DNA of 63,994 bases, counting the filler, from Sphacelaria rigidula (taxonomy: Eukaryota), in NCBI GenBank assembly GCA_964200075.2. It is 3 parts of 3 records of this genome, joined end to end, with 100 filler letters (N's around TTAATTAATTAA, not from the genome) between each part and the next. Parts side by side here need not be neighbours in the genome. Positions count along the whole stretch, not along the records: positions 21,564 to 42,995 come from CAXNAA020000422.1; 2 more parts are not named here. One strand, written 5' to 3'. Made by a program: the position numbers and the translations under genes. A model generated the notes under the pieces. The model worked only from the letters and a program-made list of their open reading frames with translations, searched no databases and had not been told where the DNA came from. Below are positions 1-63,994 of this stretch, in pieces. Each line of letters starts with the position of its first letter. The first letter of the stretch is position 1.

Positions 1-391
1 GGAAAGGCGAGCCTACGTCTGTGACCACGGGTTCGCGAGATCGGACTAATGTGCAGAAATATTAGTAATAATAATAATTACGGAGCTGCAAGGTCGACGT
101 TTGACATTGAACAGTTCCGATAAATCGAACGATGCAGTTCCAAACGCAGCACATTTCACGGTCACGAGATGACACACACGGCAACGTGGACACACACCAT
201 GATTATCTGCAGAGGATGTCGAGATACTGTTGTACCCTCTGTTGAAGTGCAGGCTAAAGTAATATGTACTCGCGTCGAGGACAGCTGATTCATTGTGTTT
301 CAAGTGTACCGAGTTATACTGCTACTGGTTGCGCAGTCGTACTGTATGTAGTCAACTACAAACAGCATGTGGTTGATGCTGTCAAGATTTG

Positions 392-903
392 CAACGTTGC
401 GTCTGTAGGGTACGGGTATGTTCGGTAGGGTATGGGATTCTCCTCGAAGAACTTGCAGAACTATCGGATCCCGATACAGTATATGAAAGTCTTACAGAAC
501 TCACAGAAGATGTCGGGTAGGTTATGGGAAGCTGACAGAACTCACAGGATTTGTCGGGTAGGATATGAATGTTGCACAGAAAACCGAACCCGCAACCGGA
601 TGTCTTTACAAGAGTATACCAACGCCCCGGGTAAGGGTAAACATTTCGTACAGCACTTACTGAACTATTAGGTAAGGGCATGGGAGACTTACTGAATTCA
701 CAGAACTGTCGGGTATCGGTATGAATGTTTTCCAGAAGTAATAGACGTATCGGGTACCCGTATGAAAGCCTTACAGAAGTCACAAAACTGTCGGGTACCG
801 GTATGGAAGTCTTACAGAAGTCACAAAACTGTCGGGTACGGGAATAAAACCCGGGAAAATACCCCGGGTATACAAAGGTTGTAATCTACAGAACACATCC
901 TTG
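392..903. mobile_element. Non-autonomous hAT-like element (family A; TIR ~CAAGGTTGTGT, internal GGGTACGGGTATGAAAGTCTTACAGAA repeats)
   Basis: Degenerate TIRs caacgttgcgt...acacatccttg; related copies at ~1975-2328, ~26990-27302 and 50282-50530. Confidence 0.6.
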
Positions 904-1319
904 GAAACGACCACTATCAACGTCCTGCACCTCCCTACTTGACCCCCCTGCTGGCGCAGATGAAACGCCCCCATTCGAGCCGCCACTCGCGTCTGGGGTC
1001 AATCCACGCTGACGGCCTGCAATGCTGCTCATGTTTCGTGTTTCAACTCAGCGGTACCCCGTAACCCGTCAGTGAACAACTATAGATTTTGATTTTTGTG
1101 GGTGTATAGTGCTGCGTGAACAAGGGGGGGGGGTGATTGATGGAGGTTTGCGGTACAAGTTCAAGCTATCAGATTGAGTCGTGAATAAATCTATCCAGCC
1201 TCCCCAGGGTACATATCTGTACTCGTACCTGCATCGGGTGTATCTACAAAATCTACAAAGGTATGCTCTCTCCCCGGGTAGGGGTACGGGAGGCTCACAG
1301 AACAAACATACCACAGGCA

Positions 1320-1965
1320 CCGTAGGTAAGATAGGTACCCGGTACTGGTATTCGGGACATCTCATTCCCTAACGATACCGACCCAATCGGGTATTTTCAA
1401 ATGTCATACCTACGATACCTACGATACTACGGTATTTCGAGATACTAGTACCTACCGTACCTGCCTGATCGGGTGTTTTCAAATGTCATGAGACATTTTC
1501 TACGATAGCCCCCCCCAAAAAAAGTGCATGGTTTTGGGAGGCAAAATCTTCACGTAAATCGAAATGGGAAAAACCAAGCACAAGGAGAAGCTGGGAGTTC
1601 CCACGCTTGGGTTCGTTCTAGCCAATGTCGCCAATATGAGGCGCTTCATGCACAGCCTGAAGCCGAACATCAGGCGCTGGTTTTAGGGGGGGGCTATCTT
1701 AGAAAGTGTCATAACTACTACGATACCTACAATACCTACGATACCACGGTATTTCGAAATACCAGTACCTACCGTACCCGCTCAATCAGGTAGTTTCAAA
1801 ACTCATACCTGCGATAGCTACGAAACCACGGTATTTCGAGATTTCAGTACCTACCGTACCCGCTCAATCAGGTATTTCCAAAACTCATACCTATGATGCC
1901 CATGCATATCACGGTATGAGATACCCCGGTAAATACCGGGGGTACGCTCGGTACGGTACCTACGG
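1320..1965. repeat. ~65-70-bp tandem-unit repeat (TACCTACGATACCACGGTATTTCG...TACCTACCGTACCCG), interrupted by a MITE
   Basis: At least four diverged units visible. Confidence 0.6.
1492..1710. mobile_element. MITE with ~25-bp TIRs
   Basis: gacattttctacgatagcccccccc ... ggggggggctatcttagaaagtgtc. Confidence 0.7.
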
Positions 1966-1974
1966 TTCCCGTGA

Positions 1975-2328
1975 AACATACAGAACCATCGGGTACGGGT
2001 TGGAAATCTTACAGAAGTTACAGAACTTTCGGGTACCGATATGAAAGTCTGACAGAAGAGACAGAACTTGTCGGCGCTACGATACGGAGGTTGCACAGAA
2101 AACCGTACCCGCAACCGGGTACTTTTATAAGGGTATACCCGTGTCCCCGGTAAGGGTATGGAAGACTTACAGAACTCACAGAACAATCGGGTGGGGGTAT
2201 GAAAGTCCTGCAGAAGTTACAGTACGGGTATGAAAGGTTCACAGAAATTGGATAACTGTCGGGTACGGGTATTACCGGAGACGATGTTCGGGGATACGAA
2301 AAACCGCACCCTACAGAATACGACCTTG
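1975..2328. mobile_element. Family A hAT-like element, partial
   Basis: Same internal repeats as 392-903; ends gaatacgaccttg. Confidence 0.55.
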
Positions 2329-2379
2329 GAAATTTCCTCCAATCGATAACTTATTGCCGCTGCATGATATGTACAATAG

Positions 2380-2513
2380 GGCGATGGAGATGGCGACTGT
2401 CTGTGGGAGGAGAACGAGTGGGCCGGTATGTCGGCGGTCGCAGCGAATTGGAGGGCCGGGAGAATCGCAGTGTGTCCCGCCGGACGCATCAACCCCGCCA
2501 TACACTTGTACAG
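2380..2513 (+). CDS. CFAP43: CFAP43-like exon (GDGDCLWEENEW...NPAIHLYS)
   Basis: tag|GGC acceptor, AG|gtac donor; phase 2 joins the 2810 exon to give HLYSYP. Confidence 0.75.
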
Positions 2514-5500
2514 GTACTTTTCCCATTGTTGTCGTACACCTGAGAAGTGACGTGGTACATTTTTGCTGTCAGTTTCCTCGACCATGAGCAACAAGATGCG
2601 GGAGAATAGAACCCGACGATGTCTTTGGCGATTGTTAATCGACGATGGTTGCAAGGCTCAACACCAGCATCAAGAAGTAATAATGGATGATACCGTGCTT
2701 CATCGCGGCACACCGGTGAGTCCGTTTGAACATGTAACGCCGTGATGGTTGTTCAGATCGATCTAGACTTCGAGGTAGTAGTCTCATGCCATGTTCGCCT
2801 ACCATGCAGCTACCCAGGTATGGTGTTGCAAGGTACACTTCTTGGCGGGACGGACCTGCGCTATGTGGATGTGGCGTTCAGTCGTGACGGCGCACGCGTA
2901 GCAGCTTTCGGAAATCGAACGGACCATCTAGCGACCGTATGGAATGTGAAGAAGGCTACATCAGATGGTGAAGGACTCACGGGAGAAAAAGTGCGCCACG
3001 TACCTGCGAAAGGACATCCGCGAGACTGTCACGTTTTGTAACGACGTAAACACTTTTGTAGCATGGGTACAAAACCGATTTGAAAAATTAAAGCGAGGGC
3101 GAGTGGGTGATTCAGCTCAGGCAGATTTCGTCCGCGTTCGGTCTTATCGTGACCGCGGGGGCCTCTCCGTTCGTAGGTGGTGGAAGCCGTCCTTCCTGGC
3201 GACATGTCTTTCCTCAGCTTCAATCCTGCGGATTCTGATCAGCTGTGCATTGGTGGAGCCAGCGGCCTTTACTTCTGGAGGGTCGACAATCTAGTGGACA
3301 ATTGGGTGAGCACACAAATAAAGTCACAGTATACAATGCTGGTCTCGCGGCATGCTTGTATTCTACTCAAGAACGACGATAAAATAAGAAAGGTGAGCCG
3401 AGGGACACGTTCGAATAAAACTACCTGGTAAACCTACGGTGCCGATCATACCTACCTACTCTTTATCACGTCGGATCCCCTTGATTCCCTCCTCCACCCG
3501 TGGTGCATGTTTCGTCATCAAGGTTATCTCTCCAATTAAGGCCAAAGTACCCACACCAGTGGGCAAGCGACGATCGTTCACAGATGACGATGACCTGGAG
3601 GATGACTTTGCTAACGTAGCAGCCGGTGCCGCCAGCAACGCTGACGTGCCCGAAGCGATCGATTCGGTCGTTCCGCCGGCGGCCCCTACCGATGTGGCCA
3701 CAGCTTGCACTAACCACGCTCCTGAGGTGCCGAGCAGGCCGAAAACAGCAGATGCAGCGGGTGCCGTCGCCGCGGCCGAGATATTTCAGCTGGAGAGTCT
3801 TGTTACCATGGGAGATGGAAAGCAAGATGCTTACACTTGCCATTGTTGGGGACTCGAGGGCACCCTGTGGGCCGTCAATGAGCCTGGGCAACTGGTGGGT
3901 GCACTGTGGAAAACCACGTCTATGAATGAGATAAGCGGATAAGTTGTTTTTACTGTAGCGAATTTATCCATATAGAGACAACAACTCATATTTGACGTAC
4001 GTCACGTCAATATCTGAAACGCTATGTTTTTTAATCGAGATTTCATCCATTACCATGGGTGACACGAAGACTCGAATTTTGAATGAAAGAGTCTCTCCCA
4101 CGGCAGTGTTCGGCGCAGTCTACAGTGACTAATGTTTGTGCGTTTTGGCTGGTCATGTCGCCGCGCCCCCGTGGTCTGAGTGGGTATATCCTCGAATCAG
4201 CTACGGCGGAATTGAGCATTCGAATCGCAGCAGATATGGGATTTCTGTAAGGAGTATCTGATTTCCGTCGTTCGACAGATGAGGGCATGAGTAGCAAGAA
4301 TCTTTGACGAAAGTCGACGCAGGGTGGGAGTGCTGATCCAATCCACGATACCGACGCCAGGCATGTGCCGGGGGAAAGACGATTTGTTCTCTTCAGATTA
4401 CTCGTACGGGTTTGTCTCGAGAAAGGAGAGGGGCTAAAAGTTTAACGAGGAAAGTGAAATGTCCCTCAGGACAATGTTCTATAGCCTCCGCCAGACGATC
4501 TGGACAAGGAGGGCTTTCAACGAGGGACTCCTCCAGTATCACTGGCCTCGTGCTCGACAAGTCCTTTCTTCTAACTTGTTATTATCTCGGAGTGATCCAA
4601 AAACAGATCATGAGCCAGAAAGCAAGGAACCACGCAGATCAACCGCAGTTTATGCAGTTCCTTCAAAACAAATTCAGGAGCAGGAGAATAAATCTTGCGA
4701 AGAGACTCCCACGCACGTTCTTCAGCACCGTACCCGTCCCAATCGACCGAAACAATGGCATCACCATTGTCATCCTCAGCGACGTGCACCAAAGCATTCA
4801 TTCGACATTCACCTTGAGCATACGAATGCTGAAATACATTTTTTAGTTCCGCAGTGATGTGCAACTGCGAGTCAGCATAGAAACGCAAACGAGCGACATG
4901 GACGGAGTGTACGGCGCTAGAAACAATCTTCTGCACCGAATACACGTGGGCGTGATCGGCTCCGACCACTCGCCACGGACCTGTCCAACATCAACTTGGG
5001 CGTCACATCTTGCCTACGAACACTTCAACTGCAAACTTGGGCAAAACAGCCTGGACCTGAACAAGCTTGCGTTTGGTTCCGCGAGACACCGCGAAAGCAG
5101 CTTGCACTTCGTTACAAAACCGCACTTGCTCGTCCACCACGCCTCGAACCTTGTCACGCAACGTATCAGCATCCATGACACCGGCGTTCCACTCGCCGCT
5201 AGTGACAGAAGCCAGCGCGGAAAACGCTGTACGTGGCGCATGCCCAAACATCACACAATACGGAGTGTTGCGGTAGCGTTCACGAAAATAAGTATTCAAC
5301 GCCGACTGAACGGCTGGCAAAACATCAACCCATTCAGACACTGGTCGTCTCTGTTCCGACAAAATAGACCGCAACGCACGAATAACCTCTTCCACCATGC
5401 GTTCACAAGCACCATTCGACCAAAGGGTGTACGCAACAGCAAATTGGTGCTGTACCTTCAGCGCATCGCTCAGCTGCGCGATTACTTGATTCTTGAAGTG

Positions 5501-8500
5501 CGTGGCATCACTAACCCAAACACGCAGCACCCCAAAATTCTTGCACCATTGCAGCAAGTGCGTAGCCGTAACCTCGGCAGTGCAAGCCTCGGTCGGCTCC
5601 AACCAAAGGAAATTGGACAAATCATCCATGATGACCAAAACGTACCGAAAACCATCCCCATCAGGCAAACCATCAGGACCTACACGTCCGCTACTTCTGA
5701 CGTACAGAAAATCAAAGTGAACAACTTCACCTGGCGCCGTACCATGCACGGTATCGCCGTACAGACGAGGTACAATCGCACCAGCACGAGTGTCTACACA
5801 ATGCAAACACTGGCGAAGGAACTCGCGAACGTGGGAATCCATGTGAGGCCACACAAAGTATTCTTTCAAACGAAACAGAGTCGGCGCCACACGACGGTGA
5901 CCAGTCGACCGCATGTGAGCACACACCATCAAGCGAGTTTGTAGAGCCTCATCATCCGACGGAATCCACAAAGCATAACTACTGCCAACACGCACGCGAA
6001 ACAAACCATCGTCAGCCAAGGCAGCTTGACCGAAAGTCATAGGAACAGAATGAACACCGTCGTCGCCCGTTTTGCGCTGCGCGGTACGAATGGCATCTAA
6101 CGAGGGCAGCGAATCATCGGCATCACACGGGTTGTACACGGTAACAGAACGAACAGGCACGGTAGGAACCGTCACCCAGCGAGACAACAAATCTCCCCAA
6201 TAATTACTCTCTCCAGGAATGTTTTCGGTGGCATACCGATATTGGCCGAGCACTCCTTTTCACTTTCCAAGCCGTTGTGCCATGGCCTTCGTCACCGATG
6301 TGAAACACTCTTCGGGGTTCAAAATCTATTTCAAATTGCGATGATCAGTGAAAATGCGAACACCACCCTAAAGCAGGTACTCTAGCCTTCGAAATGTATT
6401 GACTATCGCGAAACCTACTTTGACCACTGCCGCTCACCGCAACTGTGAACCCTTGAAGCTATCACTCAGAAAAGCCAACGCTTTGTGTGACATGTTTTCG
6501 GGCGCAATGCCACTTCTAAACTCGGCGACAGGCACTTGCGTTAAAAAACTACCCCAGTGGAAATCCGAAGCATCTGGAAACATCAGAACAACGCACCCTG
6601 GACGAGGATGATACAGCGGCACCGCTTGCGCCCCCGAATCTTGCGCAGCACGTCATGCCCGCACACGATCCTCCGTCCAAGCGTCCTCCGGGATGTTACG
6701 ATTACGCGCCACCCGCTTTGTCCGACGCGAAGTCCCGACCATAAGTTGTTCCAAAAACACACGAAGGGGCGCAACTTCTTCCGCCATGCGCGGGAGCGAA
6801 GTCCGCACCCAATTCACCGCCCGCAGAAGCTGCATCATCTCACTAGCGGTTTGAGGACGTCGCATATTGCTCGAACCTTGGGTGCGGACGGGATCATGCG
6901 AAACAGTACCTTTGGAGTACACCTTACCACACCAAACCACTTCGTGGGCAAAAAAAGAGCACTTATGCGCAGCGACGAACAGACCAACACTCTCCAAGCG
7001 GCCAAGAATTTCGTCAAGCACAGCTAACAATGCTTCTTCGGTTTCAGCAAAATAGAGAATGTCATCCACCTACACTTTGCAGTTTAGATCTCGCAAAATG
7101 TCAGTCAGCACACATTAGAAACACGCCGTGGCGTTCAGCAAGCCCTGCGGGACATAAACAAACCGTCAGGCGTGACGATCGTGAAGATCTCCTGAGCGTC
7201 CGGTGCCAGAGCCATCTGCCAATACCCCTGAAGCAGGTCCAACTTGACGAAGCATTGGGCTCTCAGCAACTCCCGCATGTCTTCTTGGCTTGGCATCACC
7301 CCCGGAGACTGTTCCACTTACCTGTTCACCGCCTGATAGTCGCTGACCAAAGAGAATGTATCCCTCTTCGGCACCGCCATCGCCGGACTCGCCCACATAG
7401 CCTGGATGTTCCTAATCACTAATCAAACAGCACCAAAGCTGCGATGCATGAAGCAAGCCTCCCGGTCTTCACCGGATCATAACGTCGGGGCTTGGCCTTC
7501 ATAGTATTTGCCTGTGGCTTTAGTTGCACCCTCATGGGCTCTACGCGCGCTGGCGGGTCACCACGAAGCGCACGACGAAAGGTATCCACGCGACGAGCCA
7601 AAATATCACGCAGACAATGTGCGCCATCGGCGCTCAGGCCCTTCTGTTCGGCCTGCTGCACGCTATCCTCTAGCGCACGTTCTCTTGCACCTCTCTTCTC
7701 CGCTGGGTCCATGAACATGTCGGGCCCCCGATCGACTAACCGCTCCACCGCTTCATCCGCAGGAGCCTCCTCCTCATTGGCGCTCTGGAATGACCGTATG
7801 GATACGGTCACACGCCTCGCAGCAAGATATCTGGGGTTTTTCACGCCGGTTTGCACCGGCCCAGCACGAGGGCGTAGCTTATCCAACGCCAGCGGATACA
7901 AATCAATCCCGAGCTCCTTCACCGCCGCCATCCCAAACAAAACCACGTTGTCCCTGCCGGGCATGACAGCCAAGGTGGTGGGCTGCAACTCCACAGCCCC
8001 CCACGGCGTACGCACGCTCAAAAACAGTAATCGGCACCGTTTTATGTGTAACCGTCACGGGAGCACCCGTGGCGGTCTGTGCCGTATGCGGTCCATTTTC
8101 GAACGGAATCTGCACCTGCGCGCCGCCCAACTGCGAAGACATTTGTTCTTGCAACCTCACACCGATCGACGTGAGCGCGGACCCAGAATCCAGAATAACA
8201 CGGGCCATGAACGAACCTATGGAACCAGGCAAGGAAAGATCCGCGCGTAAACATTCAGTTGCAATCGACAGGTACCATGCCTGGCGAAGAACCCTAGTCG
8301 GTACCAAGATTCACCTGACGCCAGGGCTGCGCTCCAGAACTTGGCATCGATAATTGGGAATCGACGGTCCACCTAGACCACGTCGCCGAATATGCAGACG
8401 CTGTTACAGCCGTCGCAGCAGTAGGAGATGCACCAGCCACGGAGCCTGCTTGGCCGAGGGGTTGCGAACTATTCGCTCCAGCACTCCCCATCGAAGTATT

Positions 8501-11500
8501 TGCAGTTCCCACGTACACAGTCCGCCCCGACACGGACGAACCAGAAGATCCAGAGTCACCACCTGCTGACGTAGTGGAAGAAACAGCAGCGGAGGAACCG
8601 CCGTCCGCCGCCGATTGCTTGCTACCACGGCCACTGCGCCCGCGTCTATTTTTGGCACGGCCCCGTCCACCGTGACGACAGTCTCGAGATCCTGATGAAT
8701 CTCGCGCATTTCCCTGAGCAGCGCCTTGAGCGCGAGGCTTGGGGCAGTTCTCAATCAGGTGTCCGTTGTCGCCGCAGTTGTAACACGCGCGAGTGGACGA
8801 CGCTCGCGAAGACGGCTGCTGTTTCTCTTGCCGTTGTTGTTTGCGACTCGTACCACCTGCATTTGCCGCAGAGTCGCGCCGGCCATGCGCCTCGATGAAC
8901 TTCCAGTGGTCGGCGGCATCAAATATTTTGTTGAACGCCACCGTCGGATTCTTTTTTCAACCGTCTACATACGTTAGTACCCTTCTAACATGCGCCTTGA
9001 ATTCCGGAGGCGAAATCCCGCCCAACTAAGCTGTGGAAACCGACTCGGCCGGGCCTGGCAATCAGCTCCTGTCCTCCGCACGGTACATGGCTTGCACCGT
9101 CAGGTTTTCAGCGAAAAACTGTTTCATCGATGAATTGACCATCATCGCTCTATCCTTGACGGATGCTCCACCGCTTTGCGGCATAGTAAGAACTGTACGC
9201 AGGTCTGCTGTAGCCCGCGCAGTGTTCTGTTTGCTACCGGTCGTGGCGTGCCTGGCATACTGCTTCACAGCATCTAGCAATTCCTCGTGGGTCATAGCAC
9301 GGCGGTCCTTGTACATGCCTTCGAAGCCCCGATGAATGTGTGTAGGGATGAGTTGACCTATGCTCACCCTAGCATGCCTTACAACTCCTTGAGCATTCAC
9401 GAGGTACCAACGCTCCACGTAGTCGAAATATTTGGCGTATAAAACTCTTGATGCTTCCTCGGTCCACACCTTGGCATACGTTGGCGGGTCTAGCGGCTCA
9501 CTTAACACCAGCGGCGCTGCCGCCGCTTGAGCCATGTCGTCTAGGATTCAAACACCTCACGGAGAGACTCTTGCCTGACTTGTGCGTCCACCAGCCCACG
9601 GAGTGTCTTCCACTGCTGTGCGCTTCAAATCGTCTCCTTCCGACTGCAGGCCAAACTGGCTTCCAGCTGCGGCCCCTCTCCTCAGCCAAACTCCTCCAAC
9701 AGAGTGCCGAAAAGATATCTAGATATTATAGCCTCTGCCAGACGATCTGGACCAGAGGACTTTCAACGAGGGACTCCTCCAGTGTCACTGGCTTCGTGCT
9801 CGACAAGTCCTTTCTTCTAACTTGTTTTTATCTCGGAGTGATCCAGAAACAGACCACGAGCCAGGCAGCAAGGGGTCATACGGATAAGGGCCATCGATTG
9901 AGGATCCCCTGTCCCCTGCCACTGCTTCAATCATGCATGCGATTATACTGAAACCTACGGCTTGGTATCTTTTGGCTACAGTTCACACCGACTGCATGTT
10001 GTCTTGATCAATGTTTGCATGCGAACTTTAACCCTTTGGCCAGTGGTATGGGTTCTACCCCGAGGGACATAAATGTCTCGAGTGGGATATTTGTTCACCG
10101 GGTGGAATTCAGGGAGCGTTTGTGGAGTGTTTGTGGCATTCACGATGCACAGGTACCGGCTTCCTACACTGAGGGTGATATGGAACGGTACCATCTGCGC
10201 CATAAGATCGACAAAAGTATCCTTTGATGTAGACACGCGGGTTTTCGCGCCCAGTTTCGCTGACCCCTTCGCCGATCGACAGACGAAAGCCATGAATGTA
10301 ACCTGCTTGCCTTGTCGCTTTGTTGCCCAGGCGTGCTTCGACGCCAACACGGGCAGGTACTCCACGTGCATCACTCTTGGTCGGGTGTCGGAAAATGCGA
10401 ACGTTGGCGGGTGGAAGGCGGTTGGTCTGCTCATGACAAAGACACACCTTATTGTTACAGGGAATGACGGTTCCATCGATTGGCTGACCCTTCCAGAAGA
10501 GCCTGATGACCATCTCAAGGTACGTTTTTGCAATAGTCTGCGTTCTCTTCGATCTTTCGTACTTGACTTCTTGCATGTCCTACGCACAACCGCTCGAGTT
10601 TTGCACCAGGGCTTTTACGGGAGAACGGAACGGGACGGGAAATTTCCCGTTCCATTGAACGATGACGGGAAGCGACGAGAACGTTCCCATTGTCAAAGAA
10701 CTTACGGAACAAGACGGGACAGGACGGGGCAGGACGGGACGGAATAGGACGGGAACTTCCCGTCCGGTTTCGACAAGAAAATGAAGACCGTTCTGTGAGG
10801 TTTCCGTCCCGCCTGTTCCGACATCACGAGAAATGTGTGCTCTAACGCCGAAGTATCTCCGGTGAGACGAGAATTTTGTGCAAGCGATGCCTTCACGCAT
10901 AAGAAAACAAAACAGATCACAGGTGTATTACTTTGTATGAGAGATATGACTCACATCAGGCAAGATCCAAACATATCCCACGATATCTTCAGTTTCCTGT
11001 GAGATTGGGCGGGATTTTCCCGTTTCACTTACGGGACGTCCCGTGGGGACGGACGTCCCATCCCGCCGTTTGTCCCGTGAGGTATTTTTCCCGTGAAGAC
11101 CCTGGTTTGCATATCTGAAATGTTGGTAGGCCATACCAACCTTCCGGCAGTTGCGATTGGTCAACGGTGCGGTTGATCCGTTCGCTGTCCCATGATAGGT
11201 GGAGTTCTCGATTATCTTGCAAGCCTACGACGGCACCCAATGCCCGGCCGTGGCAATGGCATGCAGCCCCCTCTACGACAAGATGGTGGTGGGATCTGCC
11301 GACGGAAGGTGCTAAGCACACTCATAGCGCTTTTTGTTTTGCCAAACTTTCAGTCCCTCTACCCCTCCTTGGGACGAGTCCCTAGTCTCAAGGGATCAAT
11401 CCATCTCTACTCCGAGGATTTACCCGACATTTTGGTATCGCCGATTGGATCAGCACCCCCGCGTAGCGCCGACACTCGAACTTTCGCTGCTGCTCACGTC

Positions 11501-14500
11501 CTCATACCTTCACTGATGAAAACGAGCTTCTGAAACACTGTATATGTCGGGATTTGAGCCCGCAACCCTCCGCCCTAGTCGGCGGTTGATGGATCAGTTA
11601 GACCACCGGGGGGCAGCGGCCCTAATCGATTGTTATTTTGAATCACCCTCCAAGTATATCGAAGAGTTCGCAGTGCTTCGCCGGATCTTGTTCCACGATG
11701 AACACGCATCTCCGGCACGGGGAATGACGTAAACGTTGGCGCGTGCCGCATCAATCCGCCAATCTCGTGATGGCTGTGCTCGTCTGTGCCTTGTCCCCTA
11801 CCTGGTTAGAAGACGATAAAGCGGGGCACTGTGGTACTAACCTTGCCATCACCTTAAAACAGTGAAGCGAGCCGAGCAGCTGTAACACGAAAGAGACCAC
11901 GTACAGCATCACTCGCGAGTTTACGCGGGGTGTGTACACTCGAACACTAATCACGCTCTCTCGTACACATCCACCATAGGTACAACGTACGAGTAACGCG
12001 AGATTCGGTCAGTCGATAGTGACACAACTATGGACTAATCCACCATGTACACCATAATCCACGTTGTGAAGATAAGGAGCAGTTCTCCGTGTACACGAAG
12101 ACTTCATGAAAGGCCAAGAGGTGGCGTTTGAAAACGCCTGATTTTTACACTGCAGTACTATACTACACTGACACGAGCCCACCGACTTACTTCTCCGTTT
12201 CCACTACTGTCTCGTGCCTCGACAGCCTCCACAGCGTTTTCATGGATATTGAACGTCACACCAGCGAGCCCGGGATAGTCGCAAGCGGCGTGAACTCTCT
12301 CAAGACCTTTCACGCCGGGAACGTTGTAGCCTTGGCATGCCTGCAACCTATGTCACCAGAAAACGGAGATATCTCGGCCGGCGTGCTGATTACGGGAGGT
12401 CCGTGCAGGAAACAAAATTGCACGCCTTCGGTAGATAACAAATTCCAAAGAAGAATTTCAGGACAGCACGAGCGGGAAAGAATCAGAAACTGTCGGGTCT
12501 GTGCATGTGGCAAACTTAGAGTCGGTTGTGCGCGAGTTCGTAGAACTGGTTATGCACTGTGGCAAATCTCATCTCAGCTTCTGCGTCGTTGGTATACGTC
12601 TCTCACCAACCGTTATCAAGCTATATTGCGTAGGTGCACAAATGTTATCAGCTGATTCGGATCCCGTCCGCACTTACCACTTACATGTAACGCGCACCTG
12701 TGAAGGCGAGGACGGAACTATTCGAGGGTGGACAGCTGATCGAGGGAAGCTGTGTGGCTCGAGAAAATTCACTGCACACTCCGAACCGTCGCCAGATGTT
12801 GATGACGTTCAACACGACACCGGCGAGGGAAGCAACGCGGGAGTGGAAGCGCTCGACCGCAGCAAACTCGCAGGTGTAGAGAGGGGTTCTGAAGAAGTAA
12901 CGTCTGCTACGAACAAGAAGGGAGAAATTCCCATACCTGTTTGTGCGCTGGTGTCTTGCCGATTGCAGCCTCTTATTGCGGTGGGTCTATGCCATGGCGC
13001 CGTTCACATCATGTTTGTCAAGCAGGTGAGCGACTTTCTGCGTGTGGCGAGACACACATGAAATCAGCGATTTGATTTACAGTGCTCTCGAGTCTCCTTT
13101 TGCGAGCACCTCTGCTTTGTCTGCCTTAGATACGCCCATTTTGTGGAAAGTGACCACGGTGGGATCGCTCGGTCCCTCGGGGATTGCTCAATCAATCAGT
13201 GGTACACAGTGTTGGGTCAAAGCAGGTGTAAAATATGGCGGGTGTAGCTGGTCTATGGCGGGCCTCGTTCACCACAACATTACCATTAGATTTGTGAAAC
13301 GTACTGAATATGAACCGCTCCTGACAACTTCGTCACCGTGGCTGATACCTAAGCGACCTTCGCGACCTGCGTGACGGGACAAGGGTAGAAACGAAAAGCA
13401 TGCCAAATTCGAGTCCAAAACGCCTTGTGCAGGGTAGGTGAAGTCACGATTCCTAGATTGGCAATGAAACCACAGCCACCCACTGAAAATCAGAGAGAGA
13501 GTAAGGCACTTCTTCGTTGCCGCCCACGCTGTCGTTGCTGTTGCCCAGACGTCCGCGTACGACGTTGACATGACAACGCTGTGGGAAGAACAGTTCTACC
13601 GAGGGCCCGCATCGCAGCTTTGTTTCCACCCCACCAAGCCCTTGCTGGCCGTGGCCTCTTCCGACGACCGAGCGGTGCACGTAATCAACTTCCACAACCC
13701 CACGGGGGAATTCGTCGTGGGGAGCGTCGGTGTGGCACCCCCCGGACAAGGCGGGGTGAACGGCCTCATGTGAGATATGTACGTTGCAGTATGCCTCGTC
13801 ACAATGGAGCTGGTGGTTGGGGGCGAGAGATATCGTGGACCTTGGCTTAGATTGTCCCTGAAAGGGCAGAGGGAGACAGGAAAACATTTGCGCACTCTGC
13901 TGTAGTATGATTTAAATTCGGTACTTGACAACCACACCCTCGTTTTGGCAGTCCTATGTGGGAAATGTGTCGACACACGCAACGGGGAATCGATGTGTGA
14001 CACACTGTAGGGTCTTCGCGGCAAGGCCTGAGTGCGGGCGGCAACACTCCGTGGGTGTTGCGGTCGTCCGTGCTTTCCCGCCCGGTGGGTTGCCTGCCCC
14101 CTGTCCTGCGACGCGATGATGTTCAGGGCAGACTACTCTCAGCTTATTATCATAGAGACCACATTCGACCATATTTTTAACGTCCAGATCCATGGGATAG
14201 GTGCGCTTCACCGTAAATGACGAATCACAATGTTGAGCATAACACAGGACTACAGCCCCACAGCCCCACCCACATGCAGCTCGTCGTTCCGTTTCTCGTT
14301 CGACGGTTTAACCCGATCCACCTTTCAGGTGGAGGGGAAACGACATTATTTTCAGCACGAGTGACTGCCTATTGTGCTCCCTTCCAGTCAGATCCGACCG
14401 CCGGGCTCGCCCCAACCGCTGCGACTCTCTCTTGTGGGCTTTTCGCACCCCTACCCCCCTACACGCGATGCGGCCTCACCCGCAGATCGATCACGGCCCA

Positions 14501-17500
14501 TTTTTTGCCGTGTCAGCAGATATGCGCGTTCTACAGGTGCGATAAAGCAGCCCTACGTGAAAACCAACACAAGCGAGGTACAGTATTTCTACACAGATGT
14601 TGAGTTAATGTCAATATGGTACAGCGATCCACAAGCGCTCGTCTTCTCGCCCTCTTGCATTTAGTGCCGTTAGGTGCTGGCACAATCTCAACGCCCACCA
14701 GAGAATGACGCAACCACTTGATCGGGAATGTTCGCCTGAACCTTTTGACTGCGAGGGAAGGTCACCTGCTGAATCGGCATCGATATTCACTTGAAAAAAT
14801 TCTGCATGATCCAGATGAACTACCCGCACCACGGTCTACGGGCTAACGCCGAATCATATTCTCATGTTAGACGAACTTTCTTTTCACCGTACAAAACAGG
14901 TGACGCGATAAGCCGTGTTTCTTCCCATAATCGTGTCGGGCGATTTCCCCATCTTGGTCCCACACACAGTACGCCCCTATAAGGATGTCCACACCGAACG
15001 ACCCGTAAAGCTCTTTCTGTACAGCATTTACTCCGCGTAGCAACTCAAAGTCAACTAACTACAAGTATCCATCAAGCTCTACAATACTTCTATCGTGGTC
15101 GCTGATGATCACTTCGTCGCGGAGGACAGGTGTTGCCGGCTCTTCCAGAGAAGGGTATACCTTCTACGGTAGATGGTAGTGGAGAGCCCAAATCGATGTC
15201 GCCGCTGGACACCCTTGAGGCGCATCAGAAAGGCGCCGCTGTCATGGCAGCATCGCCGGACGGGCGGTTTATGGCCACAGGGGGCGCCGATGGACTTGTG
15301 TGCCTGTGGATGATCTATGAAAATCAGGTAAAAACAAGCGACCCATTCTTCGTGCTGCGTTGTACAGCTGGATAGAATTGGCCTGCGGGTTAACAAACCA
15401 ACTATTACTAATGTCGTTAGCCGCGTGGCGCTTATTTCACCTTATTGAATAAGAATAGCTACCTCGCTTGTCCATTTTAGCAGGGCGGTTTACAGGGACA
15501 ACACGACCTAAGTCAATTTCTTCATGTCACTGTATTGCTCGATCTTGGACAGGTGTCAAAAGTATCGATCATCACATCCTCCACAGTGAGGTTTAGTGAG
15601 TTGGGAAACCCGTCGAAGATCTGTTTCAATATTGATTCACACGTCTTGCCTTGCTTTAAGAAAACGTACCAAATTCACAAATATTGTTTTTTCTAAGCTG
15701 TTATCCCACCGATGTTGCATATTGTTCCAATCGGTGAAGCATTTCATCTATTCTTGCACGCCAATGAGGCTATGGCGGGCATTAGCTTTGTTGTGAGCAA
15801 CCTCTTTCGTCGAGCGACCACTGTCGATTGCGATACAGTAGTCAACGTTTGGATACTCAGTTTTCTTGATGGGAGTTTTTCGCAGACGATCGTCATCTTC
15901 ACCCGAAAGTTCGGGAATCGGTACGCATTGGTACAAGTAAAATATCCTTAGTAATACGGAGATCCTTCATAGCACATACTCCAAATCTTGTGTTGTCAGG
16001 ATAATAGGGAGAGAAACCCCGGGATTCATTTTTTCGGGGGGTAGGGGTGAGCATGCTTGTGAAGGCAGATACCCGCATTTGACTAATACATGTACCTCCA
16101 GACAAATACTCGACTCCTTCACTCCCCCAACGAGTACTGTACTTGCAAAAAATGCTCGCAAGTCAAACGACCACTCTGCTCCTATCAGAGGCCAGTGAAA
16201 GATCACTATGTCCATCTAACAACAAAACGCAGGTGGAGTTGCTCAACTCCGCACTGGTGCACGCTGGTCCCGTGATCTCCTTGGCGTTCGCAGCAAACTC
16301 GGCGCACTTGTTCACCACATCGCTGGACGGAACCGTGTTCGGGCTGGCGCTTGAAGGACTGGAAGAGGGGGCAGGATCCCAACCCCCACCTCCCGTTTCT
16401 ACTCTCGAGGTAAATACTAAGGTACTTGATGTCATCGACGAAAGTTGATATGTACGTACTTCAGAATTGGCAAATTTACCCCCGCTCCCCCTTAAACGTA
16501 CGGCTAACTAACGTAAGCAAGCAAGTGCACACCCAAATTTACTCATCCACTTGGGGGTAGGTAGCGTGCTACCTACCCATCTACCAGAGGTGTGTGCACC
16601 CAATGCACTCGTTGTTCTGGGGTTTATCTAGGCACGCACGACCTTGGTCGCGTCTCTTCATGCATTGGTGAACTGGAGTCAAACAACGTGCGAAAACATG
16701 ATTAAGGTTACGGGCATCATCAACGGTAGAACTGTCGGTGCACCGCTAGAACAGCTGGCCGTTGCAGTTTGGTGCCATTTCGCCATCTGCACTACGTAAT
16801 GTGGGAAGTACACGCACGGATACTACCTGCGGTACTAGGATTGCGATTGCAGCACATATTCGAAAACGACAGTTACGGACCCAGACCCAAGTGTTTAGGG
16901 CACATCGACGAAGTGTTCGGCTCGGTTATTCTTTCACGAACTTCAGGAAAACGAGCGACGGGTGCTTCGACGCCGTGACTCGTTATCTCTTTATCTCTTG
17001 CTGTCTCTTGGCTGTTCGCTCTGTCGTCATCTCGCGGACCTCACGCTTGTCCATCACTCAGAGGCTTGCCGACAGAAAGGCGGCAAAGCAGAAGGGTCAG
17101 ACCTCTATAATCGAGCAACTGGACGTCGAACCGTGGCGACAGGAGTCACACACCGAAGCACGAGATAGCACCAGCGTGAGAGTCCCGCAATGTGTCGCGA
17201 GTGAAGGTGTTGCCCATGGACATGTTCCTCAGCGGATCGCCCAGACCGCGTTTGCAGTATGTAGCACAAACGAGTACTGGGGTATTGGCGGCAGGCCGAA
17301 ACCGGCGTAGACGCCCCTCCAAGTGTTTCGCAATCACAGACGCGGATTTTCATGCCCAGCGCTGATATTCTAGCGGAGCAAAATGTCGATGATCTTTGCG
17401 TATCACGCACAACCAGCACGGCTCTTTTTCTTGCTCTACAGTAAAACTCGTAATCACGGCTCCCCAAAACCCAGGTGACCCAGCTCAAGCCACTCCGAGA

Positions 17501-20500
17501 CTGCTGTAGTTGTCGCCACATATTTTGCATGCAGAATCAGGGTGAAACTCCCAGCAGCTGCGAATTTTGAACCGTTGGATTGGGTTACCGCCCCCGCCCA
17601 CCCCCCACATGGGGTTGGCGTCGGTTGCAACGACGCTGTGAAACACGCCGCTCGTTGCGTGAAAGCTAGGCAACCAGATCACTTTTTTTTTGCGCCTGTG
17701 CTTGTTTTGCGGTAACCACGATGGTGGTCGAGCTAGATCACATTGTGCGGGGTGGGGGAGGGGGTGATCTTACCATGTACTGTAGTGTTTAAATGGTGCG
17801 ACACCCATGAGGTAGTGTGGAACCCGTGGCTGTCTCTGGAAGTAGCGATACCCGAAAATGAAGCAACTCATTGGAGGCTGTCACTTATATTCAAGATATT
17901 CAGTACGCTTCGGGCCGAACAGTCGAAGCAGGATGCAGCCCGCCCTTCATGCGACTCGCCGAACACACTGCGGCGCTTCGCGCTTGGTAATTGATTGCGA
18001 GCATGGTCCGGCGAAAACCCGGCGTGGTCCGCCCCGGCTTTGTAGGGATGCGAGGTCAATGGTCTTGTGACGACAGCATGCGAAATCATGAGCACACCTC
18101 CCCCCAAATCTACTGCTGCTCGAATACTCAAGTCTACCCGAATTTAGCTTGCGATCTAGCTTCAGTGGTCGCACATAGAAACGCACCCTCGCGACACTTA
18201 CAAGTACATGTGCGGGGCTCGGTGCCGATTAACCACACTATACCTCCGTAAAACCGGAGCAAGCACATAGTGCAGATGAGCCGGCAGAATGACACCTCGA
18301 CTCTATCGGACGCTGAAGTGAACGCTGTCGACTTCATTTCGTTGACCCTCGAGCTCTTCGAAGATCTACCTTTCACTCGCAGACCCATCCCACAGACGCA
18401 GTACATGAATGAGAAAAGGGCAACTTGTTCTACTCTAGCACTAGAATGCATTCAAGCATATACTCTCCAATCAAACGTTTTCATCTGGTAACGTTCTCAT
18501 ATGCATGATCTATTCCGCAATGATTTCATGAGGGATCAGATCGAGCCGGACGCCGCGGGCAGAGCGCAGCGGAAGGTGGTGGGAGAGTTCAAGGCCCGGC
18601 TTGCACGTATCGTCCAACGAAATGGGACCTTGCCCGATATGGAAAAGATGGACCGGAAAGAGTTTGTTGTCGACGTGGTAGGCAGGTGAGCGAATTTTGA
18701 TCACAGGGAAATAGTATTTACTGTGTACATAGTGAAAAATGGAGACGCAATGTAACCTGGCGCAAGGGACCGGCGAAGATTGTCTGAAAAATAACACTTG
18801 CTCGGTCTGATTCTCTGTTCGTGATACCTGACGGTGAGCGGGTTGAACAAAAGGAAAAAAGCAGCACTTGTCCTTTTCCGTCTGATAAAAGTCAACCATA
18901 TTTATCAGTTGGCCTGAAAAGTATTTGTCCTGTCCCGTCTACAGTGGTTGTGGCTCTCCTCCCATTACCGATGATCGCTCGCCTCCAAAGCAGCGTCTCT
19001 TCTGTATCTGTATATGCAAGTTTGTACTGCATACAATTCTCCACATCATCCATCCATGCCCGGATATGCACTTTTGTCCATCCGCAAGATTTGGATCTGT
19101 ACGAAGTCGCTGCTGAACGACACACGGCAGCTCCTTGTGGATACCGTACATTCGATTGCTTGACTGCCGAGACGCGTAAAACCATTATAGGGACTGGAAG
19201 GCTGCAGCCAATCAGGCGGCGGCGAATAGACTCCGCGAGGACATAAGGAGGCGAAATCTGGCGAAAGAACTGGTCCGGGTCAGGATCAAGGAGGAGTGCT
19301 GGGACTCGATGGAAGTGCAGAAAAAAGAAGTGCGTACACAATCCACGTGTTGAAGAACTACACAAAGCTGGCACCCTTCAGTGTACAGCATCTTGAAAAA
19401 AATATATATTTGAGGCTGTCATGCCTAAGCAAGATAATTCGTCCGCTTCGGGCCGAACAATCGTAGTACGATACAGCTCACCCTGCATGCGACTCGCCGA
19501 ACACATCACGGCGCTTCGCGCTTGGTGATTGCGAGCCTGGTCCGGCATAAGCCCGGCGGGCTCCGTACCGGCTTTGTAGGGATGCGAGGTCAATGACTAC
19601 GGCATGTAGAATTCCCCCCCCCCAAAAACAAATGAAGAAGTAAAAGAGAGTAACATTGATATAGTGGGAGAATGCGAACTATGCAAGGAGGAACGGGAAG
19701 TATGAGAGGGGGAAATGGGGAAACTAAAAGAACGCGGCATGGAATCGTTTGGTACTTTGGATAGTTGCGAGAAAACGACCGCTATACTAGGAGATAGATG
19801 GCCACAGACGGCGAAACAGGAAAGGGATAAGATACGTGATAGGTTCTTGTGTCATGTACGGGAAAAGCATAATGAGAGCCCAAATGTCGGAAGCGTCTCT
19901 ATTAGGAGTAGGAACGGTGTTCTGTCTCGAAATGGATGCATGGCCAACGGACAAATGACCACAGCAAGCAACAAATGAGTACACCCCCCCGCCCCACGGC
20001 GTGCGGCTTACTGGGACGAACAACAGGTTTGGAGCATGCAGCCGGGCGGGGTGTTCGTTGAAAATTTTGCGATACGGCGACGGAGTCCACAAGAGCTTGC
20101 GCTCGTTCGGAAGGTACAACGTAAACTTGCTGTCAAATTTATCCGCTGTCGAGACGGTAACGCAAGAGACGCGACAAAAATGTGCGCACCAGCTGTGTAT
20201 GAACCACGACGTTTCTTCGTGACGAGAAGGGCAATGTACGCAGGCTATTTATCCCGACGAAGATGGTCTTACTCGGTATTTTGTGCTTCTTTAGTGATGT
20301 ATGCGGCAGGCCTGTCTCAACATACTGCATAACCTGAAACGAACCCTCCGGCAGAACTATGTGCTTTTTACAACGGGATGCGTATGCCAACAGCTCCGGG
20401 CCCATGTATTTGAGTGTGCAATTGACTGGAGGAGAGCAAGACATTACTCGAGCCGTAAAATATCCCAGACGACCTAGTAAGGTGCGCCATAGGTGGAAGC

Positions 20501-21142
20501 CACGTTGTTTATCCATTCAAATGCCACTGGAAACCAGGTGAAGCACCTGAGGGCTTTGGAGTTGAGGGATATCCGGCGCGGAACGTACTCCGCCACTAGG
20601 GCGTGGCCTGGTCTCCTAGATGAGGTGAAATCGTACCGTGTGTCCACAACGAATTCAACAAGGGTATTGTATGTTCAACACGCATTGCGTCCAAAGCTGA
20701 GCGTTCTCGCCGGCGTACAATCGTGCGGCTGAACAGTCGCCTAGTTTGGAGGTCTTTCCTGACGGGTTTAGCAGCATGTTCATTCTAGCACACCAGTGTT
20801 AATACCCCCCCGCTTCGACGGTCAAGCTGGTACATATATCACCGGCCGGTTTGACCGGATTTGTGCTTTCCAACTGATGCGGCAAACACCCCACGACCAA
20901 GTGCTGCCAAAATGATCACTGGAAGTACTCGTTGCGCCCAGGTACCACCGGACATTTCTTGGATGGTAAACGAGGGTCGACTTGCCCCTGTGGTAGACTT
21001 AGTACAGACCCTCAGGGAAGATACTGCTGCTGGTGCTGGAGCCACGGCAAGGGGCGGGGTATGGGGGAAGGGCGCCGCGGATGCCGAAGACGCTGCCAAG
21101 GGTGGCGGTGGTGGTGGCAAAAGATCTGCTGCAAAGAAAGAC
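2380..21142 (+). CDS. CFAP43: Cilia- and flagella-associated protein 43-like (WD40 repeats then coiled coil); multi-exon, start exon not securely found, 3' part lost at the assembly gap
   Basis: AG/GT-bounded, phase-compatible exons: 2380-2513, 2810-2990, 3177-3305, 3523-3894, 10331-10519, 11199-11308, 12226-12398, 12706-13025, 13549-13769, 14329-14536, 15130-15327, 16233-16409, 17062-17175, 18540-18685, 19191-19329, 20027-20113, 20538-20624, 20942-21142. The joined protein has WD40 motifs (VAFSRDGARVAAFG, LSFNPADSDQLC, ASPDGRFMATGGADGLVCLW) and the CFAP43/44-type motifs NGTLPDMEKMDRKEFVVD and RIKEECWDSMEV. The N-terminal PAIHLYSYP...GTDLRY favours CFAP43. Confidence 0.8.
2810..2990 (+). CDS. 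CFAP43: CFAP43-like exon (WD40)
   Basis: cag|C acceptor, AAA|gtgcg donor; GTDLRYVDVAFSRDG...ATVWNV. Confidence 0.8.
3177..3305 (+). CDS. CFAP43: CFAP43-like exon
   Basis: tag|GTG, TGG|gtgag; LSFNPADSDQLCIGG...LYFWRV. Confidence 0.8.
3523..3894 (+). CDS. CFAP43: CFAP43-like exon with Ala/Pro/Asp-rich loop
   Basis: aag|GTT, CTG|gtggg; ends YTCHCWGLEGTLWAVNEPGQL. Confidence 0.75.
4480..4627 (-). repeat. 3' LTR (retained part)
   Basis: Aligns over ~148 bp with 9727-9873, with scattered substitutions. Confidence 0.85.
5003..6253 (-). pseudogene. Integrase remnant of the gypsy element
   Basis: 416-aa ORF with HHCC-like zinc site and DDE core. Confidence 0.85.
9727..9873 (-). repeat. 5' LTR (retained part)
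   Basis: Aligns with 4480-4627. Confidence 0.85.
10331..10519 (+). CDS. CFAP43: CFAP43-like exon
   Basis: cag|GCG, AAG|gtacg; HLIVTGNDGSIDWL. Confidence 0.75.
10607..11104. mobile_element. hAT-type MITE with GGGAC subterminal repeats
   Basis: TIRs cagggcttttacggga / tcccgtgaagaccctg; degenerate 8-bp TSD ttttgcac / gtttgcat. Confidence 0.75.
11199..11308 (+). CDS. CFAP43: CFAP43-like exon
   Basis: tag|GTG, AG|gtgct; MACSPLYDKMVVGSADG. Confidence 0.75.
11544..11612 (-). mobile_element. tRNA-derived SINE head
   Basis: Minus strand ccccggtggtctaactg (A-box-like) ... gggctcaaatcccg (B-box-like); resembles the head at 45305; no intact cloverleaf. Confidence 0.5.
12226..12398 (+). CDS. CFAP43: CFAP43-like exon
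   Basis: cag|C, G|gtccg; KTFHAGNVVALA...VLITG. Confidence 0.7.
12706..13025 (+). CDS. CFAP43: CFAP43-like exon
   Basis: aag|GC, CAG|gtgag; GEDGTIRGW...PLIAVGLCHGAVHIMFV. Confidence 0.75.
13549..13769 (+). CDS. CFAP43: CFAP43-like exon
   Basis: cag|ACG, AT|gtgag; LCFHPTKPLLAVASSDDRAVHVI. Confidence 0.8.
14329..14536 (+). CDS. CFAP43: CFAP43-like exon
   Basis: cag|G TGG completes GLMW from the previous exon; CAG|gtgcg donor. Confidence 0.7.
15130..15327 (+). CDS. CFAP43: CFAP43-like exon (WD40)
   Basis: cag|GTG, CAG|gtaaa; AHQKGAAVMAASPDGRFMATGGADGLVCLW. Confidence 0.85.
16233..16409 (+). CDS. CFAP43: CFAP43-like exon (WD40)
   Basis: cag|GTG, GAG|gtaaa; HAGPVISLAFAANSAHLFTTSLDGTV. Confidence 0.85.
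17062..17175 (+). CDS. CFAP43: CFAP43-like exon
   Basis: cag|AGG, AGC|gtgag; phase 0 on both sides, poorly conserved sequence. Confidence 0.6.
17874..18078. repeat. ~200-bp GC-rich dispersed repeat, probable small TIR element (gctgtc...gacagc)
   Basis: Second copy at 19412-19605 in the same orientation. Confidence 0.7.
18540..18685 (+). CDS. CFAP43: CFAP43-like exon
   Basis: cag|ATC, AG|gtgag; RNGTLPDMEKMDRKEFVVD. Confidence 0.8.
19191..19329 (+). CDS. CFAP43: CFAP43-like exon
   Basis: tag|G, GAA|gtgcg; NLAKELVRVRIKEECWDSMEV. Confidence 0.85.
19412..19605. repeat. Second copy of the 17874-18078 repeat
   Basis: Shared gcttcgggccgaaca...ggctttgtagggatgcgaggtcaatg. Confidence 0.7.
19655..19982 (+). 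mobile_element. 5'-truncated 3' end of a non-LTR retrotransposon (LINE-like)
   Basis: Decayed frame IVGECELCKEEREV*EGEMGKL...AILGDRW ending gcaagcaacaaatgagtac; the same terminus is inverted at 21406-21463. Confidence 0.55.
20027..20113 (+). CDS. CFAP43: CFAP43-like exon
   Basis: cag|GTT, AAG|gtac; VENFAIRRRSPQELALVRK. Confidence 0.75.
20538..20624 (+). CDS. CFAP43: CFAP43-like exon
   Basis: cag|GTG, GAG|gtgaa; VKHLRALELRD. Confidence 0.7.
20942..21142 (+). CDS. CFAP43: CFAP43-like exon (last before gap)
   Basis: cag|GTA, GAC|gtaagt. Confidence 0.7.
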
Positions 21143-21405
21143 GTAAGTTCAGAGATGGGGTAAAGGGGTCGTATTGATCCGATAGAGGCATCGACATGAG
21201 ATGTATGCAGGGGGAGAGGGAGGAATAGGCACGCACACAGGGACGAGCCGAGACAGAGATAAACAGACAAGTAGATAGACGGACAGACCAGAGGCATGCA
21301 TATAGAAAGGGGCAGGCACATTGAGAGGGGGAGGGAGAGGGAGAGAGGGACTAATGCAGGACATGGGCCCAAGCATAAATGTGGTTAGAGCAGTTGTAAG
21401 GGGGC

Positions 21406-21463
21406 GTACTCATTTGTTGCTTGCCTTAGTCGTTTGACCATTGACCACGCGTCCCTTTCGAGA
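21406..21463 (-). mobile_element. Inverted 3' terminus of the same LINE-like family at the contig end
   Basis: Reverse complement matches 19925-19982. Confidence 0.6.
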
Positions 21464-21563
21464 NNNNNNNNNNNNNNNNNNNNNNNNNNNNNNNNNNNNN
21501 NNNNNNNTTAATTAATTAANNNNNNNNNNNNNNNNNNNNNNNNNNNNNNNNNNNNNNNNNNNN
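21464..21563. other. Assembly gap / artificial scaffold linker
   Basis: 100 bp of N with central TTAATTAATTAA (stops in all six frames). Confidence 0.98.
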
Positions 21564-21714
21564 GTACACGCAGCCCAGACACGTGGAATGGCACAAAAGT
21601 TGCGTGGATACCCCTTGGACCTGCGATCGACTTTTTTCTCCCTTATGGGCAATCAGACCGAAGAAATCGTGAATTTGGTGACTTTTGAGTCCGTGATGAT
21701 TTGTCCTAACCGTG
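21564..21714. mobile_element. Family B hAT-like MITE, truncated by the gap
   Basis: Matches 35817-35965. Confidence 0.7.
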
Positions 21715-24094
21715 GATCCTTGTACTCGTGCTCGGCTTTCGAAGCTTCGCTATAGTCAATACCCTGCGCACAGGGCTGGTGTGTGTCGGGTGGGGGGGGG
21801 GGATGTTGGGGAACATACCAAGCACCCCCAATGTTCTTGTAATTAACAACGCCAACTGGTGTTACCCTCGGATGCGAATCCTCCCATCTTCCTCACGGTA
21901 CTACAGTAGGACGTACAGTACAGTGTTACGGTTGTGCAAGCTAACAATCGTACTGCTTGCACTCGAACAGTAAACTGACTAGCTTTTCAGGCCGCCGCTC
22001 TGCATGCCTACTACTGCGTCTGCCCACCACTCTTTGGCCATGTTGAAATTGACAATCGCTTCGATATTCGGTATCACCAGCAACGAATTTCGAACTCCTG
22101 AACCTCAGGGGTTATTTTCCGCGTCTGTCAAATGAGAATTGTTTATGACTCATACGCGAATTCAATTTATTTCAATTAGGTGATGATAATTTTGATCACT
22201 CCTACAAAACTCATCTTCCCGCGATTGGGGATATTCCGCTATCACAAGTACAGTACACGTGTCACCTCAGTAACGACCTGTACAATGTAGAGTCTCGGGA
22301 ACCGATTTTTCCCATCTATGAAGTCATAGTGGAAGGAAAAATAGCCGGTAACGGAAGGGTCTGTCAAAAATATATTTGGGGACACGTAGGCCCCAACATG
22401 GAAAGTTCGAGTTTTTGAGAGGGGGGTGGGTTAGGGGGGGAACTCCCAGCCTGCTGTCCTCTAGTTGAATGCCGAGGCGTTGGCGGATGCGGTCACCTGC
22501 CTGCCGTGTGCAGAGATCCTTGGCATGGAGACCGCTGAGATGTCAAACACACCTCCCCTTTAAGCCCATCACCAACCATGATAACATTTATGGGAGCATA
22601 TTCCGTGTCGTGTGCCTCAACTACTTACCACGAGTAGTCTGGGAAAATACGACGAGGCGTGAGATAATGTTGCTACTTTGGCTACAGGCTGTCGCTATAC
22701 CGTGCGCTCGTGTATTGTACCTGGATGTGTGTGAGCGTTGCCGGCATCCAAGGTCATCGGGACAGGGCGGGCAAGGGACAGAAACAAATATACGCACCTC
22801 GGAGAGCCCGCCAGCCTCTTCTGCTTAGTTAGTGTTTATTGATTCATTTCTTTCAACAATTCCAACAATAAATGAAAAAAAAACACAAAAAACCTCAAAA
22901 ACAAATCTCGAAAATCACGACAAATTTCGAAAAGTTTCGTCAGGGAAGGGGGGGTGGGGGTAGCTCCGTGTCCGAATTTTTTCTCTCTTCAGATCTTTGC
23001 GTAACGGTGCACATTCCACTTGAATTTTTTTCAGAGCGTTTTTTCCAGAGTGAGGGTGCCGTTTGCACCTCTTCACTCTGGAAACCATTGTTCCTCTTCA
23101 GAGGTCATAGCGGAACGGAAAAGAACCACGCCCACCTTCACCACCATGGTCACGGCCAGTCCAAAATCAACACACCCCAACCAGCAAAGTGGGACATTCA
23201 TCACCCATCACGACTGCCATACTCATCACAATGGGACATTCACGAAGTAGAAAAGGTTGGCATCGCAATCAGATGACCTCCTCGACGTCGCCATGGTATC
23301 AGCATTCCGTTGTTTGTGTTGCGTGAAAATTCAAATGCCCGGCGGGCACACGACGTTGCCTTGGATGCAGTTTCACACTCTTGCCAGATTCTTCTGGAAG
23401 AAGACGATGCGAACGATTCGTAGTCTGCAGCGCACAAGCATGCAGTAAGTACTACACCTGTCTGCATTTCCATTCCGTCAGAGATCACGACGTCTTCCAC
23501 CACAGTTATGGGTGACATTTTTAAAAAATCACCACCATGCGGCTTTTCCTGTCGTTTGAAGTCTGTACTGTACTATACTATCGTACAGCCAAGTGTCTGT
23601 ACGGTATCGCTGTTGTTCACCGTGCCGCAATGCACTACTTGTGCAGCTGTAGGGTTTTGCATTGCACTGCACAGCACGACACCACTACAGTGGCCTGCAG
23701 TGTGTGGATTCAAGTACTGAACGTGCAGTGAAGCGTAGTGTATGGTACGTACGGTGCCGCAGGGAACCGTACAGTCAGTGCTGTGCTGGCCTATGCAGTT
23801 TCGAACGGGACGCTGGTCGATCGTACATTTGGCGGTGCAACCCGCGGCCAATCACTGCGACAAAAAAATATCACGTCGAGCCACGGCATATCAGCCTCCG
23901 CTGTAATCCTTTTAGTATCCACTCTGAAGTTTCAAAGATTCCACTCTGCACTCTGACTATGATGAGGAAAAAAAATCAACCGAAACTCTTTTATTATAAT
24001 GATTCCAAGGATGCTCCCCATATCCCGTAAGTCGCCATTATCCAGCAGAGTATTACCCGTACCCGTCTACTGGGCACTGGAGGTATTCATCCGT

Positions 24095-24325
24095 ATGAGA
24101 CGACAAAAATACCCAGTATCTGCCAGCATCCACCAGTAGTAGGCTGCGGAATACCCATTATCGCCACTATCCGCCAGCATCAGGTGGCGAAATACCCAGT
24201 ATCGCCAGTATCCGCCAGTATGAGGCGGCGAAACACCCAGTATCGCCGGTATCTGCCAGTATGAGGCGGCGAAATACTCCGTGTCGCCAGTATTCGCCAG
24301 TATGAGGCAGTGAAACACCCAGTGG
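24095..24325. repeat. CCAGTAT-based ~41-bp tandem repeat array
   Basis: Units like aaatacccagtatcgccagtatccgccagtatgaggcggcg. Confidence 0.75.
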
Positions 24326-25024
24326 CGTGAATCCCAAAAGATATGTCATTTTCCAGTATCATGCTACAGCGAGAGACACTGCCGCACAAACACACACACA
24401 CACACGAATAAGACCCCTCTTCTGGTAGACCCCCACACACACGATCTACGAATATGGCAGGGAACGGTATAAGTAGCGTCGCCGGGAAAGCCCTGTTGCA
24501 GTAGGGGATGAAGCGGGCAGTTCGTGACGTGACGCAGACCCCAACGGCGATGCTGCCGGACCTGTCGCTCGTGCAACACCACCGCTAGCTGCGGAAGAGG
24601 AGAGCACCGCGAGCCTTCCTCTGACATTCGCCGAAAATTGCGATGTTGTGGAGGTTGCGGACGAAGTCAAGAAGTCATCCAGGACCACAGTTTTCCCGCG
24701 GGCTGGGACCAAAACTGCAGATTTTTTATTTGATTGCTTCCGTATAAAACCAGGGTTGCTTGTTTTTAGCGACAGACAGATGAACTCGCATACTTCTTGT
24801 TTTGACCGTCAAAGTTGACAGTTTTTCTGCCGCTGCGTGCTTTCTGGATTTTTCATGCTGCGTTATGTATTGCTTAGTGTGATGGAAAAGTAATACACTT
24901 GCACTACTACTACTACTTGTTCGTGGGTGTAGTGGTATTTCTGGATATGAACTGCTGGAAGTCTGCATGTGCTTCATGTTCTTTGGTTCATTTTATTACA
25001 ACGGCAACGTGTTAGATGGATGGG

Positions 25025-25435
25025 GTGCCAGTATCTACCAGTACGAGGCTGTGAAATACCCAATATTGAAATACCCAGTATCCGCCAATATGAACCAGTA
25101 TGACGCGCTGTAACACGCAGTATCGCAAGTATCCGCCAGTATCAGCCTTGGAAATACGCAGTATCGTCAGTATGCACCAGTATGAGACGCTGAAATACTC
25201 AATATCGCCAGTATTCGCCAGTAAGAGGCGGCGAAGATACTCAGTATCATTGTTATCGTCCAGTATCCAGCAGAAAAATACGCAGTGTCGCGAATACCCA
25301 CGCGTACGGGGCTGCGAAATACCGAGGGTCACCAGTATCTGCCAGTATCATGGGGGAAAATACCCAGAGTCACCAGTATCTGACAGTATCATGCTGCAAA
25401 ATACCCAGTATCACCAGTATCACACTAGTATGAGA
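25025..25435. repeat. Second, more diverged CCAGTAT array
   Basis: Same unit as 24095-24325. Confidence 0.7.
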
Positions 25436-26989
25436 TGAGGGATTACGAGGGACGTACGGATACGGGCCAGTACGGACATTCATATGGGCCATACTGATAC
25501 GGGTCATACGGGGAGCATCTCTGAATTTGAGAAATACATTCGATGCCAAACGATCGCAGTATATTTTCACCGTGCAACATGCTTCCCAACCGAAAGGAGC
25601 ACTATATATACCGTTGCAATATGTTGGGCGTGAACTCGTGCAACATTTGTTGGGCGCTCAATTAACCGGTGGGCCGACAGTATAATTTTTACTAACGCAT
25701 TGCTGTTGAGATGGTGCGTTCGACCTAATGTATCGAAGCGTACGTGAAACAGAGTATAGATCGCACGTCTGGGACCGCCGACTCTATTTTACAAAATACC
25801 GCCTGGTGCACAACACCTTCAACGTATTCTTCCGGATATATGTCCAGTCTATATCGTCCCTAAAATATATCGACGGCCTACAATGTACCGTCATATATAT
25901 AATATTGACAATATTCTGAATAGTTCGTGTTCGGCACATGTTGTTGCAGCATGTCTCTTCTCTTGACTCGATACAAGCTCACCTTCCTGTCGATATACCC
26001 AAGGCTGTGATGCGCCGGGTGCGACTTTTTGTATACCCGAAGTATTGTCAAAATTATATATGTACAAGGTTCCCCTTCGGGAGGTTGGTACAGGCCTCCC
26101 GGGGGTGACGCAAGTCGAAAATATATGGTCAAGAGAGGCTGTCGTATCTTAATGTACAGTAGTGATCATAGCTGTACAAAACATCGCGTGTGTTATCGGA
26201 TGTCGCTCGGAAATATGGGAAGTCGGACGGATGCCGACGGCGGAACCGCCGGCGCAGGGCATGTGTGGTATTCCCGAGGTGCCAGAGAGCGAAGTAGCTC
26301 TCGTACCACGTGGACATGCCCGCGGGAGGCACTCCCAAAATATTGGAATGCGTGGAACATTCTTGGCAAGTTCCTTGTACACCACTGTGGCTTCCACGTT
26401 ACTGGTTTTTATACAGGATGATTATTTTTGCGGCAAAATATTCCTGTGCTGCCGTGCTGCTGTGCCTTTTTCAACTCGCCAACGGCCCTTTGCACGGTCT
26501 TGTGTTTGCTACTGACTAAGGCTAAGGCAATGTTCAATTGTTTTCAAGTGCTTTGCTCTCATGTTCTCGTGACATTGGCGGTTTAACCGGTGTGTTCGTG
26601 CGCACAAATGAACGAGAACGCGACAAAGAGGAACACGGGGGAAAAATACCCCGCCAAAAGTAATCCTGTTTGAAGATTTCCATGATTTTCAACAGGCTCT
26701 TTTCGTGCTTCGAGTTCTTGTTTCAAGTTTTCCATGATCTTGAAAATGCTTCTGGTTCAGTATCGACACCCCGCGAAAAAGAGCCCGTTTGAGCGACTTC
26801 CGGTGGCCAGAAAACACGCCACAGGTATTAGATGACACCCAAACCGTAATGGTCATGTACAGCTGAGCCTTCTCAGTGCACTGCAGAAAAAAACGTGGGC
26901 AAAAATTCCTTCCCGCCAGAAAAAACGCGGCAAAAGTGGTGAAAAATGTGAAATGATACATGTACATATATGATGGTACATCGTAGGCC

Positions 26990-27302
26990 GACATTTCTGT
27001 GAGTTATGTAGGCCTCCCATACCCTTACCCCGGGGGCATGGGTATACCCTTGTAGAAATACCCGGGTGAGCGTACAGGTTCCTGTACAATATCCTTACCC
27101 TACCCGACAGGTTCTGTACTTTTTGCACCATATCCGTATCCTACCTGACGGATTCCGTAATTTCTGTAGCAGACCCATACCCTACATGACGGGCTCTGTA
27201 ATGTCTGTGAGACCCTCATTCCAGTACCAGGTAGGTCTGCAAGTTCTGTAAGATATATCATACCCTACCGAGTGTACCCTTCCCGCATAAAGCACAACCT
27301 TG
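26990..27302. mobile_element. Family A hAT-like element, opposite orientation
   Basis: Reverse-complement internal repeats; ends gcacaaccttg. Confidence 0.55.
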
Positions 27303-30300
27303 GGACCCAATACCTCGTTACCCTAGGGCGGGAGCACCGCCGTTGTCGATATTCCCCACGTGCAACAGTACTACACCGTACTGCACTGCACTTATACTGT
27401 ACTGTTATGAGGATGAATGAGGGCCAATTTTGGGCACTATATGTCGGGAAAGTGAACACGGACACCTGTCTGAGAATTGAAGCTTAAATAAGCTAATCAG
27501 TATCAAAAACAAGTTACACGCGTCACTTCGAAATAGCGACTACGCTCGTACAAAATGTGCGACTACTTTAGTACATTCTACACAAACCTGTAACTCACGT
27601 TGCCGTACACCTATACACGGTGTCACAGCAACAAGAGGATGGAGGCTGCTGCTTGTGTTGTTGTGCCAATCTTTCAACGCGGTGTTTCGGCAACCAAGCA
27701 GAGGCTCACTCTGTGGTTTGTTGCGTGCGCTTACCACATGCGAAAAATAGTAAAGTATGCAAGATATATCCTCCACGCGTCCCATAAACACTGCACGCTA
27801 CCTACATGTTCCGAGATGTTCTGCACAGGCCCGTTTTGTTTTGTTGGAGATTTTTTGGTCTGCTGTTGCGATCTGAGTAAAGTTCTTACATCTTTGACCA
27901 GCTTTGGTGCGGTTGTTGCAGGCTGTAAAGTGCCCCACAGGCCGGCTTTCTTTCTGCGTCGCGAAAACCGGGATGAAAGTACTGCAGTTGTCGTATACTA
28001 TCACCAAATTAATTGGAGACGAAGGGTGTGTCCTCCTCCAAACAGCTAAGCAGCTCAGGACAGCTGATGACGTGTCCATTATTCCTCCGCGGTATTCGTT
28101 ATTTTTGCTTGGCCGCGCATTTTAGTCGATACGGTTCCCATTCACCCCCGTAACGGTACGATGCTGTATGTATTGTACCGTATTGTACGGTACGGTACGG
28201 TACGGTACTGCGCCTAGCTGTAGAGTGTGCACATCCGCAAGTTCGACAGCGAAGACAGGGGAAAAAACAAAAATCACGCATGCGCAACATGAAAAAATAT
28301 AGGATAATACATACTATATCGCCCCAACCGAACCAAAAACCGTAAGCGCAATTGCAATCCATCACTGTTTCCTAGCTCATCCCGCCAAACACGACAATAG
28401 CCTCTCCTCCCATCACCACATGGGAGAACTTTCTGTATTATTGTACGATTACTGAACGGAATCAAGATAGATAATTCCAAGGCACAAGTTGATTGGCTCA
28501 CAGCGGGCAAGGGCTCTTGTGCTTAACCAGGTCTAAACTACACACTCTGGACAATGGATACAATAAGAGTCCATTGCTCCAGCAATAGACAGGGGGGGAA
28601 ACCTACCGATACATATTGTCGAACACGATAGATGGTGAAACACATCTATTGATAGGTATTGCAGAGGACACTAGATGTTACAATGTTCGATCGATAGCCT
28701 ATGGCAATTACAGGAGATGAAGATCACTCGCCATCGATGGAAATCGTGTGCCGCAATACATTTTGGGTATATATGTCGATAGCCGTGTAGCCGTTGCCGT
28801 AATCAACAGGTCTGGTGAGCCATGTATCGATAGCCGTTGCCGTTATCAGTAGATTTGCTGAGGCATCCATCGATAGTCATCGCCGTTATCAGTAGATCAG
28901 GTGAACCATCGATCAATACCTACTACCGTCATCCATCAAGAGATTTCGTGAACCGTCTATTGGTAGCCTCTGCCGCCAATAATACATTTTTTGATATTTG
29001 TCAATATGGTCATTGCCGTCAACAACCGATTGTTCTCGGGAGCACCTATCGACAGCCAGCGGCGCAAACGATAGGTTGTGAAAAATACATTGCTCACTGC
29101 AGTGGTCTTGCGACCCCAACGGCGATGCTGCTCACACATGAACACGCAACTACCCGAGGCGATAGCTGGCCATAGCTCCTGTGGAATAAGGTGGAAACAT
29201 ACATCGAAAAATGTGCATACATTGCGCTAATGATCGACGCCCTTCAGCTACTTTTGTGGTCAGCAATAGATATTGGTGGCCGCGATTCAAATCACATTGT
29301 GACCAGCGATATACGTTGGTGGCCGCGATTCAGATGATATTGTGACCCTCAACAGACACTGATGGGCATAATTTAGATCCTATTACGACCACCAATATCT
29401 GTTGGTAGGAGCGTGGCAGATCCCACTGTGATTTGCAATGGATATTGGTGGCCGCAATTCAGAACCTATTGCAACAAACAAGATGTATCGATAGACAACT
29501 TGGCCCCTCCATTTTCACGGCAATGATACATTTGTCCCTAGCTCCGAATCTATTGTTGCCTCCGATAGCTATCGATAGACATCGATGCCAGTCGATTATG
29601 ACTGACATGAACATTGACAGTCAAATTTTCGGAGCTGTTGCAGCGCCAATGTTCTACTACACAGTCTATTGTTCAGCGTATTAGCACATCTCACCCACAC
29701 ACCAAAGCACTGTAAGCACTCATGTCCACCGGAGGGACAAGCGTAAGTACCCACACCACACCAACAACAAAACTTGTCAACTTTCGCCCACACATATTGC
29801 GGATTCTTGCAAAATACAAGGTTTCAAAAATTGTAGAAACGTGACGTCGTGTATGCACGAGTAGTATCATCATATACCCACTGCATGCCCACCTGCGGCT
29901 TCTCTACCGTACTTTAATGGAGTATAATATGGTCTATACGTAGTATCTTGTAATGTAGGTGTGGCTACAGACGACATACAGAATTTATCGGTAGGCATTG
30001 GATTCCACAGTATATTATGGTATGTATTTATCGATATTGATCGCCGCCATGCATACATTTTGTACGCAATCCATCATAAGCGACTGTCGTCATCAGTAGA
30101 CTTGGTATTCAATCTGTCAATAGCCATCGTCGTCATCCATATATTTGGCACGCGGTCTATCAACAGCCATTGCCATCAATAGATTCGGATTCTATCGATC
30201 GAAACATTTGGTCGGCCGCGATAGATTGCGGTGGAGGGCCACATCAGACTGCTGCCCGGACAAAAGTGTGGGAACCTGGCCTATTGATGGTGTGCTTTAG

Positions 30301-32291
30301 AAACTACTGTAGAAGCCCCACTACCTCCTCTTCGAACGTTCGCAATTTCGTTCGCGCATGTGCTTGGTTTTTACGCGACATTTTTTTTTCTGAAACCTGC
30401 CGTCAGATGCGAAAACGCTGGCACTGGAGGCACACCAAAAGTTGAACACCGCGTTCTCTGACCGAGAACAAGCTCTCTGAAGAAGGTTCAGGCGTCGTAC
30501 GGGTCAAAACCTAATGGCTGTCGAGAGTCACTCATGCGTTGAAGGGTCATCGCGTGAAATCACGGATGCGAAGTTGTACGTTCGACGTAGTATCACACGA
30601 ATAACTACCGTAGTTTTCAACACTAAATGGTGCCAACACCAATATCAATGTGTATCAATCCCAGTTCTTGTACGAATGTCTGGTAAGCAAGAAGTGAGTT
30701 GAGCTAATCCCGCATGAAGTGCGAGTGGGAAATGTGCACTTGTGATTCATGCCGTATGGACGACATGTGACAAATGTGTAAGCTTGAATCATGCCGTACT
30801 AATAACAAATGGGTAACGTGTACGTTTGCTTCATGCCGCATGGGTAATCAGTGGGAAACATGTACGAAATTTCATACCCCATATATAGCTGGTCATAAAG
30901 ATGCACGTTTGGATTTATGCCAAATAAATCACTGTTGGAAAGCGAGAATGAATCATCCCTCTCTTGCAAATCGCACGATATGATTCAAGCAAACCAGCAC
31001 GCATGAACTCTGTGCATGATTCGCGCTCTGTAACTGTCGCGCTGTGTGTTCTGCAAATATTCCGCCCTTTCTCTTTGGCTGCCAGGGTGGGTAATCTGTC
31101 GACTTGGCATCACTTACCCTGGGTAAAAGAGTATGACCCAGATGACACCGCGGCGGCCGAAGGGTTCAAGGGTGTGTTGGGTAGGATATACCCGATATCC
31201 GGGTATTTTGACGATTCGTACGCTCAGTACTCAAACGTTTGGGTGAAGTATTGAGATCGTACCCAAATTTCCCAGACTTTGGGTAGAGTATTAGAGGTCA
31301 TACCCAAATGATACCCTTTACCCCGGTGTTGCGTAGTGTATTTGACTTCGTTGCCTAACTACCAAAATAATATCGAGGTCATACGCAATTTACCCGAAAT
31401 TGGGGAGAATATCGAGATCGTACCCTAACTACCGAAGGTTTGTCCAGGATATTGAGATCATACTCAAGTGATGGTCTATTCTCGGGTATTGCTGAGAGCA
31501 CGTACCCCAAAAGTCTGGGAGAGTGTCAAGATCGTCCCCAATCTAACGAACATTGGAGTATGAGGTTATACTCAAGTGATATCTATACCCGGGTACTGCT
31601 GAGTGTAGTTACTTGAGAAAGGTCGAATATATGAGGTCGTACCAAATCTACCGAATCCTTGGGAAAAGGAAAGACATGGGTATTGACAAAAATATACTCT
31701 ACCAAGTATTTCTGGTCGTAGCTTACATTCGTTTCCAAGATTTTGAAAGCCTGTATTCGTGCGTCAAACCCCGTGTTCGTACAACCTCAAGGGCATTCTC
31801 GTCGTAGTATTTTTTTCAGCTCACAAATACACTTATTAGACACCATTACTACAATAAACAGTGCTGTCAAGTACACCGTAGCACACGACAGAGCTGAGGA
31901 AGCATAGGCGGTATCATACACGTGAGATTGATCTCACGACGCTATACTATCGTATTTTTGTACAGTTAGTACTGTCTTGTCCTGCAGTGCAGTATACTCG
32001 CTGCTGTTCGGAGGAGTTATTTCCGTAGCTTGGTGCGCACTGTCGCTCTTTTTTTATCCCCTTTGCCGGTCTACTCATATTCACGCAAGGAGTGGGTGTC
32101 ATGTGCTGAAAACCGAGATCTGCGGCCACACTTCGGAATATCATGTGCGGGCGATAAAACTACACGCTTTTTTGTTGGTGATGTTCAGTCGAAGTACCTG
32201 CTAACTGAACTCACGAAGTCACCATCATTCGGTGTTACTGAGATCACTTCCGCAATATTTTCCTAGAGCATTGAGGTCGTACCTGATTCGT

Positions 32292-32552
32292 CACGGTTCG
32301 GACGAATCGTCGCTGGTTCGAGTCATGAACTCCCCGATGTTTCAGGCCTGATTGCTCACCCAAGAGGAAAAAAAGTTGACCGCTCGTCAAAAAAATCTCA
32401 ACGCAATCTTGACGCTATTCCACGTGCCTGGACTGCGCGTACCTGGGTCGCAAAGCTGAAAACAAAGCCCAGGGATTGATTCGCACGGTACGGATCACTC
32501 ACACGGAGATCAAGTAACTTTCCAGATTTATAATTAATTCTTCCGACCCCTG
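32292..32552. mobile_element. Family B hAT-like MITE (inverted relative to 35708-35965)
   Basis: Aligns end to end with the reverse complement of 35708-35965. Confidence 0.65.
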
Positions 32553-32777
32553 CAATCTACCCGACGTTTGAGTAATGTGTTGAGGTCATACCCATATACT
32601 ATACCCCGAGATATTGCTAATAGTACTCACCCGGAATGTGGTTCAAGTATTGGAGATCGTACCTGATTTCCCCGAGATTTCGGTAGAGTATTGAGGTCAT
32701 ACCCGAGTGATACTCTGTACCCGAGCGTTCCTGAAAGTACTTCCCCACAAGTTGGGTACAGTAATTGTCAGGTGAAA

Positions 32778-33708
32778 TACGAGCTGGGCCGGCCATCAGT
32801 GATTTTTTAACGAAGATTGGAGATGCTATTGGTAATTCGAAGAGTTTGGTGTTGAAATTTTGACACGACATCTGAATCATCAATCCGCGCAACGCTGTAA
32901 GGGGCATCACAGGAAAGAAAACCCCAGGAAGGTAGAGCAAGTTGAAGTCTCAGCAAAATCAGGAAACATACTATAACACCCTCAAAATTGATGAAAACGG
33001 TGATAGCGCTCCATCACATATAAACACTTGCGTCAACCACATCCTCGTGATATTTCAGCCAAAAACAAAAATACGTGAAATTGGGCTTCGCGCCGCACTT
33101 CTTGTGTGTCCCCGGTGGTCACACTGATACAATCTCAAATTTCACAGGTAACGAGTTCAAATCCCAACATGACAAGAGCTGTTTTTGTGCGCACTAATCG
33201 GGCATAATCTCTCGTACCTCCGGGTTGCAAAGGGTCTCGATATTTTGGTGACGGTCTTGCTTCTGGGGGGGGTATAGCGCACTTCCAAGCAGTACTTCTC
33301 CCTGGTGTGGTGATGGACGACAGGTGGCTCGGAGGTTTTCTCCCATTATGGACCTCATGACGAGCTTGATGCCATGTTGCAGCACGACCAGTGTACTCTT
33401 GCCTGGGCCCGTCGTGTGTGTGTATGTGTGTACCTATGCGGCGCAACGGTCTATCGTATTTCCACCGCATTTTGTAAAACGAAACGTCGCCAGACACATT
33501 GTCACGCAATGGCAGGAGACGTACGCGGTACTCAATGCAGTACAAGAACATAATCGCCAAAACTGCGCCAATCAAGCAGCGGCGGTGCCGTGTATGACCA
33601 GGTTAGTCTGCAGTTCACAGCGATATGTTCAAGTCGCGCTGATTTGGGAAACTTGACAAGTTGTGGTGCAGAGAGAGAATGCGGGATTCACTGCCGGCCC
33701 AGCTCGTG
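32778..33708. mobile_element. Family C TIR element (CACGAGCTGGGCCGGC ends)
   Basis: tacgagctgggccggc ... gccggcccagctcgtg. Confidence 0.7.
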
Positions 33709-35707
33709 AAGGATTTTTTTTTCTCGTAATCGACGATCCTCAGTAGTGTTTTCGCGTGCCACCTCTTATACAAGTGAACATTGAATTCCAAAGTTCAGGG
33801 ATCGCTTTCCAGTTATTTTTTGGGTACGACTCCAAACACTCTACCCTAATCTGAGTACTTTGAGTACGTCTTTCAAAATACCCCGCTATTGAGTATACTC
33901 TACTCGACCCGTCCGTGGGAGAATGCTTCACGGGAAAATCGACAGTTACGCGAGAACGAAAATTGTCCGAGCGATCTCTGCATAGCACAGGTGGGGATGA
34001 GCCAATTCCGTTTGTTATTATGAATAGTTTTACAGACCCTTATTTTTTTCTTCATCTTTTCACTGCGTTAGCGCCGAAAAAACTGTGTGTGGGACAAACG
34101 AAACGGTAAATGACCTCCCCATTATGTCAACCGGAATTCGTTCACTATTGAGCGTATAAATGGCATTTGTTTCGGAATGTGAAGCGTATGCCTAGTTTTT
34201 ACCGATCCCCAACTATCGGGTTTAAGCGTTCACTGAGATGAGCGGTCGCACACGATTTGTTTTTCGGAAATGATGCAGTACGAAGAAATGACGGAAATCC
34301 CCTAGTTCGGCTGAAAATTACTTTCAAGTATTTGAGGTTGTCGCCACCCTACCCAAAATTTGAATAGAGTAGTTGAAGCCGTGCCCAATCTACCCGAATC
34401 TTGAGTAGAGTAAATATCCGGGTGTTCTACTCGGGTACTCAACAGTACACACCCTACCTAGCACCCCCTTGACGGAGCTATCCTGTCACCGCCAGTGTGG
34501 GTCATCCGGATCTCAGTATTCACTTCATATGTTGCCGGTTCAACGTATGACCCATCCTAGCGGAATGTCAAACTCATCCATTTGTTCCTACTGGTGGAAC
34601 AGGCTCCTCTCCTGCAGACAAGCACACTACAAGCATTGTGTATGGAACACATGCATCGCGAGTCCCATGTTAGGTTTGTCACGATGCGCAAAAGTCCTGA
34701 CTCACGAACTGAGGACGCGGAAAAATGAATCATGGCGTTGTGCTTCAGCAGCAGGAGTTGCGGAATATGCATAAAAGGAAACAAGCATGGTCCATGAAAT
34801 GGTGCCCGGGATAACGTACATTCGGTCCATGCCGCACGAATGATGGGTAAGAAAAACTTCCAGTTTGATTCATGCGTGTCATTGAAGATGAAACATAAGA
34901 GTAATTAATCTAGTACGATTGACGTGTGTGAATTATGTGCGCCTGGTTAATACCACACGTGTGGTGGCTGCGATACTTCTAGCTATGTTCGATGCCACAT
35001 GAACCACGTAGAGTAGCAGAATTTACCTTCAACAGTATCCCACATGAACGGCACGTGGGATTATATACGTTTCATCACCGTCGGTGTACGAACCATACAC
35101 ATGTCGGACAGATAATGATCTGTCTGAAATAACTAATCAAAGGAGACTCTCGGATCCGTCTGTCTAAAAACACAAAATATGTGACCTTGGAGTCAGGAAA
35201 GCCAAAGCGCAACCTTTGCGCTACATGACGTGCTCGGCGTCGGGCGATGCAGGAGAAACATGAAAAATGTGTACATAATGTCATGCATGCCATAGCCATA
35301 AGAACATTGAAAGATGAGGCAAATGATGCGGATCATGATCCGGATCGGCATACTGAGAGGAAGTGATTTTCAAACGGATCATGATCTGTTCGACGTGTAC
35401 AACCATTATCGAATTGTGCCAAATTTTAATATGGGACTAATCACGATATTATCTACTTCAACATTTAAAACCTTTCAGAGGGAGGGAGCTTCTCCGAGAT
35501 GAATAGTTCTTCCCAAAGAGATTATCTTCACGTCTATCTCGTTGAGAGAAACGGACGTTTCTCGGAGAGATCAAAGTTTGTCTAAACGGGGATGGTTGAC
35601 AATACCTCCATTAAGCATGGTTCAATCGGCTGTAGACAGCTCATATATGACGACATCTGCACGCGTTAGGGCACACACATATCACATTGTACGATGCATC
35701 AAGATTA

Positions 35708-35965
35708 CAAGGGTCGGACAATTCAATCACTCGTCTGTAAATTACTTGGTTTTAGTGTGACAGATTCGAATCGTACGAATCAATCCCTAGGCTTTGTTTT
35801 CTGCGTTGCAACCTACGTACACGCAGCCCAGACACGTGGAATGGCGTAACGGTTGCATGGATACCCCTTGGACCAGCGTTCAACTCTTTTCTCCCTTTCG
35901 GGCAATCAGGCCGACGAAATCGTGGATTTAGTTATTCGAACCCGTGATGATTCGTCCTAACCGTG
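35708..35965. mobile_element. Family B hAT-like MITE, full length
   Basis: Imperfect TIRs caagggtcggacaattc / gattcgtcctaaccgtg; degenerate 8-bp TSD caagatta / cgagatca. Confidence 0.7.
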
Positions 35966-38498
35966 CGAGATCACAAGGCAATCAACGCCGCTGTTCAGCA
36001 GCACAAAGCTGCTCAGTGTGTGCATGCATACAGAAGCGGCAATAGCACACTCTACGGTACATGCAGGGCAGCCGTACAGTTGGATCACTATGCAGTAGAG
36101 TTCATGGCTGCAGACAACGGACAGTACAGCCACCGCTGCTTTGTACGCACATGGGTCATAGCAAAAATCACGGTGTGCGGACGTACCTGTCGTGGTGTGA
36201 AACGCGCCAAACGCTTCCAGAGTCATGACACATGGCTATCGAAGCTGTTCTCGGGAAATGTCACTGCCCGAAGTTCTTGAAAAGTTTTCGCATCATAAAA
36301 AGCGGCCTCGACAAGAGTATCGAAGAAAACGTATGAATATTCCCAGGAATCGATTGGCAGTTTGAAGTGCCAGCCTTACCTAGGAGCCCCACGAAGTATA
36401 GTCGCCGCGGGTTTCAATGGTGTTTTTTCTCGAGGCACGGGTGTTTCATGGTCTCATCACTGAATAACGTGCTTCCAGGTACAGTACGCCATACGCGTAA
36501 TCTTTGGTACGATACGGTACGACACGAGACCAGAGAGTGGCAATACGTTTGTCGTTGTAAATGGGATGCATGATGTTGCGTTTTCGCGGTATGGTACGGT
36601 CCTGGGTTCGCACGTTAGTGTGCAAATCACGGAGAGTGTGAATATACGGTTTTCAATACGAAATATTTGGTGAGCAGAAGGAAGCCCTGCCCCCGGTTTT
36701 ACTATCGTGCTGGAAGAAGCTGCAATTCAAGCCTCACCTCACCCATCGGCCATATACGTCGAGAATATCTATTTCTATACCGTGAAACGTGTTGCGACAT
36801 TTGTGACGTGGTGCTGGCGTCTTCTGGTTTCTTGATCTGCTTTTCGAGGCCCTTATTTACGCGTTAATTTTTCCCTCATCGCATGTTGACGCTTGTCCCC
36901 TCTCCCTCCGTTAAAACCTCAGTGTGTGTGTTGTTCAAAGCAGCTTCACCGATGATGCTGTATTGTCGATTGCTGCTCGTGACTTGATGTGGAGATCGCT
37001 TCGTTCTCTCTTTTTGAAAACGACACTGTCACGTTCTGGTCCTGCAGTCATTCTCGGGGCATCTTTCATCGCCCTAAGCGTTACTTCAGCTGGAGGTCAG
37101 CTGAGGGGCCTGACGGATGCTTGCGTTTCCGTCATGTTTCTTGCAAAGTTCTCCCTCGATATATTTTCGCCACGCCCGAATATTGTCATCCCTGAAGGTG
37201 AAGAGACGGTCATGGCTTTCGTGCTTGCGGATCCACAAGTCACAATCGTGACTCCCGAGCAGTCCCGATGCCAAGTACACCAACCTCGGTGTTTCTCCAC
37301 TGCGCCACATGGAAAATCGTCCCACAAGACATAGCTACTCAAGTCCCTGTAGCCCCACGGCGTTACACGCTCACCGTCCGCACGGCCCGCATATAACCCC
37401 TGTATGGTGTCATCTCAATGTCTCGAGCCGTAAATCGCCGCTTGATACGAGTAGATAACCCCTGTCTAGTGCCATGCCAATATCGTGAGCCGTGAAGCAT
37501 CGCTTGGTGGGAGTATGAGTATGTCCAAGCGTCTTTTTTCCGCATCCAGGTGTTCTTGCGTAATGCTCACGAGCCCAACACTCTACTAGCTCATTTGAGT
37601 TTAGTCCGCCCAGTCAAGGAGGTATGGGCATCAGTGTTTGCACTCTCCAGGAAAGAGCGCAGCAGCAGAGTGATATATATTCGAGAAGCATCTATTTCCA
37701 CAAGTCACTGCCCTTCGATGCTCTGCATCTTTTCAATACAGGTGGCGTCAGGGGCTACTGATGTAGGCACAGTTTCCTGCTGTCATGCAGCCTGGCGAGT
37801 GCCGTTTAGCGGGTTCAGTATTATCATGCATAATCCCCCTGTCAGTACCCACCGTCATCGCACCCAGTGTGAGCACCTTTTCCTACCAACACAAGGAACC
37901 GGTACATTCCCCAGCAGCATCTAATAGTACGCGGAGCACGTAATGAATCTGTCATATATGTGGATTGTCGGTGCCTGTCAGTTTCTGCTCGCAGGTCACA
38001 GTCGCAATAACTGAGCTACCCAGGTAATATAACGCCCGATGCGAGGCGCACAAGGCAGAGTGGTCGTTGTCTCGTCGTGTGTTGGGCATTTGTTTTGGCG
38101 AGAGAAACCATACTAGCGACGTCAACACGATAGATTTATGTGCATGTTGAGAGGTGAACACCCCTCGCTTTGTCGTCCCGTCCTGCAACAGAAACATCGG
38201 CACTGTGGTCCTTAGCGAGAAGGCTCTCGTCCCCCCCAGAGCGACCGTGCTCTTGTAGCTCTCCTTGTCTGCTGACTCCACGGGCGAGTCTTGTGCCCGT
38301 TCCAGTATTATGATGAAACATCACCTACATTTCACACAGGCACATGCTGCCGTCTTTGCTTGTTGATTGGTGCAGACCCCTGCTGTGAGGGTGAGCGGGT
38401 GTTACGTGAACAGCGGAGAGGGATACTCCAATCATCCATCGTCCGGTGCATCTGGTGACTGAGTAGTAGAGGTTTGTGCCAACTACTCAAAGGTGGCC

Positions 38499-40470
38499 AT
38501 GGTCAACGTGATGAGAAGGCGGTGCCGTGAGGTTGACTGCCCTAAACAGTCGTCGTTCGGTGCACCCAGTGACGGAAAAGCGGAGTTCTGCGCCAGCCAC
38601 TCCAAGACGGGCATGATTAACGTAGTGAGCAAGCGGTGCCGCGAGGTTGGCTGCTCCAAGCAGCCATCGTTCGGTGCAGTCGGTGACAGGAAGGCGGAGT
38701 TCTGCTTCACACACGCCAGGGCGAACATGGTCAACGTTAAGGGCAACCGGTGCCGCAAGGAGGGCTGCTCCACATACCCATCATTCGGCGTAGTCGGTGG
38801 CAGGAAACCGGAGTTCTGCTTCACACACGCCCTGGCGGGCATGGTCAACGTCACGAGCTACCGGTGCCGCAAGGAGGGCTGCTCTACACAGGCTTCGTTC
38901 GGTGCAGCCGGTGGCAAGAAGGCGAAGTTCTGCGCTACACACGCCCTGGCGTGTATGGTCAATGTGGTGAGCAAGCAATGCGGCGAAGAAGGCTGCTCCA
39001 AACAACCATCGCACGGTGCAGCCGGTGGCGGTAAGGCAGACTTCTGCGCTACACACGCCCGCGTGGGTATGGTTAATGTAACAAACCGGCGGTGCCGCAA
39101 GGAGGGCTGCTCCAAATACGCATCATTCGGTGGAGCCAGTGGCAAGAAGGCGGAGTTCTGCGCCACGCACGCCCGAGCGGGCATGGTCAATATAGTAAGC
39201 CAGCGATGCAGCGAAAAAGGATGCTCCAAGTTCGCATCATTCGGTGCAGCCAGTGGCAAGAAGGCGGACTTCTGCGCCACACACGCCCGGGCGGGCATGG
39301 TCAATGTACTACGAAAGAGATGCAGCGTAGAGGGCTGCTCCAAGTACGCATCGTCCCGTGCAGCCGGTGACAAGAAGACAGGGTTGTGCGCCACACACGC
39401 CCGGATAGTGCTGGTCAGTTCACACGCCCCGGTGGCAATGGTCAATGTAGTAAGCAAGCGGTGTGGCGAAGAAGGCTGCTCCAACCTCGCATCGCACGGT
39501 GCAGCCGGTGGCACGAAGGCAGAGCTTTGCGCATCGCACGCCCGGGAGGGCATGGTTGACGTAATAAGGAAGTGGTGCGGCGAAGAAGGCTGCTCTAAAC
39601 ACCCATCGTTCGGTGCAGCCGTTGGTAGCAAGGCGGAATTCTGCGCCACACATGCCCCGGAGGGTATGGTCGAGGTCGCAAGCAAGCGGTGCGGCCAAAA
39701 GGAATGCTCCAAGTATGCATCGTTCGGTGCAGCCGATGGCATGAAAGTGGAGTTCTGCGCCATACATTCCAGGGCAGCTATGGTCAATGTCGTAAGCAAG
39801 CGGTGTGGTGAAGAGGGCTGCTTCAAGCACCCATCGTTCGCTACAGCCGGTGGCAGGAAAGCGGAGTTCTGCGCCACACATGCCAGGCCGGGTATGGTCA
39901 ATGTCATCAGCAAAAAGCGGTGCTGCGAAGAGGGGTGCTCCAAACACCCATCGTTCGGTGCAGCCGGTAGTGTGAAGGCGGAGTTCTGCGCCACACATGC
40001 CAGGGCGGGTATGGTCAATGTCATCAGCAAGAAGCGGTGCGGCGAAGAGGGATGCTCGAAACACCCATCGTTTGGTGCAGCCGGCGGCGGGAAAGCAGAG
40101 TTCTGCGCCACACACGCAAGGGCGGGCATGGTCAATGTCATCAGCAAGAAGCGGTGCGGTAAAGAGGGATGCTCGAAACACCCATCGTTCGGTGCAGCCG
40201 ATGGCGGGAAAGCGGAGTTCTGCGCCGCACACGCAAGCTCGGGCATGATCAATGTCGTGAGCAAGCGTTGCGGCAAGGTCGGCTACTCCAGACGACTATC
40301 ATCTGGTGCAGCCGGTAGCGGGAAGGATGTCTCCTGCGCCACACACGCCAGGGCGGGTATGATCGATGTCGTGAGCAAGCGGTGCGGCGAGGAGGGCTGC
40401 CCCGAACGCGCATGGCTCGGTGCAGCGGGTGGCGAGGAGGAACTTTGCGGCACACGCACCCGCACAGCCT
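38499..40470 (+). repeat. 114/117-bp coding tandem repeat array (17 units)
   Basis: Unit ATGs at 38499, 38613, 38727, 38841, 38955, 39069, 39183, 39297, 39438, 39552, 39666, 39780, 39894, 40011, 40128, 40245, 40359. Confidence 0.95.
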
Positions 40471-41192
40471 CTGTGTACGGCGAGGAATGTGCCTCGCAGC
40501 GTTGTTCCAAGGAGGTGCAGGAGCACGGGAATTCCTGCCATCATGCTGCACACAACTTGGACACTGCGTCTGATCCAGCAGGACATGCCCGCGGGAAGAA
40601 CCGCCTGGACGGTGACTCAGCCGTGAGAGAGACTTGTGTTGGTATCGATGGACGTGATGAAAGATCCGGCCATCCACCGAAGGCTAGTACCACCACGAGC
40701 GATGGTTGCCGTGAGTCTAATGTTCAGGATAGCTCGCGTGTCGTTCGTGAAGGACGACCGGGTACACGTTCTACGATCACGTCGTCTGCCACCTTCGGAC
40801 CGCCTCCTGGCGCGGCGGCAGATAAGATTTCTCTAAATGGGCTGGTGATGTGCATGAAGATGGAAATGGAGATGACAATTGCGCCAGCTCGAGTTTTTGA
40901 GGGGGTTCTGGCGAGAAGTAGCGGCGCACTGGATACTGCGCGATCTAGCAGTTCGGACAGCATGGGCAGTGACGGATGCAGCAGCACTACTACAAAAAGG
41001 AGCGACGGTAGTAGCATCAGCAGAGGAAGCAGCACGAAGCGGCGACGTCGGACGGCGCAGGTGGAGCCGGTGTTCGATGCAACAGCGGGAAACAGGGTGA
41101 TTTCGGAAAAGGGAGCCATAAAATTAGAATTGGACGTGTCTGCTCCTTCTCGTCACGTGTCCTCACCTTCATCCTGCCGGCCAGAGAGGTAG
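38499..41192 (+). CDS. EsV-1-7 cysteine-rich repeat protein (17 tandem repeats plus Ser-rich tail)
   Basis: Uninterrupted ~897-aa ORF from the first ATG. Repeat consensus MVNVVSKRCGEEGCSKHPSFGAAGGGKAEFCATHARAG (C-x4-C-x16-C-x2-H) matches the EsV-1-7 motif known from brown algae and Ectocarpus siliculosus virus-1. Confidence 0.9.
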   Translation: MVNVMRRRCREVDCPKQSSFGAPSDGKAEFCASHSKTGMINVVSKRCREVGCSKQPSFGAVGDRKAEFCFTHARANMVNVKGNRCRKEGCSTYPSFGVVGGRKPEFCFTHALAGMVNVTSYRCRKEGCSTQASFGAAGGKKAKFCATHALACMVNVVSKQCGEEGCSKQPSHGAAGGGKADFCATHARVGMVNVTNRRCRKEGCSKYASFGGASGKKAEFCATHARAGMVNIVSQRCSEKGCSKFASFGAASGKKADFCATHARAGMVNVLRKRCSVEGCSKYASSRAAGDKKTGLCATHARIVLVSSHAPVAMVNVVSKRCGEEGCSNLASHGAAGGTKAELCASHAREGMVDVIRKWCGEEGCSKHPSFGAAVGSKAEFCATHAPEGMVEVASKRCGQKECSKYASFGAADGMKVEFCAIHSRAAMVNVVSKRCGEEGCFKHPSFATAGGRKAEFCATHARPGMVNVISKKRCCEEGCSKHPSFGAAGSVKAEFCATHARAGMVNVISKKRCGEEGCSKHPSFGAAGGGKAEFCATHARAGMVNVISKKRCGKEGCSKHPSFGAADGGKAEFCAAHASSGMINVVSKRCGKVGYSRRLSSGAAGSGKDVSCATHARAGMIDVVSKRCGEEGCPERAWLGAAGGEEELCGTRTRTASVYGEECASQRCSKEVQEHGNSCHHAAHNLDTASDPAGHARGKNRLDGDSAVRETCVGIDGRDERSGHPPKASTTTSDGCRESNVQDSSRVVREGRPGTRSTITSSATFGPPPGAAADKISLNGLVMCMKMEMEMTIAPARVFEGVLARSSGALDTARSSSSDSMGSDGCSSTTTKRSDGSSISRGSSTKRRRRTAQVEPVFDATAGNRVISEKGAIKLELDVSAPSRHVSSPSSCRPER

Positions 41193-42995
41193 CTTGATCA
41201 AAAAGGTCGTGCACGCCTGTTTCTACGGCTGATATTCGGCATAGTGCTGTTTACAGTAGCAGGCCTAACCCTAACCCTGTGCACAGGTCATGATATCGCA
41301 TGAACTCCGCGATAGATACGAGTTTGGTTGTTCCCATGTCGTGTGTTGCCGCTGTGTTGAGATGTTAAGTGGGGTATGAGGCGGGTGCTTCATCATGTTT
41401 GTAGAGTATGTTTTCTGCGAGACGGTGGTATTTTGCTAGTTAATACTTCGGCTTTCCGAGCTCAATCGGCCCGTTGTTTGTGGTTCCCTGAATTCATTCA
41501 GCAGGTCGCCGTGCAGAAAGGTGCAGTTGTAGCCGTACCTCATACCGCCGCGCCGAAGTGATGTTACTAGTTCGTCTAAAATATGTCAGGGCGGAAGGGT
41601 GACAGTTCGAAGCTCGAGAGTTTCGTATTTTTTTACCGTGTCTAAATCCCGTCTTTATGAGCGTCAGGACATATATTTCTCAAGAGTCGACGCGGTGCGG
41701 CAGTACCGGTCCAATCCGCTGCACCATATCGTGGGCCATTTTCCAGGGGAAAATGGGTTGATTCCGTGACACCGCACACGCGTCCCGAGGGATTAGGGAG
41801 GTCTTGAGTGGGACGAGAAACTTACAGTAAATGCGCGGGTCGTACCATCTCTTCCCTCGCGACATGAATGATTCCGTAGTTGTGCCTAGCGTCAACAGTG
41901 CGCGCCTGCGAGACACACCACCAGCAGTAGATGGTGGACTAGTGAGGTGGTTACGAACTGCGTAGCGGCATGGCGCACGCATATCATGCACGCTTCACGT
42001 ATAATAGGCCAGGGTACTACAAGCGGAGGTGCGATACCCGAGCCTGCCCCTGCAGGCACCTGGGGCGATCTCAAGCTTATGGGTGCCGTCTGGTTGAGAA
42101 ACATCCGCACTGAGATTGAGTTGCTGTACGCAGGCTGGTTCGCGCTCATGACCCCAAGTTCATTCTTCCGCAAAAGGTCACGCCAATTCTTGGTGCGAGA
42201 CTCTGAAGTTCGGCACCCGTATATACGTTTGATAACTTCGAAACCTTCAGCGTATTCGCTTCGCCGGTCATTATCGATACCGTAGAAACCACTTTCGATG
42301 GGCTTTTGTTTGCCGTTAGATTTTTGAGTTGATGGCCGTTACGATAGGTTGAAAGGCCTCGAAACCAAATCAGGCTATGTACCCCCTTTTAGTTGTCCAT
42401 GACGGGCAGTATGGCAGGCTTATGTGCGACGATTTGGTACGTGGTACTTCAAAAGGCTCTCAAGACCTGAGGGAGGACGGCTTCTCCTTCCCCCAGCCAG
42501 GCATTGATAAACGAGGAAATACTTTTGACACGCTGATACAACAGAAATGGGGGCCCGGAGAAGTTTCTTTCCATCAAAATCCGTACTTTTCAATCTGCAA
42601 AGCGTTCCAAACGCATTGTTTTCCAATACGAACGGTAACTTGTCGAGTTCTGTTCCGTACCTGACGCACTGAGTGATGCCGATTCCCGAAAAGCTTGGTG
42701 TTGCTGTTCCATGGTATCCTCGGATCTTTAACCGGACCCGAAGCGACCACCTTCCCTCAGGTTTTGAGAGCCGTTCGAATTGTGTGGATGAGCTTCATAA
42801 AAATGAACTCTCTAGCTTTCACAGATGTTGCGACTTCGGTGCAGCATGTTAACCGTGGCTACCTCTGAGCAGACAGGAGGACGCGCGGTAGAGCAAGGAA
42901 AGGTAGCTATGATCCGGTCTGCCTGCCGTATTGCCGACAGCATCGCGTGAAAGCCACAAGACCCTTGCTGTCGGCGGTTGATGGCGTGGGTCTCG

Positions 42996-43095
42996 NNNNN
43001 NNNNNNNNNNNNNNNNNNNNNNNNNNNNNNNNNNNNNNNTTAATTAATTAANNNNNNNNNNNNNNNNNNNNNNNNNNNNNNNNNNNNNNNNNNNN
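42996..43095. other. Assembly gap / artificial scaffold linker
   Basis: 100 bp of N with central TTAATTAATTAA. Confidence 0.98.
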
Positions 43096-45304
43096 AAGCA
43101 AATACAAGCGCAACGCAAGTGTGGAAGGATGTCTGACACACTTATGGGTCTCGTTTTTCGTGCAATAAAGTACCTCTCCTCCTTTCGTAGGATGACTAAT
43201 TTCAAGGATTTGGTGTAGTTGATACGAAGATTTTAATTCTCCGGGTTTCCCATCCCCAACGTGTAAGATCCCGTGTCAATGCTGGAAAATCTGGGGTGTG
43301 GCAGACTGACCATCTTGATCACAGACATCAAAACGGTAGCTCCCCCCGGGCCTCATTCCTGATGTAACATTCTCGCATGAACAGGCGATCCTCAAATGAC
43401 GTTCAAGTGACATGACTGAATGGCAGGGCACGTGCGAAACAACAGTTACACCAAGGGAAATCATCTTTCCTCGAACAATCTGCAGCAGTTTTGGCAGTTG
43501 TGGCTCGTTGCACCGAACGGATGTGGTGTACACGCGTGTCGATGACGATACCAACCGGGTAGCGGCAGAGAAGAAGCTTCTCGCCCGTGTCTTTGGTGTG
43601 TCCTCGCTCGGCAATTCCCACACGCTCGAGACATCGGCATCATGTCACTAGCATGTACCCGAATTGCAATGTGTCGGCAGGCAGGTTATGGCTGCACAGC
43701 CGCCCAAAGCACGTAGACGTGCTGGGGAATGTAGTCACTTCTCGTCTGTGGGGCTGACGAATGCAGTGATCAAATCCTCTTCGCCTCCCTTTTGTACAGG
43801 ACGCGCCTCTGTGCAAGTCGAAGAAAAGCAGGGCGATGTCCCCGTCACCGCTACTTTCCGCTTCAATACAAGGCAGCAAGGACGGTTGCGGCAATAGGAT
43901 CCAATCACAACTTCACGATCAAAAAGTCGTTAGAAATATGCAGCTCGAGTTTCACGCGCGCTATAATAGTGGGACGCACTATCTTCATTTCGCAGAATGG
44001 CGGTTGAGGGATACTGGACTCCATGTCATTGCACCATCGCCCCGAATTCATTTTTTCACACCATTTTCGGCCATGTGCGCTTTGTCTAGTAGTCGATAGG
44101 TGTAATTATTTTGGGCCACCGTTTTACAGTGTTGACCCAGAAAATCAGCGCCTAGGGCAGATATTCATCACTACCTTTCCAACTTTTTGTCCTTTGTCCG
44201 CATCGCTGGGTGCCAGCAAAATATTTGAACCCTGCTTACTTTCCTATCCTAAGCCTCAAAAAGCGATCAGTATACAACAGAGAGCCCTACTGCAGGATCA
44301 AGGGAAGCACGACAGAGATGAAAAAAGCAGCGTTAAAATCACAGTCGCCCCGCTCCCCGCCTCCGATGTGGAGGTTACTCGAGTCCAGTGTGTCCAGATG
44401 CATCGTGTCCTGCTACGTTGCCCCGAAGATCAGCAGACGAGTTTTTGACATGAACTCCGCCTTCCCATTGCCCTACCGCTTAGTGGTGGCCTCCGTCTCC
44501 ATGGTGCTTGTGGTAAAACTCCTTCATCTTGTGTTCCCTTTCGACCCTGCACGCGCGGAGAAGGGCAGAGAAAGCTCGTCATGATCAAAGTGATCATACT
44601 GTAGTGCACTCCCAGCTCTCTAGTTGAGTATCAGATAAACGCGCTCGGACGGTTTGAAGCATTACAGGTACTGGATATTCTCATGGGGTGAATTTTTCAT
44701 GATGTGAGCTTCTGCAAGTGCCAACATCCTACCAGTGTCCATTTACGCCTACGCAATGCGTCATTCTCCGTATCGATACTTCTCCAGTCGGGACAACAGC
44801 TCGAAAGCCCGAAGGCGGTAGTATGACATCAAATACTCCACTCAAACTTTGAGATACGTTGAGTATGACCTCAAGTATTCTACTCCAGTTTTGTGCAAGT
44901 ACTCTCAGTAACACTCGAGTGTAGGGTATCACTTGGGTATGGCCTCGATCCCCTACTCCGATTTCAAATAGATTGAGGATGGCCCCAAATACTCTACTTA
45001 AATTTTGGGATACAATGAGTACGACCTCACATATTTTACTCAAAAATTGAGTAACAAAAGTATGACTTTTCCAAAATACAGAGTACTGAAGAGCTCGGAG
45101 ATGGTGCCAGTTATGACTGACCATTATCATTATAATGATGAGAATGGTTATGGTGATACGAAAAAATTGGATATTGGTTTCAAACTATTGTTTACCGTTA
45201 CCAGCTACGCATGCTATATACAGCACACAGCAGCAGTCCTGGGCGCATACTTCAGTTCCGTTTTTCTTTCGATAAAAAAATCGAAAGACTAGGTGATGGC
45301 CGGT

Positions 45305-45660
45305 CGCCCCGGTGGCTCAGTTGGTAACCTCGAAACCTCATGACGGTTGGGTCGTGGGTTCAAATCTCCGAGCGATGTGGGATTTTTCTCATGCCCAACA
45401 GTGGAGAGCGACTACGTAGTGGGTACACGAATATGACCCAACGGTCGACGATGGAAAATAGTTACTGAACCCCTCTCGCGATAAATAAGAAAGGCAAGCA
45501 CCGCAGAAGGAAGGTGGGTTACTAAAAACAAATAGAGGGGGAAAAGCTTTTGTGTTGACCTTCCTCCGGTGTGACCCCGGCTGGTGCGCCCACATATACC
45601 GAAAGGTGTAGACCTGTGTCCAGAATAGATTGGACGGCAACACACACAACTCACACACAG
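45305..45660 (+). mobile_element. tRNA-derived SINE with (AC)n-type tail
   Basis: A box ggtggctcagttggt and B box gggttcaaatct, ~280-bp body, tail caacacacacaactcacacaca. Confidence 0.7.
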
Positions 45661-46686
45661 ATAAAAGAGAGTGTCCTATTTTCTTTTGATGAAAGTAATA
45701 AAATGGGCCATTTCTTTATTTTCCAATTGAAACTCCAAGCCAAGTGCGTTGTGGTTTCGCCTTGAAAATTGGCCCAAATTCAACGTACTTTTTAGCTCTT
45801 GTGAAGCCAAATCGCGGGGAAACGTACTTCCAGCACGACGCCCCCAGCGGGGCCCCTTTTGCCGGGGGGAACTTTTTCGCTTGCGGCTGCACCGCGAGAT
45901 TATCAAACCATCATGTACCACTGAACTGGGTAACGGTTGCGCTGCGCGTAACCATTATCCAGTCAAATGGTTGGACAAACCATTTCCGAGCACTAGATTA
46001 TCAAGTATACTCTACTCGGCCTACCCTTGCAACTCAGCCAATGGCCCGTGAACGAAGCAGTTAATTGTCAAAGACGGGGCTGTTGCCGTTCCGAGATTGT
46101 CACCGGTGTAGTATCTCGCGTTCAAGACATGTGTGCTACATCTTGTTGCGTCGGCAGTCAATCAAGGTGCACCTTGCCGTGGGTTTTGCATCTTGTTTTT
46201 TTTCTTCATACATCGTCCTACAAAGTGTCGGCACTAAATTCAACAACACGAACCAATTGTCCTCCATTTTGTAAATTTCCCGGCCTGAGCCGGACGTCCA
46301 ATCTTCACAGCGTCACCTTGAATATTTCATGTGCTGCTGTGTGGGTGCATCTCTGCTCTCATGTTCCAATCGAGTTCTCAATCGCAGAATTAATTTCAGA
46401 TGCTCAAAACATTACGCATAGATTCTGCATGCTGTTTCTCATGCATCCTACTACAGGCACAGTCTTGAGGGGGACGACGGCAAATTATCCCGCCTCCAGG
46501 AGTGCTTCCAGAGACCCCCCCTGAAGAGAAGCAGGGCTCGAGGCTCTACTCTTTGCAGCTGGTGCTCGCGACAGTTGCCTGTAGGAGCAGTCACCGACAC
46601 TTCAGCAGACAGGCGCAGCAATATAGAACAATTGAATGACCCCAACATTCTGGGGAGATAAAAAGTGTACCCCACACGTCATACAG

Positions 46687-49600
46687 TTGAGAACGACGCT
46701 ACCGAGGGTTGCTGAGACCGTTGGGACCTACATCGACTTAGGTACGGGCTGGGCCGCCCAAGTAGCTCCCTTTTCTTCTGACCGTTCTAACTGACGATGC
46801 GTCGCGAGTTGTGCCTATTATGACGCATCGTCGTCGTGGTGATCTGCACATCAACGCGCGTCTTTCAATCCACGTGACACTGCGATCAGACAAGTTCCCT
46901 TCAAACGAAATACTGAAGTGCAGTTAGCCGCGAAGTGTAGATAGTTGAGGGTAACGTGTGCGGCGGAATTAGGTGGGAAAAAAGCTGAAATGAAATTTGC
47001 TGTTACCGTCGGTTGTGCCGCGGCCGCAAAGTGGTGGTGCCGCACGAGTTGTGATTATACAACAATGCATGTCGTACTGTGGGAGCGCAATGTCTGAGAT
47101 GGCACGCAGACGAGGCCCCAGCGAACCGGTGAGCAGTGGATGAAGAAAGCTCGAAGAGAACGTCAAAGTTCCGGCTGAGGTCGTACTATAAAAAGTCAGT
47201 GGGGAAAAAACTTGAAATTGAACAGCGTGACCGGTTCAGAGTTTCCTGTTCGCGTCGTGGCTTGTCTATTTCAAGTCGTTGTCAATGAACTTTTTATCCG
47301 TGTACAGGATGTATGTGCGAAGATCCCCTTCTTTCCTCCCCTGCACGTTTTTCGTCAGTTATTGGCGATGGGACAAATCAAAAAAATTCTCCACAATTAG
47401 TTCGAAAATAACTCACAAAAATATGTAGGGGAGGAAAGGTGGGATCTTTGCATATACGCCCTGTATATCGTCTCAAAATTTTATTGAAAACGACGTGAAA
47501 TTGAGCAAGTAAATCACGTGTCCATATTCCTGTTCGCATCTTGGGCGGCCCAGGCTGTATCACGATAAAAAAGTGGGAAATACTCACGATCCTAGTCTAC
47601 TCGAAGCTAGAGGACTGAGGTACTACGTCAGGGCACAGTGTCTTCACCATTCAGCAGTGTTGACTATCGAACAGAAAAAAAACATTCGATACGATATCTT
47701 CGAAAAAACTGAGTATTGAGTATACTTTACTCGACCTGCCCTCGACACACTCACGAGGTCTCTGCGCTACTCCCTCGCCCCCTTTTTGATGTCTGCACAC
47801 AAGATACCGCTAAAAACTACCAACTACACTGTGGAAACGCCGGACAGTAGGCTTGCAGGGATGCGTTGTATGGGAAGTCTGAACGATCCGCTACCCTGCG
47901 GGTAATTCTGATTGCCCGTTTTTTCCAGTCTTAGCTGAGGATATTGGGGCGACCGCTGGTGCAGCAGTCGCCGCCGTGGCAGACACAGATGCGGACGGTT
48001 CGGCAGAAACGCCGACCGCAGACTCTGCGCTATCGCCTTCCACACAGCCGAAGGTCTGACGGTAGATCATGTTGCCAACCGGTGTGGTTCGCAGCAAGTG
48101 GGTGCGCAGTACGCGGATGATGCGTGTGTGGTGTGTGAAGTGTGGTGGGTGGTAGGCAGTGGGGAGGCATGCGAAAAAGGGTGAGACGATACGCTGTACA
48201 CCACCCCCTCCCCTTCCCCCCACGTGTAAAAAAAATGGCATAGATATCGACGATAGCAACGTCCGATTTCGATCTTGATTGGTACCGACAAATTTCGACT
48301 GGGAAACCGGCGAAACCGATACTGTACCCCGTATCGACCGATATTTATCGAAATCGTACGAGCTGGACCAGCCTAGAAACGGATTTGAGCTCCCAAGACA
48401 ATATCTCATCGACGTATACGAGTTGGGCCATGATCCTCATCTCGTATTAATCGTCTCTCCAATAAAGTCTGGGCCAATACTTTATCGTACTTTATGTCTA
48501 GCAATTCCTATGGCTTACGGAGATAGCGTCGATACTAAAATCCATATGAAACCCCCGATCGATACATTGAGCGGGTAACGACGGCATTTGGTGTAGACAT
48601 TCCCTGGAGCACGGGGAGACGATAGATACCCTTCCCTTCACCTAATTCGTCATCTACCTCGATATATGGCGCACATGAATGTCCATACTCAAATCGATAT
48701 AATACGAGCTGAGGCACGAGATGAACTAAATCTGGATATCGCGTCTCAGTTCATGAGAGTTGTGCTGTCAAATTTCGCATGGTGAACCGATGGTGCATAA
48801 CCAAGCTAGAATGGGCAGCTTCATGAGTTTTTGTACCCGTTTCAAGGGCAGTTTCGAGGAGAGATGAACACTGCTTTTGGGCCCCACCTCATTTTTTCGG
48901 CTCAATTTCAAGAGTTGTGGTTTGAAACTCAGCATATAGAGAACCACAGAGGTATGCTGAATAATAAAAAAATGGACTGTCATATCTCCTCTTGGAGAGG
49001 TTTGGGCGTTCACGTGAAAAAATGGTCGTTTCCATACTAAAACCTGACCTATTCAAGATGAAAAATCAACCTGACCCACGTTGTTTTGTTTATTATGCCC
49101 TCGCGAGGGCCCACACAAAGTTTCAATGAGCAAAAACCAAACGTGGGCCGGAAAGTGGCCTGCAAAATACTGTTCCGAATTTCTACCGACCTGGCCATTA
49201 AGGGCCAATATTTAGAGTTGGACCTTGAAAGTTAATATGGATAGTGAATAGCATATAATAAAAACAAATTTCCAGTGCACACAAGGTTTTTTTTCGTAAG
49301 TCAGCGGCAATAATGAGTTTTCAGGTATCAGTACAATGCCCTCAACTCATGAAAACATAAACAAAACACCTGTGCGGACTGGTTCTTGTTTTCATTATGC
49401 CCCATGCAGTGTCCATACCAAATTTTAGGATCCAACTCTAAATATTGGCCGCTTAATGGGCCTGCATACTGCAAATTTGCTTCTCGGCTGGCCCAGCTCG
49501 TGTCAGAATCGATATCCGATTTCCAACACTGCCATTTAGAGGTTGGGGGCGGCTTACATAATGAGTAGTTTTGTGTGTAGACCTTGTAACCCCCCCGCAC

Positions 49601-49778
49601 CCGCTGGTAGTAACCGATGTACAACTGCTACACCGGGTACCGAGCACACGCCGCGCTCCACGATCATCAACTACGAAAGTCCCATCTGGTGGTACACGCC
49701 GAGGAGAAAATACTTTTTGACAACTTGACGCGTGGTCCCCCAATCCCGAGAAAATCGGGCTTGTTGCGACCCATCACG
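46687..49778 (+). CDS. Possible fragment of an unidentified multi-exon gene
   Basis: Phase-compatible candidate exons 46687-46741, 47929-48053 and 49680-49778 give LRTTLPRVAETVGTYIDLVLAEDIGATAG...QPKSHLVVHAEEKILFDNLTRG; no family recognised. Confidence 0.3.
46836..47565. repeat. Dispersed repeat (non-autonomous TE), also at ~54300-55340
   Basis: Shared ggtgatctgca.atcaacgcgcgtctttcaatcca ... cttgggcggcccag.ctgtatc. Confidence 0.7.
48357..49502. mobile_element. Family C TIR element
   Basis: tacgagctggaccagcc ... ggctggcccagctcgtg; the first ~430 bp recur at 62915-63365. Confidence 0.7.
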
Positions 49779-50281
49779 GTTGAGCTATATTTGTAGCATT
49801 TCCACGGCTTCAGAGATGCCGAAGGTTTCTACACAAGAATTAGACGAGTCATGCATGGTTTGCTCTAAAAGCGACACAACAGTTCTCACTTTTGTGCGTG
49901 CTTGTACTGGCCCGCTCCGATGTACTTGACGGTAAGCATCACTCCCATAGTGATACCGATGATGTGGTACATGGGTGTAATCCTGTTTTCGCACGTGGAA
50001 AGTGGCGATGGGAAAAGAGCACAAACGGAATAATGATGACTGCGTGCGGAAATCATGATTGCCAACACTGTTTATAGCTTGCGCTTCGTACAACAACTGA
50101 AACTGCCCGAAACTGGGATAAATGTCCCTGTGACGAGCCGGTACGAAGTGTCTTCACGCCAGGACCTCCAGAAGCCGGTAAAGAGCGGAGATACTTCGTA
50201 ATAGTTTTCAACTGGACAGTTCTCCGTCTGGAGCATCAAAACTTACCGAATTGTCAAGTTCGAGGGCGATCTGGATTTTTT

Positions 50282-50530
50282 CAAGGTTGTGTTCTGCAGG
50301 GTACGATTTTCTGTATACCCGGGGTATTTTGCCGGGCATTTACCGTACCCGACAGTTCTGTAATCTATGTAAGACTTTAAACCCTTACCCGATATTTCCG
50401 TTATCTTTGAGAGACTCCCGTACCGTCACCGGAGGGGCACGGGTACACTCTCGATAAGATACCTGATAGCGGGTACGGTTTTCTGTGCAACCTCCATACC
50501 CTACCCGACAGTTCATGTGACACAACCTTG
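50282..50530. mobile_element. Family A hAT-type MITE, full length
   Basis: Perfect 11-bp TIR caaggttgtgt / acacaaccttg; degenerate 8-bp TSD gatttttt / aatttttc. Confidence 0.75.
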
Positions 50531-52165
50531 AATTTTTCACGAGTTATGAAGGAAACCGTCAGGACGAATGCTGGGTGTATCGTAAAGGGCATCAGTGGGA
50601 ATCCGATGACGCCAAAACCCCCCATCACCGCAAGATAACGGTTTGGGGTATAGTTTGGTCCCGAAGTCAGTGTTCAGATCTGCTTTTTTGCTAGATTTCC
50701 GAGCTCGTGGCGGTTACTAAAATTCCAAGCATATGGGGATTGGGTGCAAATCAGATTGGGAAGTCGTATTTCCTCAAGGGGCCTCTTGGTAATATTACCG
50801 CGGTACTCGCTCAGCCACACCGTACTTCGTGATGTTACCCGTGATGAGTACACCTTCGAGAGAGAGGCCGATGATTTGATAGGGTGTTTTTTTGCTCTTA
50901 GTGTCATCCTTACGGCTTCAAACAAATACCTGGCTATGTCACCCTCTTCAGTTGTTTTCTCAAGACACTTGCTGATTCGTGAAAGTTGGGTAATATGGGT
51001 GAGCCAACCTTTAGCTGTCTGATATCTCGTGTGCAGAGTTTTTTGTTCGTTATATATATATATATATCTGTTCCCCGTTCTCCAACGAAGGCCATGACGA
51101 GTCTTGTCGGTACGGCGTGGGGAGGGTCTTTTCGGCGGGTCTGGGGCTGGAATCAACTATAAGGGGAGATTCCTTCTCACTACTACCTTTGGCCAAGGCC
51201 ATGGTATGGTGTGGTGGTGGAGTTGGGCAGCCCGGCGCTCATCAGGCACATCCACCCCTGTTGTAATGTAGCGGTATCATATGTCAACACCCCGAGTGCG
51301 GGCATATCGGAATAAGGTGTGTGCGCGGAGGCAGATGACACCGCTGTGGAAAGCTGGCACGCACACATCTTTGATACAGAGGAGCGTTTGCCGATGTGTA
51401 GACCGGTTTCGGCGACAAGGATGAAGGAGGAGCGGTCGTCGACGGACGGGTTAGGTCTGGTTAAGCCTCCTGGACGAACACTACAGACCGGAACCAGGGT
51501 GCATACGAAGGAGGAAGTATTTCATCACGAAAGGAAGCAGAGGGGGCACTAGCCTCCTGGACTAACACTACGGATCAGAACCAGAGTGCATAACGAAGGA
51601 GGAAGTATTTTATCACGAAAGGAAGGAGAGGGGGCACTGTTTGGGATTATGGACACCGGCGAGGATGGGCGGTTGGGTTGGCCATGGCCACTGGTGAGGA
51701 CAGATGGGAGCGTCAGGAGGTCAACTTCGAAGAGGAACTTGCAGCAGAGAAGAACAGAGCAGGCGGCTAATTTCGTTGCGGGCGGTATATTAATCTTTTG
51801 TTGGGTTTTTGATATATTAATAGTTGTTTGTGGATACCACATGCAGATGATATGTAATGTTTCGATGGTTGGATATAGGACACTCTGGACATATTTGGTT
51901 TGCTGATAGCGCTATGCTGTGTTTAGGCTAGACATGCCTTGTCCGTTGTGTTTCCATAACGATTCTACTTGATCAGAACCCAAGGGAGATCGTGGTCAAT
52001 GGCCCTCCCTACTCGTTGCCATCGGCTCTTCCTTCTTTTGTTTTTGTCTTGATGGATCTTCCTATCTGACGTTGTTCAGTATCCGGTGCGCAGGCTCTGA
52101 AGGGGATCTCCCTGAACAGCACTCCAGATAGTATATTCATGTTGGGATTGGTCTCTATTCTACAC

Positions 52166-52180
52166 CTGAGCTACTGAGGA
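52166..52180 (-). pseudogene. trnN: 5' fragment of plastid tRNA-Asn (trnN) ending the NUPT
   Basis: TCCTCAGTAGCTCAG matches the usual start of plastid trnN-GUU; only 15 nt present. Confidence 0.5.
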
Positions 52181-52270
52181 CTAAGAAGTACTAAATTTAG
52201 TATAGTACAAATATCTAATACATATTAATTCCCAACATGGAAAATTCCTTTGTTAAGAACTAATTTTTTA

Positions 52271-52384
52271 TTATTTAGTAATTTTTAGCCAATGATATCC
52301 TTTCTCTTCTAATAAATTTGCTAAACTTGCATCTCCTGTTTTAATAATTTTTCCATCCTGCATTACGTGTACAAAATCTGGTTT
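52271..52384 (-). pseudogene. sufC: Plastid sufC (ycf16) 3' end within a nuclear plastid DNA insertion (NUPT)
   Basis: AT-rich island translating [37 protein letters not shown], the SufC C-terminus. Confidence 0.88.
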
Positions 52385-53543
52385 CGATTATCGGCTCACT
52401 CGCTATTACTACGTTGTGTGTACACCAGTACGTGGCAAGGTAGCCGGAAAGATTGCACGCGGGGGGGGTTTGGATTCTAGTAGGTCTCCTGTAGATCAAT
52501 CGTTCTTATACGGATTCATCGTAGTGTAGGTGACCTTTTTCGTGTAGATGTTTTGTTATTTGCCCTCATTTGCGGGCTGTTTGATCTATGGGTATGGGTG
52601 GTATACTCCTTGCACTCTGTGACAACGGGTTCGACAGATCGATCTAATGTGACGAACATGGTAATAATAATGATGATAAGACAATGGTCTAGAAAAGGTA
52701 TACCTTCTCGTCTTTTGCCCAAGAAAGGTACGAAAAATGGCCAGTAACACGAAAACAGCCAAACACCAAACACGCCATTTTGACCATTTTCGCTCCGGAT
52801 TTTTCACGCACATCATTCGCGGGGACCATTGGCACCCGGGATTCGAAAAAAACGGATAAAAAACATGTTACTCGAGAGATATGGCCATGCGAAAACAGAC
52901 ATTTCGCCGAGGTATACCTGATCTCGGATATCTTCTTCAATCGTACCTTATCTGGGCCACCGATCGGCCGAGAGCGAACCTCTGCTAGGCCATCGCTTTT
53001 TACCCTGTGCCAGGGAGTCTACCTGGGCGATGCTCGCAGACCAAGGGTAAACCCTTAGAGACCGCGAGGGTCCATTCGCATCATGGATGATTTTTTCAAG
53101 TGGAAATGATGCCGATTCAACAGACGCTTTCCTTTCTCGGGGTCTCGGGTCTAGGGGATGAGAAAGTGGAGGATGAACTTTTCATATGCCCCCGGGTGTA
53201 CTCTGTCGCCCAAGATTGCCCGTGGGCTCGGGAGTGGCATGATCAGTGTTGAAAATCATGTGTCGAAATATCGAGTATCGATCTCGATTTTCGGCAATTC
53301 CCAGTATCGGAATCGCGAGCTTGTAAGCCCATACTTTCGATACGCAAATTGGCTTTGGACGTGACTCGGTGTAAGACTCTTTGAGCAAATTGTTCTTCTT
53401 CTTCGTGTATCCGGTCTCCTCATTGTAGTGGTGTATGTTTCTGCATTTCGCTGAATACGGCGCCCGGGTTGGAAAGCATCTCCTGTTCTCCCAACGATCC
53501 CTACCGGTGTGAGATTGTGTAAAACGGCACGGATATATCTTAC

Positions 53544-56500
53544 ACGGGGGACCAGAAGTGCAACGTGTGTACCATGCATGGAACCAAGCAGGATACCGAT
53601 GGCGGCGACGACGACGACGCTGAGTGTGTAAATACGCAAGTTACTGTAGACCATTTTGGCAAAGTTATGATACGTCAAGTGTAAGTGTCACGAAAAGGTG
53701 GGTTTCGACGTGTTTCCACCCCAACCCTGACCCTGAAGGCAATTTGAGCACGAGTTTGGTGTGTCTCGTCAGTCGTTGGTGGTAACTGTTGAGAACTGAT
53801 TACTCGGACGTTTGTCGGTCTTCACGACCCCGAGTTTGTCGCCGACGCCTTTTCTAGTACGCTGGTATCTACCGGCCGAGTATCATTTTGTTTTGTATCG
53901 ACCGTCCAAGGCTCTCTCGGGGACCCCGTCTGCTAAAAAAGGGAGGGGGTAGTGCATTCACTTCATCAGTACCCCAATTCCCTGCTCGAGATGACCCTTC
54001 AAAAACAGTTCAAACTTCAAAAACAGCAAAAAAGGCACAGAAAAACAGAAAATCGGTTATTTGGCCGTTTTCCGAGTCTCGACGAAAATATCGATATCGA
54101 CGTTTTTCGTCGATTATTAAAAAAATCATGTCGAACTTTCTAGACCGCTTCCTGCAGTATGATAACGGACTCTCAGAACTGCCATTTTTGAGCCTTTTAC
54201 GGGCTGGACCGTTCAAGATGGACCGTTCAAGAAGCGAACTATCCGTCAGCAGGTTCAAACTGACGGTCTATTGCGAGTTGTGCCTTTCATGACACATCAT
54301 GGTGATCTGCAAATCAACGCGCGTCTTTCAATCCATGTAGCACTGCGATCTGACAAGTTCCCATCAAACGAAACACCAAACTGTGGTCAACTGCGAAGTG
54401 TGAAGAGTTAGAGGTGGCATGTGCTGCGGAATGAGGGCGAAAGACCGGCTGAAATCGCATTTGTGGTGAAAATCGATTGTGCCGCGGCCGCAAAGTGATG
54501 GTGCTTGCACTAGTTGTTGTTGTACAACAATGCATGTCGTACCGTGGGCGCGCAGTCTCTGAGATGGCACGCGGACGAGACCCCCAGCGCGCTAAGGTCG
54601 CGCATGTAAAAGGTCAAAGTTCCGGCTGAGGTTCTTGTACCCAAAAAGCAAGTAAAACGGTTCTCGACAGAAAAATGTGCCATCACTGCTCAATTTCAAG
54701 TCGTTTACCATGAAAGTTTGAGACGTGCATGAGGTGTATGTGAGGCTCCTGCCGCTTCCCCCTCATTCTCATTTCATCGTGAGTTATTGGTGATCTAAAT
54801 CTCGCAACAATTGTTCCTGGTACAAAAGCGTCGACAGCTCATTGGAAAACCAAAAGAAAAGCCAAGGGGGGACAACAGGGACTTTGCAACATACCTCATG
54901 CAAATCGTGTCGAAATTTCGTGGGAAGATACTTGAAATTGAACAGCATAACGGCGTTTCATTATTTCGTGGCTGATCCATCTCCACATACGAACCGGTTT
55001 TCGACCCAAAGACGCGATTATGCAGCTCAATTTTGGGCCAATATTTATGACATTTTGATACGATGTCCAGGACGTACGTGCGAAGACTCAATTTTCTGCC
55101 CCCACATTTCTTGTTCTTTCACGTGAGTTGTCGGCTACCAAACGTTTCAGAACAGTTGTTTTCGGAACAAAATCGTGAATAACTCACGTAAAAGACAACA
55201 AAATGTAGGGAGCAGAAGATGGAGTCTTTGTACATACATTGTGTACATCGTGTCAAAATTTCATGAAAAAAACACCCGAAATTGTGCTGCATTATCGTGT
55301 CTTTACATCCCTGTCCGCGTCTTGGGCGGCCCAGCCTGTATCGCGAATTTTTGGCGGAATACAGGCATTGGCGGAATACAGGCATTGGCGGATTTGGCCT
55401 CCTCGGAAAGAATTGCGTTGTCTTTGAGGAGGATTCTGGCGCACTTCTCCGACTTTTCGTACACCCAATTTCACTATTGGCCGGATTTTGGATTATTTTC
55501 AGGTGGCCGTGAGAATCGTTCAGTGATCGGAACACGGACGTACTTTCCCCCGACAACTCAAAGGTTCTTGGGGCGACTGAATAATCCAGAATCCGGTCAA
55601 GAGCAAAACTGGGCGTACAAAAATCGGAAAAGCGTGCTAGAATCCTCACGAAAAATATAGCAGATCTTTCCGAGGAGGCCAAGTACGCCAAAGCGTGTAT
55701 TCCCCCAGAAATTCGTGATGGACGGCTCAAAAAGGGCAGTTCTCAAGGCGTCCGTTGTCAGACTGAAAGAAGCGGCCTTATTCCGTTCGAGTTTCAACAC
55801 TGGGCATGACACCCACTTCTTGTGCGTGGCGAAAACACGGACATCATCAGATTAAATAGGTGGTAGCACCTATAAGCAATTCGGCGTAGGGCATGAAACA
55901 AAATCAAGACACGAGTACAGATTAGGTGAACGCAGTGATGCGAATGGATCCAAGTCCGAATGCCGCTCATGTGCTGGCAATGCGAGCAATGTTTGCAGTA
56001 CCGACTTGGAGAGCCACCTATTTCCTCAGGTGCACAAAATGCACCATAACGCGTACCAGTCGTTTTTGGCAGGCTCTTCATTGAGCAACGCTTTCAGCAT
56101 GCGACTACGGCATCAACGGCTGTTTTGCCATGCTGCCAGTTCACCGCATATGTGGTTCTTCTCGCCGTCATTGAGGTGGTATAGGGCATTAGATTGACCG
56201 TACGATACCGCACTGTCGTGCCCTGTGCTTTTCGGAACGTCGCACTATACATCGTCTTGACAGCGAGTTGTACTCTAGTCAGCATGAGAAAACCAAAGAG
56301 GTCTGGTATCGTTGGGCTAATATTTGCATAGGTACAGTTGCATTACCGTGCGATACAACTGGGTCTGATACCCGTTTGCACGACAACGTACAACGCCAAG
56401 CGCGAATTGGGTGTACTGGCGCGAATTGGGTGTGCTGGAAAGGCCCCGATGTCCCAGTTCGGCGACGAGGTAAAGGCCACACGGGATAGACATGAAGCAC

Positions 56501-56590
56501 GCACCTTCCAGGAATAATGTACTTGGCGCTGTATCGCTTGATGAACTCCTGGGTGGAGAAGTTGGCCCTGGCTAGTATTGGTGAAATCAT
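53544..56590 (-). CDS. Small single-pass membrane protein, possibly mitochondrial ATP synthase subunit f-like; last exon unresolved
   Basis: Exon 56590-56505 MISPILARANFSTQEFIKRYSAKYIIPG(AG|gtgcg) joins in phase to exon 53643-53544 SNLRIYTLSVVVVAAIGILLGSMHGTHVALLVPR(|gtaag). RY.AKY followed by a hydrophobic helix recalls subunit f. Confidence 0.45.
54300..55801. mobile_element. Intronic non-autonomous TE, second copy of the 46836 repeat, ending in hAT-like caacactg
   Basis: Alignment with 46836-47565; CAGTGTTG-type end at 55794-55801. Confidence 0.55.
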
Positions 56591-56778
56591 GGCTATTCAG
56601 CTGTAGCGACGATCTTCAGCGATTCGAACCCTTACACTGATGGGGATTGGCGAGATGCAAAGGGTCAAGATGATGACCGGGTGTGAAATATTGTCAAGGG
56701 TTTCAAGACAGAGCGGGAAAAGCTGGTCATCTTCCACTCGATCCGATTGAGCTGGCGGGGCTAGCCCAGACATAAGAC
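56591..56778. promoter_or_regulatory. Putative bidirectional promoter / 5' UTR region
   Basis: Only 188 bp between divergent ATGs at 56590 (-) and 56779 (+). Confidence 0.45.
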
Positions 56779-59700
56779 ATGTCAACGAGCAACAGCTACC
56801 GCATAAAGAAGATAAGATTTTTCAGCAGAAAGGTGAGAAATAGAAGAGGTCTCCCATCAATACTTCTTCCAATTGCAGTGTGCTGCTGAAATAATATATG
56901 CGAGCACTGCCTGTACATTTGATATCCCGCCGCACACGACATATGTTTGATCCCTTCTGTGTTGTTCACAGCAGGTGCCCATCCTGTGCCAAAACGAAAA
57001 CGGCCCATGTCCTCTCTTGGCGATATGCAACGTCCTTCTGCTTCAAGGTAGCGTCAGTATTCATCTGGTGAGTTTGTGTGTTTGCAACTAGTTCGTCTGA
57101 ATTCTCAACGTCCTCTCTGGGTCTTCGTACTAGCTACATACTCAGTACATTTTTCCAGCAACATGTACGTGCCCACGTACTCACATTAGACAGCTCAATC
57201 ACAAAATGCTGGGGACAGGTACAAGTTCGTACTGCATTTCCTTGATGATGAGGTCGCCTTAGCTACAGAAAACTGCACACGGCATCAACGAACGTGATCA
57301 GGCGCATAATCACCAAAATAATGATATGTCGATTCAGAGCTCAAAATAAAACTGCTGCGGGCAGGTCACCTTCGTTAACACCCCTACGAAAATATGACAT
57401 GACGAAGTCAACAAACTCAATCGAGCATATAAGCACCCAAGTACGACTACAAAGGTGTGTAGAAAAATTTTGAAGGTGCGTTTTCGAGGAATAAACTTAA
57501 TTTCTGGGAGGGATACGTGACACACGTGACACATTTGAAAAAAACGGGAAAAACGTACCTTTGGGCCATTTAACGCTACGTAACGTGATGTAAAATGTGG
57601 ACCTTGAAGCAGTGTCTCTTGGTGTTTTCCAGATGTAAAAAAAAGCTGTTTTTGTCCATTTTTAACGTGACAGGTGACACGTTACATATTCACGATAAAA
57701 AACAGAGTTTTCGTCACATTTGGGAAGTAAAACGTAATGTTAGGGTTCATGCGAGGGACCACACGTTACATCACATTAGGTTACATCTGTCCCATCCAAA
57801 AAATCAAATCTTACGTAGCGTTTAATGACTCAAAGTTACGTGCTTTCGAATATGTCACGTTAAAACGCCACGTGTCACATGCTTAATTCTACCCGCTGCA
57901 GCGTACAAACACCAGATACAGAGGGGGCTCTCAGTAGTGCCGGTTGAAGAGTGCCAACGACCTATTTAATGCCAGTATAAGCTCCGGGTACAGCCAGAGC
58001 TCGCAGTAGTGCCGGTTCCGGACCCCCTACGCACGCCTTACCCCCCACCAACCATGCACCAGTAAGGGTACAGCAGGGTACGGGTACGCGCTGGTGCAGA
58101 CCTTGCAACGTAGGGACACAACATGCCTTGTGCGGAAGGTGAACCGTGCCTCTCTCTCCTTGTCTCGGTAGCCGGTAGGAAGTAAAGAGGGGTGTGGTTC
58201 ATTCTTTCTCGCTCACTCCTTTTGGTGGGCGGTGTACCTCTTTCGTGAGTTTTTTTCCACACCAGATGCCGCACCTTCACAGTTGCGTTGGGTGCAGATG
58301 TGTCCTTGTTTTTCTTGTCGGGAAGGTCTTTCGGCATGAGCAACTTTTGTGGTCGTACTGCTGCTGTTGTGCTAGTAGGGAAGGAAACGATCAACCTGTA
58401 AACAGGATCAATCAAGTTGAATGTGAAAAACAAGAAAACATCGGGTTGAGTTCTGCTACCCCGAAACCTTACGTGACGAATCCTATCGAAACCCTTTGAA
58501 ACAAAGGTCCTCGTCCGTTTTGTGCTTCCATTGGTCCCACGAAGGGCAAGCGTGGCACTGTACGAACGGACGGTCGTCAGTAGTGCCAGAACCAGCACTA
58601 CCGAGGTATTCAGAGCTCTCACTTGCACCTGCTTTGGCACTTTTCAGAGTAGTGCCGGGCTCTCTCAGTAGTGCCGGTGTCCGTGGTGGGCACATACCGG
58701 CACTACTGAGAGCCCCCCACTGTATCGGTAAGTGTACAACTGCGAAGGCTATTTTCCATTCTTCCGTTCCGAGACGCGATCGCAGCAACTCAGGCCAGCT
58801 CACGCTGTGCATGACACGCTACAACGCACTTACATATGCAAGTAGCACTTGGAGTGATCGTGTGAGGCCAAATTTGTGTTCATACCCCGAGTAAGTAGTG
58901 CGATATTCGATAGCCATGCTTTCGACTTGTCCTGTGGCTCAATTCACGACAAGATATCAGCATTGAGCAGCATCGGTAGCTCTTTCACGCTCCACAAATG
59001 AGCACACCACACGTACACCGCCGCAGCATGTGCTAAACTGTACGTTATAGCTGGGGTTTGATACACCTCGTATAATCACGTCGTTGTACGCAGGCTTGAC
59101 GACATGAAACCCGTGATTTCTGGGAAATCGAAGCCTGTACTATTTTTAATACAATACTTGAGTAACGCACCCCGCTCAAAATTGCATCGCCCTTCTGCAT
59201 ATGGAGAACACTCTGCACTGTTAATATAATAATAACTTAGTCTCGTGCTGACGTATGGATCATGGCTGCAACCGATTTTGCAGGACTTATCCGAGATTAC
59301 CTTTAGCGAGTTGACGCAGCTCGTGGCGGGATTTTTGCTAGACGCCAACCCACCCCACGATGACCTGCGGATAAACGCCAATCAGCAGACGCAGGTAACC
59401 ACCACAAGATTGGATTTCCGGGTGTTGGACTGAGATGGCTTGCATTGGAGGCGTTCCCGTTCTTGTGCTCTTGCACATTCGGCACGGCACTGAATTGCTC
59501 TGTACTGTATAGTACAGTACAACTCGTGCCCCCGGTGCTGGAAAATGTTTGCGGCAATATGCGAGCTGCCCTGTCTGGTGCTCCTCATCCTTTTCCTCAC
59601 GATTCACTAACTTGGAATCGTGTCGACGCTCACATGTATTCCAATGATTTGAATCAGGGTAGTATATGACCGCGCTGCTAGGACGATGGCGGTATAATTA

Positions 59701-62541
59701 CGGTAGTGATCTTGCCTTGGTGGTGTCGTTGCTGCATGCCTGTGTCGTAGTGGCGACTTGCATGCAGGCGACTTTGAAAACGCTGGTATACCGCTGGTCA
59801 GTGCTGAATATGCATGCATTGTTGCGACTTCTTGTCTTCATCTCGCCCGCTACTCAGCTGGACGCCGTCATCAAACTCCTGCCTCGTCTCCAGTATGGGC
59901 TTGACGTGAATGTCCGCTTCAACAGCGTCCGCGGTTTTGAGTTCACGGAGGAGATGGCGGCATTTGATTTGACTGGTATCACTCTCCTACATGGATGGGT
60001 TTTGGACCCGGAGGACAAACGTACGGTGAGTTGGCGATCCACCTCATCTACAGTGGTGTTCAGCGCACTCGTCCAGTGGTGTCGGTTGAAGTAAATCACG
60101 CAGCGTTTGATGGTGGTGAAATGTAAGCATCCCTACCCCCCTCATGACTGTTGCCGTTTTACTTCGTGCCGCAGACAGCTGTCCTGGACGGCATGTCGTA
60201 CAACAAGCTGGTGGAGAAACTCCTAGACTTTCGGTCTCTCTCCGTTGACCAGTTGCCCTCAAGCGAGCGACATACGGGTGCTGCTACAAACTCACAGCAG
60301 CCCACCAGTATTGAAAGCAATGATCAAAAATCGTTGAGTATTGCTGAAAATGCTAGTAGTGGTGAAAATGGTGAAAAACCCCAAGAGGAGGGAAGTAACG
60401 AAATAGGACCAGTCAATGTAGGTGGCAACGCATTGCCAGATGACAATACGTCACAGGGCACGCATGCAGTGACTTCTTCAGGGTCAAGAGAAGAACCCAC
60501 AAGCAGCGTCTGCGCGAAAGCATCTGCTGGCAACAAGGTTGACGGCGCCGAGCAGGAGAGATTGAGCGAAACAGCCGTACAAGACTCGGAGTCTGCCCCG
60601 TCAGACGTGAGTGTAAACGGCGTATGTGCACGTTGCGTGGTTTGTGCTAGTCTTCAACCTGGGGTTGGCAGTGGGATGCGTTGGACATATTTTTTGTGAA
60701 AATGACGTCATTTTCACACTCTCCTGGTTAGATAGTCTCGAGCGTGGCATAAAAATCATGTTCAAGCCTCCCGTTGATCTTGTGTTGCGTAATATGTCAT
60801 TTTGCTGAAGATAACGCTGCTGCCGCTTGAACACCTGCGTTGAGGGTTTTTGCGTACCATAGCACACTGTTGATAATTTTTTTGCATGTCAACAACTGCA
60901 CGTTGAGAATAATTCCGCACTATTTTCTAGACCTTCTCATAGCCTGAGCGTTGGCCGCTCACTTATGCAGTCACTGTGTTTGGCGGCCCATGGTGGTTCA
61001 ACGATACTTGAGGCGATGCATCTTATGATTCCTGACCACGTACAGGAACTTCAATGCGGTAGCAGCGGCCCTACCTTCCTGGAAAGTACGAAACTGTCGC
61101 CAACTACGAGTTGGTTCAGATTGAACGCCCAAAATTCATTCCCCGGGATTTCCCCACGCCGTTTTTTCGAGTTGGACCACGAAAATTTGCACCCATGTTC
61201 TTGAGGACACTATCTAGAACTCGAAGAACTTTTTTTTTTTGGTGTCGAGATAGTCGGGATCTGACCCCTCCCGCGGTCAAGTAGGTCAACCACGACCTTG
61301 GATAAAAAGCCACCAACACAAAAAGTAAAAAAAAAAATGGTCTTCGAGTTTCAGGTCGTGCCCTCCAGAACATGTGTGCAAATTTTCGTGGTCTAACTCG
61401 AAAAAACGGCGTGAGGAAATGCCAAAACGTGCGCTGAAGTATAAAAAAGTCGGTAATCACTTGATTAAAGTACAGAATCGCCCTTTGGGGGGTTGTTTTT
61501 ACGACAAAAGACCCAGCCGATTCAGTTTTTCGAGCTGAGCAACGAAAATTGGTACAGATGTTCCTTATGATACCACCTAACCCTGAAATGTCAAAATTTT
61601 GGTGTTGGGGCATTTTGTACCGATTTTCTGGGATCTTTATGCTGGGACCCCCGGAAGCCGGTAGAGAACGGAGGAGCTTTGAAATCTTGCCGAGCACATA
61701 ATTTTTGCATTTGGAGCATCAATACCTACGCAACTGCCAAGTTTGAGGATGATCTGAGCTTTTCTCCAACAGATGAAAGGGAAACCGTCTCGAGGCTTCG
61801 TGGGTCTTTCGTACGTATCATGAGAGCAAATTAGAAGACGCCAAAGCTCCACATCACCTTTTTACGGTTTTGGGCAAAATTCGACCCCGTTGGAACCGTT
61901 TTCAAATTTGTTTCTCCCGTTAGATTCCCAAGCTGATGACGGTTACTACAATTTGAACCATTTGGAGATTCGGTGGAGATTGGGCGTGCAATTCGTGTTT
62001 TCAATTTTGGAACAATTTGAAAGGCGCTGATTGGTCGAAACATATTTGAGTCCATAGCGCCACCGCTGTAGCCTTGAACAAAAATCCGCCCATGTCACCC
62101 TTTTCGTCTGTTCATTGCGGTCAGCATGATACCAGATTTGGTCATTTTGGCTGGGTATTGCGTTCATTAGCCGGGGAATAGATTTTGGGTATTCAACCTG
62201 AACCAGCTTGTTTGGCATTCTGGTGGCCGCTATTGGAGTGGCTGGTCCACTGTTTTTGCCCATGAAATTTCAGATGACGCAGGATTCGCGTCCCACAGCT
62301 CGTTGATGACAGCTGCAGTCCACGACCGCCGTGAGCCAAATGTTGCGACCACCGTCTCGCGTGTTGTCTGTCGTAGGCACAAAATTCTACATGCACTTTG
62401 GATAATCGTTTAGAGCATCCAACAGAAGGAAAGCGCCAGGCGACTGCGGCGCTTTTGAACGATGGGCAAGTGGCTGAAGATTTCTTTCGAGATACTGCAA
62501 GCCAGCTGACGTACTACGGTCTATCAAGATTGCACCAAGAG
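56779..62541 (+). CDS. MINDY1/2: MINDY-1/2 (FAM63) family deubiquitinase, 3' exons beyond the window
   Basis: Phase-0 exons 56779-56832 (MSTSNSYRIKKIRF), 56975-57067 (ILCQNENGPCPLLAICNVLLL, catalytic Cys), 59284-59394, 59858-60025 (LPRLQYGLDVNVRF...FEFT...LLHGWVLDP), 60175-60606 (SYNKLVEKL), 62377-62541 (TASQLTYYGL). Confidence 0.92.
57919..58722. mobile_element. Tc1/mariner-type non-autonomous element in a MINDY intron
   Basis: TIRs cagagggggctctcagtagtgccgg / ccggcactactgagagccccccactg, flanked by TA on both sides; internal cagtagtgcc repeats. Confidence 0.75.
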
Positions 62542-62914
62542 GTATGTATATACACGAGCTGCTTCTGGGAAGATTCCCAGAAGTTCGCTGGCCAGCGTTT
62601 TCTCCGCGGATATGAAGCACGTTCGAGACAACGTGTGTAAATGCTTCTCAGGATGTAGGGAACATGTTGACGTGTTTTTTTTCCAGCTTGGGGCCGTGAA
62701 ACACGAGGCAGGGTCCTAAACTGTGTAGGATATAGTTTTGATGAAATCTCCGAGAAACCACTTGCGCCGCTACTTTGGGGCCGCATTCTCGTAGATATGC
62801 CTTATGTTTGTGTATTTGGTACGCACCGCCAACATTCGTGTACATCCAGCACAAAGTCCCCAAAGGTGCAGAGCGCGTTTCGTGGCTCACAAACAAGTTT
62901 AGAACTCAATGGGC

Positions 62915-63365
62915 CACGAGCTAGGTCGGCCTAGACGCGGATTTGAGCTCTCAAAGCAATATCTCATCGACACAGACGAGTTGGGCCGTGATCTGCATGT
63001 CGTATTAATCGTCTGATCATGGGGAAGATGCCCATATGCTCACAAGTCTGGGTCATTTTTTTCTCGCTGATTAAATCCCATATCTTGTAATTCCTGTACC
63101 GTACGGAGATTGTGTCCATACTAAATTCTATATGAAACCCCGAACGATATATACCGCGGATGATGGCGATTTTTGGTGTGGACATTCGCTGGAGAACGGG
63201 GAAACGATCAATACCTCCACTTTTGCCTAATTGTTTATCTGTCTCGAGATATGGCGCACAGTAGTTTCTGTACTAGAATCAATATATTTCTAGCAGAGGC
63301 ACTTGATGCACTAAATCTGGATGTTGCGTCTCAGTTTTTGAGAGGTGTGCTTTGAAATTTCGTTT
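62915..63365. mobile_element. Family C element, left part
   Basis: cacgagctaggtcggcc start; aligns with 48357-48790. Confidence 0.65.
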
Positions 63366-63861
63366 GGAAAATCGCTACCGCATAATGAAGAAAAAAAACA
63401 ATGTCTTTCGTTTTCTGTCTTTTTTTTTTCAGGGGAATTATGAGGGAAAATGAACAATGGTCTCGGACCTGACCTCAGTTTTTCAGCTTAAATTTAACAA
63501 TTGAGATTTGAAACTTATCACAAAGGAGTGCAAAGGCATGTCGAAGAAGAAAAAATGGACCCTTCAATTTTTGGGGGGAGGGGGAGAGGCCTTCTCGTAA
63601 AAATAGGGTCTCCACTGTACTAGAGCGTCCTAAGCAGGTGAATATATATATATATATCAACCTTTTCCGTTTTTTGGTCGGTTATGGCCTAGCGAGGTCC
63701 AACATAAAGATTCAAGGCACAAGTACCAAACCTGGGCCGGTAAACGGCCTGGAGAATGTTGTTCCAGATTTCGCCCGGCCCGGTTTCCAAATCGTCCCGT
63801 CTCACCTTATTTTTGCGAGTTAGACTTCGAAATTTGGTGGGGAGGGAGAATAGGGCATATG

Positions 63862-63994
63862 CTGAAACGCTGTCGTGCGGGACGCGAAGTTTTTTTTTTT
63901 CGTGAGTTAGCGGTGCTTCCCTAATATCTAGATACTGATTATTGCCCTTGACTAACGAAAAAAAAACTTTGCGTCCCGCACGACAGCGTTTTAG
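63862..63994. repeat. Small fold-back element / MITE with ~40-bp inverted repeats
   Basis: ctgaaacgctgtcgtgcgggacgcgaagttt...cgt vs acgaaa...actttgcgtcccgcacgacagcgttttag. Confidence 0.75.

Follow-up and report, generated by a model that had tools for sequence, protein, structure and literature searches.

The locus described here encodes a tandem array of EsV-1-7 units in Sphacelaria rigidula and raises the question of what such an array recognises. The EsV-1-7 domain family, together with IMMEDIATE UPRIGHT (IMM), was reportedly described by Macaisne et al. in 2017. As far as the available parts of the published accounts go, the largest orthogroup found across the genomes of brown algae consists of EsV-1-7 proteins (2026 preprint), 234-335 of them occur in some kelps and fucoids, and IMM, an EsV-1-7 protein, is a regulator of early development; there, the function of the IMM protein is called unknown, and the EsV-1-7 motif is described as a possible new zinc finger. 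The literature searched gives no molecular function of EsV-1-7 proteins, and an established ligand, of which the earlier note on this DNA also knew none, was not found there. We propose, at about even chances, that the protein is a basic zinc array binding nucleic acid, probably double-stranded DNA, with unit-specific contacts at unit positions 17 and 5/6 and with an effector tail. In this proposal we infer that the ligand is DNA and that zinc is bound, and likewise the reading surface and the nuclear role.

Within the window, by which we mean the whole stretch of DNA analysed (63,994 nucleotides), an ORF of 899 aa extends over 38493..41192 on the plus strand. It is open from a GTG at 38493, and the first ATG is found at 38499; the CDS was read as 38499..41192, from this ATG to the TAG at 41190-41192, comprising 897 codons and the stop. 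The S. rigidula relatives P0002-P0004 likewise open straight into unit 1. Frames opposite the array aside, this is the sole ORF longer than 416 aa in the 64-kb window, the next longest having 416 aa. The opposite strand over the array contains ORFs of 472 and 270 aa, which were taken as by-products of the repeat because they share the period of the array. As judged from its sequence, this is an intact brown-algal gene of the EsV-1-7 family with a single exon, and introns need not be assumed. The protein adds a long new member to this family; the gene or its orthologues may already be listed among the EsV-1-7 genes in Table S17 of the Phaeoexplorer preprint. When the 64 kb were scanned with an HMM derived from the units of this array, no further EsV-1-7 gene was detected. 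Viral insertion was considered as the context of the locus and is unlikely, since the array gene is the only long ORF of the window and is accompanied by no second one. The window also holds an LTR-retrotransposon remnant and high-copy repeats. Contigs from three small runs, whose kind we guess and two of which perhaps represent one data set, align over approximately 38119-42574 and show no differences there; at 35994-37969, where a large run continues, they provide no coverage, and a loose end lies at 42581.

The array occupies 38499-40472 on the plus strand and consists of 17 tandem EsV-1-7 units according to the HMM built from these units. The Pfam family EsV_1_7_cys (PF19114) matched in 16 stretches with an E value of 1.5e-205 and a score of 665.1 bits (cut-off 25), and Tandem Repeats Finder detected a period of 114 nt at 38498-39404 and again at 39438-40438. 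The 17-unit array claimed in the earlier note was thus confirmed, and the residue lists given there for positions 5-7 and 17-18 are correct letter for letter. The unit length of 38 or 39 aa applies to most units, i.e. 38 aa in general and 39 aa in units 13-15, which contain an extra Lys, but unit 8 comprises 47 aa. Units 1-8 (38499..39437, plus strand) all retain the ligand pattern C-x4-C-x16-C-x2-H; unit 8 carries an insertion of 9 aa after the His, the last 11 residues of the unit being encoded at 39405-39437 (plus strand), and the insertion is modelled as a helix. Units 9-15 (39438..40244, plus strand) are intact as well, units 12-15 being recent duplicates. The proposed scaffold consequently holds for 15 of the 17 units, and it has decayed in units 16 and 17 (40245..40472, plus strand). 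In unit 16 the second Cys is replaced by Tyr, and unit 17 reads C-x4-C-x15-C-x2-R with Arg in place of His; their HMM scores are low (44.6 and 33.7 bits, compared with 70-83 bits for units 1-15). The final one or two units of S. rigidula paralogues often lack ligands too. DNA identity among the units is 62-92%, reaching 84-92% among units 12-15. The array is very basic, with 102 Lys and Arg against 52 Asp and Glu (net charge +50). No Pfam family other than PF19114 was found above threshold in the protein: zf-C2H2, which also differs in ligand spacing, gave no match at E ≤ 0.01, and the WRKY19-type finger (Zf_WRKY19, PF24906) remained below its cut-off in a single stretch (16.6 bits against 27, E 0.0071).

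Variation among the units was quantified over all 17 of them by Shannon entropy, which, with positions 1-8 of units 13-15 standing one register off owing to the extra Lys, is highest at position 26 (2.65), followed by positions 5 (2.53), 17 (2.35), 37 (2.02), 6 (1.85), 29 and 36 (both 1.73), 10 (1.61) and 18 (1.52). Pairwise difference between units reaches 0.84 for position 5 and 0.79 for position 17. Variation had been proposed to be concentrated at two sites, residues 5-7 and 17-18; positions 5 and 17 are indeed among the three most variable, but position 26, which had gone unmentioned, is equally variable. Position 18 shows a mere alternation of Ala, Pro and Ser, and positions 19, 32 and 33 are nearly fixed as Ser, Ala and Thr. 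H-P at positions 17-18 is found in five of the 15 intact units, in four of them via recent duplication; as units 12-15 are 84-92% identical at the DNA level, this run stems from recent duplication and not from separate choices.

Selection was evaluated by the method of Nei and Gojobori for units 1-15. The dN/dS ratio is 0.36 overall and 0.30 once positions 5-7 and 17-18 are left out, and at the 60 ligand codons dN is 0 at a dS of 0.82, demonstrating that the scaffold is under purifying selection. At the candidate sites, ratios of 0.77 (5-7), 1.29 (17-18), 0.96 (both) and 1.08 (5, 17 and 26) were obtained, values which rest on few codons and on paralogous units subject to gene conversion. A non-synonymous excess had been suggested as a check of the recognition idea. 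The named sites exceed the remainder (0.8-1.3 compared with 0.30), but they are not clearly above 1, and neutral drift would yield the same values. The purifying selection bears on a further explanation, that the gene is a decaying relic, e.g. of a viral or transposon gene, without present function. The ligand losses in units 16 and 17 and the retrotransposon remnant and repeats elsewhere in the window would fit such a relic; the 899-codon frame, however, has stayed open where the next longest ORF has 416 aa, the ligand codons and the scaffold are constrained as just described, and S. rigidula paralogues share the conserved tail. We regard a relic as highly improbable.

The ratios near 1 are more relevant to a second explanation, namely that the protein binds DNA or chromatin without any code, acting as an architectural factor or a basic coat, and that positions 5-7, 17 and 26 are simply its least constrained surface residues. 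Besides dN/dS of about 1 at the variable sites versus 0.30 elsewhere, this is consistent with the fact that the same sites carry the highest entropy family-wide (3.2-3.4 bits), and that position 26 is variable in the window array only. Among 27 other, named brown-algal proteins with at least four intact units (177 units), each of which has at most 7 intact units, pairwise difference is highest at positions 17 (0.78) and 6 (0.76). In 1000 bootstraps, position 17 ranked among the top three in 997 and position 6 in 993. At position 17, Arg (47), Gln (31), His (26) and Lys (13) are found among the 177 units. Position 26, the top variable site in the window array, is unremarkable family-wide. Thus, in independent arrays, positions 17 and 5/6 stood up as the main sites of unit-to-unit variation, but positions 7 and 18, which had been named along with them, are not special. 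Positions 6 and 17 were also considered as a covarying pair, and this was rejected: the pair is absent from the top 20 MI/APC pairs. The missing covariation is a further point in favour of code-free binding.

Evidence to the contrary came from viral proteins. Fourteen collinear proteins of the P0050 group, with 51-84% identity in the array, were compared unit by unit. Corresponding units of different proteins differ by only 0.15 at position 6 and 0.24 at position 17, compared with 0.74 and 0.80, respectively, between units of the same protein. Among the 18 positions with a between-unit difference of at least 0.70, these two are the lowest between proteins, and the unit-specific yet conserved pattern at 6 and 17 holds in three more loci at 49-53% identity. 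Ordinary surface positions of the P0050 lineage show differences of 0.59-0.72, whereas 6 and 17 are fixed per unit, so that a lack of constraint at these two is not general. Whether every lineage conserves them from a unit to its counterpart in another protein was also considered; this is true of the P0050 group and failed in five other collinear viral groups, which came from 241 repeat proteins sorted by 4-mers (a further group, g596, was dropped as only one of its four proteins was kept). In those five, positions 6, 17, 19, 32 and 33 differ most and the scaffold is otherwise fixed. In group g410 the differences at the five positions are 0.69-0.86, the median being 0.32, and such confinement of variation to five sites of an otherwise near-identical scaffold again argues against code-free binding, which we consider unlikely.

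If the variable positions make unit-specific contacts, the nature of the ligand has to be considered. Many metagenomic giant-virus proteins were found to contain 2-12 EsV-1-7 units, then a Cys4 motif and, after it, a nuclease-like domain of ~160 aa; those bearing this domain are 26-44% identical to the window protein. Of 118 homologues, 54 have this C-terminal domain, which is marked by an invariant P-D ... E-x-D-E-x-Q-H motif. A search with the domain yielded 7129 clusters at E ≤ 0.001. Among the best 118 of these cluster representatives, PF19114 was detected in 84, zf-C2H2 in 3 and zf-A20 in 2. At locus L036 the domain follows canonical C2H2 fingers (zf-H2C2_2, E 1.2e-43), and at loci L030, L032, L033 and L037 other Cys-rich arrays. 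The model of the viral domain (pLDDT 80.5, pTM 0.78) has helices at 7-27 and 75-87 and strands at 51-54, 59-64 and 93-98. Its top structural match is the catalytic domain of the homing endonuclease I-Bth0305I (Z 7.4, 95 of 98 residues aligned), followed by Vsr (Z 7.2) and NGO0050 (Z 6.7), with most further matches being PD-(D/E)xK nucleases, and all Z scores staying below 8. Foldseek found nothing at E ≤ 0.001 for this model; its best E value was 0.052, and the weak matches again were mostly PD-(D/E)xK nucleases. Pfam matches of the domain were sub-threshold only (MTES_1575 and Hjc, 2 of 24 each), sequence comparison with solved structures, including a PDB profile search, yielded 0 true matches, and nothing useful was obtained from PHROGs and NCBIfam. 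Based on the best matches of the model, the domain appears to be a Vsr/homing-endonuclease-like, putative nuclease. No description of giant-virus proteins combining an EsV-1-7 array with a nuclease-like domain was found in the literature searched.

The reading of DNA by the array gains indirect support from these proteins, in which the array is fused to a nuclease-like domain and is interchangeable with C2H2 arrays before it; positions 6 and 17, unit-specific yet conserved in one viral lineage, add to this support. An EsV-1-7 domain at the N-terminus of a Tc1/mariner transposase has also been published (PMC12477816, as far as the available part of this source describes it). By analogy with the giant-virus relatives, we judge the reading of DNA by EsV-1-7 arrays plausible, if unproven; binding data on any EsV-1-7 protein were not found in the literature searched. 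Several observations stand against the DNA-reading model: the window protein lacks the nuclease-like domain, and its positions 19, 32 and 33 are nearly fixed, unlike those of the viral arrays. The dN/dS values that drift would yield as well, the variability of position 26 confined to this array, the H-P shared by five units, the absence of 6 and 17 from the top 20 covarying pairs, the failure of the P0050 pattern in five other groups, the identity of just 26-44% to the nuclease-bearing proteins and the nuclease-fold matches of these (Z below 8, Foldseek E above 0.05) also count against it. The relatives bear in addition on whether the array might read RNA, one unit per nucleotide, in the manner of PPR or PUF proteins. 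PPR and PUF unit lengths are close to 38 aa. The basic, repeated units with their 38-aa period would suit this idea, but the partners fused in relatives, i.e. the Vsr/homing-endonuclease-like domain and the Tc1/mariner transposase, act on DNA, and it is a C2H2 array that substitutes for the EsV-1-7 array; RNA reading seems quite improbable to us.

The AlphaFold2 model of units 1-8 (mfae622b439a2; mean pLDDT 89.1, pTM 0.59) has bridges at positions 8 and 17 of the unit, with positions 20-21 and 30 in strands and positions 32-34 in a turn. Units 2-8, but not unit 1, have a further strand at positions 2-3, and a helix is formed by residues 298-308, within the insertion of unit 8. In this model the secondary structure would bring the ligands into a knuckle-plus-turn arrangement consistent with zinc binding, and parity from the bridges at 8 and 17 would put positions 6, 8, 15, 17 and 19 on one face. 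Comparison of the array model with solved structures gave no Foldseek match at E ≤ 0.001 and no chain at Z ≥ 5. The weak neighbours (Z 2.2-3.4 overall) are a RING domain (2yhn_A; Z 3.4, rmsd 2.6, 43 residues aligned), B-box domains and A20 fingers, among them 3oj3_I (Z 2.5, rmsd 1.8, 33 of 33 aligned). If these weak matches are meaningful, they speak against DNA reading, as such modules mostly bind proteins. The array could accordingly be imagined as a protein-binding scaffold for ubiquitin or other partners, made of treble-clef units whose variable positions tune partner choice. RING, B-box and A20 fingers are its sole structural neighbours, and zf-A20 was matched in 2 of the best 118 viral-family relatives. 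Every Z score, however, is far below a meaningful level, the net charge of the array is +50, and the recurrent fusion to the nuclease-like domain, the exchange with C2H2 arrays and the transposase fusion argue for DNA. Because of the fusions to the nuclease-like domain and the transposase, DNA is favoured over a protein partner, and we think a protein-binding scaffold rather unlikely.

In the preferred DNA-binding reading, each unit would hold one zinc through Cys9, Cys14, Cys31 and His34. The M1-V4 strand of every unit would pack against the preceding unit, with residues 5-7 forming the inter-unit joint, so that the array would be a fairly stiff rod. This very basic rod (+50) would lie along nucleic acid, most probably double-stranded DNA, and unit-specific contacts would come from positions 17 and 5/6, which flank the first zinc knuckle. 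A wider proposal, which we consider conceivable but doubtful, is that EsV-1-7 arrays constitute an unrecognised modular class of DNA readers, in which one face of each unit's knuckle hairpin would offer positions 6 and 17 and, in some lineages, 5, 19, 32 and 33 to a single base or a short word; the viral proteins would be natural 'zinc-finger nucleases', and the algal ones, including the window protein and IMM, nuclease-free, sequence-specific regulators or genome-defence factors that arose by domestication and expansion of the array in brown algae.

Compared with known systems, the protein is closest to the brown-algal EsV-1-7 family in being a brown-algal host gene product of an expanded family with tandem PF19114 units. 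It has no other Pfam domain, as is reported for all Ectocarpus EsV-1-7 members in the part of the published description available, which gives IMM five repeats compared with the 17 units here. The IMM-specific N-terminal domain is absent, just two ORF residues preceding unit 1 and the first ATG encoding the unit 1 Met; going by that same partial description, the window protein is therefore not an IMM orthologue. With the giant-virus arrays it shares homologous units, the same ligand spacing and positions 6 and 17 among the main unit-specific sites, whereas those arrays have 2-12 units, the Cys4 motif and the nuclease-like domain and are hypervariable at 19, 32 and 33.

C2H2 arrays, such as those of KRAB-ZNF proteins and engineered zinc-finger nucleases, also consist of small zinc modules in tandem, in which a few variable positions stand out from a conserved scaffold. 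The likeness extends to giant viruses, where a C2H2 array takes the place of the EsV-1-7 array before the same C-terminal domain. The ligand patterns differ (C-x4-C-x16-C-x2-H as opposed to C-x2-4-C-x12-H-x3-5-H), and the last two EsV-1-7 ligands are predicted in a short turn, in contrast to the recognition helix of C2H2 fingers. We know of no solved DNA complex for EsV-1-7 arrays. Like TALE proteins, these arrays are long with near-identical units of similar length, and g410 shows few hypervariable positions on a near-invariant scaffold. Unlike those of TALEs, EsV-1-7 units would be zinc-dependent and are mostly non-helical in the model, they vary over at least five positions instead of one di-residue, and the units in the window are just 62-92% identical at the DNA level. 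As to a TALE-like concentration of differences, many positions of the window array vary besides the top sites 26, 5 and 17, positions 17 and 6 lead in brown algae, and five positions stand out in g410. To our knowledge, there is no base code for EsV-1-7 units. A20, RING and B-box fingers, whose structural similarity (Z 2.2-3.4) is not significant, have a ligand spacing unlike that of EsV-1-7, and we know of no comparable long head-to-tail arrays of these modules.

If DNA is read via a few definable positions, the role of the whole brown-algal expansion becomes testable, a large giant-virus protein family would represent candidate site-specific nucleases, and a new programmable DNA-binding scaffold might result. 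If the variable sites are merely unconstrained, the locus is an ordinary, though long, family member.

The remainder of the protein, a Ser-rich tail of 239 aa (40473..41189, plus strand), is conserved within a subfamily and distinguishes the window protein from the brown-algal family at large. It is 40% identical to the tail of P0002 (E 4e-34) and can be aligned with those of 13 S. rigidula paralogues. The P-D ... E-x-D-E-x-Q-H motif of the viral nuclease-like domain is absent from the window protein, the tail of which matches S. rigidula tails instead. A basic motif, T-K-R-R-R-R-T (41034..41054, plus strand), was identified in the tail alignment, in which its Lys and one Arg are invariant in 14 tails. 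It is a candidate nuclear-import signal, and the tail with this K-R-R-R-R stretch might provide both nuclear import and an effector function. A second motif, I-K-L-E-L-D-V-S-A, lies near the C-terminus (41118..41144, plus strand) and is also conserved in the tail alignment.

The window contains one outstanding open reading frame (ORF) of 899 aa, located at 38493..41192 on the plus strand; of the 28 ORFs that reach 150 aa or more, the next in length encodes 416 aa. Tandem Repeats Finder detected a 114-nt period at 38498-39404 and 39438-40438, and Pfam matched the product to PF19114 (EsV_1_7_cys; E 1.5e-205, 16 stretches). Parsing by ligand spacing, together with an HMM built from the protein's own units, gave 17 EsV-1-7 units at 38499 to 40472 (plus strand) and so confirmed the array described in the earlier note; the residue strings listed there for unit positions 5-7 and 17-18 proved exact. 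Units 1-15 carry the C-x4-C-x16-C-x2-H pattern, with a 9-aa insertion in unit 8 and one additional Lys in each of units 13-15. In unit 16, Cys14 is replaced by Tyr; in unit 17 the spacer is shorter and His is replaced by Arg. The array is followed by a Ser-rich tail of 239 aa (40473-41189, plus strand). A six-frame scan of the window detected no second EsV-1-7 gene. Two antisense ORFs running through the array (38858-40276 and 39420-40232, minus strand, 472 and 270 aa) share its period and are most likely a by-product of repeat composition. The GC content is 0.56-0.58 in the gene region (38000-42000) compared to 0.45-0.50 in the 8 kb on each side.

The best-matching relatives are 'unnamed protein products' of Sphacelaria rigidula itself, three of 504-541 aa with 47-53% identity and, among 'shorter' hits, at least 27 more with 40-56% identity; proteins of Ectocarpus, Pylaiella, Scytosiphon, Ascophyllum and Laminaria were also matched. 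The tail is 40% identical (E 4e-34) to that of the S. rigidula relative P0002 and aligns over its full length with the tails of 13 S. rigidula paralogues. The aligned tails have in common the basic motif T-K-R-x-R-R-T and, close to the C-terminus, the motif K-L-E-L-x-D-V-S-A. The paralogues have 7-8 units with unit 1 at the very start, and ligands are often missing in their last one or two units too. The common start, decayed end units and tail thus place the window gene in a subfamily consisting of array, decayed terminal units and conserved tail. Its 17 units form the longest array among the matches listed, which were selected by length and rank (next, 14). The locus thus represents a genuine and intact member of the known EsV-1-7 family, of unusual length. 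According to published accounts, this family is strongly expanded in brown algae, its genes often occur in tandem gene clusters, and the Ectocarpus members carry no other Pfam domains; the member IMMEDIATE UPRIGHT (IMM) is termed a 'protein of unknown function'. Judged by the criterion given there, an IMM-specific N-terminal domain, the window gene is not an IMM orthologue.

Among the units of the window, per-position entropy was highest at positions 26 (2.65 bits), 5 (2.53) and 17 (2.35), followed by 37, 6, 29, 36 and 10, and position 18 alternates among A, P and S only. The earlier note, which had singled out positions 5-7 and 17-18, thus picked two of the top three but missed position 26. 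At the DNA level units 12-15 share 84-92% identity, compared to 54-83% for other unit pairs, and the 'HP' that they repeat was therefore inherited rather than chosen independently. A Nei-Gojobori comparison of units 1-15, which is rough as paralogous units may exchange sequence, gave dN/dS values of 0.36 for all positions, 0.30 outside the candidate sites, 0.77 for positions 5-7, 1.29 for positions 17-18 and 1.08 for positions 5, 17 and 26. In the ligand codons dN was 0 with a dS of 0.82, which together with the low scaffold value shows purifying selection on the scaffold and speaks against a relic gene. Evolution at the candidate sites is, as far as these rough counts go, approximately neutral, which is compatible with relaxed constraint and diversifying selection alike.

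Across 72 other proteins with at least five intact units, within-array differences were largest at positions 17 (0.81), 5 (0.80) and 6 (0.79), with many further positions reaching 0.70-0.75. A brown-algal set of 45 named proteins, 27 of them with four or more intact units and 177 such units in total, separated the leading positions more clearly: 17 (0.78), 6 (0.76), 5 (0.66) and 36 (0.63), all others being at most 0.57. Position 17 ranked among the top three in 997 and position 6 in 993 of 1000 bootstraps over proteins. Position 17 is occupied mainly by R, Q, H and K, and position 6 mainly by S, N, K, R, T and H. This ranking makes the proposed sites a family property; 17 and 5/6 were borne out, with 6 and 17 as the key residues in place of 7 and 18.

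In 54 of 118 retrieved homologues the array is followed by an extension of ~230 aa with an invariant P-D ... E-x-D-E-x-Q-H signature. Used as a query, this C-terminal extension retrieved 403 proteins, with PF19114 and 2-12 units in all of the best 120. An exhaustive profile search with the domain yielded 7129 clusters at E <= 0.001; PF19114 was present in 84 and zf-C2H2 in 3 of the best 118 representatives. Relatives are encoded by 37 IMG/VR loci, many on contigs named giant-virus MAGs, and the gene of locus L003 (6001-7671) is flanked by RNA polymerase Rpb2 and a TFIIB-like gene. In the layout of this very large metagenomic, giant-virus family, seen among loci L001-L037 and proteins P0050 and P0127-P0391, 2-12 EsV-1-7 units precede a Cys4 motif and a ~160-aa Vsr/homing-endonuclease-like domain bearing the invariant signature, with length classes in steps of ~38 aa (330, 372, 410, 445, 484, 518, 556 and 596 aa). 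No published description of this layout was found in the literature searched.

Sequence methods gave sub-threshold matches only, all to PD-(D/E)xK families (MTES_1575, Hjc, DUF2726). Modelled with AlphaFold2 (pLDDT 80.5, pTM 0.78), the domain shows the order helix, three strands, helix, strand typical of the PD-(D/E)xK fold. Its best structural match was the catalytic domain of the homing endonuclease I-Bth0305I (Z 7.4, rmsd 3.9, 95/98 aligned), followed by Vsr (Z 7.2, 126/155) and NGO0050 (Z 6.7) and, lower, by Bax1, restriction enzymes, McrC, Hjc and VRR_NUC. Foldseek returned weak rows (best E 0.052), mostly PD-(D/E)xK nucleases. Because these scores are middling, we term the domain nuclease-like rather than a proven nuclease.

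The domain also occurs with other arrays: in L036 (5266-7170) it is joined on both sides to canonical C2H2 fingers (zf-H2C2_2, E 1.2e-43), in L032 (5236-6426), L033 (5689-6660) and L037 (5344-6378) to ~20-aa C-E-H-type Cys/His repeats that had no Pfam match, and in L030 (4804-7332) to a ~44-aa Cys repeat; in L016 (5980-6456) and L017 it stands alone. L009, L032 and L033 share one 54,760-bp giant-virus MAG contig and the same C-terminal domain with differing arrays; three such genes on one contig indicate multiple copies of the family in a single virus genome. A Tc1/mariner transposase of Ectocarpus that carries an EsV-1-7 domain at its N-terminus, reported in PMC12477816, is a third DNA-acting partner. 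In all these proteins the array takes the place expected for a domain that targets DNA, and mainly for this reason DNA is, on indirect evidence, the preferred candidate ligand.

The behaviour of positions 6 and 17 was compared among 14 collinear nine-unit viral proteins of the P0050 lineage (51-84% array identity, at most four gap columns). Units within one protein differed by 0.74 at position 6 and 0.80 at position 17, corresponding units by 0.15 and 0.24, compared to 0.59-0.72 for corresponding units at surface positions 8, 11, 12, 15, 16, 32 and 33. Positions 6 and 17 are the two most conserved of the 18 positions with a between-unit difference of at least 0.70. In nearly all 14 proteins units 3-9 read R, N, Q, S/N, R, R, R at position 17 and H, S, H, N, H, H, N at position 6; the pattern is kept in three more loci at 49-53% identity and starts fading in two at 39-43%. 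This conservation was not repeated in five other collinear length classes (16/16, 10/15, 8/9, 7/8 and 16/20 proteins kept), where corresponding units differed most at 33, 32, 19, 17, 15 and 6 (mean ranks 1.4-7.2). In the most uniform group, g410, the scaffold is nearly fixed and few sites change, with differences of 0.69-0.86 at 33, 17, 32, 19 and 6 and a median of 0.32. No covariation of positions 6 and 17 was seen among the top 20 MI/APC pairs. Specificity residues would be expected to show both behaviours, unit-wise conservation in one lineage and switching between paralogues elsewhere; switching alone could also fit relaxed constraint or unit shuffling. Positions 19, 32 and 33 are nearly invariant in the window array, which would use no more than a portion of the surface that varies in the viral arrays.

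Units 1-8, folded with 65 aligned relatives, gave a model with a mean pLDDT of 89.1 and a pTM of 0.59, showing bridges at positions 8 and 17 (together in five of eight units), a hairpin of 20-21 with 30, Cys31 and His34 held by a short turn (32-34), and a helical insertion in unit 8. Given the bridge between 8 and 17 and the alternation of side chains, residues 6, 8, 15, 17 and 19 should lie on one face of the knuckle hairpin, which, if true, would unite variable sites seen in the viral arrays. A strand at positions 2-3 is present in units 2-8 and missing from unit 1 only, suggesting that the M1-V4 strand packs onto the preceding unit, and residues 5-7 would form the joint. Foldseek found no solved-structure neighbour of the array model at E <= 0.001, and the best VIA-align Z for the model, 3.4, to RING, B-box and A20 fingers, was not significant.

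Domain architecture and the evolution of positions 6 and 17 in the viral relatives lend indirect support to a modular nucleic-acid-reading array. For the window array, the near-neutral dN/dS, the variable position 26 and the missing structural precedent weaken the earlier proposal that each unit reads one base through residues 5-7 and 17-18. We see about an even chance of nucleic-acid binding by the array in which each unit makes its own contacts through these sites, and consider the full reading as a new programmable DNA-reading module rather unlikely.

Two further regions, 35747-35993 and 42416-42900, flank the gene and are high-copy repeats, since their contig depths in a large run (268,275 and 165,736, compared to ~70 around) are thousands of times that of the neighbourhood. 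An LTR retrotransposon remnant at 5003-8941 on the minus strand, the most GC-rich part of the first 20 kb, contains minus-strand ORFs with Integrase_H2C2 (4e-10) and rve (5.5e-08) matches at 5003-6253 and a zf-CCHC knuckle (4e-05) at 8294-8941.
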